Below, in pieces: positions 1-64,000 of a stretch of 64,000 nucleotides of DNA. Position numbers and translations under genes: made by a program. Numbering within the stretch: position 1 is the first letter of the stretch; every line of letters begins with the position of its first letter. The notes under the pieces were generated by a model, which was not told the origin of the DNA, did not search any database, and saw nothing but the letters and a program-made list of their open reading frames with translations. This DNA comes from Turneriella sp. (GTDB taxonomy: Bacteria > Spirochaetota > Leptospiria > Turneriellales > Turneriellaceae): positions 4,704,001 to 4,768,000 of the forward strand of contig CBDIID010000003.1 in NCBI GenBank assembly GCA_965279515.1. The letters run 5' to 3'.

Positions 1-321
1 GTCGCCTATAACGCCGGCGTCGATATCGCCGTGCCGCATGGCGCGGTCGTGCAGGCGACGGCGCCGGGCATCGTTGTCAGTATTAATAAAGAAGCCAATC
101 TCACCTACACGGTGCGCATCCGCCATAACTATGGTTATGAGACCGTCTATAAGGGCATCGAAATGGTGACGGTCTCCCAGGAAGAGAAAGTGAACAAGGG
201 CGAGCAGATTGGCCATGTTGGCCATGCGGATGACAACTTCGAAAGTATACTGCACTACGAGGTGCATATCGGCGTCGAGGCGGTAAATCCCATGCCGTAC
301 CTGCCGCTGGCGGGGGCATAG
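1..321 (+). CDS. M23/LytM family peptidase-like protein, C-terminal part (5'-truncated by window); catalytic motifs degenerate
   Basis: Frame is open from base 1: YNAGVDIA...ATAPGIV...IRHNYGYETVY...VNKGEQIG...LHYEV...VNP, which matches the LytM pattern. Overlaps the bactofilin start. Confidence 0.85.
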   Translation, partial: VAYNAGVDIAVPHGAVVQATAPGIVVSINKEANLTYTVRIRHNYGYETVYKGIEMVTVSQEEKVNKGEQIGHVGHADDNFESILHYEVHIGVEAVNPMPYLPLAGA

Positions 322-677
322 TGAAAAAACAGGGTGATGCAGTGGCGATAGTTTCGAGCTATGTGGGGCAGGGTGACAGCTTCCACGGTGATTTTCAGCT
401 CACCGGCGCGCTGCGCGTCGACGGCAGCGTTTCGGGCACGGTGCGCTCGACGAGCCAGGTCATCATCGGGCCGACAGGCCATATCAAAACCAATGTCGAA
501 GCCGACAGCGTCATCGTGTCGGGCCGGGTCGACGGTAACATCTATGCGCTGGATTTCGTACACCTGCTCAAGAACGCACGCGTGATGGGAGATATCGTTG
601 CGGCAAATCTTCTGGTCGACGAGGGTGTAATCTTCGAAGGCCGCGCGAAGATCAACCACCTCAACGTGGGCTCCTGA
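321..677 (+). CDS. Bactofilin (polymer-forming cytoskeletal protein, CcmA family)
   Basis: 118 aa beta-helix pattern: LRVDGSVSG, IIGPTGHI, VIVSGRVDGNI, VMGDI, VDEGVIFEG. Confidence 0.9.
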   Translation: MKKQGDAVAIVSSYVGQGDSFHGDFQLTGALRVDGSVSGTVRSTSQVIIGPTGHIKTNVEADSVIVSGRVDGNIYALDFVHLLKNARVMGDIVAANLLVDEGVIFEGRAKINHLNVGS

Positions 678-753
678 AAGACTGCTGGGCAGTTTTCTGC
701 AAAATTTAGCCCGAGGCCGTTGCTAAGCCGGTATTTCAGCCGTCTCAAACCAT

Positions 754-2301
754 ATGCGCTCGCTGATCCAATTCGCCATAATTTGCAGCGTCATTCTCTC
801 CCCGGATTGCGGATCGCTCACGCAAGAGGTTTCCCGAATTCAGACAAATGCGACAGCATCTAACGACCCGGCAAAGACTTCCGGAAATCCGGGAAGCGCA
901 GGCGCTGCCGGAACGCCGGCAACCGTAGCCCCGGTACCGGCTACGGCTATCTGGGCGCGTACCGCCACCGTTGGGCCGACAGATTCGGCGTTTAACGGCA
1001 TTGCCACCGACACCAGCGGGAACATCTACGCCGCAGGTTCGCAGTTCGGAACCAGTACTTACACCTACGGTTCGCAGGGCAGCAACGGCGCCAATGCGGG
1101 TAACAATTCGGCGCTGGTAAAATACGATGCCGGTGGCACAGCGCAGTGGGCGCGCACCGTAACTGCTTCGTCGGGCAATTCGGTGTTTAGGGCGGTTGCG
1201 ACTGATACCAGCGGCAATGTTTATGCTGCCGGTTTTCAGAACAATTCTTCGACGTTTACCTACTCTGGCGTCTCAGCCACAGGTAACTGTGCGGCCAACA
1301 ACCTATCGCTGGTAAAGTATGACTCCACGGGCGCCGGCGTCTGGGCACGGTCGGTCACGAGCTGCGGAAGCGCCGCGCAGGCAAACGCGGTCGCGACAGA
1401 TTCCAGCGGCAATGTCTATGTCGCCGGTTTTCAGGTCGGCACCGCTTCGTACGGCTATTCGGGGCAGACCGCCACGGGAAGTTCGACCTTTAACAATATT
1501 GTACTCGTAAAATATAATTCGTCCGGTATTTCGCAGTGGGCGCGTTCGCTGGCGGGCGGTAGTAACAACGCCCAATTCAATGCGCTTGCCATCGATAGTG
1601 CGGGTAATGTCTATGCAGCTGGTTATCAGTCGGGCACTGGTAACTACACCTACGGTTCGCAGACTGCCCTGGGAACTGCAAGCGGCACCAATGTCGTGCT
1701 GGTGAAATATGATTCCACGGGCACAGCCATTTGGGCAAGTACCGTGACTGTTGGCACCGCCGCGTCGCAGTTTCTGGGGCTCGCTACGGATGCCAGCGGC
1801 AATATTTTTGCCGTGGGTTTTCAAACCGGTACTGGAACATTTAGCTATGGGAGCCAGAGTATCACGGGGAGCTCTGCCGGTACCAATATCATTCTTGTGA
1901 AATACAGTCCGGCCGGTGTCGTATTGGCGGCAACGACGCTGACGGCCGGTCCGGGTAGCTCGCAGTTTAATTCTGTCTTAACAGATTCCAGCGGCAACAT
2001 TTATGCCGCGGGCCTTCAGGCCGGTACCGGTACTTATACCTTTGGCTCCACCTCGGCTACCGGAACCGCGACGACGAACAATCCTATTTTGGTGAAATAT
2101 AACGCATCGTTGTCTGCCCAGTGGGTAAACACGATTGCCGCAGGTACGGCCAGCGCCGCCTTTAATGCCCTGGCCCTCGATTCAGGCAATAACATCTATG
2201 CCGCCGGATCTCAATCGGGCAACGGCACGTATACGTATGGCTCGCAAAGCATTGTTGGGCCCTATACGGGAAGCAACATCGCACTGGTTAAGTATCAGTA
2301 G
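754..2301 (+). CDS. Exported/lipoprotein with about seven SBBP-like beta-propeller repeats
   Basis: N-terminal hydrophobic stretch with Cys, then ~60-aa repeats (W.RT...F.A.A.D.SGN.YAAG.Q.G...Y.YG...N..LVKY), Ser/Thr/Gly/Ala-rich. Confidence 0.8.
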   Translation: MRSLIQFAIICSVILSPDCGSLTQEVSRIQTNATASNDPAKTSGNPGSAGAAGTPATVAPVPATAIWARTATVGPTDSAFNGIATDTSGNIYAAGSQFGTSTYTYGSQGSNGANAGNNSALVKYDAGGTAQWARTVTASSGNSVFRAVATDTSGNVYAAGFQNNSSTFTYSGVSATGNCAANNLSLVKYDSTGAGVWARSVTSCGSAAQANAVATDSSGNVYVAGFQVGTASYGYSGQTATGSSTFNNIVLVKYNSSGISQWARSLAGGSNNAQFNALAIDSAGNVYAAGYQSGTGNYTYGSQTALGTASGTNVVLVKYDSTGTAIWASTVTVGTAASQFLGLATDASGNIFAVGFQTGTGTFSYGSQSITGSSAGTNIILVKYSPAGVVLAATTLTAGPGSSQFNSVLTDSSGNIYAAGLQAGTGTYTFGSTSATGTATTNNPILVKYNASLSAQWVNTIAAGTASAAFNALALDSGNNIYAAGSQSGNGTYTYGSQSIVGPYTGSNIALVKYQ

Positions 2302-2358
2302 GAAAGCCGGCTTATTCAATTTGAATGCGGTTTTTTGGAAAAAAGCCGATGATAAAGT

Positions 2359-2820
2359 ATGCAGCAGGTGGCTTCACCGCGTCTTTCCGTCGGCGACTTA
2401 ATGAGCCGGCCGCAGACATCACCAAAAGCTACTGTCGCTACTCCCGAGCCGGGCGCAGCAAAGTTCTCAGCTTTAGTTTCTAATATCCTGACGCGCAAGG
2501 GCGCAGATAAATCCAAAACTGTCGAAGACCTGATGGCTGACCTCGATACCGACGAGCGTGAATTTGCGGAGAACCCCGCGCGCGAGCGTTTCGAGACCTA
2601 CCGTAAAACCGTGAAGATGCTGGTGAATATGCTCGTGGCCCGCGGTTACCGGCTGCAGGGTTGGGAAGACAAAAAGAAGCGGCGCTATGAAGTTGTCAAA
2701 ACCATCGACGCCCGCCTCGCGCAGCTCTACAGCGGTTTATTGCGCCGCAACCAGGACGTCGTTATCGCGCTGCATCTCATGGGCCAGATCCGCGGCCTGA
2801 TTTTCGATCTTCAGGCTTAA
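2359..2820 (+). CDS. YaaR/DUF327 family protein
   Basis: Helical protein ending IRGLIFDL with Y+..VK motif, typical of DUF327. Start could be 2401. Confidence 0.7.
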   Translation: MQQVASPRLSVGDLMSRPQTSPKATVATPEPGAAKFSALVSNILTRKGADKSKTVEDLMADLDTDEREFAENPARERFETYRKTVKMLVNMLVARGYRLQGWEDKKKRRYEVVKTIDARLAQLYSGLLRRNQDVVIALHLMGQIRGLIFDLQA

Positions 2821-3224
2821 GCCAAAACTTTGATTTTTCCGCCGGTGGCGGCGATGAAACCTTCACGGTCCTTCAGCCAGATTTCGATACGTTTGGGATA
2901 ATCCGGGTTCTGGTGACGGATTCTGAAGCCCTTTTGAAAAAGAAAGGAGCAGGGTTCGAGCTCCACGTTTTCCGCGAACGGGAATACGAACTGTCTCCCG
3001 GTGCTGACGATAATAAAATCAGGATAGACCACAACTCTTATCAGAGGTCCGCGGTACCTGACCCAACCGATAACACCGCTGACGCTGGCGGTGAACAAAG
3101 ATTCTTTTCCGATTTCCAGCGGATGTTTTTTCTCTTTGCGGATCGTCATCCAGAGGAGCATCCCTGTCACGGCCGCAGCGGCAAGGATAATGATGGTGGT
3201 AAAGAATGAGCTGACCATGCTCAC
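2817..3224 (-). CDS. Hypothetical membrane-anchored protein
   Basis: N-terminal TM helix; start overlaps the upstream phosphorylase stop (ATGA). Confidence 0.65.
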   Translation of the reverse strand: MSMVSSFFTTIIILAAAAVTGMLLWMTIRKEKKHPLEIGKESLFTASVSGVIGWVRYRGPLIRVVVYPDFIIVSTGRQFVFPFAENVELEPCSFLFQKGFRIRHQNPDYPKRIEIWLKDREGFIAATGGKIKVLA

Positions 3225-4612
3225 ATTCTCGCGAGAATATTTTTCAGCGGTTTCATTTTCGCCGCCGTCACTTTTAGCGCGGTTTTACCCACACGCGCCA
3301 CCAGGTTTTTGTGCTCTGCTGTTAAGCCCGGCTTGTAGATAAGCACAAGCGCTTCGCCTTTTTTCACCGCTTCGCCCGGCGCCTTGAGCATTTCAAGAGT
3401 CACGCGGTCGTCGATGGCATCGGTCGATTTTTTGCGGCCTGCGCCGAGATCGACCATGAGATTGCCGATAGCGCGCGAATCGCAGCCGGTAAAATACCCG
3501 GCCTTATCTGCCTTAACCGCAATCGTTTCGTCGGCGTCGGCTTTTTTCAGCGCCGACAGAATCGCTTCACCTTTTTTCACGAGGGCAGCCTCGTCACCGT
3601 TCTGCGAAGCCACCCAGGCGCTGAATTTTTTCGCGAGGCTGCCGTCCTTCCAGAGTGTGAAGAGTTTTGCCAGCGCCTTGGCGCGTTTTTTCTTGTCGTA
3701 GGCGGCGGCAGGGTCGAAGAGCGCCACGGCGAGTTCAACCGTCACTTCGACGAGCGATGATATGCGCAGTTCTTCGGCGGCGAGTTTCTTTTTACCATAA
3801 AACTTCTCGGCGGTATTAAAATAGATGCTGCCGGGCTGGCAGAATGCGCGGGCCTCGAATGTTTCGGCGGTGTTGCCGGTATAACGGCCCAGCGGAAAGT
3901 CCATCGCGGTGATGATACTGACGGTACGGATGCCCGCATTGTTCGCAGTTTTTGAAATCGATTGGGCAAGCGCTTTCGCCTCTTTGAGGTTTTGCATGAA
4001 CGCACCGCTGCCGCATTTGACGTCCATGACGAGGGTATCGAGATCTTCGGCAAATTTTTTGCTGAGGATAGAGGCGGTGATGAGTGAGATTTCATCGACT
4101 GTCGCGGTCACGTCGCGCAGTGCATAGATCTTTTTATCAGCAGGGGCGATGTCCGCGGTCTGCCCGATGACGAAGCAGCCGGTTTTTTCGAGGAATGCCG
4201 AGAGTTCGGCCTGCGTATAGTCGATGCGGTAGCCAGGTATCGCCGCGAGTTTGTCGAGCGTGCCACCGGTAAAACCCAGGCCGCGTCCCGAAATCATCGG
4301 TACCTTGACGCCGGCGGCGGCGAGCCACGGTGCCAGCATCAGCGAGGTCTTATCGCCGACACCGCCCGACGAATGTTTGTCGGCCTTGGCACCCTTGACG
4401 GCGCGGAAGTTGAGCTTTTGTCCGCTCGAGGCCATCGCCCGCGTGAGGTGCGTACGCTCCTCGATATCCATCCCACGCCAGCAAATGGCCATGAGCAGTG
4501 CCGTGATCTGGTAATCGGGGATATCCCCCGTGGTCGCGCCCTGAACGACGCGTTCGATCTCTTTCTGGCTGAGCTTTAACCCGGCTTTTTTGCGGGCGAT
4601 AATTTCGTTCAC
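3221..4612 (-). CDS. pdp: Thymidine/pyrimidine-nucleoside phosphorylase
   Basis: DKHSSGGVGDK, SGRGLGFTGGTLDKL, APADKKIYALRDVTATV, ASILSKK, DVKCGSGAFM, LGAGR motifs. Confidence 0.93.
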   Translation of the reverse strand: MNEIIARKKAGLKLSQKEIERVVQGATTGDIPDYQITALLMAICWRGMDIEERTHLTRAMASSGQKLNFRAVKGAKADKHSSGGVGDKTSLMLAPWLAAAGVKVPMISGRGLGFTGGTLDKLAAIPGYRIDYTQAELSAFLEKTGCFVIGQTADIAPADKKIYALRDVTATVDEISLITASILSKKFAEDLDTLVMDVKCGSGAFMQNLKEAKALAQSISKTANNAGIRTVSIITAMDFPLGRYTGNTAETFEARAFCQPGSIYFNTAEKFYGKKKLAAEELRISSLVEVTVELAVALFDPAAAYDKKKRAKALAKLFTLWKDGSLAKKFSAWVASQNGDEAALVKKGEAILSALKKADADETIAVKADKAGYFTGCDSRAIGNLMVDLGAGRKKSTDAIDDRVTLEMLKAPGEAVKKGEALVLIYKPGLTAEHKNLVARVGKTALKVTAAKMKPLKNILARM

Positions 4613-4673
4613 GGGAGAGGGTTAAAATGAACCGGGCGCGGGCAATCGAAAACCGGGACACGCCCGGGGATTA

Positions 4674-4823
4674 CTACTTAGGTAGCTTGGTCGGGATTTT
4701 GTCGGTTGGGATTTTATCCTTATACTCCATGGCCCTGTCTTTCATCTTATTGAAGTCGCAGCCGCCGCCGCAGGCAGTGGCACCCCAGGCCAGCATCAGC
4801 ACGGGAATCAAAATGAGTCGCAT
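4674..4823 (-). CDS. Small (49 aa) putative lipoprotein
   Basis: From ATG 4823: MRLILIPVLMLAWGATAC (signal + lipobox), then GGGC and a Lys-rich tail with duplicated DKIPT. Fills the intergenic gap. Confidence 0.6.
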   Translation of the reverse strand: MRLILIPVLMLAWGATACGGGCDFNKMKDRAMEYKDKIPTDKIPTKLPK

Positions 4824-4916
4824 CAGAACTCTACGGCTGATGGCAGGTTGACCGGCAAGCGGTATTTTGGGACCACAAGTTGGTTGTCCGGCCAGCGGGG
4901 CGGCAAATATACGCCG

Positions 4917-7049
4917 ATGCGAAAAATGCTGCCTGTACTGCTGCTGGCCTGGCTGGGATGTACCCCGAAAACGCCGGTATTCGTGCATCCGCAGATTCCC
5001 TTAAAGCTCTCGCTGGGCCATGTCTCGGTCGTGCGCGACGATAAGGCGCGTATTCTCAGCATTGTCGACCACCGCCGCAACCGTGCGCTTTTGCGCCTGA
5101 GCCTCGCCGATTCGTTTCTGACTCTCGCCCGGGCCCAAAGCCATGTCAGCAGCCGCATGGGTTCATACTGGATGGACGATGAACCGGCCGAACAATGCGA
5201 AAAGACCGAGCTGCTTTCTTCCAGCGTCGATGTGTCCGCGATACGGCTCTCGGGCCGCAGTCTCTGCGATCGGCAAAAGGTAGCGTTTGAGATGGTGATC
5301 CAACCCATCGATAACCGCGTGATTTTTTCACTGCGCCCGGCGGATGGCACCTTCAATCGCCTGCGCCTGAAATTTCTTGCTGAAGAAAATGAACATATCT
5401 TCGGCGGCGGCGAACAGTTCACGCACCTCGATCTGCGCGGCCGCAAAATTCCCATGCTTTCCGAAGAGCAGGGTATTGGCCGCGGCCTGCAACCCATCAC
5501 CACCGGCGCAACGCTGACAGCCGGCGCGGGCGGTACCGACGTCACCACGTATGCGCCGGTCCCGTTTTTTATGACGAGCGCATTCCGTTCGTTCGAGACC
5601 GCGCAAACGGCCTACCAGGTGTGGGATTTCACCCGCCGCGAGTTTGTCGTCGAGATCTGGGAGGGCAGCCTCACGCTGTCTTTGGCGACCGCCAATTTTG
5701 AGACGCTGATCGCCGACTACACCGCGCGCACCGGCCGCATGAAAAAGCTGCCCGACTGGGCCGCGGGTACGATTTTGGGCGTTCAAGGCGGCCGGGAAAA
5801 AGTCGAAGAAATACTCGCCGCCGCCGTCAAAGCGGGAAATCCCATCACGGCGATCTGGATTCAGGACTGGGTCGGCCGGCGTATGACGAGCTTCGGCAGT
5901 CAACTGTGGTGGCGCTGGCTGCCCGATGAAAAGGCCTATCCCGATTTCAGAAACTGGGTGCAGCTACTCGCGTTCAGGGGCATCAAGGTGCTGGGTTATA
6001 TCAATCCCTTTCTCGCCGACGAGGGGCCGATCTTTGACGAGGCAAAGCTGCAGGGTTACCTGGTGCGCAATGCTAAGGGCGAGCCGTATAAAATTCAGAC
6101 CGCGGGATTTCCCGCATACCTCATCGATCTTTCGAATGCCAGGGCCCGCGATTTTCTGAAAAATATTATCAAACAGAATCTGCTGGCAAACGGCCTCGCA
6201 GGTTACATGGCCGATTTTGGCGAGTGGCTGCCGTTCGATGCGGTGCTGGCATCGGGCGAAAGCGCTGAACTTTGGCATAACCGCTACCCGGTCGAATGGG
6301 CGCGCCTCAACCGTGAGGCGATCCGCGAAGCGGGTCTCGAGGGCAGGGTGGTGTTTTTTACGCGCTCTGGTTTTGCCGGTTCTGCGGGCGAATCGACGCT
6401 GTTCTGGGCGGGCGATCAGCTGGTGACCTTTGACGAGCACGACGGTCTTGCTTCGGCGATCACCGGTATTTTATCGGGCGGCGTTTCGGGCATTTCACTT
6501 AACCACAGCGACATCGGCGGTTATACGACCATAAACCACTTTGTTAAAAACTACCACCGCAGCCGCGAGCTCACGCTGCGCTGGGCGGAGTTCGCCGTGT
6601 TCACGCCGTTTTTCCGCACGCATGAGGGCAATCGCCCCGAGAAAAATTACCAGGTCTATAGTGATAACCGCATCACTACAGAGTTTGCGGCGCTGGGAAA
6701 AACCCACCTCAAACTCAAACCTTATTTTGACGAGCTGATGCTCGAGGCCGAGAGAACAGGAATGCCACTATTACGGCCGATGTTTCTGCATTATCCGTTC
6801 GATCGCAATACTTTTGAGCTCCGCCACCAGGCGATGCTGGGCCGCGATCTTGTCATTGCGCCGGTCATCGAGCCGGGTGCAACGCAGGGCCGCGTCTATC
6901 TGCCGCAGGGTGAGTGGATTCATTCGCTGACGGGGAAAAGTTTTGCCGGCCCCGCGTGGCATTTTTTCGCTGCGCCTCTGGGCACGGCCGTGGGGTTTAT
7001 CCGCGCCGGTTCTTTGCATGAGCAAATGCTGAGAGAGGCTTTGCGGTAA
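4917..7049 (+). CDS. GH31 alpha-glycosidase, YihQ-like, predicted lipoprotein
   Basis: GGGEQF, LGVQGG, WIQDW, GYINPF, MADFGE (nucleophile), WAGDQ (acid/base), HSDIGGY, RTHEGNRP. MRKMLPVLLLAWLGC signal from ATG 4917. Confidence 0.9.
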   Translation: MRKMLPVLLLAWLGCTPKTPVFVHPQIPLKLSLGHVSVVRDDKARILSIVDHRRNRALLRLSLADSFLTLARAQSHVSSRMGSYWMDDEPAEQCEKTELLSSSVDVSAIRLSGRSLCDRQKVAFEMVIQPIDNRVIFSLRPADGTFNRLRLKFLAEENEHIFGGGEQFTHLDLRGRKIPMLSEEQGIGRGLQPITTGATLTAGAGGTDVTTYAPVPFFMTSAFRSFETAQTAYQVWDFTRREFVVEIWEGSLTLSLATANFETLIADYTARTGRMKKLPDWAAGTILGVQGGREKVEEILAAAVKAGNPITAIWIQDWVGRRMTSFGSQLWWRWLPDEKAYPDFRNWVQLLAFRGIKVLGYINPFLADEGPIFDEAKLQGYLVRNAKGEPYKIQTAGFPAYLIDLSNARARDFLKNIIKQNLLANGLAGYMADFGEWLPFDAVLASGESAELWHNRYPVEWARLNREAIREAGLEGRVVFFTRSGFAGSAGESTLFWAGDQLVTFDEHDGLASAITGILSGGVSGISLNHSDIGGYTTINHFVKNYHRSRELTLRWAEFAVFTPFFRTHEGNRPEKNYQVYSDNRITTEFAALGKTHLKLKPYFDELMLEAERTGMPLLRPMFLHYPFDRNTFELRHQAMLGRDLVIAPVIEPGATQGRVYLPQGEWIHSLTGKSFAGPAWHFFAAPLGTAVGFIRAGSLHEQMLREALR

Positions 7050-7055
7050 TCAAGT

Positions 7056-7108
7056 AACCACGGCGGCACGGCGAACACGGCGCCGTGCTCTCCGTGATCG
7101 CCGTGGTT
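7056..7108. repeat. Palindrome of three CACGGCG units and their inverses between convergent genes (possible bidirectional terminator)
   Basis: AACCACGGCG-GCACGGCG-AACACGGCG...CCGTG...CCGTG...CGCCGTGGTT. Confidence 0.75.
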
Positions 7109-7117
7109 TTGCTAATA

Positions 7118-7549
7118 CTAGAGTTCGCCGATATCTTCGTTCCATAGTTTTGGGTTGGCCGCAATAAACGCGCGCATCATATCGGCGCATTCTTCCAGCG
7201 CGAGATCAATAACTTCGATGCCCTGCGAGCGCATAAAATCCGGCGCGCCCGGAAATGTTAGCGATTCGCCGACAATGACTTTGGGGATAGCAAATTGCAC
7301 GGCGGCCCCTGAACACAGGAAGCAGGGCATCAGCGTGGAGTAAAGAACAGTGTCCTTGTAGCTGCCGATGCGGCCGGCATTTTGCAGGCAATCGATCTCG
7401 GCGTGCAGAATCGGGTTCTTCTTCTGCACGCGCTGGTTATGCCCGCGGCCGATGATTTCGCCGTTCTTAACCAGTACCGAGCCGATGGGGATACCCCCAA
7501 CGGCGAGTCCTTTTTTCGCCTCGAGAATCGCTTCGTGCATGAAATCCAT
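7118..7549 (-). CDS. Zn-dependent nucleoside/cytosine deaminase
   Basis: PIGSVL, GRGHN, HAE and PCxxC motifs. Confidence 0.9.
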   Translation of the reverse strand: MDFMHEAILEAKKGLAVGGIPIGSVLVKNGEIIGRGHNQRVQKKNPILHAEIDCLQNAGRIGSYKDTVLYSTLMPCFLCSGAAVQFAIPKVIVGESLTFPGAPDFMRSQGIEVIDLALEECADMMRAFIAANPKLWNEDIGEL

Positions 7550-7643
7550 GCGTTTATTGCCAGCGGCGGCATGCGTCGGTAAACAAAAATATCCGCATTA
7601 TGAATTCTTGTTCACCGCATGAAAAGGCCTTGCAGCCGGGCAT

Positions 7644-8123
7644 ATGAGTCTTCAATTAGGGAAACCCGCGCCGGATTTTTCGGGCAAAGCATTTTGGCTG
7701 GGGCGTGCGGGCGGTGAGATTTTCGATTTTAATCTCAAGGATTTTCCCGGTAAACGCATCATACTGGCTTTTTATCCCGGTGATTTCACGCCGGTATGCA
7801 CGGTCGAGATGTGCGATTTTGGCGATCATATCGGCGCACTCACCGGTCTCAACGCTCTCGTTGTCGGAATTTCCACAGACCCGATCTCAAAGCACGCCGA
7901 GTTCGCCAAAAAGTATAATCTGAATTTCCCGCTGGTCGAAGACGTCGATAAAAAAATCGGCGGTGCTTATAATGTCACCGGGAATTTTCTGATGCCCTCG
8001 CATAAACGCGCGCTTTTCATCATCGACGCACAGGGAAACCTGGCCTGGAAAAAAGTCGAACTGGCAGTGGTCTTTCGCACCGAGGCGAAAGAAGTTGCGC
8101 GCGTACTTGGGGCGCTGCCGTAA
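7644..8123 (+). CDS. Peroxiredoxin (BCP/PrxQ type)
   Basis: FYPGDFTPVCTVEMC (PxxxTxxC with resolving Cys); RALFIID. Confidence 0.9.
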   Translation: MSLQLGKPAPDFSGKAFWLGRAGGEIFDFNLKDFPGKRIILAFYPGDFTPVCTVEMCDFGDHIGALTGLNALVVGISTDPISKHAEFAKKYNLNFPLVEDVDKKIGGAYNVTGNFLMPSHKRALFIIDAQGNLAWKKVELAVVFRTEAKEVARVLGALP

Positions 8124-8128
8124 CCGCC

Positions 8129-9691
8129 ATGGCTAAAAAAACTTCTGAAAAAACGGTCTCACCGCGCGTCGTTGAAATTATGGATACGACGCTGCGCGAC
8201 GGCGAGCAGACCTATAACGTGGCATTTGCCGCTTCGGAGAAACTCCAGGTTTCCCGGCTGCTGCTCGAAAAGGCGAACGTCAACTATATCGAAGTGGCCT
8301 CAGCGCGCGTCTCTAAGGGCGAGCTCGAAAGCGTACGCCAGATTACCGCGTGGGCAGAGAAGACCGGCGGCAAGAAGCTGCTCGAGCGTATTGAGATTTT
8401 AGGCTTCGTCGACGAAAAGCGCTCCGTCAACTGGATGGTCGAGGCCGGGGCGATGACGCTCAACATGCTGACGAAGGGCTCGCTCAACCATTTGAAGAAC
8501 CAGCTCAAAAAGACACCCGGCGAGCATTTTTCCGATATCGCCAAAACCATCGAATATGCGGTGAAACAGGGCCGGCGCGTGAATGTGTACCTCGAAGACT
8601 GGTCGAATGGTTATCTCCATTCACCGGCGTATATGTATGAGTATCTCGACTTTATCGTCACACAACCGGTGAAGCGCATCATGCTGCCGGACACATTGGG
8701 CGTACTCTATCCCTCGCAGGTCTTCACCGCGATTTCGGAAATTACCTCGCGTTACCCCAAAAGCCACTTTGATTTCCATCCGCATAACGACTATGGCCTG
8801 GGCACCGTGAACGTGCTCGAAGCGATCCGCGCGGGTGCGCACGGGGTGCATACCACTGTCAATTGCCTCGGCGAGCGCACAGGCAACGCTTCGCTGGCCG
8901 AGGTCGTAGCGGGCATCCATGACCACCTGGGCTTGAAGACCACCGTGAACGAAAAAAGCCTCTTTAACCTTTCCCGCACGGTAGAAACTTTCTCCGGCAA
9001 GCGCCTCGCCGCCAATGCCCCCATTGTCGGTGAAGACGTCTTCACGCAGACAGCGGGCATCCATGCCGACGGCGATAAAAAAGGCGGTCTCTATGAAAGC
9101 CGCCTGATGCCGGCGCGTTTTGGCCGCGACCGCCGCTACGCGCTGGGCAAGCTGGCAGGCAAGGCGTCCGTCGACCAGAACCTCAAGGAACTCGGCATCA
9201 CACTGGCCGACGATGAGCGTGCGCAGGTGCTGGCGCGTATCATCGAACTCGGCGACCAGAAAAAGCAGGTGACGCTCGACGATCTGCCCTTCATCATCGG
9301 CGAGGTCTTAAAAAAGCCCGAAGAGAAGATTGTCGTCATCAGTCAGGTCACTGTGACTTCCGGGCTACATGTGAAGCCGATGTGTTCGCTGACCGTCGAA
9401 TATAAAGGCAAGTCAGCCCAGGTTTCGGGGCAGGGTGAGGGCGGCTATGACGCGTTTATGGTTGCCCTGACAGGCTGGGCGAAGCAGAATAAGATCACGC
9501 TGCCGCGCCTGACAGACTATGAAGTGCGGATTCCCCCCGGTGGCCAAACCTCGGCGCTTGTCGAGTGTAAGATCACGTGGCGTGAAACCGGCTCTGAGCG
9601 CATCATGACGACGCGCGGGGTCGACCCCGACCAGATTATTGCAGCGATCCGCGCGACGGAGCGTATGCTGAACCTGATTTTAAGGAAATGA
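8129..9691 (+). CDS. cimA: (R)-citramalate synthase, Leptospira/Bacteroides type
   Basis: DTTLRDGEQ, EVASARVS, YLEDWSNG, LPDTLG, HPHNDYG, GERTGN, YALGK, plus regulatory domain DYEVRIPPGG. Confidence 0.88.
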   Translation: MAKKTSEKTVSPRVVEIMDTTLRDGEQTYNVAFAASEKLQVSRLLLEKANVNYIEVASARVSKGELESVRQITAWAEKTGGKKLLERIEILGFVDEKRSVNWMVEAGAMTLNMLTKGSLNHLKNQLKKTPGEHFSDIAKTIEYAVKQGRRVNVYLEDWSNGYLHSPAYMYEYLDFIVTQPVKRIMLPDTLGVLYPSQVFTAISEITSRYPKSHFDFHPHNDYGLGTVNVLEAIRAGAHGVHTTVNCLGERTGNASLAEVVAGIHDHLGLKTTVNEKSLFNLSRTVETFSGKRLAANAPIVGEDVFTQTAGIHADGDKKGGLYESRLMPARFGRDRRYALGKLAGKASVDQNLKELGITLADDERAQVLARIIELGDQKKQVTLDDLPFIIGEVLKKPEEKIVVISQVTVTSGLHVKPMCSLTVEYKGKSAQVSGQGEGGYDAFMVALTGWAKQNKITLPRLTDYEVRIPPGGQTSALVECKITWRETGSERIMTTRGVDPDQIIAAIRATERMLNLILRK

Positions 9692-9721
9692 AGGGATTTC
9701 CTGAAAAAGAATGAGACTCCC

Positions 9722-10591
9722 ATGAAAGATGTCGCCGTTGTCTATAAGCATTCCGCGCTCGAAAGTTACAGCGCGAAACATATCCGCCGCCACCGCGAGA
9801 TGAATCCCGAACTCGGCGATCGCATGCAGACCGCGCACGACGACCATTCGCGCGCGCTGGATGCGCTCCGCCGTGTGCTTGTTGATCTGAAGCTCGAGGC
9901 ATCATACTTTGAGCGCGACAGCCTCAGGCAGAACCTCGATGGCTTTCACCTGGTGGTTTCCCTGGGTGGCGATGGCACGTTTATCAATGCCTCGCATTTT
10001 ATCGAAAAAACCCTCTTGCTCGGTGTGAATTCCTCGCCGGAAAACAGTGTCGGGCATTACTGCCGTTTCCTGGTCAAAGGCAATAAAAAAGAAGCCCAGC
10101 TGAAGACCGCAATCCACGATTATTTTACCGGAAAAAAAATGCTGATTCCCGAAGCCCGGCTATTGCGTATGCAGGTCGTTGTGCAGAATCAGCCGGCGGC
10201 TTTTCCGGTTTTGAACGATGTCCTGTTCTGCGAAAAAGATCCGGCGGCGACCTCGCGCTACACGCTGCGCATCAAGGGCCGCAACCACCACCAGAAGAGC
10301 TCGGGCATCTGGCTGACGACGCCCACCGGCTCCAGTGCGGCCTACTCATCGGCCGGGGGCAAGGCGTTTAAACAAAAGGAGCTGCGTTTTATTGTGCGCG
10401 AGCTCTACAGCGACGATGCGCGGCCGGCGGCGCGTAAGGGCAGCGTAAAACCGGGTGAGTCGCTGAAAATCATCAGCAGCATGATGCATGGCGCGCTGTA
10501 TCTCGATGGCTCGCACCACAAGCTGCCGATGACCCTCGGCGAGCACGTTTCGATCGGTGTGCATCCCAAACCCTTGCGGGCCATTTATTAA
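9722..10591 (+). CDS. nadK: NAD(+) kinase
   Basis: GGDGT, LND, TPTGSSAAYSSAGG motifs. Confidence 0.88.
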   Translation: MKDVAVVYKHSALESYSAKHIRRHREMNPELGDRMQTAHDDHSRALDALRRVLVDLKLEASYFERDSLRQNLDGFHLVVSLGGDGTFINASHFIEKTLLLGVNSSPENSVGHYCRFLVKGNKKEAQLKTAIHDYFTGKKMLIPEARLLRMQVVVQNQPAAFPVLNDVLFCEKDPAATSRYTLRIKGRNHHQKSSGIWLTTPTGSSAAYSSAGGKAFKQKELRFIVRELYSDDARPAARKGSVKPGESLKIISSMMHGALYLDGSHHKLPMTLGEHVSIGVHPKPLRAIY

Positions 10592-10595
10592 AGTT

Positions 10596-11201
10596 ATGGT
10601 TAAGCGCGCGGTTCTGTTAACTTTTTTCCTGTGCCCGGGCCTGTTCGCCGATCAGGTGAAATACCGCAACGGCGATATCATCTTCCAGGAGACCCGCTCG
10701 GGACAGGCGGAAGCCATTAAGCGGGCGACGGGGTCGCCGTATTCCCATGTTGGTATTATCTATTTTCAAAAAAAGCAGGCCTATGTGTTTGAAGCCGTAC
10801 AGCCGGTGAAACTGACGCCGCATCCGGAGTTTATCCGGCATGGCGTGCAGAAAAAATATGTTGTGAAGCGGTTGAAAAATGCCGCATCGCTTCTCCATCC
10901 GGCTGCGGAGCAGAAAATGTACGAGAGCGGTAAAAAACACCTGGGGAAAAACTATGACTGGGTGTTTGGCTGGTCCGATGAAAAAATATACTGCTCAGAG
11001 CTGGTCTGGAAAATCTACCAGGAAGGTTTGGGTGTAGAGCTTTCCCGGCCCAAAAAGCTCAAAGACTTCAACCTGTCCGATAAGATAGTCCAGAAGAAGC
11101 TGAGTGAGCGTTACGGTAAAAAAATTCCCTATGAAGAACCCGTCGTCTCACCTGGGCAGCTTTTTGATTCACCGCTGCTCGAAACTGTCTACGAACGATA
11201 A
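10596..11201 (+). CDS. YiiX/YebB-like permuted papain-like (NlpC/P60) enzyme, exported
   Basis: GDIIFQ, SPYSHVGI, YD..F.W.DE.IYCSELVWK; signal peptide from ATG 10596. Confidence 0.88.
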   Translation: MVKRAVLLTFFLCPGLFADQVKYRNGDIIFQETRSGQAEAIKRATGSPYSHVGIIYFQKKQAYVFEAVQPVKLTPHPEFIRHGVQKKYVVKRLKNAASLLHPAAEQKMYESGKKHLGKNYDWVFGWSDEKIYCSELVWKIYQEGLGVELSRPKKLKDFNLSDKIVQKKLSERYGKKIPYEEPVVSPGQLFDSPLLETVYER

Positions 11202-11255
11202 GTCAGCGGTCCTATGGCATCCATGTCGCGCACAGCTTGCGCACATCCTGTGCGA

Positions 11256-12332
11256 CTAATCCTCAGGCCCTTTTTCGACCGGGTATGAACCGAGAATACG
11301 AAAGCCGGCTGTTAGCTCGCGTATTTTATCGAAAGCCGCCTTGACACTGGGGTCATCCGCGTGGCCTTCGAGATCGATAAAGAAAATGTAACTCCACACC
11401 TGTGTGCGGTCGGGGCGCGATTCGATGCCGCGCATGTTGATCTTCTCGTCATAGAGCGGCGCCAGTGCGCGGTAAAGCGAACCCGTGCTGTCGGGCAGGT
11501 TAAATGAAATCATCGTGCGGTTGCGCGCCGCGCGCCGGGCGATGTCGTGCCCGATCACGATAAAGCGTGTGAAATTGCGTTTATAGTCCGTAATATCGTC
11601 GACCAGGGATGGCAGGCCGTAGATTTCACCGGCGACCTGCGACGCTACCGCAGCGAGACGGGGGCTCCGCTCCTGCGCAACGAGGCGCACGGCCTCTGAG
11701 GTCGAGGGCGTTTCAATCCACTCAATGCCCGGCATGTTTTTCATGACAAAGCCCTGCACCTGCGCATAGGCCTGCGGGTGGGTATAGATCTTCTCGATCT
11801 CTTTGAGATCCTTGGCCACCGAGAGCAGGCTTTGCCGTATCTGCAGAACAATGTCTGAATAGATATTCAGGTCGTATTTAACGAGCGCATCGAGCGTCGC
11901 CTTGACCATGCCTTCAGTGGAGTTCTCGATCGGCACCACGCCGTATTTGATCTCGCGGCTCTGCACCGCGGCGAAGACGTCGTCAATCGTGCGGAAGGGA
12001 GCAAGGCTCAGGCTGCGGCCGAATTTATTGAGTGCGGCCTGGTGCGTGAATGAACCCTCGGCGCCGAAATAACCGACCTGGATCGAACCTTCGAGCTTCA
12101 GCGTTGCGCTCATGATTTCGCGGTAGATATTTTTCAGGGCGTCGTCGCCCAGGATTCCCGGGTTGAGCCGCGCAATTTTCGCGTAAACCTCCTGTTCGCG
12201 GTCGGGCTGGTAAAGGGGGATGTTATCCTTCGCCTTGGCGGTGGCGATCTCGCGCGCGCATTCGGCGCGTTGCCCGATAAGACGCACGATTTCCGCGTCG
12301 ATTCTGTCGATTTGGTCACGCCACTGTTTCAT
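11256..12332 (-). CDS. pheA: Chorismate mutase/prephenate dehydratase
   Basis: RDQIDRID, GSFTHQAA, VPIENSTEG, NFTRF, IESRP, FFIDLEGH, LGSYP. Start ATG 12332 overlaps the scpB stop. Confidence 0.95.
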   Translation of the reverse strand: MKQWRDQIDRIDAEIVRLIGQRAECAREIATAKAKDNIPLYQPDREQEVYAKIARLNPGILGDDALKNIYREIMSATLKLEGSIQVGYFGAEGSFTHQAALNKFGRSLSLAPFRTIDDVFAAVQSREIKYGVVPIENSTEGMVKATLDALVKYDLNIYSDIVLQIRQSLLSVAKDLKEIEKIYTHPQAYAQVQGFVMKNMPGIEWIETPSTSEAVRLVAQERSPRLAAVASQVAGEIYGLPSLVDDITDYKRNFTRFIVIGHDIARRAARNRTMISFNLPDSTGSLYRALAPLYDEKINMRGIESRPDRTQVWSYIFFIDLEGHADDPSVKAAFDKIRELTAGFRILGSYPVEKGPED

Positions 12333-12868
12333 AATTCGTCGAAATTTAGCTCCTTCACATCTTGTGGTGGCGGCAGCTCGTCGAGGCTGTTGAGGCCGAA
12401 ATAGCGTAAAAAGTCCTTTGTCGTACCATAGAGCGTCGGTTTGCCGACGGTTTCTTTTTGCCCGACCGACTTGACGAGTTTTTTTTGCTGCAGGGTCAGA
12501 ATCTGCGCGCGCGAAGATACGCTGCGTATTTCCTCGATCTCGGGTAAGGTGATCGGTTGTTTGTAAGTGATGATCGCGAGGGTTTCGAGCGTCGATTTGC
12601 TGAGTGTTTCCTTTTTCTTCTGGCGCAGAAAATTCTGAATTGCCGGGTAGATATTGGGCTGCGTGGTGAAAGTATAACGTCCCGAAATCTCCTGGATCGC
12701 AATACCGGCCTCGCGCTCGGCGTATTCGTCGATTAAGGAATCGAGCGCGATTTTGACCTGGTCGGGGTTCTCCGAAAGGCCCGAGGCGATTTCGGAGAGC
12801 GTCAATCCCTGGCCGGAGATAAAGATTAGCCCTTCGACCGCTGCCTTGAGGTAGGCGGTATCGCTCAT
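12329..12868 (-). CDS. scpB: SMC-Scp complex subunit ScpB
   Basis: LSKSTLETLAIITYKQPIT..EIEEIR, YGTT..FL..FGL.SL.ELP. Confidence 0.95.
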   Translation of the reverse strand: MSDTAYLKAAVEGLIFISGQGLTLSEIASGLSENPDQVKIALDSLIDEYAEREAGIAIQEISGRYTFTTQPNIYPAIQNFLRQKKKETLSKSTLETLAIITYKQPITLPEIEEIRSVSSRAQILTLQQKKLVKSVGQKETVGKPTLYGTTKDFLRYFGLNSLDELPPPQDVKELNFDEL

Positions 12869-13680
12869 GGGGAAACCTCTTTTTCTTCAAAGCCCAGGTG
12901 CATTTGCGCGCCGTCATCGGCGGCTGAGAAATGGATATCGGCCTGCCATTCATCTTGTCTGAGTTTAATCAGTCTTTGTTTCGCCATCTCGAGCAGCGCG
13001 AGAAAGCAGGCAATGATGCGGGGTATGCTGAACCCCGTCACCGAGCGGAAAAACGATGCTTCACCGTCGCCCAGGAGTTTTGTCTGTAAATATTCGATCA
13101 TTTCTTCTACGGAAATATTTTCGTCGGCGATCTGCATCGGGCGCGATTTTTCTTCGCGTTCGAGGAAATCACGGAAGGTTTTCAGAAAAGAGATCAGGTC
13201 GACTTCAAGATAGTCCAGCTCTTTTTCAAACGTGCCCCATGTCGGTTCGCGCATGATACGCAGCTGGCTGCGCTCTTCGAGCAGGCGCATTTCCGCGGCA
13301 GCCTGCTGCATCTTTTTATACTCGAGCAGCTGTTCGACAAGCTCGTAGGGCAGGGTATCGGGCGGCGTGTCTTCGCCGATCGCCGCATTGGGCAAAAGCT
13401 GGCGTGATTTATAGAAAATCAGCCGCGCGGCAGTATGGGTGAACTCCGCCTGTTCTTCGAGCGAGATCTGTGCAGTTTCCATGAAGCGCAAAAAGTCATG
13501 AGTGATGCGTGAAAGCGAGACCGAGAAGATATCGACTTCATAGCTTTCAATGAGTGTCCAGAGAATGCCGAGGGGGCCTGTTTGCTCAGAACCCGCACGC
13601 GTGTGGAAAGCGACCTGGAAACGCGCGCGCGTCTCGTCGAGATCGGGAATCTGGGGGGCGATGGCGTTGCCTGTTTCCAT
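12865..13680 (-). CDS. scpA: Segregation/condensation protein ScpA
   Basis: GPL..L..LI, DIF, KSR.LLP, LVEQLLEYK, FLALLEM; directly upstream of scpB. Confidence 0.9.
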   Translation of the reverse strand: METGNAIAPQIPDLDETRARFQVAFHTRAGSEQTGPLGILWTLIESYEVDIFSVSLSRITHDFLRFMETAQISLEEQAEFTHTAARLIFYKSRQLLPNAAIGEDTPPDTLPYELVEQLLEYKKMQQAAAEMRLLEERSQLRIMREPTWGTFEKELDYLEVDLISFLKTFRDFLEREEKSRPMQIADENISVEEMIEYLQTKLLGDGEASFFRSVTGFSIPRIIACFLALLEMAKQRLIKLRQDEWQADIHFSAADDGAQMHLGFEEKEVSP

Positions 13681-14702
13681 CAGAGTTTGTAGGGGGCCGT
13701 CATTCCCATGGCCTCTTTGACGCGGTGCAGGGTTTCGCGGGCCACCTTACCCGCCTTTTCTGCGCCGGCTTTCAGTATTTCATTCACGGCCCCGTCATGG
13801 GCTTTGAGCTCTGCGCGCTTTTCACGGAAGGGCGCGAGTTTTGCATCGACCCGCGCCAGAAGCTGCTTCTTGCAGTCGACGCAGCCCAGCGCTGCGCTGC
13901 GGCAATTCGTATTGACTTCGTCCTTGAGATCGGGGGCAAAGAAGTCATAATAACTGAAAACCGGGCAATTGTCGGGATTTCCCGGGTCGGTGCGGCGCAC
14001 CCGCGCCGTATCGGTCTTCATCGCCATCAGCTTTTTCGCGAGAGACTCTTTTTCTTCGGCAAGTAGCAGCGAGTTGTTGTAGCTCTTGCTCATCTTGCGA
14101 CCGTCAAGACCCAGAACTTTGGGGAACGAAGACAAGATTGCCTGGGGGACTATCAGCACATCCTTTTCATTTTTACGGTAATAATGGTTAAAGCGCCGCG
14201 TGATTTCGCGCGTGAGTTCGAGGTGGGGAAGCTGGTCTTCGCCGATCGGCACATGCGTCGCGTCATAGAGCACGATATCGGCAGCCTGAAGAACCGGGTA
14301 CCCCAGAAAACCGAAGGAATCGAGATCCTTTTCGGTATTAGCCTGCTTATCTTTATACGTCGGGTTACGCTCAAGCCAGGAGAGCGGCGTGAACATCGCC
14401 AAAAGCTGCGCGAGTTCGGCGTGCTCGGGAACATCGGACTGCACGAAGATCGTGGCTTTTTCCGGGGAAAGGCCCGCCGCCAGCCAGTCAGAGATCATCG
14501 GCGCGATAAAGCGGTGCGCGTCGCCGTAGTTGGGGTAAAATGTCGTCAGCGAGTGCAGATTCGCGACCATGAAGTAACAATCCGCCTCGTTTTGCAGCCG
14601 CGCAAAATTCGTCAGCACACCGAGGTAGTGGCCGATGTGCAGCTCGCCCGTCGCCTGCATGCCGCTCAAAATACGGCCCGGTTTTTTCGCAGCATCACTC
14701 AT
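13680..14702 (-). CDS. trpS: Tryptophan--tRNA ligase
   Basis: SGMQATG.LHIGH, YPVLQAADI, PIGEDQ, KMSKS. Start 14702 from ATGA overlap. Confidence 0.96.
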   Translation of the reverse strand: MSDAAKKPGRILSGMQATGELHIGHYLGVLTNFARLQNEADCYFMVANLHSLTTFYPNYGDAHRFIAPMISDWLAAGLSPEKATIFVQSDVPEHAELAQLLAMFTPLSWLERNPTYKDKQANTEKDLDSFGFLGYPVLQAADIVLYDATHVPIGEDQLPHLELTREITRRFNHYYRKNEKDVLIVPQAILSSFPKVLGLDGRKMSKSYNNSLLLAEEKESLAKKLMAMKTDTARVRRTDPGNPDNCPVFSYYDFFAPDLKDEVNTNCRSAALGCVDCKKQLLARVDAKLAPFREKRAELKAHDGAVNEILKAGAEKAGKVARETLHRVKEAMGMTAPYKL

Positions 14703-15250
14703 ACGAGATGCAACCACTGCAGCAAAAATTTTCCGGTGACAAAATCACCGCGCCAGAAATTATAACTTAAGAACACTGTGGCGGTGACTGTGAGGAGTAT
14801 CACCAGCACCGAGAACATCTTCCACTGCATATACGGCCCGAAATATGTCGCGGCGGCGTCAAAGGGCGGCAGCGGTATAAAATTCAACACCAGCAGGCCC
14901 CATGTCTGTGTGATGAAGACCGCGGAGAAACGCGCAGAAAAAGTATCAGGTGCGGGGCCCTTCAACAGCACGTAGAGCACTGCTACTGCGATGAGTATAA
15001 CAAGCCACAGCTGGCCATGCAGAAAACGCAGAAGCGGCAGAGGCTTGTCGCGCAGCAGCCCGCCGGGCGCTGCACCGTTGAGCGCCAGACAGGCAAAGCT
15101 CACCAGCGGAAACTCGGCGAGAATCAGCGCTTCTTTATCGCCCGTCATCTTCGCAGCATACCATTCACGGCTGAGCAGGATAATCAGGGCGCACGGTATC
15201 GAGAGTACAAGCGTGCCCGCCTGATCGACTGCCGACGTGAGAAATCCCAC
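14699..15250 (-). CDS. Site-2 protease (M50)-like membrane protein, HExxH absent
   Basis: Multi-TM; LNFIPLPPFD matches the M50 NxxPxxxxDG motif; sits upstream of trpS-scpA-scpB. Confidence 0.6.
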   Translation of the reverse strand: MGFLTSAVDQAGTLVLSIPCALIILLSREWYAAKMTGDKEALILAEFPLVSFACLALNGAAPGGLLRDKPLPLLRFLHGQLWLVILIAVAVLYVLLKGPAPDTFSARFSAVFITQTWGLLVLNFIPLPPFDAAATYFGPYMQWKMFSVLVILLTVTATVFLSYNFWRGDFVTGKFLLQWLHLV

Positions 15251-15453
15251 TAGCCGCCACCCACGTAATGTATGATTTCGACAATGTCAGATTGCGAAAG
15301 CCGGGTGTTATCGTAAACCCCGCGCGGAATCAGGTCGCCGTTGAGTTCGACGGCGACGCGCTGCGGTGAGAGTTTAAAATAACCAATGAGATTCACAAGG
15401 GTCGAAGGATTACCCAGTGATTCGAGATCGAATTTTTCGCCGTTGACTGTCAT
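15250..15453 (-). CDS. thiS: Sulfur carrier protein ThiS
   Basis: 67 aa; VNG, VAVELNG, D.VEII.YVGGG with C-terminal GG. Confidence 0.9.
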   Translation of the reverse strand: MTVNGEKFDLESLGNPSTLVNLIGYFKLSPQRVAVELNGDLIPRGVYDNTRLSQSDIVEIIHYVGGG

Positions 15454-16169
15454 TCGGGGAGCCTCAAAAGGCCTAAGGCAATTATTGCGGCCGAGTCGCT
15501 GCGCAAAACATTTTCAGAAAGCAGAACACCCGTCGCCCGTTCGCGTAGCAGGGCCGTTTCAGCCGCACTGAAGCCGCCTTCAGGGCCGTTGATAAATGTG
15601 GCCTCCGCATGCCTTTTCAGGCCGAACCTGGCCTCAAGATCGCCGAAGAACGTCGTTGCTTTATCCATGGGAATTTCCGCGAGATTTTCTGCGAATGCCA
15701 GCAGCGGTTTCTGGGGGTTATATGCCTGCATACAGGCATTTTCCAGGATCGCGTCGAGCCGCTGCGGCTTCTCGCTGTGGGGCTGCGAGTATTCGGTGTC
15801 GACGAGGGTGATTTCATCTGCCCCAATCTCCGCTGCCTTTTGCAAAATCGTCGCCAGGGCTTTGGGTTTGACCCATGCCTGTACAAGTTTCACGCGCCCG
15901 CCCGCTGTATTTCTTTCAAGGCGGATGTCCCCGGTTTCGGCGATAATATTCCCTTCGCTGATATTTGCCCTCAGCAGTTTCCCTGCGCCGTCACCGACCA
16001 GGGCAGGCCAAAGTTCTTTGCGGCGCAGCACTTTAGCGAAGTGTTCGCTGTGCCGTTCGGGCAGGGGCAGGGATTGTTTTTGTGTTAAGGTTGAATACTC
16101 AGCCGCGGAAAGGAGTATCAGGCTGTGGTCTTTTTGCAGGGAGCGCAGCGATAGATTTTCCGCGCCCAC
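15450..16169 (-). CDS. rsmE: 16S rRNA m3U1498 methyltransferase RsmE
   Basis: H..KVLR, QKAAEIG, ACMQ, GPEGGFS, LRSDSA. Confidence 0.88.
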   Translation of the reverse strand: MGAENLSLRSLQKDHSLILLSAAEYSTLTQKQSLPLPERHSEHFAKVLRRKELWPALVGDGAGKLLRANISEGNIIAETGDIRLERNTAGGRVKLVQAWVKPKALATILQKAAEIGADEITLVDTEYSQPHSEKPQRLDAILENACMQAYNPQKPLLAFAENLAEIPMDKATTFFGDLEARFGLKRHAEATFINGPEGGFSAAETALLRERATGVLLSENVLRSDSAAIIALGLLRLPE

Positions 16170-16176
16170 CGTTTAA

Positions 16177-16962
16177 CTATTTCTCGATATTTTCTTTCTT
16201 AAAGAGCGACTGGTCGAGGCGCGCAGTTTTATCGACCGAGAAAAATTCCAGGGTACTCACTGTACCGCGGCTGACATCGGCCATATCCCAGCGGACGGGA
16301 AATTCTACCTGCTTCGTGACATTCTTTTCTTCTTTAACGCTTAAAGGCCCGTAGGTGAAAGTCAGCGTCTTCATCAGCACCATCGCCGAGTCATAGTAGT
16401 CGATGCGTTTCAGCCGGTTATCTTTTTTCGGGTCCACTAAAACAACCAGTTTACCGTAATGCCCTTTGTCGAGCGGCAGATTCTCAATGACGGTAAATTC
16501 ACCCTCGTCGTTTTTCTCAGAGCCCTTGATCTTTTGCTGGTAGTTATCCACGAATGAGCCGTTGCCGATGTCGAGATAGGCAAAACCCGAGCCGAGCACG
16601 TTTTCGAAACGGTCGAGGTATTTTTTGTGGAACAGGCGTTTGTCATGGGTCATGTACGCATAGATGTTCTGGCCCTGGTCGTTGTAGAGCAGCTTCAGCA
16701 CGGTGCCGCGCGTCATCGAGTCGAAAATGAAAAAGCTCGCATTCTGTTTCTGGTAAAGCGAGGCCTTGTAGACGACAGATTTTCCGTCCCGCGCGGTAAT
16801 CGTCAGCTGCAGTTTCTGGTGCCCTTCGGCAAACTGCAGCTGCTGGAAAACCCGGTCCATGATTTCGAATGCTGTGCCGCCGATACCGGTCTTGCCCTGC
16901 GCCCAAAGCGCCGCTCCGGTAAGTACCAGGGCCGCCAGGATACCGAGTCTGATTTTCCGCAT
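16177..16962 (-). CDS. Outer-membrane lipoprotein-sorting (LolA-like) protein
   Basis: Signal peptide; GSGFAYLD and RIDYYD..LMKT motifs. Confidence 0.7.
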   Translation of the reverse strand: MRKIRLGILAALVLTGAALWAQGKTGIGGTAFEIMDRVFQQLQFAEGHQKLQLTITARDGKSVVYKASLYQKQNASFFIFDSMTRGTVLKLLYNDQGQNIYAYMTHDKRLFHKKYLDRFENVLGSGFAYLDIGNGSFVDNYQQKIKGSEKNDEGEFTVIENLPLDKGHYGKLVVLVDPKKDNRLKRIDYYDSAMVLMKTLTFTYGPLSVKEEKNVTKQVEFPVRWDMADVSRGTVSTLEFFSVDKTARLDQSLFKKENIEK

Positions 16963-16970
16963 GGCTGAAA

Positions 16971-19739
16971 TCAGAGCAGGCGACCCGAAGCGTCAATGGC
17001 TTTTTCAATGCCAATCACTTCAAGCTTCTGCGCGTTGAAGGCAGAGCTCCCGCCTTTTTTTGCGCCCACGAGCACCTTGCCGAGCGGTGACTTATAAGAG
17101 ATAATACCCTTGTCGACGTCGGCATCCCACTGGTCGAGAATCGAATAAACGAAAATATCGCCGGTGGCGGAGTCACGCAGCTTTACGCGCGTACCAATCG
17201 AAACGGTGTTTGTATCGACGTCGTCGGGGTTGATCTGCTGCACCGATTTGATGTCTGCTTCGAGCTGCGTGACCGAAGCCTGGAGAATCGTCTGGTTTTC
17301 CAGCGCTGCCTTGTATTCTGAGTTTTCCCTGAGGTCGCCTTTTTCCTGGGCAACACCGATCTCTTCGGAGTTTTTCGGAATCTCGATGTTGACCAGCAGT
17401 TCGAGCTTGGCTTTCATTGCCTCGATGGCAGACAAACTTGCCACTGTGCCACCGCTCTTCTCGAGGCGCGATGCGAGCGACTCGCTTTCGCCGGACATAT
17501 CCTGATCGTCGGCCTGGTCTTCAAAAGCTACCGGGTTGATTTCGCGCAGTTGCGATACAATCTGTATTTTCTCTGCGTCGTTAAAGAACGGCACGTCCTT
17601 GAGGAGAGCAGAGAAGCGGCGAACGGAATCCCGCGCTTCTTTCGAGATGAGCTCGATGAGTTCTGCCTTGCCTGCGCCGAAAAAGATATCGCGCACGTTG
17701 TTCCTGAGCTTCGAACCTTTGGGTTCGATCTTCGGAATCGATTTCATCATGCGGAAAAGACCGAGCAGGACTTCCTGCGTCTGACCGGCCGGCAGCTCGA
17801 AAACTCCGCCTAAAATCGATTTCACGGTCCAGAGAAATACTTCTGCATTATTTTTGACGTCTTTCTTGAGCCGGTTCACGAATTCAGTCACTTCTTCGGT
17901 GGCATTGGCGCTCAAAAGATCGGAAAGAATCGTCTTATGCAGTTTTACCGGAGTTTCGAACAGCATCTCCAGGTAAATCTTGCGCCATTCGTTGTGGTGG
18001 CGTTTGGCGAACTTAAGCGCATGGCGCTTGAGTTCAGATTGTTTGATTTCTTCGAACAGGTCGTAGAGGTCGCGCGGGTTGCGGCCCTGGAAAGAATGGA
18101 TGATCTCTGCCTGCTGCTCCTTCGAGAACAGCGGCTCGTCGTCGGCCAGCGCTTCGGTCGCCATTTCGAGCAGCCAGAGGCTTTTCAGCCGCGTGTCTCC
18201 GTCGAGGCTTTTTAAGGTCTCGCGGAAATGCGGGGCGATGAATTCGATCGCTTCGAGGTTTTCTTCGGGTTGCTTCAAAACATCGATGAAGGCCTGGACG
18301 CGGTCTTCAAAACCCTGCGCCGCCTGGAATTTTTCAATCGCGGATTCGGACATGGTGATCGGTGTCTCATGCAGCTCGATCATGTCTTTTTTCTGCGCCG
18401 AAATACCGATCAGTGCGTCTTTCATGAGTTCGGGCCGTACCTTGCCCCACCACTTAGACCACTGTGAGAGCGGAACGTACTTGTCGGTGAGCTCGGTTTT
18501 GATATCGGCGAGCGATAATTTGCCGCCGAAAGATTGCAGCAGAATCTTAAAGAACTGCGTCGTCTCTTCCTTAAAGAGCTTCATCACTTCTTCAGGTTTT
18601 TCAAACTGCATGACCCAGAAGTGCTCTTCGCGCAGCGGTTTCAGTGACTTCAGTGCCATCTGGATATCCATCTTATGCGCCTTTTTGTCTTTAAAGTCGA
18701 TCACCATTTCAGCGGTGTTGAGTTCGACGATCTTGCCCACGCCCCAGCTGCGGTGGAAGACGTAGTTGCCTTTATCGAAAACAATGTTGGTTTCAAAATT
18801 CAGGATCGAAGAGCTTAAACTCTTGCGCGAATCGAGCAGGCCCGAATATTTGATAAAGTCTTCGAGCAGTGAGTGTGATTTATACTTCTCGCGGTAGGTG
18901 CGGATGAGTTCATTCTTGAACCGCACATAGCTCGGGTTATGCTCGAGAATTTTCTTGCTGAGCACCATGACCTTGTCATGGTCTTCTTTTTTGATAAAAT
19001 AATTGGCGAGCAGAACATAGAGTTCGGCAATCATCTCTCTCTGGCGGTGGCCTGAGAGAATACGTTCGATTTTTTTGTAAAAGTTAAAATCGTCGGGTAA
19101 CAGCTCGATCAGGCGGTTCCACGTGGTTTTGAGTTTTTCAAACTGCAGGTTACGGGCAAAGGCTTCGGCAGCCTGCTTGTAGAATTGCAGACCTTTTTCG
19201 AGATCGTCGTTGATAATGGCATCGGCGTATTTTAGGGCGATGTCGGGGTTCTTACGGTCGAGAACGGCGAGCTGCTCGAGAACGGGAATCGCTTCTTTAT
19301 GTTTGCCCAGTTTTTCAAGGGCATTGGCGCGTGCCCGCAGAATCGTGCGCGTCTTGGTGACGGCGAGCATCTTTTCGGAGAGGTAGTCGACGACTGCCCA
19401 CTTCGACGCTTCCTGGAACTGGTCGAGCAGGGTTTTGAGGTGAATGATTTCATCGGGGATGTTTTTCTCAAGCGCCATCATGCCGAGAAAGTAGTGCGCC
19501 GCGATGGACTGGTCGTATTCGCCGAGGTGAGTCTGCGACTCGCTGCGCAGCAGGTCTTGTTTACTTTGTTTTTTTACTTCGTCGAAAATCTGTTCGAGAA
19601 TTTTGAAGCGTGAGATACTGACGTCTTTGGCGGAAAGACGTGTCCATTTTTCTTCGTTGAACTGGCTCTGGATACGCGCTTCGAGGGTTTCGGTTTCTCC
19701 GGCGGTTTTGACTTCCGCAACTGTTTCGGTTTCGCTCAT
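16971..19739 (-). CDS. greA: Long-form (~922 aa) transcription elongation factor GreA with large N-terminal extension
   Basis: C-terminal GDLRENSEYKAA and ISYKSPLGKVL; central H.SWGVG motif; AGGAG RBS before ATG 19739. Confidence 0.9.
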   Translation of the reverse strand: MSETETVAEVKTAGETETLEARIQSQFNEEKWTRLSAKDVSISRFKILEQIFDEVKKQSKQDLLRSESQTHLGEYDQSIAAHYFLGMMALEKNIPDEIIHLKTLLDQFQEASKWAVVDYLSEKMLAVTKTRTILRARANALEKLGKHKEAIPVLEQLAVLDRKNPDIALKYADAIINDDLEKGLQFYKQAAEAFARNLQFEKLKTTWNRLIELLPDDFNFYKKIERILSGHRQREMIAELYVLLANYFIKKEDHDKVMVLSKKILEHNPSYVRFKNELIRTYREKYKSHSLLEDFIKYSGLLDSRKSLSSSILNFETNIVFDKGNYVFHRSWGVGKIVELNTAEMVIDFKDKKAHKMDIQMALKSLKPLREEHFWVMQFEKPEEVMKLFKEETTQFFKILLQSFGGKLSLADIKTELTDKYVPLSQWSKWWGKVRPELMKDALIGISAQKKDMIELHETPITMSESAIEKFQAAQGFEDRVQAFIDVLKQPEENLEAIEFIAPHFRETLKSLDGDTRLKSLWLLEMATEALADDEPLFSKEQQAEIIHSFQGRNPRDLYDLFEEIKQSELKRHALKFAKRHHNEWRKIYLEMLFETPVKLHKTILSDLLSANATEEVTEFVNRLKKDVKNNAEVFLWTVKSILGGVFELPAGQTQEVLLGLFRMMKSIPKIEPKGSKLRNNVRDIFFGAGKAELIELISKEARDSVRRFSALLKDVPFFNDAEKIQIVSQLREINPVAFEDQADDQDMSGESESLASRLEKSGGTVASLSAIEAMKAKLELLVNIEIPKNSEEIGVAQEKGDLRENSEYKAALENQTILQASVTQLEADIKSVQQINPDDVDTNTVSIGTRVKLRDSATGDIFVYSILDQWDADVDKGIISYKSPLGKVLVGAKKGGSSAFNAQKLEVIGIEKAIDASGRLL

Positions 19740-19787
19740 GATAACTCCTAAAGCCAATTCTGAACGAATGTTCGCTTCAGAAGGCAT

Positions 19788-19815
19788 AAAAAAAGCAGTA
19801 GCAAAAGCCACTGCT
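19788..19815 (-). terminator. Intrinsic terminator in the greA leader
   Basis: Minus strand AGCAGTGGC-TTTT-GCTACTGCT followed by a T run. Confidence 0.75.
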
Positions 19816-19822
19816 CTGTTGC

Positions 19823-19851
19823 AAAATGGAGGTTGAAAGTCACGGTGTCAA
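19823..19851 (-). promoter_or_regulatory. Sigma-70-type promoter of greA
   Basis: Minus strand TTGACA-17 nt-CATTTT. Confidence 0.65.
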
Positions 19852-19939
19852 GGACAAATAGGGCCGCAGGCCATTGCCGTTCCCTGCGTTTTCAGCTTTT
19901 TTGCAACGTCAGCCGGCCCTTTTGCATCTGATATTCAGT

Positions 19940-20671
19940 TTGAGAAAGACATCCCCCCTAAAGAAAAAGAAACCCGTAAAACGGTCACGCCCGCCGGTCA
20001 TCGACCGCGCAGCTATACGTGCGCGCAAACGAGTACGGCATACGCGCTTCAAGCGCGCGATGCGCTATGAGATCGCCAATCTGCTGACGCACGGTATTGG
20101 CCTGGGGCTTGCGGTTGCCGGCACGGCATTTCTGATCGCGCGCGGCGCCGCGGCCCACGATGCGATGCGCGTCGTCGGTTACAGCATCTTTGGCGCATCC
20201 ATGGTGTTCCTCTATCTCGCATCGAGCCTCTACCATGCGCTCTGGCATCCGCTGATAAAAAGAATCATGCGCCGTTTCGACCACAGTGCGATTTTCTTTG
20301 CGATTGCCGGCACCTACACGCCGATTCTCCTCATTGCCTTGCATGGCCCCTTAGGCTGGACGTTCTTTGGCATCGTCTGGGGGCTGGCACTTTTGGGGAT
20401 TACCTTTAAGCTCGTGTTTGGTCACCGCTATGAAGCCGTTTCGCTGACAGCCTACATTCTCATGGGCTGGCTGGTTGTCTTCATCGTCAAACCCGTCTAT
20501 GTCTCGCTTTCAGGCGGCGGCCTATGGCTGCTTTTTTCCGGTGGGATTTCCTACACTGCCGGCACTATTTTTTATGCAATGCCGCGGCTTCCGTACCACC
20601 ATATGATCTGGCATCTTTTTGTGCTCGGCGGCAGCGTGTGTCATTTCCTCTGCATTTATCTCTATGTGTAG
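19940..20671 (+). CDS. Hemolysin III / PAQR family membrane protein
   Basis: EIANLLTHG, SSLYH, DHSAI..IAGTYTP, Y..MGW, H.IWH.FV...H. Start uncertain (TTG 19940 or ATG 20060). Confidence 0.9.
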   Translation: MRKTSPLKKKKPVKRSRPPVIDRAAIRARKRVRHTRFKRAMRYEIANLLTHGIGLGLAVAGTAFLIARGAAAHDAMRVVGYSIFGASMVFLYLASSLYHALWHPLIKRIMRRFDHSAIFFAIAGTYTPILLIALHGPLGWTFFGIVWGLALLGITFKLVFGHRYEAVSLTAYILMGWLVVFIVKPVYVSLSGGGLWLLFSGGISYTAGTIFYAMPRLPYHHMIWHLFVLGGSVCHFLCIYLYV

Positions 20672-20753
20672 GTACATAGGATTTTCCGTTTCTTAGAATT
20701 CGCTTTACGCCGCTAACAAAAGGGCCGGCGTTCGCTTCTTGCTTTCGTCCCCC

Positions 20754-23036
20754 GTGAAAATCCTGCTGGTGCTTTTGTCGGCATTGAATCCCGCCGCATT
20801 GTTCGCCGAGAATACACTTGCACCGGTTATGACGGCGGTTTATACGGTTCAGCCCTCGGCCCTGAGTGCAGCCGAAATCCAAAATCTGCATGACTATTTG
20901 CCCGTACCGGCAAATGGCATTAACCACGGTTTTTCACAGCAGCACTATTACCTGAAGGTCAGCTTTACGAACGGGCAACAACCCTATTCGGGAATTCTGG
21001 AATTCCCGTTTAACCGCCTGCGCCAGGTCGACCTGATGACTCAAAACGCCGGTACCTGGATCACGGTTGCCAATGGCGCGAATGTGCCGATGAGCATGAG
21101 GCCTCTGCGGAATGCCGCTGCGGCATTTCCGCTGGAATTTGCACCGCTGGAAAAAAGGACGTTATTCTTTCATATTGCCTCGGATACTGCGATCAAGATT
21201 CAGCTGAATCTCAAAACCCAAATCGGGTTTTTCCAGGGCCGTGCTGACAATCTGATTCTTTACGGAATTTACGCAGGCCTGTTCTTACTGATGATTATCT
21301 ATAACCTGATTCTGTTCTGGGCATTCCGCGAAAAATCGTATCTCACCTACCTGATGACGAATGTTGCGGGCCTTGTCTATTACCTGGCTTTCGACGGTAT
21401 CTGGGCAACCTATGTGATGCCCGAACTGCCGCGCCTCGCGCATGCAACGCAGGCCAGCGCTTCCCTCTTGCAGTCCGGCACTTATCTGATTTTCATCGCG
21501 CAGTTTGCACCTGTTCGACAGAAAAGTGTCCTGCTGCACCGTGCGCTCTATGGCTATGGCACGGCGCTGATGCTGCTCGCTGCTCTCGGGCATTTCACAG
21601 TCGGGCCGGCACTCATGAATAAGCTGAGTCTCAACCTCGCCATCTCAGCGATTTTACTGGGACTCTGCGCAACGGTCATTTTACAGGTGAAAAAAAGTAT
21701 TGCGCTGCGCCTTTTCCAGTTCGGCAATTTCTTCCTTGTAATCGGCGCGGCTGTGTTCATTTTATTTTTTTTCGGCATTCTGCCTGATAATTTCCTCAAC
21801 CGCAATGCGCTGCGCATCGGCACGCTCACCGAACTCATTTTCTTCTCCATGGCACTGGCGACGCGTATCCGCACGATGGATGAGAGCCGCCGCCTCGCCG
21901 AGGTCAGGGCCGGGGCGCGCACACAGTTTGCGGCAAACCTCTCGCATGAAATCCGCACGCCGCTGACGGCGATCGTGGGTGTCGCCGACCTGCTTGCTGA
22001 AACCGAACTACAACCGCAGCAGAAGAAGTATGTGCGGTCACTGCAGTCGGCGACGCAGGCGATGCATGCGCTCGCCAACGACGTTTTGACCTTCGCGAAA
22101 CTGGATACCGACAAGGTGCGGGTCGAAAAAATTTCCTTTGCACCCGGTGAAGTTGTGAGCCGCACCTTAGACATTTACCGTTTCAAGGCGGCTGAACGAA
22201 AAATTACACTGTCGGCCGATCTGCCGCCAGCGGGGGATATCCACCTGATGGGAGACCCGGGCAAGATCGGACAGATTCTGAACAACCTTGTCGGCAATGC
22301 CGTCAAGTTTACGCCGGAAAACGGCAGCATTACGCTGAAGCTAAAGGTTGAGGTCGTTGCAAACAAATACCTTTTCGAGGTGCGTGTCGAAGATACCGGC
22401 ATCGGCATTGCGAAGGAAAAACTCGCGGGCTTGTTCGAAGCCTATGCCCAGGCCGACGCTGCGACCGAGCGACTTTATGGCGGCACAGGCCTGGGGCTTC
22501 ATATCAGCCGGCGCCTCGCCAAACTCATGAACGGGAATCTCGAGGCCGAAAGCGCAGAGGGTAAAGGCAGCACGTTTACGCTGACGCTCTACCTCGACCC
22601 TGCGCCCGCGCTGGTGGCCAAGGCGCAGGTGGATTACGCGCGCCTGGTGCGGCTGCTTCCGCGTCCGCTGAATATTCTGCACATCGATGACCAGGCAGAC
22701 ATACGCATGCTGTTCCAGTTCTATTTTGCGGGCACGCAGCATCACCTCGACAGCGCTGAATCAGCGGAAGAGGGTGTAGAACTTTACAAAAAGCACCACC
22801 ACGACTTTGTGTTTTCAGACATCCACATGCCTGGAATCGGCGGCATGCAGGGACTCGCCCAGATTGCCGCGTATGCGAAGGAGCACAACCTGACCGTGCA
22901 CCGCATTCTCTGCTCGGGCAGCATGGACCCCGCAGAGCTGCGCGGCCAGGATGTCCGCGTTTTGTTAAAGCCGATTCGTACCCGCGACGTCTATGCGACG
23001 ATCATCGAGGCGGGGCATTTCAACTTACCTAAGTAA
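20754..23036 (+). CDS. 7TM-DISM hybrid sensor histidine kinase/response regulator
   Basis: Signal peptide, extracellular domain, ~7 TMs, SHEIRTPL H-box, NLVGNAVKFT, DTGIG, GGTGLGL, receiver (DD...SDIHMP...KP). Confidence 0.9.
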   Translation: MKILLVLLSALNPAALFAENTLAPVMTAVYTVQPSALSAAEIQNLHDYLPVPANGINHGFSQQHYYLKVSFTNGQQPYSGILEFPFNRLRQVDLMTQNAGTWITVANGANVPMSMRPLRNAAAAFPLEFAPLEKRTLFFHIASDTAIKIQLNLKTQIGFFQGRADNLILYGIYAGLFLLMIIYNLILFWAFREKSYLTYLMTNVAGLVYYLAFDGIWATYVMPELPRLAHATQASASLLQSGTYLIFIAQFAPVRQKSVLLHRALYGYGTALMLLAALGHFTVGPALMNKLSLNLAISAILLGLCATVILQVKKSIALRLFQFGNFFLVIGAAVFILFFFGILPDNFLNRNALRIGTLTELIFFSMALATRIRTMDESRRLAEVRAGARTQFAANLSHEIRTPLTAIVGVADLLAETELQPQQKKYVRSLQSATQAMHALANDVLTFAKLDTDKVRVEKISFAPGEVVSRTLDIYRFKAAERKITLSADLPPAGDIHLMGDPGKIGQILNNLVGNAVKFTPENGSITLKLKVEVVANKYLFEVRVEDTGIGIAKEKLAGLFEAYAQADAATERLYGGTGLGLHISRRLAKLMNGNLEAESAEGKGSTFTLTLYLDPAPALVAKAQVDYARLVRLLPRPLNILHIDDQADIRMLFQFYFAGTQHHLDSAESAEEGVELYKKHHHDFVFSDIHMPGIGGMQGLAQIAAYAKEHNLTVHRILCSGSMDPAELRGQDVRVLLKPIRTRDVYATIIEAGHFNLPK

Positions 23037-23586
23037 AAACGGCGCCTGTGCGGATCAGGTAAAATGCCTGCACACACTGAACGAGCATCGTGCCTACCTG
23101 GGCCAGCAGCTGCACTCTCTCAGCCGTAGATATTTTATGATCTTTGGCGGCGTCCTGAAAACCCTGAATCAGGTTGAGTACCTTGGGTTCAAGAACGCTG
23201 TTTACCCAATCGTGTAACGAGAAGCGCACCGTGACCTCCGCGGGGTTCATGTGTCCCTTGATAATAAAACCGTCTTTGCCTTCGGTGACTTCCGGGTTAT
23301 TGGCATATGAGGCGGCATGCTCCATGTCGTAGACGCGCAGGTGCACCGCGGCGAGATTGCGGATCAGCATGTGCAGTATGTTGGCGACGTTGGCTTTTTC
23401 CTGCCCGAGCATGCGGTCGTCGTCCTTCATGTAGCGGCGGATCAGGGTCTCCAGGTGTGTTTTCTGCTTTGCGATCTCGATGAGCAGATCGGCAAGGCGC
23501 TGCTGCCGGTAGTCGATGAGCAATATGTCGCTGAAGATGAAGGCGCCGTTTCTTCTGATATCGAGTAGCTGGTGTTCTTTTGCCAT
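23029..23586 (-). CDS. Hypothetical protein
   Basis: ATG 23586 lies just after the tag stop; helical, charged protein with no recognised motif. Confidence 0.65.
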   Translation of the reverse strand: MAKEHQLLDIRRNGAFIFSDILLIDYRQQRLADLLIEIAKQKTHLETLIRRYMKDDDRMLGQEKANVANILHMLIRNLAAVHLRVYDMEHAASYANNPEVTEGKDGFIIKGHMNPAEVTVRFSLHDWVNSVLEPKVLNLIQGFQDAAKDHKISTAERVQLLAQVGTMLVQCVQAFYLIRTGAVFT

Positions 23587-23587
23587 A

Positions 23588-24211
23588 TCAACCCCGTTGA
23601 ATCTCCTTGTAACGAAAGCAGCTGACCTCGTGGTCATTGACCATCCCCGTCGCCTGCATGTGCGCGTAAATGATGGTTGAGCCGACAAAGCTGAAGCCGC
23701 GCGCTTTGAGATCTTTACTGATGGCATCGGAAACCTTTGTCTTAGGCGGAGCGCTTCGGTAGCTCGTCAGTTTATTCACAGTGGGTTTGCCATCGACAAA
23801 CGACCACATGTATTTGGCGAATGAGCCAAACTCTTTCTGGATCGCGAGAAAACCGCGCGCGTTTTTCACGGCGGCGGCGATCTTCTGCCGGTTGCGGATG
23901 ATGCCGGCATCGAGCATGAGCTTTTTGAGTTTGGCTTCTTTATAGGATGCGATTTTTTCTGCGTCGAAATTATCAAAGGCCTTGCGGAAGTTTTCGCGTT
24001 TTCTGAGGATAGTGATCCAGCTTAAGCCTGCCTGCATGCCTTCGAGAATCAGGAATTCAAACAGTTTGCGGTCATCGTGCACCGGCACGCCCCATTCTGT
24101 GTCGTGGTAATGCACATAGAGCGCATCGTCGCCAGGCCAGGGACAGCGCCGGCGTCCATCGGCCGCTTTTTTCTCATAACGGGGTGGGGATGGCTTTTTT
24201 TTGAGGGCCAT
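23588..24211 (-). CDS. tag: DNA-3-methyladenine glycosylase I
   Basis: RCPW, YHDTEWG, LEGMQAGLSW, IIRNR.KI, FVG.T..YA.MQA.G.VNDH...C. Confidence 0.95.
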   Translation of the reverse strand: MALKKKPSPPRYEKKAADGRRRCPWPGDDALYVHYHDTEWGVPVHDDRKLFEFLILEGMQAGLSWITILRKRENFRKAFDNFDAEKIASYKEAKLKKLMLDAGIIRNRQKIAAAVKNARGFLAIQKEFGSFAKYMWSFVDGKPTVNKLTSYRSAPPKTKVSDAISKDLKARGFSFVGSTIIYAHMQATGMVNDHEVSCFRYKEIQRG

Positions 24212-24284
24212 CGCTCAGCCATGATTTCCAGAACCAGCGCCAAGCAAAAAAGCCTTACTTGACGCGGCCAAAGCCTCTGGTAAC

Positions 24285-24998
24285 ATGCAGCGTCCTATGT
24301 GGCGGCTGTACCTTACCAATTTCTGGCTTTTGCTGATGACGATTCTGGCCCTGCCGTTTCTGCTCATCCGCTTCCGCCACGGCAACAATACCAGCTTTCT
24401 GATGTATATCTATGCCTGGCTGGCACAATACACGAGCGGCATCCGCGTCAAAATTCTGGGCCGCGAAAATATCCTGCCTGGCCCTGCGGTCTATGTCTTC
24501 AACCACCAGAGCTCGCTTGACGGCATTCCGCTGGGTATGCTGCGTGTGCCGCGGCTGGTCATCATCGGCAAAAAAGAGATCGTCTATGTGCCCTTCATCG
24601 GCTGGACGTTTTATCTCGCCGGCAATGTGCTCATCCACCGCGGCGACGCCCGCAAGGCCCGGGGGCAGCTCGATGCGGGCATCCATGCGATTAAGCGGCG
24701 CAAGGTTTCCATCGCCATTTTTCCCGAAGGGGCACGCAATAGAGACTCGGTGGGATTTCTCCCTTTTAAGAGAGGAGGCTTCCAGATGGCGATTGACGCT
24801 CAAGTGCCTATAGTTCCGGTAGTGATTCAATCCTTCAAACACGTCTATGACAAAAAGGCCGGTAAAATGCAATCGGGTACGGTGCAGGTGAAGGTTTTAC
24901 CGGCCGTCAGCACCGCGGGGTTGGGGCATAAAGAGGCGCAGAGGCTAGCCGAAACGGTGCAACACCAGATGGAAGCCGAATTTGACGTCCTGAAGTAG
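24285..24998 (+). CDS. plsC: 1-acyl-sn-glycerol-3-phosphate acyltransferase
   Basis: NHQSSLD, FPEG.R, PFK.G.F, PIVPV. Start may be 24297. Confidence 0.9.
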   Translation: MQRPMWRLYLTNFWLLLMTILALPFLLIRFRHGNNTSFLMYIYAWLAQYTSGIRVKILGRENILPGPAVYVFNHQSSLDGIPLGMLRVPRLVIIGKKEIVYVPFIGWTFYLAGNVLIHRGDARKARGQLDAGIHAIKRRKVSIAIFPEGARNRDSVGFLPFKRGGFQMAIDAQVPIVPVVIQSFKHVYDKKAGKMQSGTVQVKVLPAVSTAGLGHKEAQRLAETVQHQMEAEFDVLK

Positions 24999-25065
24999 CG
25001 CCATTGACATCTCCCTGATAGGGCGAAAAAAATCAGTTTTCATGGGAACCACGTTCTCAATGCAA

Positions 25066-25082
25066 GTGATAATGATTCTCAC
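25066..25082 (+). promoter_or_regulatory. Fur-family box upstream of exbB
   Basis: G-TGATAAT-G-ATTCTCA-C, a 7-1-7 inverted repeat one mismatch from TGATAAT-N-ATTATCA. TTGACA at 25004. Confidence 0.8.
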
Positions 25083-25121
25083 AATGACTCGGGTTTCGAT
25101 TCTGGCCGTGGCGGCAAACAG

Positions 25122-25790
25122 ATGAACGAACTCTTCAAAAAAAGTGCTCTCTTAGGCGATGTCTGGGTACTCTGGATTCTCCTTTTTGCCAGCATACTTT
25201 CCGTGGCAGTCATGATCGATCGCTGGCGCATTTTCCGCATGAACCGGCTGGATTTCCCCGCGTTTCTGGAAAAGCTGCGCAATTTTCTTGAAGCCGATAA
25301 CACCCCGGGTGCCCTCAAACTCTGCGCAGAGCATGACGTACTCGAGTCGCGGGTGGCGCTCACAGGGCTTAAAAACTTTCACCGCGGCGCTGCCTCTGTC
25401 GAAGAGGCGATGAAATCGGGCCTGGTGCTCGAGCGCAGCAATTTTGAAAAAAATCTGATTATACTTTCTACCATGGGCAACAATGCGCCCTTCATCGGCC
25501 TCTTGGGTACAGTACTCGGCGTTATCAAAGCTTTCCACGATCTGGGTGTTGCCGGCAGTTCGGGAGTTTCCGTCGTCATGTCGGGTATCTCCGCCGCGCT
25601 CATCGCCACGGCATTCGGTATTCTGCTGGCGATACCGGCGGTTATCGCGAACAACTTTTTTCAAACCCGCCTGAAACGCTCTGTCGTGAATACCCAGAGC
25701 CTTATCCACCTGATGCAGGTTTACCTGCGCTCAGAGGGCAAGCCTGCGCATGGAAAACATACTCCCAGGCATGAGAAGGTTAGTGCATGA
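25122..25790 (+). CDS. exbB: ExbB/TolQ/MotA proton channel protein
   Basis: APFIGLLGTVLGVI.AF and ISAALIATAFGI..AIPA. Confidence 0.92.
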   Translation: MNELFKKSALLGDVWVLWILLFASILSVAVMIDRWRIFRMNRLDFPAFLEKLRNFLEADNTPGALKLCAEHDVLESRVALTGLKNFHRGAASVEEAMKSGLVLERSNFEKNLIILSTMGNNAPFIGLLGTVLGVIKAFHDLGVAGSSGVSVVMSGISAALIATAFGILLAIPAVIANNFFQTRLKRSVVNTQSLIHLMQVYLRSEGKPAHGKHTPRHEKVSA

Positions 25791-26185
25791 ACGTTGATAC
25801 CGAAGAAGATGGCGTTGTCACCGGCATCAATGTCACGCCGCTCGTTGATATTACGCTGGTTTTGCTTATTATCTTTATGGTCACTGCCCACTTCGTAAAC
25901 GATATCGGCGTTAAGGTGCAGTTGCCCAAAGCAGCTGCGGCCGAGAACACACCGACACCCGCGCTTACCGTCACTGTCGCCAAAAACGGCGATATCATGC
26001 TGATGTCACAGAAGGTGGATCTCAACGGCCTCAAGGCTAACATGGCGCGTGAGGCGGCCCTTAACCCCGGTGTGCGCGTCGTTGTCGCCGCCGACGAAGC
26101 CCTCATCTATAAAAATGTCATCAAGGTTCTCGACGTGATCAAAGGAGCAGGCGTAACGCGCGTTGCGCTGTCATCGGAGAAGTAA
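25787..26185 (+). CDS. exbD: ExbD/TolR biopolymer transport protein
   Basis: INVTPLVDITLVLLIIFMV with the conserved Asp; AD...Y..VI.VLD. Confidence 0.92.
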   Translation: MNVDTEEDGVVTGINVTPLVDITLVLLIIFMVTAHFVNDIGVKVQLPKAAAAENTPTPALTVTVAKNGDIMLMSQKVDLNGLKANMAREAALNPGVRVVVAADEALIYKNVIKVLDVIKGAGVTRVALSSEK

Positions 26186-26800
26186 ATGTTAACAAGCATC
26201 TACAGCAAAATTGCATCGACGGCACTCTTGAGTTCCATGGCACTCCATGCAACGGCCGGCGGGTCATTCTATCTTTGGGTGGTGATGAGCCGCCACGGTA
26301 ATGTTCAGGAAATCGAACTGACTTCCGCGCCGCTCGTGCCGCGCAGTGCGAACCAGCAAAATGCAGAATCCAAAGACGACGACTGGTTTCTTGTGCAGAA
26401 GCACCGCAAGCTGGCGAAGGTACCCGACCAGAAGAAAGAGGTGCCGAAAGAGGCCAATACCTGCAAAGGTAAATGCGCCGAAGGCAGCGCGGGTCTCGGC
26501 GATTTTGTACCTGCCAGCGATGCACACCGCAAGCCCAAATGGGTGGGTAATTTTATCACTCCGAACGATTATCCGCTGCTGGCAAAACAGCAGGGCAAAG
26601 ACGGCCGCGTGGTGCTCAGCGTCATCATCGATAATGAGGGCAGGGTGCGCGACGCGCAGCTGCTCGAGGGCAGTTACGAAGCGTTAAACGAAGTTGCGCT
26701 CGCCAAGGTACGCGAAGCGGTCTTTTCACCGGCATACGACAAGGACGGCAATGCCGTTGCCTGCAAGGTCAGATTACCCATCCGTTTTGAGTTGAAGTAG
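26186..26800 (+). CDS. tonB: Short TonB energy transducer
   Basis: SxxLH anchor; C-terminal YP..A...G..G.V.L...ID..G.V and PIRF.L. Confidence 0.88.
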   Translation: MLTSIYSKIASTALLSSMALHATAGGSFYLWVVMSRHGNVQEIELTSAPLVPRSANQQNAESKDDDWFLVQKHRKLAKVPDQKKEVPKEANTCKGKCAEGSAGLGDFVPASDAHRKPKWVGNFITPNDYPLLAKQQGKDGRVVLSVIIDNEGRVRDAQLLEGSYEALNEVALAKVREAVFSPAYDKDGNAVACKVRLPIRFELK

Positions 26801-26847
26801 GCTGAATTTTAATATTTCCCAATAACTAGTAGAAGAATCAGGAGTAA

Positions 26848-29061
26848 ATGAAAATGAGTTTCAAAATCATTAAAGGCGCGTCGCTTGTGACGCTTGTGGC
26901 GGGAGTGTTATTCGCGCAAAAGGTCAATCCCCCTGTGCCGGCAAAGCCCGCAGCGGCGGCCAAGGCGTCCGACACAACGGGGAAGCCGGCGGCTGAGGCA
27001 GCGATAAAACCTGTCACGGAAGCTCAGATGGATGAAGTCCTGGTGCAAGCGAATTCACGCGTGACCGGGTCGAAAACTGACGTGCCTGTGCACGATACTC
27101 CGGCGTCTATTATAACCGTGCCAAAAGAAATTATCGAAGACCAGATGGCTGTCGACATGAATTCGATGGTGCGCAACGTGAGTGGTGTAAACCCACAACT
27201 CGGTGGCGGTTATGGTTTTGCGGATAGCTATACGATTCGTGGTCTCAACATGCGTTTTCTCCGCGACGGTTTTGCTGACGGCGCCGCATTTAACGGTTAT
27301 ATGCGCACCATGACGGACGTTGAAAGCGTCGAAGTACTGAAAGGGCCGGGGTCTGCTCTTTATGGGCGCAACGAACCGGGCGGTGCTATCAATATCACGA
27401 CAAAGAAACCATTGGACAGGTTTGCTGCTTCGGGCGAGGTTATGGCTGGGTTTTGGAATACCTATCGGGTCGCGGCGGATGTGGGTGGCCCTCTCGTTGA
27501 TAATAAGTTGCTGACGCGTTTTAACACCGCTTACTTTAAGACAGACGGTTACCGTGGCCTGTCCCGGGAAATTATTGAAGTATTGCCGACGGTAACATGG
27601 AACTTCAATGATAAACACGCCTTAACGCTCGACTACGATTTCCGCAGAATAAAAACCACACCCGATAACTATGGTATTCTGTTTGATGCGAATAATGCGA
27701 TAGCGGCCGTTAGTCCTTCGACGACATATTACTCACCGCAGAACAACGCACTCCAAACTGTAAATAGAATCTCCGCCCTCTATGAGGGTAAATTCTCAAA
27801 CCAGTTCAAATTGCGCTCAGCGATCATCTATGATGACCGTGATATATCTTTTGTGCGGAATGCGAATGTGGCCGTCAGCGCATTGGGTGTGGTGTCCGGT
27901 CGCGACTTTCGTGTGCAACGCGACAAAGCAAATTCAGTATTGCAACAGAATGAAGTTGTCCTGAAATTTTTGACAGGTGAGCTTGCCCATACGGTTCTCG
28001 CCGGTCTCGAATTTGAATATGCACGCGTTGCGTCGGTCAGAGATAGTTATGGAAATATCACGGGTGCCGCTGCCGCAACTGCAACGAATCTGCCAAACCT
28101 GAGTTTACTGAATCCGATTCGGACAGAGAGCGATTACACTGCCTATACCAGGAATGCAGGTGGTTCCTTCGATCGACTTATCGAAACGTATACCTATAGC
28201 GCTTATGCTCAGGAGCAGGTCACGATCACCAAGCAGATCAAGGCTCGAGTTGGATTGCGCTGGGATCATGTGGATGCTCAGGATGCGGGGACGCAAGGTA
28301 CATCGGTGCGGACGATTGGCATGGGCCGAGATTTGATCAGCTGGCAGACGGGCGCCGTCTATCAACCCTGCCAACCGGTCTCCTTTTACGCTGGCTATTC
28401 CGAAGGGAAGTTTATCGCTATCAACACCGAGGCAACAGCACTGTTCGTAACTCCGGAAACTTCAAGACAGGTTGAGCTCGGCAATAAAACAACCTGGTTC
28501 AAAGATCGCCTTCAGACAAATCTCGCCCTCTTTCAGACCACACGTACCAATTACCCGATCACCGATACCAGCGGTAACGTGAATGTCTTTAACGGCAAAC
28601 GAGTTATCAATGGCGTCGAACTGGATATTTCCGGTAATCCATTTGCCGGATTCTGGATCATTTTCAACACAACATATATGGACGCGAAAATCGCCGGTGA
28701 CGAAACGGTCACCGTAAGCGGCACCCGGTACAATCTGGATGGCAAGATTCCGCAGAATATCCCTGAATATGCCGGATCACTTTGGGCGACTTACCAGATT
28801 CAAACGGGGTTCTTTAAAGGCTTCGGCTTTGGTGGTGGTCCGACCGTTAAAGCGGGTACTTATGTGGATGCGCGGAACTTACTTCGCATTCCGGGTTACA
28901 TTGTCGCCGATGCCGTATTGTTTTACAAGCGTGAAAACTGGCAGGTACAGATCAACTTCCGCAACATCACCAACGAAGTCTATTATGCAACACCCACCTT
29001 TGCCGGCGCACTGCCCAGCGAGCCGTTCAATTTTACGGTTTCCGCGAAGGCGCGGATTTAA
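26848..29061 (+). CDS. TonB-dependent (siderophore-type) outer-membrane receptor
   Basis: Signal peptide, DEVLVQA TonB box, plug (TP.SI..., IRG, VEVLKGPGSALYG..EPGG.IN..TKKP), barrel ending N.TNEVYY. AGGAG RBS. Confidence 0.93.
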   Translation: MKMSFKIIKGASLVTLVAGVLFAQKVNPPVPAKPAAAAKASDTTGKPAAEAAIKPVTEAQMDEVLVQANSRVTGSKTDVPVHDTPASIITVPKEIIEDQMAVDMNSMVRNVSGVNPQLGGGYGFADSYTIRGLNMRFLRDGFADGAAFNGYMRTMTDVESVEVLKGPGSALYGRNEPGGAINITTKKPLDRFAASGEVMAGFWNTYRVAADVGGPLVDNKLLTRFNTAYFKTDGYRGLSREIIEVLPTVTWNFNDKHALTLDYDFRRIKTTPDNYGILFDANNAIAAVSPSTTYYSPQNNALQTVNRISALYEGKFSNQFKLRSAIIYDDRDISFVRNANVAVSALGVVSGRDFRVQRDKANSVLQQNEVVLKFLTGELAHTVLAGLEFEYARVASVRDSYGNITGAAAATATNLPNLSLLNPIRTESDYTAYTRNAGGSFDRLIETYTYSAYAQEQVTITKQIKARVGLRWDHVDAQDAGTQGTSVRTIGMGRDLISWQTGAVYQPCQPVSFYAGYSEGKFIAINTEATALFVTPETSRQVELGNKTTWFKDRLQTNLALFQTTRTNYPITDTSGNVNVFNGKRVINGVELDISGNPFAGFWIIFNTTYMDAKIAGDETVTVSGTRYNLDGKIPQNIPEYAGSLWATYQIQTGFFKGFGFGGGPTVKAGTYVDARNLLRIPGYIVADAVLFYKRENWQVQINFRNITNEVYYATPTFAGALPSEPFNFTVSAKARI

Positions 29062-29075
29062 TCAGGAGACGACAT

Positions 29076-29747
29076 ATGAAAAAACTCATCCTTACCGGAT
29101 TCTTGGCACTGCTACCCGCCACGCTCTCAGCGCACTACATCTGGCTTGAACGTGACGGCGACGACGAGGCGCGCGTCTACTACGGCGAAATCCAGGACGG
29201 CGAGCGCGAGGTTTCGCCCGGAAAGCTCGACAAAATCAAAGGCCTGAAAATCTTCACGACCGATAAGACCAGCACGGCGAAAGAAGTGGCGCATAAGAAA
29301 AACGCAAAGCACTTTACTGCAACCGGCGTTAAGGGAAGTGAATTCGTCGTCGCCTCGGCGCTCGACGTGCCGGTCACCGACATGAAAAAATACAACTGGG
29401 GCATGGTGAAGCCGAACTACTATGCCCGTTTCGGCGCGCGCACAGCCGCTACCGCTGTGAAACCGGTCACGACGCTCGACATTGTGCCGGCTGCGGGCGG
29501 CGACAATGAAATCCAGGTCTTTTTCCAGGGTAAACCCCTGGAAGGTGAGAAGGTCATGCTCTATGCTCCGAACACCTGGATGAAAGAATATAAAACCGAT
29601 AAGAATGGCAAAATCAAGATGGATGTCCCGTGGGCAGGGCAATACGTAATCGAAGTGATCCATACCGAAAAAACGCCGGGTAAATTCGAAGGTAAAGACT
29701 ACGAGTCGGTGCGCCACCGCGCAACCTACACCTTCATTAAAAAGTGA
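29076..29747 (+). CDS. DUF4198-type periplasmic metal-binding protein
   Basis: Signal peptide followed by A|HYIWLE, LDIVP, TDKNG, W.G.Y, H.ATYTF. Confidence 0.75.
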   Translation: MKKLILTGFLALLPATLSAHYIWLERDGDDEARVYYGEIQDGEREVSPGKLDKIKGLKIFTTDKTSTAKEVAHKKNAKHFTATGVKGSEFVVASALDVPVTDMKKYNWGMVKPNYYARFGARTAATAVKPVTTLDIVPAAGGDNEIQVFFQGKPLEGEKVMLYAPNTWMKEYKTDKNGKIKMDVPWAGQYVIEVIHTEKTPGKFEGKDYESVRHRATYTFIKK

Positions 29748-29774
29748 TTTTCTCTCGAGTGTTAGGAGGGTGAG

Positions 29775-30476
29775 GTGACCGTCAATACCTGGCACCGGCG
29801 CATCGCCATTACGGCCGTTCTCTTCTTGGCGGTGACGGCGCTGACCGGAATTCTCTGGGCCTATGCGCCGCACCTCTACTTTAAAGAAGGCTACCTTCAG
29901 AAAAAGAGCGGTGCTGCGCAGAAACCCCTGACCGCCGCCAAGGTCTCCGTAGCGGACGCGCTGGCATCGGCGATCGCCGTCTTTAAAACCGAGAAGGGCA
30001 TTCTCAGCGCGACGCTGCGCGCCGAGGCCGACGATCTGTTCTACGAAGTGCAGCGCAAAGAGGGAAAAGAGTATTCTTCAGTGCTCGTCGATGCCATCTC
30101 CGGCGATGTCGTAAGCCCGCTGGGTGAAGAGGCCGCGATCAAAATCGCCGCGCAGTATGTCGTGGGAAATCCCCCTTTGAAAAAGGCCGAGGCGCTGACT
30201 GGGTATAAGCACCGCAACGGTAAAAAATTTAAGGCCGCTTATAAAGTCGCTTTCGCCGCACCGGGAAATCCCGAGATTTTTATCGATCGTAACTCGGGAC
30301 TCATTCTCGAAGAGAGCGATAATGCGCGCAGCTTTCATTTTTGGGTGATGAAATTGCACCAGCTGCAGTTTTTCGGTACCAAGAAGGAACTCACCATCAT
30401 ACCGGGGCTCGCGCTGATCTTTTTGGTGATCACTGGCACCATCATGTGGATTCGCCGCTACCGCGCTGCGGGATGA
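29775..30476 (+). CDS. PepSY-domain / PepSY-associated TM protein
   Basis: WHRR...ALTG, two PepSY-like units (VDA.SG.V; ID..SG.I), LH, VITG..MW. Confidence 0.8.
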   Translation: MTVNTWHRRIAITAVLFLAVTALTGILWAYAPHLYFKEGYLQKKSGAAQKPLTAAKVSVADALASAIAVFKTEKGILSATLRAEADDLFYEVQRKEGKEYSSVLVDAISGDVVSPLGEEAAIKIAAQYVVGNPPLKKAEALTGYKHRNGKKFKAAYKVAFAAPGNPEIFIDRNSGLILEESDNARSFHFWVMKLHQLQFFGTKKELTIIPGLALIFLVITGTIMWIRRYRAAG

Positions 30477-30511
30477 CACAGCTGTCTATCCGCTTGACCA
30501 CCTGAGTTAGA

Positions 30512-30528
30512 TTGAGATTCAATCTCAA
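30512..30528 (+). promoter_or_regulatory. Fur-like inverted repeat upstream of the porin
   Basis: Perfect TTGAGATT-C-AATCTCAA; TTGACC at 30494. Confidence 0.7.
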
Positions 30529-30567
30529 ACTCATTTGAGGCACGATCTGGTATTTGGAGTTAGGTAT

Positions 30568-31902
30568 ATGAAGAAATTCCTCATTATAATGTTGGCAGCC
30601 GGCGCCGCGTTGGCCGCACAAGGCACCAAAAAAACAAAAGATGAAAAACCGGCTGCGGCAGAAACTTCCACCGCGAATGAACAAGACCGTAAAATCGAGA
30701 TACTCGCGCAGGAAATTGAAAAACTCAAGGCCGGGAAAGATCTCTTTCCGCAGGCCAAAGAGCAGGGGCGTTATGGTCTCGGCCCCGCCGCTTCCAAGGT
30801 CTATGAAATCAACCAGGGCGTATCGATAGGCGGCTATGGCGAGTTTCTCTACCAGCGCTTTGCGCGTACCAACCAGGCAGGTAACGACGCGAATAAGAAC
30901 GACGAGTTCGACACGCTGCGCACCGTATTTTACTTTGGTTATAAGTTTAACGATATGATCGTGTTTAACTCTGAGGTGGAGATCGAGCATGCGGGGCGTA
31001 CGGCGTCGACGTCTAGCAACACGACTGCGGGGGGCGCTTCGCACAATCACGCTGTTTATAAACCCGAGGTTTACGCCGAATTCGCCAATATCGACTTCAT
31101 GCTGCATCCCATGCTCAATATCAAAGCCGGCCTCATGTTGGTGCCGATGGGGATTTACAACGAGATGCATGAAGCGCCGACATTTCTGGCGACGACGCGT
31201 CCCCTGACAGAGCAGCGTGTGATTCCAAGCACGTGGCGCGAAAATGGCGCGGGTATTTTCGGGCAGATCTGGGATATTACCTACAAGCTCTATGCTGTGA
31301 CGAGCCTCGATGCCAAGAGCAGTGTCGACGGCTTTAACAGTCAGGGCCTGCGTGGTGGGCGCCAGAGCGGGCAGAAGGCGATTTCAAACGAGTTTTCGGG
31401 CGTCCTGCGTTTAGATTATGTCGGCATTCCGGGCACCAGCTTCGGCGCCTCCGGTTTTTGGGGAAAAAGCGGTCAGGCCGATAACGATCCGCATGAAACG
31501 ACGATTGTCGACGCCCATGCCGATGTGCGCGTTAAGGGGCTCTACCTGCGCAGCGTTATTGCGTTTTCTCAGGTCACGGGCGCTAACCGATTAGCCTCGG
31601 GCGGTGTTGGCCTTGCCGATGCCATGTACGGCGCGTACATAGAAGTCGGCTACGATATTTTCCGGTTCTTCAACATCAACCAGGAACTTTTTCCGCATAT
31701 CCGTATCGAGAAAATCGATACGCAGTATAAAGTTGCCTCGGGTAACCGGTTTGATGCCCAGTATGAACAGAACGTGCTGACTTTGGGCGTCGCCTATAAG
31801 CCGATACGCCAGATATCCGCCAAAATCGATTATTCGTTCCTGAGCAATAAGGCCGATACCGGGGTGAATCAATTGAATTTCGCGCTGGGTTATTTGTTCT
31901 AA
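30568..31902 (+). CDS. OprO/OprP-like outer-membrane porin
   Basis: Signal peptide, coiled coil, IGGYGE, FNSEVEIEH, P.G.YNE.HE, VIPSTWRE.G, C-terminal GYLF. Confidence 0.78.
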   Translation: MKKFLIIMLAAGAALAAQGTKKTKDEKPAAAETSTANEQDRKIEILAQEIEKLKAGKDLFPQAKEQGRYGLGPAASKVYEINQGVSIGGYGEFLYQRFARTNQAGNDANKNDEFDTLRTVFYFGYKFNDMIVFNSEVEIEHAGRTASTSSNTTAGGASHNHAVYKPEVYAEFANIDFMLHPMLNIKAGLMLVPMGIYNEMHEAPTFLATTRPLTEQRVIPSTWRENGAGIFGQIWDITYKLYAVTSLDAKSSVDGFNSQGLRGGRQSGQKAISNEFSGVLRLDYVGIPGTSFGASGFWGKSGQADNDPHETTIVDAHADVRVKGLYLRSVIAFSQVTGANRLASGGVGLADAMYGAYIEVGYDIFRFFNINQELFPHIRIEKIDTQYKVASGNRFDAQYEQNVLTLGVAYKPIRQISAKIDYSFLSNKADTGVNQLNFALGYLF

Positions 31903-31940
31903 CCGCAGCGGTCCCTCTTTCAGCTTGACGTCCTGTCAAA

Positions 31941-31959
31941 AATGAGAATGACTCTCATT
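31941..31959 (+). promoter_or_regulatory. Fur-like box upstream of the FMN-binding gene
   Basis: AA-TGAGAAT-G-ACTCTCA-TT; TTGACG at 31925. Confidence 0.72.
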
Positions 31960-31978
31960 CGGGTTTTGCCCGCAGGCT

Positions 31979-32524
31979 GTGACTGAATTGCGACGCATTT
32001 TTAATTTATGCTTTCTGTTTTCCGTTTTTTGTGCCGCAGTACACGCGCTGACGCTCAAAACTTTTCCGGACGCGATTCAAGGGGTCTATCCCGCCGCCGA
32101 TAACGTTAAACGGCAAACGCTCTATCTCACAGCCGATCAGTTGCGTCGCGCCGAACAGTCTGCGGGAGAAAAAATCGACACCGCGCTGCTCGTGGTATAC
32201 CGCATCACGCGTGCGGGGCAGCTTCTGGGGTGGGCCTATCTCGATACGCACCGGGTGCGGACATTAAACGAAACCATTTTGATCTGCGTCGACGGTGAAG
32301 AGCGGATTTCACATGTCGAGGTTCTGAACTTCAATGAACCGCAGGAGTATATTGCCTCGAGCCGTTTCCTCGAACTTTTTAAGAACCGCCGTTTGGACGC
32401 TCAGTTATCGCTGAAGGGGAGTGTGCCGACGACGACGGGCGCCACATTGACGTGCAGTGCGATTACTACGGCGGCAAGGCGAGTGCTTGCGCTGCATAAA
32501 ATTGTCCTGGAGCAGAAGCGCTGA
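31979..32524 (+). CDS. Exported FMN-binding (flavinylation target) protein
   Basis: Signal peptide; TTGATLT matches the [S/T]GA[S/T] flavinylation motif; HRVRT and F.EP.EY. Confidence 0.8.
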   Translation: MTELRRIFNLCFLFSVFCAAVHALTLKTFPDAIQGVYPAADNVKRQTLYLTADQLRRAEQSAGEKIDTALLVVYRITRAGQLLGWAYLDTHRVRTLNETILICVDGEERISHVEVLNFNEPQEYIASSRFLELFKNRRLDAQLSLKGSVPTTTGATLTCSAITTAARRVLALHKIVLEQKR

Positions 32525-33174
32525 TGCGGAGGCTTATGGAAAGGCTGCGGTTGCGCCGCTCGGGGAAGCATTACCGCAAACCAGCATCGGGCAGCAGCAG
32601 GGGTTCGGCAAACTTATCCCCGCGATTCTTATGGGTCTTCTATGCGGCAGGTTATCTGTCCGCCTATACCGGGTTTTTATTGCTGTTTTTTTTCCGTAAG
32701 CCGCCGGATTTCTATCCGTTATGGAAACAGTTGCTGGTGAAGTCGCATATCGTCGGGGTGGGTATCTGGCTTTTTACCTTCGGTATGCTTTTCAGCATTC
32801 ATGTTATTCCACAGCTCAAGAGCGGCATGAGGGTCGGCCGCCGGTCAGGCATCTTTTTGGTCGTCGTTTTGGTTCTCATGAGCCTGACGGGTTATGGTAT
32901 TCAGGTGATGCCGACGAGTTGGGGCATTGACCTAAGCCGTTACAGCCATCTCGTCACAGGCATGGGCTTCACGGCTCTCTTTGTCATGCACCTTGTTCTG
33001 GTGAAACCCCGCCTGCGCCTAGCGCTGGTTTCGGCGACAGCAGTGAGCTTTATGTTGGCGGCGCCGTTTTTTTTACTCAAAGTGGAGAATGTTTTTCCGG
33101 ATGAGATTCAGCTAAAGCCGGTATCGGCCGTGGATATGCCCGCCGCCGACAGTGCCCTCGTAAAAAAAAATTAG
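32524..33174 (+). CDS. Five-TM membrane protein with four membrane His (cytochrome b-like, DUF4405-like)
   Basis: SH...IH and SH...MH pairs in TM2 and TM4; SG..L...TGY motif; ends right after an A9 run. Confidence 0.7.
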   Translation: MRRLMERLRLRRSGKHYRKPASGSSRGSANLSPRFLWVFYAAGYLSAYTGFLLLFFFRKPPDFYPLWKQLLVKSHIVGVGIWLFTFGMLFSIHVIPQLKSGMRVGRRSGIFLVVVLVLMSLTGYGIQVMPTSWGIDLSRYSHLVTGMGFTALFVMHLVLVKPRLRLALVSATAVSFMLAAPFFLLKVENVFPDEIQLKPVSAVDMPAADSALVKKN

Positions 33175-33200
33175 TTTCTGACCATCTGACATCACGCATT

Positions 33201-34112
33201 TTGCCAGCAATGGGGACGCTCATCGAGCTGAGGCTTGTATGCCCCGATACCGCAACCTGTGAGCGCGGTTTCAGCGGCGCGGCCGATACGCTGGGTCTCA
33301 TCGATCGTCAAATGAGCCTTTACCATGAAAGCGAACTGACTCGGATTAACGCCGCCGCCGGTTCGTTGGATCCGATGCAAGCCGTGAGTATCGATACGGA
33401 GCGGGTCATAGCGACCGCATTGTTGGTCGCAAGCCGTTCGGAAGGATATTTCGATCCGACCATCGCCCCACTTCTGGATTTGTTCCGCTTCTATGAAGTG
33501 GAATCGGGAAGTCAGGTCGCAGAACCCGGGCCTGATAAAATTGCTGATGCCCTGGACCTCGTCAATTTCAGAAATCTGAGACTCGTTGGTCACCGCGCGG
33601 GGCTGATGCGCAGGGGAATGAAGATGGATCTGGGGGGGATCGCGAAGGGGTATGCATTGGATATCATTGCCCAAAGATTCAGAATGCTCGGACTGAGGCG
33701 TTTCTCCCTGAATTTTGGCGGGCATTTATTGGCGGCCGGTATCAGTCATGAAACTACCGTTCGTCATCCCCTGACGGGCCGGCCCTGGCTGGCCTGCCGT
33801 ATCAGCCGCGGGTCACTCTCGGTGTCGGCCCAAAATGAGCGTTTTGTGCGAACGGGCACGAAGCGCATCGGGCATATTTTCCATTCCATGTCCGGCGCAC
33901 CTATTGAACCTAATCAGATTATTGCAGTCTATCATGAATCGGCGATGCTCGCCGACGCCTGGTCCACAGCCCTGTTCTTTGCAGATGAGCGAAAATTTTT
34001 ATCCTGGGCGCGGCAAAATCAACTGATTGCTTACCGGTTGTCAGCTTTGAATATGGTTGGGCGTTCAGCCGCGGCGGAAACCGCGGATGTTTGTAAGCTG
34101 CTCGCTGGCTGA
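33201..34112 (+). CDS. apbE: FAD:protein FMN transferase ApbE (no signal peptide; probably the frameshifted C-terminal part of a fusion)
   Basis: AMGT, SEL.RIN, FDPTI.PL, DLGGIAKGYALD, NFGG, GHI, ADAWSTALF. Confidence 0.88.
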   Translation: MPAMGTLIELRLVCPDTATCERGFSGAADTLGLIDRQMSLYHESELTRINAAAGSLDPMQAVSIDTERVIATALLVASRSEGYFDPTIAPLLDLFRFYEVESGSQVAEPGPDKIADALDLVNFRNLRLVGHRAGLMRRGMKMDLGGIAKGYALDIIAQRFRMLGLRRFSLNFGGHLLAAGISHETTVRHPLTGRPWLACRISRGSLSVSAQNERFVRTGTKRIGHIFHSMSGAPIEPNQIIAVYHESAMLADAWSTALFFADERKFLSWARQNQLIAYRLSALNMVGRSAAAETADVCKLLAG

Positions 34113-34156
34113 ATTTAATCCATTTACGCTGCCAGACCCTTAATTTATGGGTTTGT

Positions 34157-34831
34157 ATGCAAAACATTGCCATGATGATTTTTCCGGGGGTTACGATCCA
34201 GGATTTCATCGCGCCCTTCGAGGTTTTCAGCCGCGTCGAAGAATTTTCAGTGCATCCGTTTTCGCCGGTCGGCGGCGAAATTGAAACCGAAGGGGGCCTG
34301 AAAATTTCGACGCCGACTTCGATCGACGGTGTCCTGTACTGCGACATCTTATTTATCCCCGGGGGCAAAGGCATTAACAAAATTCTCGCCGATGAAATCA
34401 TCCTGCGCAAGATTCATGATTTAGGGCAACGCTCACGCATGGTAACTTCAGTCTGTACCGGCTCGCTCGTGCTGGCTGGTGCGGGGCTGCTGAAGGGCTA
34501 CCGGGCGACCAGCCACTGGCGTTTCACGGACCTTCTCGAAATCTGCGGCGCGATACCGGTTGAAGAGCGGGTCGTGATCGACCGCAACCGCATCACCGGG
34601 GCCGGCGTTTCGGCGGGTATGGATTTTGCCCTGACGCTCGTGGCAAACCTGGTTTCGGAAAAACGCGCACGCGAGATTCAGCTGCAGATCGAATATGACC
34701 CCGCACCGCCTTTTGTCTCGGGGCATCCGTTACGCTGCGAAACGGATACACTCGACGCAGTCCGCTTGAAAACACAGGCAAGTTATGATCTGCGGAAAAA
34801 ACTTCTGCGCGAAATTCCGCATCTGAACTGA
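34157..34831 (+). CDS. DJ-1/PfpI family protein (isonitrile hydratase-like)
   Basis: IPGG.G, SVCTGSL.L..AGLL.G.RATSHW, GAGVSAG.D, IQL.IEYDP.PPF.SG. Confidence 0.88.
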   Translation: MQNIAMMIFPGVTIQDFIAPFEVFSRVEEFSVHPFSPVGGEIETEGGLKISTPTSIDGVLYCDILFIPGGKGINKILADEIILRKIHDLGQRSRMVTSVCTGSLVLAGAGLLKGYRATSHWRFTDLLEICGAIPVEERVVIDRNRITGAGVSAGMDFALTLVANLVSEKRAREIQLQIEYDPAPPFVSGHPLRCETDTLDAVRLKTQASYDLRKKLLREIPHLN

Positions 34832-34883
34832 TCTTAAGTAAACTCGCTCGCCTTCGGGCGATAATTTGATTATTTTAGGTGCC

Positions 34884-36668
34884 ATGAACTCCCATACGTT
34901 TATGCTCAACCTGCTGGTCTTTATGGCGGCAGCTGTTGTCGCGGTACCGATTGCGACACGTCTCGGGCTTGGTAACGTCCTGGGCTATCTCATTGCGGGG
35001 GCAGCAATCGGCCCATGGGGTTTAAAGCTCATCTGGAATGTTTCGGATATTCTGACATTTTCTGAATTCGGCGTCGTACTTCTGCTCTTTATCATCGGTT
35101 TGGAACTTCGCCCGGGGCGGCTCTGGAATATGCGCCGCGACATCTTCGGTTTTGGTCTCATGCAGATTGTCCTGTGTATGGTGGTGTTATTCGTGCCGCT
35201 GTTTCTCTGGGGTGTGGGATTGCTGCCTGGCGGGATTCTCGCCTTCGGTTTTGCGTTATCGTCCACAGCCTTTGCGATGCAGATTCTCACCGAAAAACAC
35301 GAACTCAACACACAGTATGGCCGGGCATCTTTTGCTGTCCTGTTGTTTCAGGATATCGCCGTAGTGCCCGTGATGATTATTCTGCCGATGCTGACACAGA
35401 ACGAGCAGGTGAGCCGCGGCGGATTTATGGCAATGGCGCCGGGCTTCCTCGCGCTTTTTGCAGTCCTTGTCGGTGCGCGCTACCTCGTGCAGCCTTTTTT
35501 CCGCATGGTCGTGAAGGCGAAGAGCCGCGAGCTTTTTACCGCGGCGGCGCTTTTGCTTGTCTTTTCCGTGGCCGCGCTTATGGAAGCCGTGGGTTTCTCG
35601 ATGGCACTCGGCACCTTTGTCGCGGGCGTCATTCTTTCGGAATCGGAATACCGCCACGAACTCGAAGCGAGTATTGAGCCCTTCAAAGGGCTCCTGTTAG
35701 GTTTGTTTTTTATTGCCGTGGGAATGAGCATGGATTTCGGCATTTTGCTGAAATATCCGGTGTTGATCCCCCTTGCTGTCGTGACACTCATGGCGCTTAA
35801 AATTATCGCCGTATACGTCGCGGGGGCCTTATTCCGTTACGAGGGTGAAACCAGCCGCAACATTGCATTCTTGATCTGCCAGGGCGGCGAGTTTGCCTTC
35901 GTACTCTTCAAGCTCGCGGCCGATAAGAGCCTGTTGACGCCGGAGACGCAGGCGATTGCGACAGTTGTGGTGGCGCTCAGCCTCGTCGCCACGCCTTTTG
36001 TCTACATGTTCAACAGCCGTGTGCTGCGCGTGAAGTTCAATTCCTCCGAATGGAAATTCGATGAGATGCCCAGCGAGCATAACCCGGTGATTCTCGCGGG
36101 TTTCGGGCGTTATGGGCAGATCATCGGCCGCATGCTGCGCCTCAATGAAATCGACTTCACCGCGCTCGAGATTGATTCCGAGCAGGTACAGGCCGTGCGG
36201 AAATTCGGCAGCAAGGTCTATTACGGCGACGCCTCGCGGCTCGATCTGCTTGAGGCCGCGGGGGCCGCACATGCGAAGATTTTCGTACTCGCAGTCGACG
36301 ATGTCGATGCGTCGCTGAAGATCGCGCAGATTGTCAGCCAGCATTTTCCCCACCTGAAAATCCTTGCGCGCGCGCGTAACCGCGCACATGCGCACGATCT
36401 TATGGATCTGAATGTCCATGATTTGCGGCGCGAGACCTATGCCTCGAGCCTTGAGACGGCGGATGTCATGCTGCGCGAACTCGGCTTTAGCGCGAAGAAG
36501 GCTGAGACGATGCTTGCAAAATTCCGCAAACATGACGAACAAACACTCGCCGAGAGTCAGAAGTTCCGCGGCAACGAAAAACTCTATATCGATTATTCCA
36601 ATCAGGCCGGTTTGCAGCTGGCCGAAGTTTTTCGCCAGGATGCCATCGCCGACGACAAAGCCGATTGA
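34884..36668 (+). CDS. KefB/KefC-type CPA2 K+/H+ antiporter with KTN domain
   Basis: LSSTA, VLLFQD, HELEASIEPFKGLLLGLFF, QGGEFAFV, GFGRYGQ, YYGDA. Confidence 0.92.
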   Translation: MNSHTFMLNLLVFMAAAVVAVPIATRLGLGNVLGYLIAGAAIGPWGLKLIWNVSDILTFSEFGVVLLLFIIGLELRPGRLWNMRRDIFGFGLMQIVLCMVVLFVPLFLWGVGLLPGGILAFGFALSSTAFAMQILTEKHELNTQYGRASFAVLLFQDIAVVPVMIILPMLTQNEQVSRGGFMAMAPGFLALFAVLVGARYLVQPFFRMVVKAKSRELFTAAALLLVFSVAALMEAVGFSMALGTFVAGVILSESEYRHELEASIEPFKGLLLGLFFIAVGMSMDFGILLKYPVLIPLAVVTLMALKIIAVYVAGALFRYEGETSRNIAFLICQGGEFAFVLFKLAADKSLLTPETQAIATVVVALSLVATPFVYMFNSRVLRVKFNSSEWKFDEMPSEHNPVILAGFGRYGQIIGRMLRLNEIDFTALEIDSEQVQAVRKFGSKVYYGDASRLDLLEAAGAAHAKIFVLAVDDVDASLKIAQIVSQHFPHLKILARARNRAHAHDLMDLNVHDLRRETYASSLETADVMLRELGFSAKKAETMLAKFRKHDEQTLAESQKFRGNEKLYIDYSNQAGLQLAEVFRQDAIADDKAD

Positions 36669-36711
36669 TTTTGCGATTGACTTCGCGTGCGCAACCTAAA
36701 AGGTCTCATCA

Positions 36712-38262
36712 ATGAAAAAAGCATTGAAAATTCTTAAGAAAATCATTATTGGTTTCTTTATACTCCTCGTGGTGATCGGGGTCGGCGGTTATATCGCCAT
36801 CAAGCTCGTCGTCACCAAAGACTTTGTCGCGAGCAAAATCGAACAAAACATCAACGGCCGCGTCGAAATCGCCGACATCTCCGTGCCGTTATGGGCGGCG
36901 TTCTCGGGCATCACAATCGACGGCTTTAAAATCGGCGCGCGCGACGCAGAAGTCGCGAAACCGATGAAAGAACGTACACCGATGAAAGACCAGATTATCG
37001 GTTTCAAAAAATTCAATTTTCAGGTGGCGATGGGTAAACTCATCACCTCATTCGGCAAGAACTTTGAGTTGAAGTCGCTCCTGATTACGGAGCCTACTGC
37101 ACATATCGTGCTCGGGGCCAATGGCGGCAATAACCTCGAAGCCTTACTCACAAAGCCAAAAACCAAAGAAGACCTGGCAAAAGAAGCCGAAGAACTGGCA
37201 GCCAAAAAAGCTGAAACAGCGAAAAAAGCGGCTAAAGCCGAGCCCAAGGCGCCCGAAAAACCATTCGATTTCCGCGAACTGACGACAGAAATCAAAATGG
37301 GTAAGATCGGCATCGAAGGCGGGTTCTTCACAATCAATGTGCAGAAACTGGGGCAAACACTGAAGGTCAGTGGCGCCAACGTTCTTTTACGCGATGTGCT
37401 GATTGATCCCAAAGATCTCGAGCACAAAAACCAACTGGGCCTGACGACGCAGTTTACACTGGAACTTGCCGAAGGCCGCGGTGGCGGAGTAAAATCTTTC
37501 AAGATCATTTTCGACCTGCAGGGCGGTATGGCACCGATCAATCCGAAAACCGGCGGGCCGGCAGAAGCTGTGACCGTGACGACAGGGCTCAAAAAGGGTT
37601 CGTATGTCACGGGTCTCGCGATTTTCGAAAAACTCAAGGGCCAGACAGAGATGCTGAACAAGATCGGTATCAAACTGAATTTCCTGGGTGAAACACAGAC
37701 CCTGGCAAAAGACGCGATCGGCACACTGACATATGCGGGCGGTCTCATTACGCTGAAAACGCCGCCGACTCTGGCAACGAACGATTTCGAGTTCGCGCTC
37801 ACAGCCGGCGATCATATCCACATCAAGACGCTGGACCACCACTTCCGCGGCGATCTGGCTCTGGCAGCGCAGCACACCAAGAAAGTCGAAGAGGGTCTGG
37901 ATAAAAATATCGCGGCGGGTATCGGACCTGCAGTGGATAAAATTCCTCCCGGGGCCGTGCGCGACAAGGCCAAGGCTGCTTTGACACCGGAAAAGATCCG
38001 CGCATCCGTGCTCGCTCCTGCCATGAAAAACGGACTGATTACCTTTGGCATCGATTCATCCGCGAGCATTTCATCGCCGAACGTCAAGGTGCTGACACCG
38101 CAGTTCCCGAGCCTGCAAAACCTGCTGCAAGACGAGCTCAAGAAAAATGTGCCTGACCTGAAGAGCCTCATGGGCGCAGAAATGGATAAACTGAAAGGGC
38201 AGGCGATGGATAAGGCCGGGGACGAGCTGAAAAAACACCTGCCCGGCATTCCAGGCTTCTAA
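36712..38262 (+). CDS. N-terminally anchored AsmA-like hypothetical protein
   Basis: Single N-terminal TM followed by a long beta-rich region. Confidence 0.55.
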   Translation: MKKALKILKKIIIGFFILLVVIGVGGYIAIKLVVTKDFVASKIEQNINGRVEIADISVPLWAAFSGITIDGFKIGARDAEVAKPMKERTPMKDQIIGFKKFNFQVAMGKLITSFGKNFELKSLLITEPTAHIVLGANGGNNLEALLTKPKTKEDLAKEAEELAAKKAETAKKAAKAEPKAPEKPFDFRELTTEIKMGKIGIEGGFFTINVQKLGQTLKVSGANVLLRDVLIDPKDLEHKNQLGLTTQFTLELAEGRGGGVKSFKIIFDLQGGMAPINPKTGGPAEAVTVTTGLKKGSYVTGLAIFEKLKGQTEMLNKIGIKLNFLGETQTLAKDAIGTLTYAGGLITLKTPPTLATNDFEFALTAGDHIHIKTLDHHFRGDLALAAQHTKKVEEGLDKNIAAGIGPAVDKIPPGAVRDKAKAALTPEKIRASVLAPAMKNGLITFGIDSSASISSPNVKVLTPQFPSLQNLLQDELKKNVPDLKSLMGAEMDKLKGQAMDKAGDELKKHLPGIPGF

Positions 38263-38267
38263 GATCT

Positions 38268-38591
38268 ATGAAAGACGTAGTCTTCTACGTCTTTTTGTTT
38301 TCCGTTTACGGCATTTTAGCGCTGAACTTTGGGGCGGCACAAAATGCCGGGGCGGAGCCCGTGCTGACGTGGAAGGTTCTGGGCTTCCATTTTTGTCTTT
38401 TTGCGGCCGTTGCCACGTTGGCGCGCTGGTCGGTGATGGCTTTCAAACGCCGCACAGACCAACTGCTTAAAGGGCAGAAAATTGTCGGTGTCGAAGAGGG
38501 CGAAGGGGAGCATGTCATCGATGTGCTGAAGCCCGCGGTCCTTAAGCGCGAGGAGAAAAAGCCGAAGCTGAAACGCCGGCGCCGCTTTTAA
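38268..38591 (+). CDS. Small two-TM hypothetical protein
   Basis: Two hydrophobic segments and a basic tail; starts just after the previous stop. Confidence 0.6.
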   Translation: MKDVVFYVFLFSVYGILALNFGAAQNAGAEPVLTWKVLGFHFCLFAAVATLARWSVMAFKRRTDQLLKGQKIVGVEEGEGEHVIDVLKPAVLKREEKKPKLKRRRRF

Positions 38592-38660
38592 GCGGAGAAT
38601 CGCTGCCGGTTAAATACACTTGACGTAGGGCTTTCCCGTCCGTATTATGTCGCATCTTCC

Positions 38661-40763
38661 ATGCGACGATATCGCACTCTGCTCATAACCCTCGGGGTTG
38701 TTTTTTCAGCAGGCTTTATCTACGCGGTATTCTACCCCTCGCTGGGTGTCAGGCAAAATCTCGCTGAAGAGGAGTTCCAGAAAGCCTGGCTGCTTTTTCA
38801 GGATCGCAAGTTCGATGCCGCGATCGAAAAATTTTCGCAGGCCCTTATCATCAACCCCGAGTTCCACTGGGCGCGGCGTTTTCTCGCACAAACCTACTAT
38901 TTCTCAGGACAAACATCGGAAGCGCTTGAAGAGTATGAAACTCTCATGCGCGCGATGCCGCATGACCTGACGCTCAAGAACCGCATCGAAGCATTAAACC
39001 TCTCACCCGATGCGCGCAGCGAAAGCGCCGCTGAATTTCTGCGCGTTGTACCGCGCGCGCAAGGTTACCGCTATAACCGGCCGACTTTTGTGGGGCTATT
39101 GCACTCCGACAGGTTTGCCGTCTTGTCGCTCGGGAACTTTGACGTGGGCAACATGGTCTCGTATTCAGCGCAGGGCGAGCCCTATGAGAACCGCCACCGT
39201 GTTTCGGGCAAGCTCAATTATCCGATGGCGTTCGCGCAGAATGACGCCGAGATCTGGATTTCAGATTTCAAGGACGACAAGATACACCGCCTGACGAAAA
39301 ACCCGCGCCGCTTTCTGGCGTATTTTTTCAATCCCGCAGCGCTGGGTAAAACCGGCGGCGGCGATCTCGAGTTCCGTTCGCCCGCAGGCGTCTGCCACCG
39401 TGCGGGTGAGTTTATCGTTGCCGATTCGGGCAACAACCGCCTGCAACGCATCAGCGATGACGGAAAGTTCATCGCCTCGATCACGCGGGCTGCCGACGTC
39501 GACGCGATGCAGACGCCGTTTGGTATCCACTGCGATGAAGAATCGATCTGGATTACGGAATCGGGCGCGGGCAGGATATCCCACCTGGACCGTTATGGCA
39601 ACGTCGTTGCCGAATTCTCACCGCCCGAAATCAAGAAACCGCGCCACATTTTGTGGGATGCCGGCGAGCAGCTTTTTCTTGTCGCCGATGAAACGGGTGG
39701 TATCATCCATATGAATAACGCGGGTGGCGTGGTGCGCAAGACGACGGGGTACCAGAATGCCGACGGACGTTTTATCACTTTCGCGCGGCCATACGCGGCT
39801 GCTTTTGACGCCTTCCGTAACCTCTATGTCGCCGATTATGGTTCGAGCGAAGTGGTGCAGTTCGCGCCGCAGAGCGAGAAATTCGGGCAGCTCTACATGC
39901 AGGTTGAAAAGGTCAGTTCGGCAAAATTCCCGATGCTCGGCGTCTATGTGACAGTTTCTACGGGCCTCTCTGAGAAGGCCGACGGACTGCCTCATTATCT
40001 CACGGAACTGAAAGCCGAGGATTTTAAAATTTTTGAAAACGATGCGGCCGTCGGAAATCTCGGCGCCGAATACCTGAAACAGTTCGACGAAGTTCTGCAG
40101 GGGACGATTCTGCTCTCGCGCAGCGCACGCATGAAAGATTATGAGACGCAGCTGCCCTGGGTGCTCGACCACATCTTTACCCGCATTCGCGAGAAAGACC
40201 GCTTCAGGATCATCACGCATGGCGCGGACGTGCGCCGTGAAACGGATTTTATCGCTTCACGGCTGAAGCTTTTGCAGGCCATCAAGACTTCGCTTGCTGA
40301 CGATTTACTCGTGAAAAGCGCGATACCCACCGCGAGTGCGGGGCTGTATGACGCCGTGACAGAACTCATCACACGCGAGGGCAAACGCGCGGTCATCTAT
40401 ATCACGGACGGCGAGCTCGACGACGATGCCTTACAGCCCTACGATAAGGCCCGCCTCATCGACTATGCACGTGCCAACCACATTCCCGTGTTTGTCGTGA
40501 GTTTTGAGCACCCCGATGCCGCGCCGGGCGGAAAGGAGCTTTTGGCCGAAATTGCGCAAAAAACCGGCGGGGCGTACTTCCGCGCGCTAGAGATCGATCC
40601 CAACATCGAAAGCCGCCTGCGTTCACAAAAAGAAGTCCGCTATTTACTCAGCTATCAAAGCCAGATGAAAAAAGAAACGCGCGGGCAGTATATTGACTTA
40701 AGGGTCATGACGCGGTTCAGGCAGAAGCGCGGCCTCGATCTCAGCGGGTATTTTATACCATGA
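38661..40763 (+). CDS. TPR + NHL beta-propeller + vWA-like domain protein
   Basis: N-terminal anchor, TPRs, NHL repeats (VADSGNNRLQ, LYVADYG), DFKIFEN, VIYITDG. TTGACG-17-TATTAT promoter upstream. Confidence 0.75.
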   Translation: MRRYRTLLITLGVVFSAGFIYAVFYPSLGVRQNLAEEEFQKAWLLFQDRKFDAAIEKFSQALIINPEFHWARRFLAQTYYFSGQTSEALEEYETLMRAMPHDLTLKNRIEALNLSPDARSESAAEFLRVVPRAQGYRYNRPTFVGLLHSDRFAVLSLGNFDVGNMVSYSAQGEPYENRHRVSGKLNYPMAFAQNDAEIWISDFKDDKIHRLTKNPRRFLAYFFNPAALGKTGGGDLEFRSPAGVCHRAGEFIVADSGNNRLQRISDDGKFIASITRAADVDAMQTPFGIHCDEESIWITESGAGRISHLDRYGNVVAEFSPPEIKKPRHILWDAGEQLFLVADETGGIIHMNNAGGVVRKTTGYQNADGRFITFARPYAAAFDAFRNLYVADYGSSEVVQFAPQSEKFGQLYMQVEKVSSAKFPMLGVYVTVSTGLSEKADGLPHYLTELKAEDFKIFENDAAVGNLGAEYLKQFDEVLQGTILLSRSARMKDYETQLPWVLDHIFTRIREKDRFRIITHGADVRRETDFIASRLKLLQAIKTSLADDLLVKSAIPTASAGLYDAVTELITREGKRAVIYITDGELDDDALQPYDKARLIDYARANHIPVFVVSFEHPDAAPGGKELLAEIAQKTGGAYFRALEIDPNIESRLRSQKEVRYLLSYQSQMKKETRGQYIDLRVMTRFRQKRGLDLSGYFIP

Positions 40764-42724
40764 GGATGTCTCAGCTAAGCCGTAGTTTCGCCGCAGCGGT
40801 TCTTTTGGCCGCGGGGCTTGCCGCGGCCGACCAGTCGGCGCAGTATTTTTACGATCAGGCGAAAAACCTCGAGAAGGCCGGCGACACGATACGCGCGGGC
40901 GACATGGTGCGCGAGTCGCTCCGTAAAAACGGCGATCACGTGCCTTCGCTGCTCTTGCTGGCGAAAATTCTCTCTGCCTCGCTTGATCTTAAAACTGCCG
41001 AGAGCCTTGTGCAACGCGCGCTGAAGCTCGATGGTGAAAATGAAGAGGCGATGATTCTTTGCGCGCGCATCGAACATAAACTGAAAAATACGCCGGCCTT
41101 TGAGGCCTGCCTCGACCGGGCCGAAAAGAAACGGCGCATGAACCCCGACGCGCTGTCGCTGCGTGCCCAGGTGCTGATCGACAATGCACAGTATGCGATT
41201 GCGAAACGCAAGATCGACGCGATCCTGCGTGATAATCCCGGCCACACCGAGACACACCTGCGCCTCGCTGGCCTCTACCTGAAACTCAAACAGTTTGAAA
41301 AAGCCGAGGCGCAGTTCCGGAAAATCCAGGCGCTGTTGCCCGATAATTCTGAACTAGCTGTCGCGATCGCGCGCGCGCGGCTCGACGCGTTTTTTAAGGG
41401 CGCCGCAAATGGCGATTTCTCCCCGGAAAACGAGGCCGCCGTGCGGGCGCTCGAAGCGCTGCGCCATGCGTATTCAAATAACCCCGAAAATTCTTCCGTG
41501 AGCCTTATGCTCTCGCAACTTTTGGCTGCGACAGGGCGCTGCGGCGAGGCGGGCGACTACCTGAAAAAACTGGCCGCCGCAGAAGCGGAGTCGCGCAGCG
41601 TGGTCATCTTCTATGCCTTTTGCGATCCCGCTGGTGCCGCGAAACTCTTGGGCGATTATCTCAAGCGCAACGAAGATGACGACCTGACCCGCCACCAGAG
41701 CGAATTGGCGCAGTTGGTTCAAAACAAAAAGCGCGAGCATGCCATTGCCACCAAGGCCGCCCGTCACCACCGCAACCTCGCGCGCCGTGAGATGGAAGAA
41801 AATGCCGACGAGTTTGCGCTGGCTGAGCTGCGCTGGGCAGAATATCTTTTTCCCGGCTACATCGAAGCACACCGCGACCTGTTGAAATTTTTCCGCACGA
41901 AAAAAGATTATGAACGCATGGCGGATGAACTCATTTTCCTGCGCGATGCCACGCAGGGCAAGGATTTCCGCGAGCAGGTCGAACAGCTGGAAATCGAAAA
42001 GCGCGATCTTTGGTACATTAAAGAGGGCGTCGCCACACCTGAGCGCGCAAAGAACCTGATTCCCGTACACATCTATCCCCTGCGCGCGCGCGACCCGCTG
42101 ACCGACCATCCCCTGGGCGGGGTGGCTATTGCGGATCGCGCACGTGTCGCACTGCAAAACTACGGGCGGGTGCGCTCGGTTTCGCGCGAGATGGCGGCTC
42201 TGCCGCAGGCGCAAAAGTTCAACCCGGAGAATTTACGCAAACTGCGGCAGACCTATGCCGACGCGCTCAGGGCCGAAGATAACACACAGCCATTCCAGCG
42301 CCGCCCCTTGAGTCTGGTGCTGGTGGGCGATTTCAGCGAGCTGGCGCATGGCATCGAGGTGTCGGCAGAGATCGTCGATGCCGATTCGGGCATCCGCGTG
42401 GCCGGGCTGACCTTTAAGGCCGTGGGCCGCGATTTTCTCAACAAGGCGGCGGTGCGCCTGGCGGAGTTTGTATTTCAGAATGCACCGGTGAGCGCGAACA
42501 TACTCAAGGTTCTCGGTTCAGACCGCATTCTGGTGAACACCGGCAAGCGCGATAAATTTGGTAAAGACATACAATTTGCCGCAACAGACAAGCTGGGCCG
42601 AACCATCACTTTCAAAGTGGTGCGTAGAGATTTTGATATACTCGAAGCGCAGGCTGCGCAGGGGGATGCAACTCGGCATCTGAAAGCCGGCGATCTGTTG
42701 AATTTAGTGAAAACGGAAAAGTAG
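40760..42724 (+). CDS. Exported tetratricopeptide repeat protein
   Basis: Signal peptide and multiple TPR-like helix pairs; ATGA-coupled to the previous gene. Confidence 0.75.
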   Translation: MRMSQLSRSFAAAVLLAAGLAAADQSAQYFYDQAKNLEKAGDTIRAGDMVRESLRKNGDHVPSLLLLAKILSASLDLKTAESLVQRALKLDGENEEAMILCARIEHKLKNTPAFEACLDRAEKKRRMNPDALSLRAQVLIDNAQYAIAKRKIDAILRDNPGHTETHLRLAGLYLKLKQFEKAEAQFRKIQALLPDNSELAVAIARARLDAFFKGAANGDFSPENEAAVRALEALRHAYSNNPENSSVSLMLSQLLAATGRCGEAGDYLKKLAAAEAESRSVVIFYAFCDPAGAAKLLGDYLKRNEDDDLTRHQSELAQLVQNKKREHAIATKAARHHRNLARREMEENADEFALAELRWAEYLFPGYIEAHRDLLKFFRTKKDYERMADELIFLRDATQGKDFREQVEQLEIEKRDLWYIKEGVATPERAKNLIPVHIYPLRARDPLTDHPLGGVAIADRARVALQNYGRVRSVSREMAALPQAQKFNPENLRKLRQTYADALRAEDNTQPFQRRPLSLVLVGDFSELAHGIEVSAEIVDADSGIRVAGLTFKAVGRDFLNKAAVRLAEFVFQNAPVSANILKVLGSDRILVNTGKRDKFGKDIQFAATDKLGRTITFKVVRRDFDILEAQAAQGDATRHLKAGDLLNLVKTEK

Positions 42725-42745
42725 GGGATGGCCAGGCCATCCCCC
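42724..42745. terminator. Hairpin between convergent genes
   Basis: GGGGATGGCC-A-GGCCATCCCC. Confidence 0.6.
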
Positions 42746-42752
42746 AAACTAC

Positions 42753-43268
42753 TTAGTTAAAGTAGAAAATCACACCAACCGCTGTGCGGGTTGTGCCGAG
42801 GGTTGTAGTCTTGTTGGTGGTGGTACCGCCTTTGTCCTCACTTGTATAACCGAAACCTAACTCACCAAAAATGTGAACCTGGTCAAGCAATGCTGCCTGA
42901 AGGCCGAGAGATGCTGCGAAGTTCAAGCTAGAACCTGTTGCCGAACCAGCTGTGGTCTTCGTAGTCGTGGAGGTGTAGCTTGCGGATGGCGCGACGTACA
43001 TGTCCAGAATGTTGAACTTAGCCAGATAAATCGGAACACCAAGACCGAAAATAAGGTTTGATGTCGTTGTATCACCTGTTGTCGTGACTGTCTCCGTAGT
43101 GTAGCCGACACTTGGTGTGATAGCGATCATATCCGTAATGTGCCACCATGCACCGAAGCTTTTAGCTGTGCCGGCATAGCTGAAGTTTACACCAATTTTA
43201 CCGCCTTTAACGCTGGCGAATACGCTGGTCGATGCGATAAACGCGAGACCTAAAAATATTTTCTTCAT
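42753..43268 (-). CDS. Small outer-membrane beta-barrel protein
   Basis: Signal peptide (VFA), alternating Thr/Gly/aromatic strands, C-terminal IFYFN, AGGAGA RBS. Confidence 0.8.
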   Translation of the reverse strand: MKKIFLGLAFIASTSVFASVKGGKIGVNFSYAGTAKSFGAWWHITDMIAITPSVGYTTETVTTTGDTTTSNLIFGLGVPIYLAKFNILDMYVAPSASYTSTTTKTTAGSATGSSLNFAASLGLQAALLDQVHIFGELGFGYTSEDKGGTTTNKTTTLGTTRTAVGVIFYFN

Positions 43269-43397
43269 GTTATCTCCTTAAAATCTTTAGATAAGCAGTG
43301 ACCTGCTGATGCGACATAATCCCCAGCGGTTTGAACCTTAAGGGTAAAATGCCGCATACACAACCACCTTAGGGGGCACTCCCTTCACGACAACCCT

Positions 43398-43608
43398 AAA
43401 AAAAGACAAAAAATGGCCCCGCGAGGCATCAAATGACATCAGATTATACATCTCTCGTGCACCACTCCACGGCCACATCCTTCTGGCCTTAGTGCACCGG
43501 CCCTCAGTTCCGCCCTCCTGGCGCTTCGGGCCTCGCACCATCGGTTGGCCGCAGAGTGCCTCCTGCACGCGGCCAACTAACCGGCATCCTGCCGGCTTAG
43601 TGCACCGC
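43398..43608 (-). ncRNA. Candidate structured RNA with multiple GGA-loop hairpins (CsrB/RsmZ-like) or repeat element
   Basis: Four hairpins with GGA-containing loops on the minus strand, followed by a weak hairpin and T-rich tract. Confidence 0.45.
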
Positions 43609-43759
43609 TAACAAAAAATAGCTTGACGCTTTGCTCAATTTCGACGACGAAACTATCGAAGCGTTAATAGTTTTTTGCGGGATTCCCCAAAGGCGCCGGC
43701 AAGGAGCACCTCGTGTGCGCCGCCGCCTTAGGTGCCTTCTGCACTATAAGGAGTAAACT

Positions 43760-44872
43760 ATGGAAATTACAGCGAACATCTCTACACTGGGGAATATGGT
43801 ACTGCGCAACCCGCGGGTTGCGGCAGATCTCTTTCCTTCGGCAATTGCCGGCTATGTGCTGCAGCACGGGCACCAAAACACACTGCAGATAGTTTCGGGA
43901 CACCCCGTTCACTATGACTGGACTTATTCGAACTTCGGCAATCCCGAGTTCAAGACCCTCTACCGCCGGGCTTATAAAGGGCAGTGGGATGCCGAAGATC
44001 TGCCCTGGGATACTAAAGTAGATCCTTATAACCCGAATATTGCGATTATCCCCGAGCGCCTGGTGCCGGGTTTTGGCGAGAAATTCTACCCGAAAGACCT
44101 GCGCGACCGCCAGAAAATCCAGCATTCGGCCATCAGCTTCCTTTTATCCCAGTTTCTGCATGGCGAGCAGGGTGCGCTCTATATCGCCGGTGAAACGGTC
44201 GAGGCGAGCCCGTGGTTTGACGCGAAACTCTATGGTTCGACACAGGTCGTCGACGAAGGCCGCCACGTTGAGGTCTTTGCCCGTTACCTGCAGCAAAAAC
44301 TCGAAAAACTCTATCACGTGAACGATAACCTCTTTGTTATCCTGCGTTCGATCACCGCGGGTTCCGATTGGGATCTCAAGTTTTTGGGCATGCAGATCAT
44401 GATAGAGGGCTTGGCTCTCGGCGCCTTTGGGACGTTGTATAAGTTCACCGAAGAGCCCCTGCTGAAACAGCTGCTGAAACAGGTGATCTCCGACGAGGCG
44501 CGCCACGTACACTACGGCGTGGTCGCGCTGCGCGATTACTTCACAAAAGAGATTTCCGAGGCGAAACGCCGTGAGCGCGAAGACTGGGCGTATGAGGTGG
44601 CGATTATGCTGCGCAACCGCTTCCATTTCCTCGAAATCCACGAAGAATTCTATGGCCAGTCGATCAGCCGCAAGGACTGGCTGCACCTGCTCGAAACATC
44701 GGAAATGATGAGCGAGTTCAGAAAGCAGCTGTTTACGCGGATGATCCCCAACCTCAAGGCGATTGGCCTCTTGAGCGACCGCATTCGGCCCAAATATGCC
44801 CAGCTGGGTATTTTGAAGTACGAAAACGAGCAGTCGGCCGACAAGCTGACAGCTGAAGATTTGATGAAATAG
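43760..44872 (+). CDS. Ferritin-like diiron protein (AurF-like)
   Basis: HGEQGAL, DEGRH, IEGLA, DEARH diiron ligand pattern; AAGGAG RBS. Confidence 0.82.
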   Translation: MEITANISTLGNMVLRNPRVAADLFPSAIAGYVLQHGHQNTLQIVSGHPVHYDWTYSNFGNPEFKTLYRRAYKGQWDAEDLPWDTKVDPYNPNIAIIPERLVPGFGEKFYPKDLRDRQKIQHSAISFLLSQFLHGEQGALYIAGETVEASPWFDAKLYGSTQVVDEGRHVEVFARYLQQKLEKLYHVNDNLFVILRSITAGSDWDLKFLGMQIMIEGLALGAFGTLYKFTEEPLLKQLLKQVISDEARHVHYGVVALRDYFTKEISEAKRREREDWAYEVAIMLRNRFHFLEIHEEFYGQSISRKDWLHLLETSEMMSEFRKQLFTRMIPNLKAIGLLSDRIRPKYAQLGILKYENEQSADKLTAEDLMK

Positions 44873-44953
44873 GTTTAAATTCCCGGCCGGTAACGGGAAA
44901 GCCCGTTGCCGGTAATTGTGTTGTCAAAACCTCGGACTTTAGTATATTTGGGC

Positions 44954-45145
44954 ATGGCCACAGCCAAGAAAAGAGTTTTTACCCCCGCCCAACTTGCCTA
45001 TGCGCGCAAGGATCTCATACAGCAACGATTGGGTCTGTTTCCTGTGGACGTTCAGTCCGATGGATTTTATTATGACGGCCCCGAAGCGTTGCTTGCCATC
45101 AAGAAGAAATTGCCCGTCAAAAAGACACGAATCAAGAAAAAGTGA
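44954..45145 (+). CDS. Small basic hypothetical protein (possible antitoxin)
   Basis: 63 aa; ATG 5 nt after TTGTCA-16-TATATT; coupled to the next gene. Confidence 0.6.
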   Translation: MATAKKRVFTPAQLAYARKDLIQQRLGLFPVDVQSDGFYYDGPEALLAIKKKLPVKKTRIKKK

Positions 45146-45378
45146 ATTACCGCTTCTCCGATGAAGTCTTGGTGATTTTAGCCCAAAAATGGTATATCTA
45201 TATCGATGAAATCACGGACGTATTTCGTCAGATATCCTTGATGACTGAAAAAGAATTCCGACTGCGCTACCAGAAGGACAAATCTGTTCGCATTGGTTTG
45301 CATGATGGCAGTTTTCTTCGTTTTTCCATTCGTTTTCAGGGTGGGATAGCCTATGTTTACGAAATCCAAATTGGGTAA
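45142..45378 (+). CDS. Small hypothetical protein (BrnT/RelE-fold toxin-like)
   Basis: 78 aa; GTGA overlap; strand-helix-helix then three strands pattern. Confidence 0.55.
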   Translation: MNYRFSDEVLVILAQKWYIYIDEITDVFRQISLMTEKEFRLRYQKDKSVRIGLHDGSFLRFSIRFQGGIAYVYEIQIG

Positions 45379-45427
45379 ATACGCTACTTTTTAGTTGCCA
45401 CCGCGGCCGGACTTGTTACCGCCGCCC

Positions 45428-47863
45428 ATGGCCATGCAACTCGATTCCTCGATTCTCAAAAAACGCATTTCGATTATTTTCTATATTGTCAGTTTACTCG
45501 GTTTTGCCAGCATTATCGGTATTGCTGTCACCCCGAAGGATAACCTGCGGCTGAACGTCTTATTGCATGAAACCTATAACATCGTTCTGATTTTCTCGAC
45601 GATCGGCTTCATCGGCCTCGTCTATATTCTGCTCAACTTCCTCGGCTTTTTCGGCCTCGATCGCAATAAATTGATGGGCATGTATCTTGCGCTTTCGATT
45701 GCCGGTTGGTTCTGTTTTATCTACCAGCGCTATGACTTTATTCTGAAACCCCTCGAAGAGTTCGGTATCAATATGCGTTTCAAAATGGCAGCCGAGACGC
45801 AGAAGTACGGCCAGGTGGGAGATCAGGTTGTCAAAATCCCCCTGAAGAGTCTGCATCCGGCGATCCACATCGTCGGTATCGAAACCGAAACGGTGCAGCA
45901 GTATGGCGGCTATCCTTTCAGCTGGAAACACTATGCAGACGAACTGAAGTCGCTCAAAGGTTCCGGCGCGAACACGGTGATGTTCGACGTTTTCTTCATG
46001 GATGAGTTTAAGGATAACTATGGTATCCTCTACATGGTCGAGAGCCTCAGGGATATTGCGCCGAAGCTTTTTGCACAAGGACAGGGTATTAATGTCAGTG
46101 CAGGTGAGTTGCGCGCCCGGTCAGCGCGCTGGAGCGAGGAGATCCGCCGTTCAGGCAACGTTATTGTCGACTATGGCATGGAAGTCGATCCGAGTTTTGA
46201 CCCGGCGGTCTTGCAGAACCCTGATCTCAAAGCGCGCATTGCCGAGCTCAACAAGTTCCGTATTCCAGACCAGAATATTGTCGAGAACGAGTACCTGAAA
46301 GATCCTTACATGGAATGGGTATCGTATCCGTATCCGCCGATTCCGGCGGTCAGCAGCGCGACAAAGGGTTTAGGGGCGGCGAATGTGAAGTATGAGGCGG
46401 CGTCGGTCAACTATGTCATGCCGATGGTCTTTAAATGGCAGAACCGCCTGTATCCCTCAATCTCTCTGCTACTCGCCTGCCGCTATTTCGGCGTTGATGT
46501 TGCTAAAGATGTCGAAGTGAAACTCGGTTCTTATGTCAAAATAAAGAACATTCCCGACAAAAAAATCAGTATCGGTATTTTTGGCGAAGAGCGCGACGTC
46601 ATGACGCAACCCAATGCGGAGCGCACGGTCACTATTCCGATCAACGATATCGGCATGATGGCGATTAACTTCATCGGCGGGCCCTATACCTTCCCGCACA
46701 CCAAAATGGTTGAATTGGCCGAGCAGGTCAATATGAAGGAAAAAACCCTGAACGTCGAAGACTTCAAGAACAAGGTCCTTTTGACGGCGATGTATTATGC
46801 GACCGGTGTCTCAACCACGCGCGATATACACCCTTCGCCCTTTAGCCACACCACCGCGGGTATTGAACACCACGCCAGTGCGCTCAACACTATTCTCATG
46901 CAAAACTTCATTAGTTATGCCAACCAGTGGATCAACTACCTGATCATGTTCGCCTTTGCGGCCTTTTTAGGCTTTTTGATTCCGCGGTCGAATATCGGGA
47001 TCACCCTCGTGGTCGTGGGTGTGGTTTCCGCGATCTTCTTTATCGAAGCGGTAATGATCTTCAAGTACATGAAGTATGTTCACTTTTTCCTTGTTCCCTA
47101 TGTCGAAACCGTCGTCATTCTGATCGCCGTCATCGGTTACAAGGTCTTGACCGAAGAAGAAAACGTCAAATATATCCGCAGTACATTCTCGAAATTCGTC
47201 TCGAAAGATATCGTGAACGAACTGCTCGCCAACCCCGAGTCGCTGAAGCTCGGTGGTGAAAAGAAAGAACTCACCGTATTCTTCTCCGATATCCGCGGAT
47301 TTACCACGATGTCTGAGAGTCTCTCTCCTGAAGATCTCGTTCACCTGCTCAATGAATATCTCTCAACCATGACGAATCTTGTCATCGCCTATAAAGGTAC
47401 GATCGATAAGTACATGGGTGATGCCATCATGGCCTTCTGGGGCGCCCCGGTGCCGAATGAAGACCATGCCTATTGCGCCTGCCTGACCTCCGTGATTCAG
47501 CTCGAAGAGTTGAAAAAAATGCAGGATCGCTGGGCTGCAAACGGCTGGCCGGTGATCGACATCGGTATCGGCCTCAATACCGGTTATGCGGTTGCCGGCA
47601 ACATGGGATCTTCACACCGTATGGATTATACGGTGATGGGTGACACGATCAACCTAGGCAGTCGCCTCGAAGGTACTAATAAACAATACGGCACGCGCAT
47701 CATCATTTCAGAGTTTACCTACGCAAAGGTCAAAGACCGCGTTTATACCCGCGAACTCGACGATATCCGCGTAAAAGGTAAGAACGAGCCTGTGAAGATT
47801 TATGAGCTGATCGATGTGGTAAACCGCGAAGATTTGGAAAAGCTCCGCGTCGCGGTGGATTAA
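45428..47863 (+). CDS. CHASE2-domain class III adenylate cyclase
   Basis: TMs and CHASE2 (FDVFF, G.E.HA..L.TIL); FSDIRGFT, DKYMGDA, GIGLNTG, DYTVMGD.INL.SRLEG with ATP-specifying Lys/Asp. Confidence 0.9.
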   Translation: MAMQLDSSILKKRISIIFYIVSLLGFASIIGIAVTPKDNLRLNVLLHETYNIVLIFSTIGFIGLVYILLNFLGFFGLDRNKLMGMYLALSIAGWFCFIYQRYDFILKPLEEFGINMRFKMAAETQKYGQVGDQVVKIPLKSLHPAIHIVGIETETVQQYGGYPFSWKHYADELKSLKGSGANTVMFDVFFMDEFKDNYGILYMVESLRDIAPKLFAQGQGINVSAGELRARSARWSEEIRRSGNVIVDYGMEVDPSFDPAVLQNPDLKARIAELNKFRIPDQNIVENEYLKDPYMEWVSYPYPPIPAVSSATKGLGAANVKYEAASVNYVMPMVFKWQNRLYPSISLLLACRYFGVDVAKDVEVKLGSYVKIKNIPDKKISIGIFGEERDVMTQPNAERTVTIPINDIGMMAINFIGGPYTFPHTKMVELAEQVNMKEKTLNVEDFKNKVLLTAMYYATGVSTTRDIHPSPFSHTTAGIEHHASALNTILMQNFISYANQWINYLIMFAFAAFLGFLIPRSNIGITLVVVGVVSAIFFIEAVMIFKYMKYVHFFLVPYVETVVILIAVIGYKVLTEEENVKYIRSTFSKFVSKDIVNELLANPESLKLGGEKKELTVFFSDIRGFTTMSESLSPEDLVHLLNEYLSTMTNLVIAYKGTIDKYMGDAIMAFWGAPVPNEDHAYCACLTSVIQLEELKKMQDRWAANGWPVIDIGIGLNTGYAVAGNMGSSHRMDYTVMGDTINLGSRLEGTNKQYGTRIIISEFTYAKVKDRVYTRELDDIRVKGKNEPVKIYELIDVVNREDLEKLRVAVD

Positions 47864-47889
47864 TCTGCCGTAAGCGAATTTTGAAAAAC

Positions 47890-47969
47890 CACCGCAGAGT
47901 ACGCGAAGTTACGCAAAGGAAAGCCGTAACGATATCTTAACTCTGCGTAACTTTGCGCCCTTTGCGGTT
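47890..47969. repeat. Palindromic element with 29-bp arms (copy 1)
   Basis: CACCGCAGAGTACGCGAAGTTACGCAAAG...CTCTGCGTAACTTTGCGCCCTTTGCGGTT. Confidence 0.8.
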
Positions 47970-48768
47970 ATCTTCTGGTCTCTGCGCTTTGCGCGGATTT
48001 CTGTTTTACCATTTCATTCCCCGAGAGCATCTCGGGGTTGTTTTTTGCCAGCTGTATGACGTCGAGCGCGCCGAAGTGGGGCAGGCCACGGCGTTCAAAA
48101 TGCTCAAATACGCGCCGCGCAACCGTAAGGTCGGCCGCTTCGTCGACGGTCATGCGTATGCCTGCAACGCGGCGTTTAGCGGCTTCCTCTGAAATCGTGT
48201 CATCGAGCCTGAGCGGCATGATTTCATAGAGGTGTGGGTTCTCGCGGATATAGATCGTGACGTGCTCGCGGTGGTAATCCTTCAGGCCCGCTTCGCCCCC
48301 AGCCGTTAAAGGGATGTCGCGCAGCATCACAGAGCGCAGCGCCTCGACACGGATCATCTCGGCGCCCATGCCGAGCGGCAAGTCTGCCGTGTAAGCATAA
48401 TCAACCGGGTCGTCTTTGAGGCGCTGTATCAGTATTGCGAGCTGGTCTTTATCGACAAAGGGATTGTCGGCCGTCAGGCGGATGACATAGTCTGAGGGGG
48501 CGAGATCGGCCGCAGCGTCGATGAAACGTTTCAGCACGTTGGAAGTATGCCCCGTAAAGAAGCGGAGGCCCCGTGCCTGCAGGAAATCCGCCAAAGTTAT
48601 GTCTCCTTCGTCGGCGATCGCAAACACGAGTTCAACCCCGGCACCTTCCAGCGTCTGCATGCGCGCCGCAATGTGCTCGACAATCGCTGTTTTGCCGATT
48701 TTTTCGAGGACTTTACCCGGCAGGCGTTCACTTTTAAGGCGCGCCTGCGCCAAAGCCCTTATTCGCAT
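47968..48768 (-). CDS. SpsF-like cytidylyltransferase
   Basis: QAR..SERLPGKVL, NVL.RF, IRLTADNPF, P.G.G.E, REHVT.YI, R.TVD...D. Confidence 0.85.
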   Translation of the reverse strand: MRIRALAQARLKSERLPGKVLEKIGKTAIVEHIAARMQTLEGAGVELVFAIADEGDITLADFLQARGLRFFTGHTSNVLKRFIDAAADLAPSDYVIRLTADNPFVDKDQLAILIQRLKDDPVDYAYTADLPLGMGAEMIRVEALRSVMLRDIPLTAGGEAGLKDYHREHVTIYIRENPHLYEIMPLRLDDTISEEAAKRRVAGIRMTVDEAADLTVARRVFEHFERRGLPHFGALDVIQLAKNNPEMLSGNEMVKQKSAQSAETRR

Positions 48769-48897
48769 AGTACACGGAAATAGCGAGGTCGGCACCGGCA
48801 AGGAGGTTTCAAAAGCTGGCGATGGAAAATTTTTGCAGATTTTCGTCTGGAAACTAAAAAATACTTGTCTTACTCGCAAAAGCCACGAATTAGACCA

Positions 48898-49257
48898 ATG
48901 GCCGCGAAGTCAGGCATTAAGATCAAGGTCAAGAAGAAGGGCGAAATCAGCATTGTCGAAATCGACGGTGCGATCAAGTCTGGTATGGAATTCGACCTCG
49001 CGGACGAACTCGAGTCGTGCATGCACGAGGCGAAGGTTCCTAAAATTATTGTCGATATGAAAAAGGTCCCGTTCATCAATTCGGCTGCCTTGGGCATACT
49101 CCTGAATATTTACAAAGAAATCGAGCGCCGCAACGGCCGTTTCGGCCTTTGCTCAATCAGCGCCGACGTCGACCATCTGCTTGAAATCACCAAGTTGGGC
49201 TCGGTTTTTGATATCTATAAGAATCAAGACGACGCTCTCGACTCCATCGCTGATTAA
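48898..49257 (+). CDS. STAS-domain anti-sigma-factor antagonist
   Basis: VDM..V.FINSAALG.L and LLEITKL..VF.IY. Confidence 0.88.
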   Translation: MAAKSGIKIKVKKKGEISIVEIDGAIKSGMEFDLADELESCMHEAKVPKIIVDMKKVPFINSAALGILLNIYKEIERRNGRFGLCSISADVDHLLEITKLGSVFDIYKNQDDALDSIAD

Positions 49258-49313
49258 TCCGGCTTTTACGGGCCTGCTTGTGCCGGATGCAAGCGGTGCC
49301 GGTGCGTTTTGCA

Positions 49314-49850
49314 TTACCAATAGCCGTCTATAGGGAAATGTTCGCAGCTTAGGTTGCGATAAAAAGGCCGTGAACCGCCGTTTACAGCGAAGATTTGTAT
49401 GCTTTCGATCAAGCGAATGCCTTCCCAGGTTAGATCATTGTTTGAAACCAATCGCTGGTTCCGTTTTTCCATAACTAAGGTCGGGAGATACAGCTCTATT
49501 GCCAGGCGAACAAACGCCGTAATCGTCAGACCCAGCTCGATTGCCGCAAGACGAATGATCTTTTCATCTTCTCCATAAAGACACATCATGTGACGATGGA
49601 TATCCTGAGCCATGGCTAATCCCTGTTTAACACGCCGAGTCACCTGGCAGAGCTTCGGAGTCCAACGCAGCGAGCACTTTCGGGCGAGTCGCAAAGTACA
49701 GTAGCGGGTTATGGTCGAGTAAGTTCGGCGCCGTTGCCATGCCGCAAGCTTAATCCTATTCCAGTGGATTGGCGCCAAACGGACTTCCAAAAGATGGGTA
49801 ATCTGGACGGGCTTATTTTCCAGGAACCGGGGTTGTTTTCTGCATTGCAT
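49314..49850 (-). CDS. Hypothetical protein, possibly DUF1564/ribbon-helix-helix-like
   Basis: Only long ORF in the gap; IRLAAIELGLTITAFVRLAI resembles RHH helices. Start uncertain. Confidence 0.45.
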   Translation of the reverse strand: MQCRKQPRFLENKPVQITHLLEVRLAPIHWNRIKLAAWQRRRTYSTITRYCTLRLARKCSLRWTPKLCQVTRRVKQGLAMAQDIHRHMMCLYGEDEKIIRLAAIELGLTITAFVRLAIELYLPTLVMEKRNQRLVSNNDLTWEGIRLIESIQIFAVNGGSRPFYRNLSCEHFPIDGYW

Positions 49851-49977
49851 AGGTGCCTTATATAAGAAATACCAGAAAGGTCCGGTTTTTTCTCACCTAC
49901 CTATGAATTATCCATGGGGATGCATCCCTTCGGAAAAACCTGTGCGAGTTTTCGGCGTAAAATATCGAAAATAGAAT

Positions 49978-50844
49978 GTGCACCTTTACCGTTTCCTCTT
50001 ATTTACCCTCGCCGTAGCAGGGCTCAGCGCTGCCGATAACGGGCCCCGCCTCGAAGCCATTGTCGACTGGAAGTCGAACAAGATTCACCTGCGCGCCGAA
50101 TGGAATTTAAACCGCCGTAACGCCGAGCGCTCTGCGGGGGATCTACGCTCTGAAATGCGCGGCGCGCTGGTCACGAAACTCAGCGCCGTCGTCGAGGCGC
50201 TCTGGCGCCGCTCGGGGCATACGACGAGTCCAGGTGAGGCCGCGCCGGTGCCCGACCTGGCAACGTACTGGTCTTACCTGAAGCTCAATACCTTCCAGGT
50301 CGCTGAAAACAAGGTCTCCGCCACGATGGAAGTCACGCTGCGCGGGCAGAATTCGCTGATGGCACATCTGCCCTCGGAGACGGGTAAGGAAGACTGGCGC
50401 GTCGACGACAGCGCGACGAACGTCGCGTATGAGCGCCGTGCGGACCTGAAAGAATACGACGCTTCGGATGCCGAACCGTTGCTCTATACAGGGCTTATCA
50501 TCGACGCGCGGCATCTGAATTTCGTGCCATCGCTGAGCACGGGCGTATTTACGAGCTCGGGCCGCTTGCTTTATAGCCCGTCATTCCTGACCCGCGTGAC
50601 GCTGGTCAAACGCGGCGCGGCGGGATTTTTTACTAACGAAGGGCAGAGCGAGGCGCGGCAGCGCGCCGGTACGCGTCCCTTAAAAGTGCCGGCACTCGAC
50701 TTGGCCCGTGCTGGTGAAAATGCGCTGGTGATCAGCGATGAAGATGCGGCAAAAATCATGGCGCATGACGGCAGCGTGAAGAATCTCCGGCGGGCGCGCG
50801 TCGTTATTCTGATCGCACCCGACAAACTGCGCGAAAAATATTAA
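49978..50844 (+). CDS. Exported hypothetical protein (LPP20-like C-terminal domain)
   Basis: Signal peptide; YTGLIIDAR...PL.V.A...LVIS.EDA...RVVI. Confidence 0.6.
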   Translation: MHLYRFLLFTLAVAGLSAADNGPRLEAIVDWKSNKIHLRAEWNLNRRNAERSAGDLRSEMRGALVTKLSAVVEALWRRSGHTTSPGEAAPVPDLATYWSYLKLNTFQVAENKVSATMEVTLRGQNSLMAHLPSETGKEDWRVDDSATNVAYERRADLKEYDASDAEPLLYTGLIIDARHLNFVPSLSTGVFTSSGRLLYSPSFLTRVTLVKRGAAGFFTNEGQSEARQRAGTRPLKVPALDLARAGENALVISDEDAAKIMAHDGSVKNLRRARVVILIAPDKLREKY

Positions 50845-50854
50845 GGAAGTTAAC

Positions 50855-51751
50855 TTACGTCGTTGCGGCCGGCTTTTGTTTGCGCCGCATGAACAGCATC
50901 ATGACGGCGATGAGGCCACCGACCAGAAAACCCGTGACGCCAAAAAGAAAGTAGTTCGCCCTCGGTTTAAAGGGGATGGCTATCTGTGCTATAATGGCTT
51001 CGGAACCTGCGGCTTTGACGAGAATTTTGAAGGCCGGCTGGTCTGACTTGATATTACGTCCCGCTTTGACCGTCAGATTCGCCTGGAACCGACCATCGGG
51101 CCCCGCGGTGATGTTTTCAGGGCGGCATGCCGGTGCGCACCCGGTAACATTGAGCGTCGGTACCGGTTTGTCGTCGAGGTTTAAGATTTCGAGGGCGATC
51201 GCTTTGGTATTCACCAGAACCCCTGAGAGAATCACGGCACTCGAAGTGCCGGGGGCCAAGCCTTCCTTTTTCCAGGTTTCGGGCAGAACATAGCTGAGTG
51301 TAGAACCCGACCCGATAAAATCGGGTTGGTAGCGTGTGACGACCTGGCTGAAGGGCCGGAGTGCAAACTTGTGGAAATCTTCGGGTGTCAGGTTGCTGAT
51401 TTTATCCGCTTTCTCGCGGTAATAAGATATCGCCGAAACGCGTTCCTTGTTTTCTTCGAGGATTGCCGCGCCACCGCCGAGACGGCGCATTCCCGCGCTG
51501 ATCAGTTGGGCATCCTTCTGCGTTTTGATCTTGTCACCCGATACGCTAAAAGAGATGGCCCAAAGCTTCTCGCTGGGGGCGATTTCAGTTTCAGTAACGG
51601 TATCGAATTTTACGGTGCAGGCGGGCGGTTGTGTAGCAGGGCAGGCCGCTGCCAAAATCTCTTTTTTGAGCTGGGCCATCGTGGTCGCGACCGATGCGGA
51701 AATTACGGTGGTATAACTGAGGGCTATGAGAACGATCAGGCGGTGGAACAT
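50855..51751 (-). CDS. Exported hypothetical protein with C-terminal TM anchor
   Basis: Signal peptide from ATG 51751, Cys pairs, C-terminal TM followed by RRK. Confidence 0.65.
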   Translation of the reverse strand: MFHRLIVLIALSYTTVISASVATTMAQLKKEILAAACPATQPPACTVKFDTVTETEIAPSEKLWAISFSVSGDKIKTQKDAQLISAGMRRLGGGAAILEENKERVSAISYYREKADKISNLTPEDFHKFALRPFSQVVTRYQPDFIGSGSTLSYVLPETWKKEGLAPGTSSAVILSGVLVNTKAIALEILNLDDKPVPTLNVTGCAPACRPENITAGPDGRFQANLTVKAGRNIKSDQPAFKILVKAAGSEAIIAQIAIPFKPRANYFLFGVTGFLVGGLIAVMMLFMRRKQKPAATT

Positions 51752-51801
51752 GCCGGCCGCTTTGGCATCTGCGAACACAGTGTAACCCAGTTTGCGCCTT
51801 A

Positions 51802-51858
51802 GTCTGCGCTCAGACGACCTCCTGTCGGCGCAGACCCAACGGCTTCCATGCCGCTTGG
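51802..51858 (-). repeat. Second copy of the GGA-loop two-hairpin module
   Basis: GTCTGCGC-TCAGA-CGAC-CTCCT-GTCG-GCGCAGAC-CCAA-CGGC-TTCCAT-GCCG-CTTGG; same architecture as 43544-43600. Confidence 0.6.
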
Positions 51859-51892
51859 TTTACGCCCTGTCTTAAGCCCAGCCTTTGGAGGT

Positions 51893-53461
<1,569 letters not shown>

Positions 53462-53479
53462 GGTTATCCGAAAATAGCG

Positions 53480-54109
53480 TTAGGCACGAATCCAAATCTT
53501 CCCGTTCTCAAGTTTCGCTTCAAACTTTTTCAGTGGTTTAGGGCCGCCGGAAATGCATTGGCCGTTTTTCAGATCAAATTTCCAGTCATGGAAGGGACAT
53601 GTCAGCGTCATGCCATAGGCACCGGTTACGGGAATAACATTTTTCTGGTGCGGGCATTCGGCGCTGTAAACCATCACCCCGCCTGAGGTTGATACCGCAT
53701 AATACGCTTCTGTGCCGGATTTCAAAAAGTGCGGCTCATTTTCTTTTAAGGGGGATGCATCCCCCAGCTCGCGCCACGCGCTTTCTTTTTGCGCGGCATC
53801 CACATGAGCGAACTCGGGCAAATTCATTTCGAGAATGATATCCATCGCCCAGACAATCTTACTGAAACCGAGTGCTGGCATCGCGAAGAGCAGGGCATCG
53901 ATGATTTCGTCGGCGCTCGCCCCTTCTTTGAGCGCGCGCGGCAGGTATTGCCTGAGGCCATTTGCCGTTTTTGCATGCACCTTGGTGATGACCGAGATCA
54001 GCGCGGCGGTCTTTTTATCGAGGTGGCTGCCTGCCTGCTTGAGAAAGGTGAAGTAAGCGCCCATGGCTTCGGGCCGGGCCTTGATGAGATAATCCAGCGC
54101 TTTGCTCAT
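53480..54109 (-). CDS. CMD/AhpD-like domain fused to a Rieske [2Fe-2S] ferredoxin
   Basis: N-terminal LDKKT..LI.V, AL..GAS.DEI.DAL; C-terminal CPH...CPFH.W.FD...G.C..G. Confidence 0.8.
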   Translation of the reverse strand: MSKALDYLIKARPEAMGAYFTFLKQAGSHLDKKTAALISVITKVHAKTANGLRQYLPRALKEGASADEIIDALLFAMPALGFSKIVWAMDIILEMNLPEFAHVDAAQKESAWRELGDASPLKENEPHFLKSGTEAYYAVSTSGGVMVYSAECPHQKNVIPVTGAYGMTLTCPFHDWKFDLKNGQCISGGPKPLKKFEAKLENGKIWIRA

Positions 54110-54148
54110 GCTGATAAACTCCGTGCGCGTAACGGGGCGGCAAGCGGT

Positions 54149-54898
54149 TCAAAAGGTCTGGCGCGGGTTTCTGAACCAACCGACGAAGGGCAGGCGCATA
54201 AGAAAGATTACCTGGCAGAGGAGCATCTGCAGAAACGAGCTGTTGGGCGCGACACCCACGAGGGCCGCAATTTCGCTACGGACGCGGGGCCGCACGCGGG
54301 TGAAAAAGTCGGTCAAAAGCGTGGCCGCCTCGGCCGAATAGCGGCGGCGAATCAGCGAACGCGTCAGGCGGTGCGCAATCGCCAGCGCGAAGTCGACCCT
54401 GAGGTAGAGCCCCCAGAGATAAAACCTGCGGAAACGGCTGTTGCCCAGACCGGCTCGGGTTTCGTTCTCGCCGAACGCAATATGCGTCTGTTCGTCGCGG
54501 GCGATCGCTTTCAGGTGGTTCGTGATCTTGCGGTCATCGACGTGTGCGATCAGGACTTCCATGAGATAGAGCACCCAGCGCTCCCCGAGCGCCTTGTCTA
54601 AAAAGCAATGTTCGAGCCACAACCGCCCAGTGACAGGCGCCATGATCAGCGTTAAGAGCCAGGGGGATGCGGGAATCTTTTTTACTGCGGCCGTGTGCTC
54701 GTAGAGCGTGCGGTACATATGCGCATGGCGGATTTCGTCACAGATCTGCTTCGCCAGAAAGTCCGCAGCCTCCAGGTTGGGGGCACGGTTCAGCGCATAA
54801 CCTTCCTTTAGACCCGTGAATTCGCCGTCGATGAAGCGCGCGAAGATAAAGGCCAGAAGATCGCGGTCCTTTTCAACAGTCAGCTTTAGCCTACCCAC
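54149..54898 (-). CDS. Ferritin-like diiron protein
   Basis: DGE, DEIRH, GE, DEQTH ligand pattern. Start GTG 54898 inferred. Confidence 0.72.
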   Translation of the reverse strand: MGRLKLTVEKDRDLLAFIFARFIDGEFTGLKEGYALNRAPNLEAADFLAKQICDEIRHAHMYRTLYEHTAAVKKIPASPWLLTLIMAPVTGRLWLEHCFLDKALGERWVLYLMEVLIAHVDDRKITNHLKAIARDEQTHIAFGENETRAGLGNSRFRRFYLWGLYLRVDFALAIAHRLTRSLIRRRYSAEAATLLTDFFTRVRPRVRSEIAALVGVAPNSSFLQMLLCQVIFLMRLPFVGWFRNPRQTF

Positions 54899-54950
54899 GC
54901 GGCAGCCAATAATGGCTTTCCGCCCCTCAAAGCAAAAAAAAATCTCCGTG

Positions 54951-55952
54951 ATGGCCTTATTCGACGAGTGCTTCGCCTCCGAGGCGGATGTTTCCCTTGC
55001 CCCCAAAGATATCGATAAATTCTGGAATGCTCAGATTGCCCGGCTCAAAAAAGTTCCGCTGGAAGTGCTGACCAAGAAAAAGGTTTCGGCGAAGATTTTT
55101 ACCGAGCAAAATCTGATGGTGGAGTTCCAGAGTGTGGACAAGTACCACATGCAGGCGCAGTTTATTGCGCCGAGAAAGCTGACAGGTAAGCCACCGCTCG
55201 TCGTTATTTTTCCCGATTATGGTAAGGAAGCCGTGGCCTATAAAGGCCTCATGAACGCCGGCATCGCGCAGATGGTTATCCGTATGCGCGGCCACGAAGC
55301 GCCGCGGCCTATCCATGCCGCAGAGCCGGGGCAAGCAGTGAAAAAGGACGACAAACGCGAAGAGAGCTATGGTTATTTTAGCGAGCGCGTGCTGGAACCC
55401 ACAGAATATTACGCCAGTAAAATCTACCTCGACGCTTACCGGGCTCTGGAAGTCGCGCGTTTAAGGCGTGAAATCGATAGCTCGCGCATCGGTATTATCG
55501 GGCAGGGCGTGGGGGCGGCGCAGGCGCTGTTCGCCGCGGCATACATGGAGCGCGGTGAGGCTCTTTATCTCGAAAATCCCGCCTTTCTCAATCTCGACCA
55601 TACCCAGAATATTTCCGAAGCCGACTATGCACGGGAGATCAACAACGCTGCGCGTGGCAGTAAAAAAGTAAAGCAGCAGATTAAGGAAAACCTGCGCTAT
55701 TTCGATCCGGTTTATTTTGCGCGTAAGATATCCGCAAGCACGGCGTTTTCCATTAACCTGACAAACAAGGAAGCCGTGCCGCACGGCGGCTTTGCGCTGT
55801 TTCACCTGCTGCAGCACGAGAAGGATATGTTTTTATTCACAGAAGGTGATTCGGTCGCGCTCGCCGAAGAAAAGCGTAAAACCGTATTAAATGCGGTGCG
55901 CTATTTTCGGGAGAAACTACTCGGCCAGAAAGTCGATCACAACGAAGATTGA
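54951..55952 (+). CDS. CE7 acetylxylan esterase/cephalosporin-C deacetylase-like protein with degenerate triad
   Basis: P.D.DKFW, RG, YLDAYRA, EID..RI...G, L.YFD...FA..I. Start 54912 or 54951. Confidence 0.78.
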   Translation: MALFDECFASEADVSLAPKDIDKFWNAQIARLKKVPLEVLTKKKVSAKIFTEQNLMVEFQSVDKYHMQAQFIAPRKLTGKPPLVVIFPDYGKEAVAYKGLMNAGIAQMVIRMRGHEAPRPIHAAEPGQAVKKDDKREESYGYFSERVLEPTEYYASKIYLDAYRALEVARLRREIDSSRIGIIGQGVGAAQALFAAAYMERGEALYLENPAFLNLDHTQNISEADYAREINNAARGSKKVKQQIKENLRYFDPVYFARKISASTAFSINLTNKEAVPHGGFALFHLLQHEKDMFLFTEGDSVALAEEKRKTVLNAVRYFREKLLGQKVDHNED

Positions 55953-55954
55953 GA

Positions 55955-56311
55955 TCAGTCGACGTCTACAACGACATAGATCGTCTCAGCGTCATTTTTC
56001 GCAGCCGCGAGCGGTTTGTCGATACGGATGCTGACCCGGGAACACCCGGAGAATGTTTTTAATCCCTGACCCACATTTAAAGCGATATTTTCTATCAGCT
56101 CATAGTGACGCAGCGCGATAATCCGGCGGATTTCTGCCGATAGCGTATCATAGTCGACCGAATGTTTCATGTCGTCGATTTCGACGGGAGCGCTATGGAA
56201 GAAGAGTTTTGCGCTGACAAAAATTTTCTGCCGGGATTCTTTTTCGCTCGAATAAATACCGACGGATGCGTCGATCTTCAGCCGATCAATGCCGATTTCT
56301 AATGGTCTCAA
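55955..56311 (-). CDS. folB: Dihydroneopterin aldolase
   Basis: G.Y..E...Q, SVDY, LIE..A, V.I.I.KP. Confidence 0.85.
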   Translation of the reverse strand: MRPLEIGIDRLKIDASVGIYSSEKESRQKIFVSAKLFFHSAPVEIDDMKHSVDYDTLSAEIRRIIALRHYELIENIALNVGQGLKTFSGCSRVSIRIDKPLAAAKNDAETIYVVVDVD

Positions 56312-57290
56312 GTTTCTGTCTCCACTTCCACGCTGTTTCGACGATGGTTTTCAGGTCGCTCAGCGTGGGCCTCCAGCCGAGTGCCTTGTTGGCTTTGGTG
56401 CTATCTGCCACGAGATAGGGGGCGTCGCCTGCGCGGCGCGGATGCATTTCAGATACAATCTTTTTGCCCAGCACTTCTTCGGTCGCGCGGATGACTTCAC
56501 TGACGGAAGCTCCGTTACCCGTGCCGAGGTTAAAGGCTTGGCATCCTTTATTCGTTTTCAAAAATTCCAAACCGCGTATATGCGCGTCGACGAGATCCGA
56601 TACATGAATATAGTCGCGCACCGCCGTACCGTCGTGGCCGGCGATAGTATAGTCGTTGCCGAAAATACGCAAAGGAAATTTGCCGTCAGACAGCGCTGCG
56701 CGCAGGATGTTGGGAATCAGGTGCGTCTCCGGGTCATGCCATTCTCCCGTCTCACACTTTTTGTCGGCTCCAGCCGCATTGAAATAGCGAAAGATGACCG
56801 AATCAAAATCATAAACTTTCGCAAAATCTTCGAGCATAAGCTCGAGCATACGTTTGCTCTGCGCGTATGGGTTAATCGGCTGAATCGGTGTATTTTCGTC
56901 GAGCGGTTCCGGTTTTTCCATCACGCCGTAGACCGCGCAGGTTGAAGATAAGATGAATTTTCTGACGCCGGATTTTCTCAAGGCGGCGATAAATTTCATG
57001 CCCGAAACCACGTTATTCAGGTAGTAGGGCAAAGGTTCGACCACGGATTCACCGACGTTGATCAGCGAGGCAAAATGCATGGCCGCTTCGATGCCGAAAT
57101 CTTTTACCAGTTTCGACACCAAAGCCTCGTCGCCGACGTCTCCCTCAACGTGTTCGATGCCCACGACGTATTCGCGGTGGCCGGTTACGAAGTTATCCAG
57201 TACAACAGGACGATAACCGGCTTTCGCCAGCGCCCGTACCGCGGTTGAGCCGATATAGCCCGCGCCACCACTGACAAGGATATTCTTCAT
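56286..57290 (-). CDS. galE: UDP-glucose 4-epimerase
   Basis: GGAGYIGS, HFA..NVGESV, YAQSK, RYFNAAGA, HLIP, RDYIHV.DL. Confidence 0.95.
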   Translation of the reverse strand: MKNILVSGGAGYIGSTAVRALAKAGYRPVVLDNFVTGHREYVVGIEHVEGDVGDEALVSKLVKDFGIEAAMHFASLINVGESVVEPLPYYLNNVVSGMKFIAALRKSGVRKFILSSTCAVYGVMEKPEPLDENTPIQPINPYAQSKRMLELMLEDFAKVYDFDSVIFRYFNAAGADKKCETGEWHDPETHLIPNILRAALSDGKFPLRIFGNDYTIAGHDGTAVRDYIHVSDLVDAHIRGLEFLKTNKGCQAFNLGTGNGASVSEVIRATEEVLGKKIVSEMHPRRAGDAPYLVADSTKANKALGWRPTLSDLKTIVETAWKWRQKLETIRNRH

Positions 57291-58621
57291 CAGCCCGCCA
57301 CCGCAATCTTGCCGATGAGCAGGTCGGGAACGCGTACCGAACTGTATTGATCGCTGTACTCCGACGAAACCGCTTCGATGTTTTTAATCATATCGAAGAA
57401 ATTAGAGCTGAGTGTAATGCGATCCACCGCCTGTGTGCGCTCGCCGTTCTCGTAGAGAAAACCCTGGGCGCCGATCGACAGCTCGCCTGAGATCGCGGAA
57501 CAACCTGCCGCCCCTTCGAGTTTATCAATCATGAGGATTTTTCCTTGCGAGAGAAGTTCTTTCTGTGTAGCACCTCCCGGGTCGACGACCAGGTTCTTAA
57601 ATCCGGTGCCGGCTTTTGAGGCCACCGAGCGCACGCTGTTGCCGGTAGGCTGTACTTTATCGATGGCCGCCGCCTCGAGATTATATAGAAATTGTACAAA
57701 TTTGCCCTTTTCCACAACAGCGAGATCGCGGGTTGGAACACCTTCGCCGTCGCGGGCGCGAGAGCCTTTCAGGTCTTTTCTGTGCGCCATCGAGCGAATA
57801 CTGAGCACGGGTGATGCAATCATTTCACCGAGCCTGCCCTTGAGGCGCGACTGCCCGCGAATCGCCAGCTCGGCAAAAAACGGCGAACCATACATCGAGA
57901 TAATCTGTCCACTCACTCTATTCGAAAACAGAATCCGGTACTCTCCCGAAGCGACGGGCGTAGCGCCGAGTTGTTCGACTGTGCGTTCGACCGCGCGCTC
58001 CGCAATGCGCAGGCTTTCGAGTTCGGCGAAGCTTTGCCGGCTGTTGCTGTAGAAGCCCATCTTCTTCTGATCGCCCAGCGCTGCCACAGCCGCTGAGTAA
58101 GCGCTGAAATCCTGATCGGCATGCGAATACGAGACACCATTCGAGTTCAGGAAATAGCCACGAGAGCTTGAGCGCGCTGCGCCTGTATACGGCACATTCT
58201 CGACGCGTTTGTCGATGGCGCGCGCTTTGTCTTCCAGGTCCACCGCAAAACGCGCCAGCTCGCTGAATGGCGTTTTATCGAAATCGGCGGAAAGATGATC
58301 AAAATTCTCGCCGGAGGCGGGTAAGTTTTCCGCGACGGAAAATGCGACGGGGTCGGTGAGATGTGTGTGCGACAGCGCGTCGTCGAGGCAGATCTTCAGC
58401 GCGTCGGGGGCCAGCTTCTCGGTGAAAGCGATACCCGGCCGTGCGTCGCGGAACACGCGAATGCCGAGCGCGGCGGAACGCTGGATCTCCGTATTGCTGA
58501 TTTTTTTCTCGAAAACTTCGACACTCTCACTGAACGAGTCATAGGCAACGATATCAAAATCATTGCAACCTGCCGCACGGGCGAGCGAGGCGATTTTGTC
58601 GATTGCTTCTTCAACTTGCAT
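57290..58621 (-). CDS. pmbA: TldD/PmbA family protein, PmbA/TldE type
   Basis: DGEG.P, no HExxxH, GELS..AQG, SV.VP; follows tldD. Confidence 0.85.
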   Translation of the reverse strand: MQVEEAIDKIASLARAAGCNDFDIVAYDSFSESVEVFEKKISNTEIQRSAALGIRVFRDARPGIAFTEKLAPDALKICLDDALSHTHLTDPVAFSVAENLPASGENFDHLSADFDKTPFSELARFAVDLEDKARAIDKRVENVPYTGAARSSSRGYFLNSNGVSYSHADQDFSAYSAAVAALGDQKKMGFYSNSRQSFAELESLRIAERAVERTVEQLGATPVASGEYRILFSNRVSGQIISMYGSPFFAELAIRGQSRLKGRLGEMIASPVLSIRSMAHRKDLKGSRARDGEGVPTRDLAVVEKGKFVQFLYNLEAAAIDKVQPTGNSVRSVASKAGTGFKNLVVDPGGATQKELLSQGKILMIDKLEGAAGCSAISGELSIGAQGFLYENGERTQAVDRITLSSNFFDMIKNIEAVSSEYSDQYSSVRVPDLLIGKIAVAG

Positions 58622-58655
58622 TGTTATTTTTTACCCTTTGAAATGTCAGATAGCG

Positions 58656-58732
58656 AACCGCAAAGGACGCGGAGTTGCGCAAAGACCATCTCCGGGCATC
58701 TTGCTCCGCGTAACTTTGCGCACTCTGCGGTG
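58656..58732. repeat. Palindromic element with 29-bp arms (copy 2, inverted relative to copy 1)
   Basis: AACCGCAAAGGACGCGGAGTTGCGCAAAG...CTCCGCGTAACTTTGCGCACTCTGCGGTG. Confidence 0.8.
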
Positions 58733-58736
58733 AATT

Positions 58737-60125
58737 TCATCTTCCACCTACCAACATTTCGTCAACCTTCAGCGTCGGCTGTCCCACAGTCACAGGCACG
58801 CTGCCTGAGGATGCCCCGCACATACCAGCGGTAATTTCCAGGTCGGCGGCCACCATCGAGATCTGTGGTAAAATTTCATGGCCCTTACCGATGAGCGTTG
58901 CGCCCCGCACCGGCTCAGAGATTTTCCCGTTGCGGATACGGTAACCTTCTTCGACAGCAAAATTAAATTCCCCCGTCGCTGGGTTCACCGAACCGCCGCC
59001 GAGTTTGGGGGCATAGAGTCCGTCAGTGACGCCCGTGAGCATTTCATCGAGCGTATTGGTGCCGGCGGCAATATAGGTATTGCGCATGCGCGACACCGGC
59101 GCATATTTATACGATTCACGGCGCGCTGAACCCGTGCGGCGTACATTGCATTCAAGCGCGCCAACGCGGTCAGAGATAAAGTTTTTGAGGATGCCATTTT
59201 CGATCAGAACGGTTTTTTCCGTCGGCATGCCCTCGTCGTCGATGGCCACCGAGCCCCAGCTGCCGAAGATGGTGCCGTCGTCGATGGCCGTGACAGCCGT
59301 ATGGGCAATTTGCTGACCGAGCTTTTCTGCGAAAGGCGTGGCTTTTTTGCGCACCGCCTCCGTTTCCAGGGGATGGCCACAGGCTTCGTGGAAAATGACA
59401 CCGCCAAAACCGTTGCCCAGGATGATGGGCATCTTTTTGCCCTCGATATAACCGGCAGACAGCATGCGCACGGCCCGCTCAGCCGCGACGCGTGTGAAAT
59501 GCTCGATATCGAGCTTATCAAAAAATTCAAAACCCTGCAGCGCACCCGGCGACTCACCGGCGACAAAACGTTCGCCATCCTTTTCGGTAGTTACAGACAC
59601 TGAAAACCGTGTGCGTGTGCGTTCATCGGTGACAAACAGCCCTTCGCTATTGGCGATAGAGATTTTTTTCGTGGCATCCCCTAAAGATGCGGAAACCTGA
59701 GCGACCGCCGGGGAGACCGCATACCCGGCTTTTTCGGCCCGCAGCAGCAAAGGCAGCTTCGCAGCCTGACCTGCCTCGGCCGGTCGGCGCAAGACATCTT
59801 GCATGCGCGGGGCATGGGCGAGTGTCGGCAATGCCAGCTTGTCATGCTTTGCCGCCTGGCCACTGGCGGCGCGCGCCGCAACGAGGGCCCGCAGCAGCGT
59901 CATCAGGTCTTCTTCGCTGTCGCTGCCCGTGTAACCATAGACAACATCGCTGCCGTAAAGGAGCCGCAACCCCAGCCCATACTCGATGCCGGCAGTCGCG
60001 GTCTCGATCTTGTGGTCTCTCAGTGAAACCGAGGCATTGCGCGTCTCCTCTTCATAGATGTCGGCGAATGTCGCACCGGCGTCGAGTGCGGCGCCGATGA
60101 CCTTTTCCGCAACGTGGGAATTCAT
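58737..60125 (-). CDS. tldD: Metalloprotease TldD
   Basis: FHEACGHPLE, DDEG, TG.ARR, RM.NT, GGSV...TG.F.F, G.CG..S..VPV..GQP. Confidence 0.92.
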   Translation of the reverse strand: MNSHVAEKVIGAALDAGATFADIYEEETRNASVSLRDHKIETATAGIEYGLGLRLLYGSDVVYGYTGSDSEEDLMTLLRALVAARAASGQAAKHDKLALPTLAHAPRMQDVLRRPAEAGQAAKLPLLLRAEKAGYAVSPAVAQVSASLGDATKKISIANSEGLFVTDERTRTRFSVSVTTEKDGERFVAGESPGALQGFEFFDKLDIEHFTRVAAERAVRMLSAGYIEGKKMPIILGNGFGGVIFHEACGHPLETEAVRKKATPFAEKLGQQIAHTAVTAIDDGTIFGSWGSVAIDDEGMPTEKTVLIENGILKNFISDRVGALECNVRRTGSARRESYKYAPVSRMRNTYIAAGTNTLDEMLTGVTDGLYAPKLGGGSVNPATGEFNFAVEEGYRIRNGKISEPVRGATLIGKGHEILPQISMVAADLEITAGMCGASSGSVPVTVGQPTLKVDEMLVGGR

Positions 60126-60259
60126 ATGCCCGAAATTAACACAAAAACATGTCTGCCAGCTATTAATTAAATTGGGAAGTTATGAAAAAGTAAAATTTAG
60201 GGGCGCAAGCGCTTCGTTTGCGCGCATTCCTTCGCGCGGCATGGCCGCGCATGACTTTT

Positions 60260-61833
60260 TCATAACTTCCGGAGGGGTGCCACGGAGAATTTTGTCAGTC
60301 GTTTCAGGGCCGTTTCTGCAGCGTTAAATCCGCACATACCATGCACACCACCGCCTGGCGGCGTCGAGGCCGAGCACAGCAAAATACGCGGGTTAGGCGT
60401 TGTGTAGGGATTCAGGCGCAGCACGGGGCGCGAAATAAATTGCGCCAGATCGGCGACGCCGCCCGTGATCGCACCGCCGACATAATTGGCGTTGTAGGTT
60501 TCCATCGCCGCCGTATTCATGCTGTGGCGTTTCAGAATTGTTTTCTTAAAACCCGGCGCGAAACGTTCGATCTGGTTATCGATGATCGCCGACATGTCGG
60601 CGCGCGAACCCGCCGGCACATGGCAGTAGGCCCAGAAGGTATGCTTGCCTTTGGGGGCGCGTTTACGGTCAAACTCGCTCTGTTGCGTCACCAGCACAAA
60701 AGGTTGAGTGGGATGTCCCCCGTTCCAGACTTCGGCTTCACTCTGGGCTATTTCAGCGAATGTACCGCCGACATGCACCGTCGATGCCTTCAGGCACTCC
60801 GCATTCTTCCACGGGATGGATTTCCTGAGCGCATAATCGACCTTGAAGATACCGGGACCGTAGCGAAATTTCGCCAGCCGCTTCAGATAACCGGCCGGAA
60901 GCGCGTCCTGAAAGCCATTGACCAATAGGTTGGGACTCGTATCGAACAGATAGATTTTTGCTGCGGGCAGATCGGCGGGTGAACTGACGCGGTGGTTTGT
61001 GACAATCTTGCCGCCGAGTGACTTGAAGTACGAGGCGAGCGCCTTGGTGATCGCATGCGAGCCGCCGGCAGGTATCGGCCAGTTTTTTTTGTGCCCGATG
61101 ATGATGAAGATGAGCGCCACCGCGGCGGTCAGCGATTTATTGAAAGGCAAAATGGAATGCGCCGCGCAGCCGGCGATGAGTGCTTTCGCTTCTTCGCTCT
61201 TAAATCTCTTCGCGAGCGACTCCGCGGTGCGTACCGCCTCAAGCCCGAAGCGCGCCATGAGTATCGGGTGCCTGGGAAATTGCAGCGGCGTCAGCGCACC
61301 CTGGATGAGTTCATCCGCACAACAGACAAAGGGTTTGAGCAGGCGGTGGTAGGTCTTGCCGTCGACCCCAAGGCGGTCAGCCGTCTCTTCGAGAGATTCT
61401 GTGAGCAGCGCCACGTTGCCGTTGTCGAGCGGGTGTGCCACCGAGGCCTCGGGGTAAATCCACCTCAGGCCATGTTCTGCGAGCGGTAGAGTCTTAAAGA
61501 AAGGTGAAACGACACCCATCGGATGCACCGACGAGCAGACATCGTGTTTGAAACCCTTGAGCGTGAGTTCGGCGGTGCGTGTGCCGCCGCCGATTTCTTT
61601 ATGCGCCTCCAGTAGGGTGACGCTGGCGCCCGCCTGAGCCAGCCTGATCGCCGCGGCAAACCCGTTCGGTCCCGAGCCGACGACGACGGCGTCTATAACC
61701 CCACCCCGCGACCATGAGGTCGCTGCCCCTCCCCACGATGTGGAGAGGGGCCTTTGCGGTATTTCTGATTTCTGTTCCCCCTCTCCACGTGTGTGGGGAG
61801 GGGGTTAGGGGGTGGGGTCAGGAGGTTTGCCAT
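60260..61833 (-). pseudogene. Phytoene dehydrogenase-like NAD(P)/FAD oxidoreductase separated from its start codon by a 125-bp insertion
   Basis: Frame is open through DAVVVGSGPNG (61693) to the TPPGGGVHGMCG C-terminus, but has no in-frame ATG/GTG/TTG before the Rossmann motif. Removing 61696-61820 restores ATG 61833. Confidence 0.75.
61696..61820. mobile_element. BoxC/REP-like miniature inverted-repeat element
   Basis: 12-bp terminal IR T(A/G)ACCCCACCCC; internal CCCCTCYCCAC...GTGGRGAGGGG hairpins in inverted arrangement. Confidence 0.8.
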
Positions 61834-63467
61834 GGTAATCTTCCGCGTAGCGTCGCTGCATCGATTTCACCGGACGCAACGTTGCCGGTCGCGAGGTCGT
61901 GGATGCGGTATTCGAGCGTCGTCTTAAAGAGCGGTTCGGATTCCAGGAATACACAGCGCACTTCACCTGGTAAAAAACCGCACTGCGCCTGCACGGCAGC
62001 GGCGAGTTTTTCGTCGTGCAGATGCCCGTCGCCGAAATTATATCCCAGTACCTGCCCGGCGACGACCTCGCCCTCGGCATACTCAAAATCCTCAAAGCGC
62101 GCCACGGCCTTCGGTATAAGTTCTGCAAAGGCGCGGCCGTGCAAATGCATGAGGCGAAATGCCATCACCTTGCTGAGTATGGCGACGGTATCAGACTCGC
62201 TGTAAAACAGGCGCAGCTGGTCGGGCACCCAGCGCGCGCTCGTCGTGAGCTTTTCCAGTTTCTTATGGCTATCCTTTTTAAAGAGCCAGACGCTTGCCGC
62301 CCAGTTGCCGGCATAATAGCGCATCGCTACCAGAAACGACAATGCCTTCGGAAAGATATTGCCGATCAGCGGCAGTGCAATCACCATCACACCCGTGAAT
62401 ACGGCAAGGGGTAGGGGAATTGTCAGAATCGAGACAGAAGCGTGCGCCCAGAACAGGAAAAACGCCGCATAGACGACCATAAAATTCCACTCGATGGGAA
62501 CTCCCATCGGCACATTGCTGGTGATATAGATATGCAAGCCCAGCATCAGCACCATGCCGGCGATGTGGCCATAGCTGCCGATCGGTGAGACCATGAGAAT
62601 AATGGGGATTCCCATCTCGACCGCAGTGCCCCAGTGGCCGGCGATGCGTGCGAGCAACGAGGGATTCACATCTTCGGGATAATTTTTGTACATGAGCCGC
62701 CGCATGAACGCAAAACGCGTGAAGGGGCTGTTCGAATTCATCACGCCGACGACGTAGGGAAAGTGTCTGTTGAGTTTGGAAAAACCTGCCCAGAACCACA
62801 GGCCGAGCTGCACGACTTTCGCGCCGGGGATCCATTCTGAACTTGCGACAAAGAGAAAGCACACAGCAGTCGTCCAGTAGTGTTCGCCCCGCGCTGCTAA
62901 AAAAAGTGTCTGGTCCATCAGTCCCAGAAGCGGCAGCAGCACAACAACCGGAATGATTTCGTTGAAGCCGATGTAGGGCCGTGTCAGTACATAGATGAGC
63001 GCGGCGACCAGGCCCGCATAAAAGAGCACGTCGAGAATGTTGCGGCGGTTGCCGCCGAGTAACGGAAATTTCGGATAGAGCGGCAGCTTTGTCGTGCCTG
63101 GTCGCAGAAAATAGAGAAATCCGCCGAACGGTGGAAAATATCTGCCGGTGAGCGGCCCACTGCCACAGCCTAAACCCAGAACCTCAAAGAGCATGCTCCA
63201 CAGAATCGCTTTTTGAAATGCGATCGGGTTAAAGATCCAGTCACGCCACGCGGCGAGGCCGCCGAGGCCTGGAGTGAAGCTGACGAAAAAGCTCCACATC
63301 CAGATATAGAAAGCAACCTTGAGCACATAGAGTGTGTAGGCGCCGATCGGAGTGCCGTAACCCTGCACAGCCCATGCCTTGCAGGCGAGTTCGGCACGCT
63401 GTGTAAAAGGCAGTTTCTGCCATTCGAGCGGATCGTAGGGGGGAGGGGTCGGTCTGATAAGTCCCAT
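61818..63467 (-). CDS. DUF3556-like multi-pass membrane protein
   Basis: G.GTP, FQK..LW, G.G..SGPL, LRPGT.+LP, AARGEHY, SKLN.HFP, P.G.P.EWN, MRYYAGNW, FR.MH.HGR, NFGDGHLH. Confidence 0.78.
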   Translation of the reverse strand: MGLIRPTPPPYDPLEWQKLPFTQRAELACKAWAVQGYGTPIGAYTLYVLKVAFYIWMWSFFVSFTPGLGGLAAWRDWIFNPIAFQKAILWSMLFEVLGLGCGSGPLTGRYFPPFGGFLYFLRPGTTKLPLYPKFPLLGGNRRNILDVLFYAGLVAALIYVLTRPYIGFNEIIPVVVLLPLLGLMDQTLFLAARGEHYWTTAVCFLFVASSEWIPGAKVVQLGLWFWAGFSKLNRHFPYVVGVMNSNSPFTRFAFMRRLMYKNYPEDVNPSLLARIAGHWGTAVEMGIPIILMVSPIGSYGHIAGMVLMLGLHIYITSNVPMGVPIEWNFMVVYAAFFLFWAHASVSILTIPLPLAVFTGVMVIALPLIGNIFPKALSFLVAMRYYAGNWAASVWLFKKDSHKKLEKLTTSARWVPDQLRLFYSESDTVAILSKVMAFRLMHLHGRAFAELIPKAVARFEDFEYAEGEVVAGQVLGYNFGDGHLHDEKLAAAVQAQCGFLPGEVRCVFLESEPLFKTTLEYRIHDLATGNVASGEIDAATLRGRLPWQTS

Positions 63468-63584
63468 AAGTTTTCCCTCTCCAGAGCTACGTCGAAGGGT
63501 CGAGCAGAAATTTTTTCACCCGCGATGGCCGTGACTATGCCATCTGCTTTACAGAGCCGCGGCGCTTCCGCTTCGTCTCGGCGG

Positions 63585-63944
63585 ATGGGTATAGATCAGA
63601 GACATTTTAAACGCATACTCGCGCGGCGTTTCGGCGGCTGTAACGTGAAGCTTTTAGGGCCTGAGGTTATCAACGCACTACTTGTTGATATATCCGTCGG
63701 CGGGATGAAAATCATGGTTGAGAGAGATATTCCGGAAGCGCAGATTGCTACGGGCGCAGTGGCGACGGGCGAAATTGGCAGCCAGAATCCGGAGTTTCGC
63801 ATGTCGTTCTCAGCGACGGTTGCCTGGCGCCGCAGCTCTGTGCTTGACGGTACCGTTACCACAGCTTTGGGCCTGTGCTTTGCAGATTATACAGAGCTGC
63901 CTGACGCGCTGATGAATCTCGTAGAGAACTACGAGGCTATGTAG
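63585..63944 (+). CDS. PilZ domain protein
   Basis: QRHFKR (RxxxR) and DISVGG (DxSxxG) c-di-GMP motifs; VAW, GL.F. Confidence 0.82.
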   Translation: MGIDQRHFKRILARRFGGCNVKLLGPEVINALLVDISVGGMKIMVERDIPEAQIATGAVATGEIGSQNPEFRMSFSATVAWRRSSVLDGTVTTALGLCFADYTELPDALMNLVENYEAM

Positions 63945-64000
63945 ACAGGGAATCTAAACAAGGGCCACGTGTGCCATGATATGGTTGCCATACCGGGCGC

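Follow-up and report, generated by a model that had tools for sequence, protein, structure and literature searches.

The locus described here raises two questions: whether ten neighbouring genes for TonB-dependent uptake and flavin-based electron transfer form one system, and how its flavin transferase ApbE, which has no signal peptide, gets to the periplasm. The locus lies in Turneriella sp. (assembly GCA_965279515.1, contig CBDIID010000003.1, positions 4,704,001 to 4,768,000 of the forward strand; this whole 64,000-nt stretch is called the window). The ten co-oriented ORFs listed in a preliminary description of this DNA were all found (Table 1). A Pfam search of the window proteins assigned genes 1–6 to MotA_ExbB, ExbD, TonB_C, Plug plus TonB barrel, DUF4198, and PepSY_TM plus PepSY, and genes 8 and 10 to FMN_bind and ApbE, four of these families (FMN_bind, ApbE, PepSY_TM, DUF4198) having been named beforehand for HMM searches; it gave no family for genes 7 and 9. 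Gene 4 scored 243 bits against the siderophore receptor model TIGR01783 (cut-off 223.5). ApbE and the FMN_bind match were each single-copy in the genome.

Table 1. Positions of genes and sequence elements of the locus within the window.
Feature	Position	Strand	Basis
Fur-type 7-1-7 operator before exbB	25067..25081	.	perfect match in 5/5 relatives with upstream sequence
exbB (module A)	25122..25790	+	PF01618
exbD (module A)	25787..26185	+	PF02472
tonB (module A)	26186..26800	+	PF03544
weaker possible fourth box over receptor start codon (inferred)	26847..26865	.	PWM score 14
TonB-dependent siderophore receptor (module A)	26848..29061	+	TIGR01783 above cut-off
DUF4198 periplasmic protein (module A)	29076..29747	+	PF10670
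short PepSY_TM protein (module A)	29775..30476	+	PF03929 + PF03413
Fur-type operator before porin, perfect palindrome	30513..30527	.	also in relatives
predicted 16-strand porin, invariant acidic/His residues (module B)	30568..31902	+	
Fur-type operator before FMN-binding gene	31943..31957	.	also in relatives
exported RnfG-like FMN-binding protein, TGAT motif (module B)	31979..32524	+	
predicted cytochrome b-like membrane protein (four His; fifth TM helix; tail in periplasm)	32524..33174	+	
run of 9 A at cytochrome–ApbE junction, predicted to cause slippage / -1 frameshift	33162..33170	+	13/13 junctions; independent contig without gap
ApbE flavin transferase domain, -1 frame, no signal peptide	33171..34112	+	

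Genes 1–6 (module A) and genes 7–10 (module B) are two separate sets. The preliminary description had joined them into one self-contained system, in which the cytochrome, FMN protein and ApbE reduce a chelate brought in through TonB. The halves are indeed adjacent, co-oriented and under the same type of operator in the window, PepSY/DUF4198/ApbE/TonB clusters are already known (available text of PMC8238504), and a looser link of TonB-type genes to the cassette exists in G015 (a different TonB receptor and a TonB-like gene) and G004 (a TonB-like gene), where these genes are divergent from it. The adjacency seen here, however, recurred in none of the seven relatives with sequence downstream of PepSY; in the closest one (G009), PepSY is followed directly by DJ-1 and then kefC. 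Genes 1–6 are an operon conserved in the genus, and this TonB half was present without any ApbE in the genome in G007 and G011 (both 99% complete), G009 and G017. Both halves were found on different contigs in G008, G013, G014 and G015, and G016 (one contig, 99% complete) had the cassette and no DUF4198 match. The cassette of genes 7–10 has boxes of its own and was complete at 63 of 79 loci in several phyla, with Geothrix fermentans among the carriers. The six module A queries matched none of the 79 loci in single-query tblastn, a search that missed the divergent TonB-like gene of G004. Because the expected co-occurrence of the two parts in related genomes largely fails, a single ten-gene system is not supported, and we regard it as improbable.

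Module A likely imports a ferric siderophore, with iron release by the DUF4198 and PepSY_TM proteins and flavinylation not involved. By analogy with VciB/FoxB, the short PepSY_TM protein is likely the module's own reductase. Its linkage to the ApbE/FMN_bind cluster is one of proximity in this genome only and was not conserved among relatives. The locus resembles the Caulobacter CC3059–CC3063 Fur operon and DUF4198/TonB-receptor clusters, in which Fur-repressed DUF4198 stands beside a TonB receptor or ApbE (accessible part of PMC3751524). Unlike CC3059–CC3063, it has neither a DUF2271 substrate among its ten genes (Pfam) nor a sulfite-reductase flavoprotein, and module A occurs without ApbE in four relatives.

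The related 7-1-7 palindromes reported before genes 1, 7 and 8 were recovered (Table 1). Genome-wide, there were two perfect sites (0.04 by chance) and nine with one mismatch (1.76 by chance), counted with a consensus drawn partly from the sites of this locus, so that conservation in relatives is the independent test. The exbB box was conserved, boxes also preceded the relatives' porin and FMN genes, and the weaker box at the receptor start had a two-mismatch site at the matching place in five relatives. Boxes were present at 31 of the 79 cassette loci, with 34 matches in 297 kb versus six in 716 kb of flanks, and genes for Fur, FTR1 and FeoB are among the neighbours of these loci. Elsewhere in this genome, a 7-1-7 box also marks a heme-uptake cluster (HutX/HemS, FecCD, HmuY, receptor) and a ferritin-like gene (bacterioferritin), which points to iron as the metal; the proposed metal-starvation control can thus be narrowed to iron starvation. 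The genome has three Fur-family genes, and no 7-1-7 box was seen before its feoAB. Given the predicted Fur-type boxes, we consider iron control of the locus highly likely. Ni, Co or Zn had been left open as the substrate, in part for a His loop of the porin (GGASHNH). This loop is a strain-specific insertion missing from 33/33 aligned porin homologues, and together with the iron-type box partners and a palindrome of different spacing at COG0523 and His-rich genes, this makes these metals unlikely.

The porin (gene 7) was predicted to form a 16-strand barrel, with a top query TM-score of 0.55 (to OprP, 2o4v), and two of its homologues carry PF07396. It is like the 16-stranded porins, OprP/OprO being nearest, but lacks a Pfam match and, in place of their arginine ladder, has invariant positions taken mostly by acidic residues or His (E136, E138, E140, E171, H201, and E202). 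Gene 8 combines an FMN_bind domain, an export signal and the [ST]GA[ST] motif, which was kept in 60/71 homologues and replaced by variants such as AGAT or TGST in the others. In gene 9, H75, H93, H142, and H156 were invariant in 43/43 homologues. The DUF4405 profile (PF14358) suggested for this protein did not match it; nine of the 43 homologues matched at E up to 0.1 (best 7.8e-4), and ten matched PF01292 (best 1.5e-8). Its fold aligned to HyaC (Z 10.3, rmsd 4.4, 133 residues), FdnI (9.8, 4.3, 140) and CybB (9.7, 3.2, 127), in an overall range of Z 9.7–10.9, below the value of about 13 that chance alone gives for helical bundles. Judged from sequence, gene 9 very probably binds heme, as a predicted di-heme cytochrome. 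In G014, the cytochrome gene itself is broken.

The combination of ApbE with a flavinylated protein outside the cytosol and a membrane cytochrome with four His also makes up the DUF4405-like (Huang et al., bioRxiv 10.1101/2024.03.13.584918), PepSY-like and MsrQ-like (Meheust et al. 2021, PMC8238504) flavinylation systems, and according to the available text of these sources, iron assimilation and a Fur link are common to them and this cassette. The cytochrome here has four core helices and a weak DUF4405 match, whereas DUF4405 is described with six in the accessible text of the former source. A further difference is the dedicated porin in the unit, together with the predicted frameshift that joins ApbE to the cytochrome. 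The word "porin" does not occur in the available text of either source, and we found no published description of a porin–FMN–cytochrome–ApbE cassette in the literature.

The porin of module B is the likely, TonB-independent entry path for iron. Electrons would cross the inner membrane by way of the predicted di-heme cytochrome and reach FMN attached to the periplasmic RnfG-like protein, and this protein would then reduce Fe(III) for FeoB-type import. The flavin/heme periplasmic redox role proposed earlier is supported for genes 7–10, and we infer Fe(III) reduction to be its reasonably likely purpose. When iron is limiting, module B might instead serve as an iron-sparing electron carrier, defend against peroxide together with a MauG-like partner, or export electrons or flavin via the porin. 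Such another redox role would suit the CCP_MauG-like gene within the cassette in G010, G013, and G014 (Pfam run on the G013 copy), the cassette in Geothrix fermentans, and the finding of ferrous importers beside a minority of the cassette loci only (FTR1 at four and FeoB at three of 79). It seems unlikely, as the mostly acidic/His invariant residues of the porin would suit the passage of cations, imelysin and DHOR adjoin a distantly related porin, and the boxes are iron-type operators.

Gene 10 matched PF02424 at 165.9 bits (cut-off 25.6), and alignment to 5mgy, 4xgw, and 6nxi showed the G-I-A-K-G, catalytic His and A-D-x-x-S-T motifs all present. The predicted frameshift junction before it had been missed. 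The ORF as called starts with TTG at 33201 and has no signal peptide, and the coding signal sets in at the A-run, ahead of every start codon. In the ApbE frame, 17/17 outgroup genes (KD10 of 1.69 or more) and 4/4 cytochrome–ApbE fusions had a hydrophobic leader; none of the 11 genes split from the cytochrome in this way did (maximum 0.46). Salmonella ApbE requires a periplasmic location (available text of PMC12052999). A fifth helix and the positive-inside pattern are predicted to place the C-terminal tail of the cytochrome in the periplasm; this helix was found in none of the four outgroup cytochromes checked.

At all 13 junctions (9/9 genus genomes having the gene and 4/4 metagenome contigs spanning the junction), ApbE was in the -1 frame and the cytochrome stop lay 0–5 nt past the run, which was 9 A in 11 cases and 10 A in two near-identical contigs. 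The run was kept while its flanks diverged, with ApbE identity among the 11 split genes down to 39% (median 45%), and it occurred in three phases, differing by subclade. By comparison, the genome's long ORFs (3.86 Mb) held 43 sense-strand runs of at least 9 A versus 6105 Lys–Lys pairs, so that fewer than 1 in 100 pairs can occupy such a run; counts dropped 6–9-fold from 8 to 9 A versus about 3-fold per shorter step. Homopolymers are error-prone in long reads, but the identical offset in 13 independent assemblies in effect refutes an assembly error, and short-read contigs of two studies agreed with the window (X1 and X3 possibly being its source), one from the second study spanning the run without a gap; such an error is extremely unlikely. 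Six natural in-frame fusions were found (G004, G423, G424, G425, P0127, and P0128), and by tying ApbE to the four-His protein they lend genetic support to this unannotated cassette as one electron-transfer unit. P0127 and P0128 (52% and 44% identical), with Lys-Arg-Lys and Lys-Lys-Lys linkers, nest among the split genes.

On these sequence patterns, one-base slippage at the 9-A run very likely joins the cytochrome to ApbE. This would fuse ApbE to the extra fifth helix and bring it to the periplasmic side; most transcripts would yield the cytochrome alone and the slipped fraction catalytic amounts of the fusion. The slip would occur either in RNA polymerase, which would add one A, or on the ribosome, as a -1 frameshift, and we lean only slightly towards the former. 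Transcription is favoured by a length of at least nine, the three phases and the lack of a shared stimulator: no conserved one was found downstream of the run in the window and four relatives, the downstream 70 nt in the window folding worse than shuffles (z +1.18) and two of the four relatives reaching z below -1.8. That the direction is always -1 speaks for the ribosome, by a rule in the available text of PMC3711429. As some 40 further genes tolerate a run of 9 A in frame, the efficiency of slippage here may be low.

Alternatively, ApbE could be translated alone from the ATG of its MGT motif and flavinylate its substrate in the cytoplasm before export, the A-run merely encoding terminal lysines. 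This ATG sits 17–35 nt downstream of the cytochrome stop, which makes re-initiation possible, and signal-less cytosolic ApbEs exist and truncated ones are active in vitro (available text of PMC12052999). Yet an Arg five residues before MGT, upstream of any start codon in the split genes, was kept in 11/11 of them and 16/17 outgroup ApbEs, and none of the 11 had an SD match. As separate translation would also leave the rarity of Lys–Lys pairs in 9-A runs, the fifth helix and the linker unexplained, and the substrate has a signal peptide, it is very improbable.

The A-run could also be a defect that is tolerated, or switch phase at the level of DNA: a Lys-rich in-frame fusion would have lost one A, perhaps several times and with no regulatory benefit, and ApbE would be supplied by slippage acting as a rescue or by a subpopulation whose run has an additional A. 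The nesting of in-frame forms within the split clade makes this possible, and the three phases and the Lys-Lys-Lys linker of P0128 would agree with it. However, all 13 DNA junctions were out of frame, both 10-A ones included, the split state has persisted across a clade of seven members, in which branches reach 0.6 substitutions per site, and the Lys-Arg-Lys linker of P0127 cannot be a pure A-run; we thus find a defect or switch rather unlikely. The overall reading, with two Fur-boxed modules and poly-A slippage yielding a membrane-anchored periplasmic ApbE, is probable. More tentatively, slippage may act as a secretion and dosage switch: the gene pair would give the cytochrome in stoichiometric amounts and the ApbE fusion as a minority product, the sole route to periplasmic ApbE in a TonB-independent, previously undescribed pathway of iron reduction by porin, flavoprotein and cytochrome, and the slippage rate would set the speed of flavoprotein maturation.

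Precedents include slippage at 9 A in T. thermophilus dnaX, and in S. flexneri mxiE slippage that creates a fusion (PMC1088944); with these and magnesium chelatase (PMC3711429), the locus shares, as far as the accessible text of both sources goes, a 9-A run, overlapping ORFs and a longer fusion product, and with the chelatase clusters also in-frame fused homologues. Unlike these, it concerns a new gene family, the shift would give a modification enzyme its anchor and export route, and the ApbE substrate is encoded in the same operon. ApbE is not mentioned in the available text of PMC3711429 and PMC5009743. The A-run/-1 junction of a signal-less apbE with a cytochrome gene is new here.

If true, the short list of bacterial genes requiring slippage would gain a gene family, in which slippage has the unusual job of anchoring an enzyme in the membrane and providing for its export. 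This ApbE will be labelled cytoplasmic or truncated by annotation pipelines. Since ApbE and its substrate are single-copy in the genome, flavinylation of one protein would be a direct read-out of slippage.

Open reading frame (ORF) calls on the window recovered all ten co-oriented genes listed in the preliminary description, and the 7-1-7 palindromes it had placed before genes 1, 7 and 8 were located. A family search assigned genes 1–6, hereafter module A, in order to ExbB, ExbD, TonB_C, TonB-dependent siderophore receptor, DUF4198 and PepSY_TM. Among genes 7–10, hereafter the cassette, the FMN protein matched FMN_bind and the last gene ApbE; the porin and gene 9, a four-His cytochrome b-like membrane protein, matched no family. 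ApbE and FMN_bind each had a single match in the whole genome. A sigma-70 promoter and terminator scan gave a result no better than chance. A candidate fourth operator lies over the start codon of the receptor gene; five relatives show it in better-conserved form.

Features of the window, of the source genome (G000, contig C3) and of loci (L) from other genomes or metagenomes
Feature	Coordinates	Remark
7-1-7 palindromes	25067; 30513; 31943	before genes 1, 7 and 8
Module A, genes 1–6	25122-30476	
Candidate fourth operator	26847-26865	
Porin gene	30568-31902	gene 7
FMN protein gene	31979-32524	gene 8
Cytochrome gene	32524-33174	gene 9
A-run	33162-33170	nine A
apbE	33171-34112	gene 10
4-base-centre palindromes	G000:C3:3719533, 3723648, 3724849, 864339, 149105	
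Heme-uptake cluster	G000:C3:3997873-4005405	includes a lipoprotein gene; three 7-1-7 boxes
85-aa Cys/His-containing ORF	G000:C3:3717260-3717540	strong 7-1-7 box ahead; no Pfam family
Boxes ahead of relatives' porin genes	L032:446; L030:2723	strong
Cytochrome gene of G422	L155:1435-1920	
Replacement membrane protein, example	L107:6091-6645	alignment A3
Cassettes with CCP_MauG-like gene (G010, G013, G014)	L028:9894-12298; L029:9258-11691; L034:788-3254	
Imelysin and DHOR cluster of G003	L035:131-3635	box close by
Frame-broken cytochrome gene of G014	L029:12347-12879	
Frame-broken porin gene of G004	L033:10806-10911	

As called, the apbE ORF lacks a leader; its frame stays open upstream through the A-run at the end of the cytochrome gene, whose own frame stops 1 nt past the run. 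We compared 13 junctions, comprising all nine genomes of the genus that have the gene and all four metagenome contigs that span the junction; three of the seven metagenome loci fell outside this count, two being cut (L146, L147) and one apparently chimeric (L148). The run was 9 A long in 11 junctions and 10 A in two near-identical contigs. ApbE lay in the -1 frame in 13/13, with the cytochrome stop 0–5 nt past the run, and the run occupied three phases relative to codons. The ApbEs of these split genes are intact and 39–92% identical. In a second study, a contig built from short reads spans the A-run with unchanged sequence. Runs of this length are rare and depleted in the window genome, a scarcity that agrees with the 9-base threshold reported for many bacteria (PMC1088944).

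An Arg five residues ahead of the ApbE motif MGT is shared by 11/11 split genes, where every possible start codon lies downstream of it; among outgroup ApbEs, 16 of 17 have this Arg. A hydrophobic leader was present in all 17 outgroup ApbEs and in none of the split genes. The window cytochrome has a fifth helix that none of the four outgroup cytochromes checked possesses, and its charge pattern would place the tail outside. In-frame fusions of cytochrome and ApbE occurred in four genomes belonging to the same taxonomic order. The closer fusion proteins, P0127 and P0128, have linkers that run on like the window's -1 frame after the run. The split genes formed one clade (100/99), and since P0127 and P0128 nest within it, split and in-frame states interconvert. 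The tree and leader test left out 13 of 45 loci with no usable ApbE start; G018 and L144 were outside the tree. Two genomes (G429, G328) were uninformative. In G422, where neither an ApbE nor a porin gene adjoins the cytochrome gene, the cytochrome terminates in a short hydrophobic helix.

We propose that the cytochrome would be prolonged into ApbE either through a transcript containing a single additional A or through -1 ribosomal frameshifting. The extension would carry the enzyme to the periplasm, the same compartment as its exported substrate. According to PMC12052999, Salmonella ApbE strictly requires a location in the periplasm, though cytosolic ApbEs also exist. RNA polymerase slippage is favoured by the length of the run, by its changing phase and by the missing stimulator: folding of the downstream sequence in the window and four relatives revealed no conserved one. 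Ribosomal shifting is favoured by the constant -1 direction, under the rule in section 10 of PMC3711429. No paper that connects ApbE with frameshifting turned up in a search whose coverage of subscription literature was thin.

The ten genes had been read as one self-contained system, which was not borne out: the cassette followed module A in 0/7 relatives with downstream sequence. DUF4198 homologues were detected in 8/19 family genomes; whenever contig coverage sufficed, they belonged to an exbB-exbD-tonB-receptor-DUF4198-PepSY operon as in the window. The porin was detected in 10/19, mostly in a cassette adjoining a gene that, from its sequence, we take to be fructose-bisphosphatase-like. In the closest relative, PepSY is directly followed by DJ-1 and kefC with no cassette between. 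Both halves were present but on separate contigs in four genomes, module A occurred without any ApbE in the genome in four, and the cassette without a DUF4198 match in four. As evidence against two separate modules, two genomes (G015, G004) have other TonB-type genes that are divergent from the cassette. Module A queries had no match in the 79 cassette loci listed. Of the 14 genomes in the genus, only the window genome thus shows the ten-gene layout.

Scanning species genomes, we confirmed at least 557 of 568 candidate stretches and obtained at least 79 loci. The loci listed, four of which duplicate relatives already compared, span Gemmatimonadota, Acidobacteriota, Planctomycetota, Spirochaetota and others. 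Among these 79, the FMN gene was adjacent in 76–78 and all four cassette genes were present in 63; many of the remaining 16 lost genes to contig ends, and three (L095, L106, L108) apparently lack one gene. In nine, the cytochrome's place is taken by an unrelated membrane protein in which three His are invariant; it had no profile match to gene 9 and no Pfam match. Fur-type boxes lay within or just upstream of the cassette in 31 of the 79 loci listed, whose neighbours include Fur (9), FTR1 (4) and FeoB (3). In the large sister family f2, the porin was found in 0/53 sampled genomes and the cytochrome in 0/114. In three genomes the cassette includes a di-heme CCP_MauG-like gene behind a porin of a more divergent type, and G013 has both porin types in tandem. 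G003 has a distant porin relative in an imelysin and DHOR cluster. Two genes are frame-broken, by decay or assembly error.

The porin was modelled as a 16-strand barrel (pLDDT 79.7) matching general porins and OprP. Its invariant residues include three Glu (136, 138 and 140) that alternate along one strand, and the long third loop contributes His201/Glu202; from this pattern we infer that the pore is cation-selective. The FMN protein is RnfG-like (E 6e-6) with a signal peptide. The four His of gene 9 are invariant in 43/43 homologues, some of which show weak PF01292 and DUF4405 matches. Its top fold matches include di-heme cytochromes b at non-decisive Z; Foldseek with the cytochrome model gave no match that reached E 0.001, and a PDB sequence search with the porin and cytochrome profiles no significant match. 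The best ESM Atlas score, 0.79, is a lead only, and the predicted complex of cytochrome and FMN protein (score 0.01) was uninformative.

Ni, Co or Zn had been left open as substrate partly on the strength of a His loop of the porin; that argument was rejected, since a loop missing from 33/33 homologues is uninformative on substrate. An operator matrix, derived in part from the window's own 7-1-7 sites, ranked sites in other parts of the genome that precede a ferritin-like gene, an Fe-S protein gene and a heme-uptake cluster of PNPOx, HutX/HemS, ABC transporter, HmuY and receptor. Palindromes of a second class, whose centre has 4 bases, stand before COG0523 and before a gene for a His-rich membrane protein, with another Fur-family gene alongside; this class is likely a Zur/Nur operator. 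We take these COG0523 and His-rich membrane protein genes to be zinc or nickel genes. As these use the other palindrome and the 7-1-7 partners are heme-uptake and ferritin-like genes, the window's boxes are most likely iron (Fur) operators. The heme-uptake cluster occupies the chromosomal position at which relatives have the cassette, an arrangement suggesting that iron modules are exchanged there. Strong boxes also precede an 85-aa ORF and relatives' porin genes, and the genome carries feoAB at a separate locus.

No published account of the cassette was found in the literature searched, although supplementary cluster tables of Meheust 2021 and Huang 2024 may list such clusters. We regard it as a variant form of the cytochrome systems that these two papers link to flavinylation; their accessible text mentions no porin, whereas here the porin belongs to the cassette. 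The proposed recoding would add a further case to a mechanism already known, and the lower ApbE dose in the split state could be either adaptive or just tolerated. Electrons would pass from the membrane through two hemes and covalent FMN to Fe(III) brought in via the porin.
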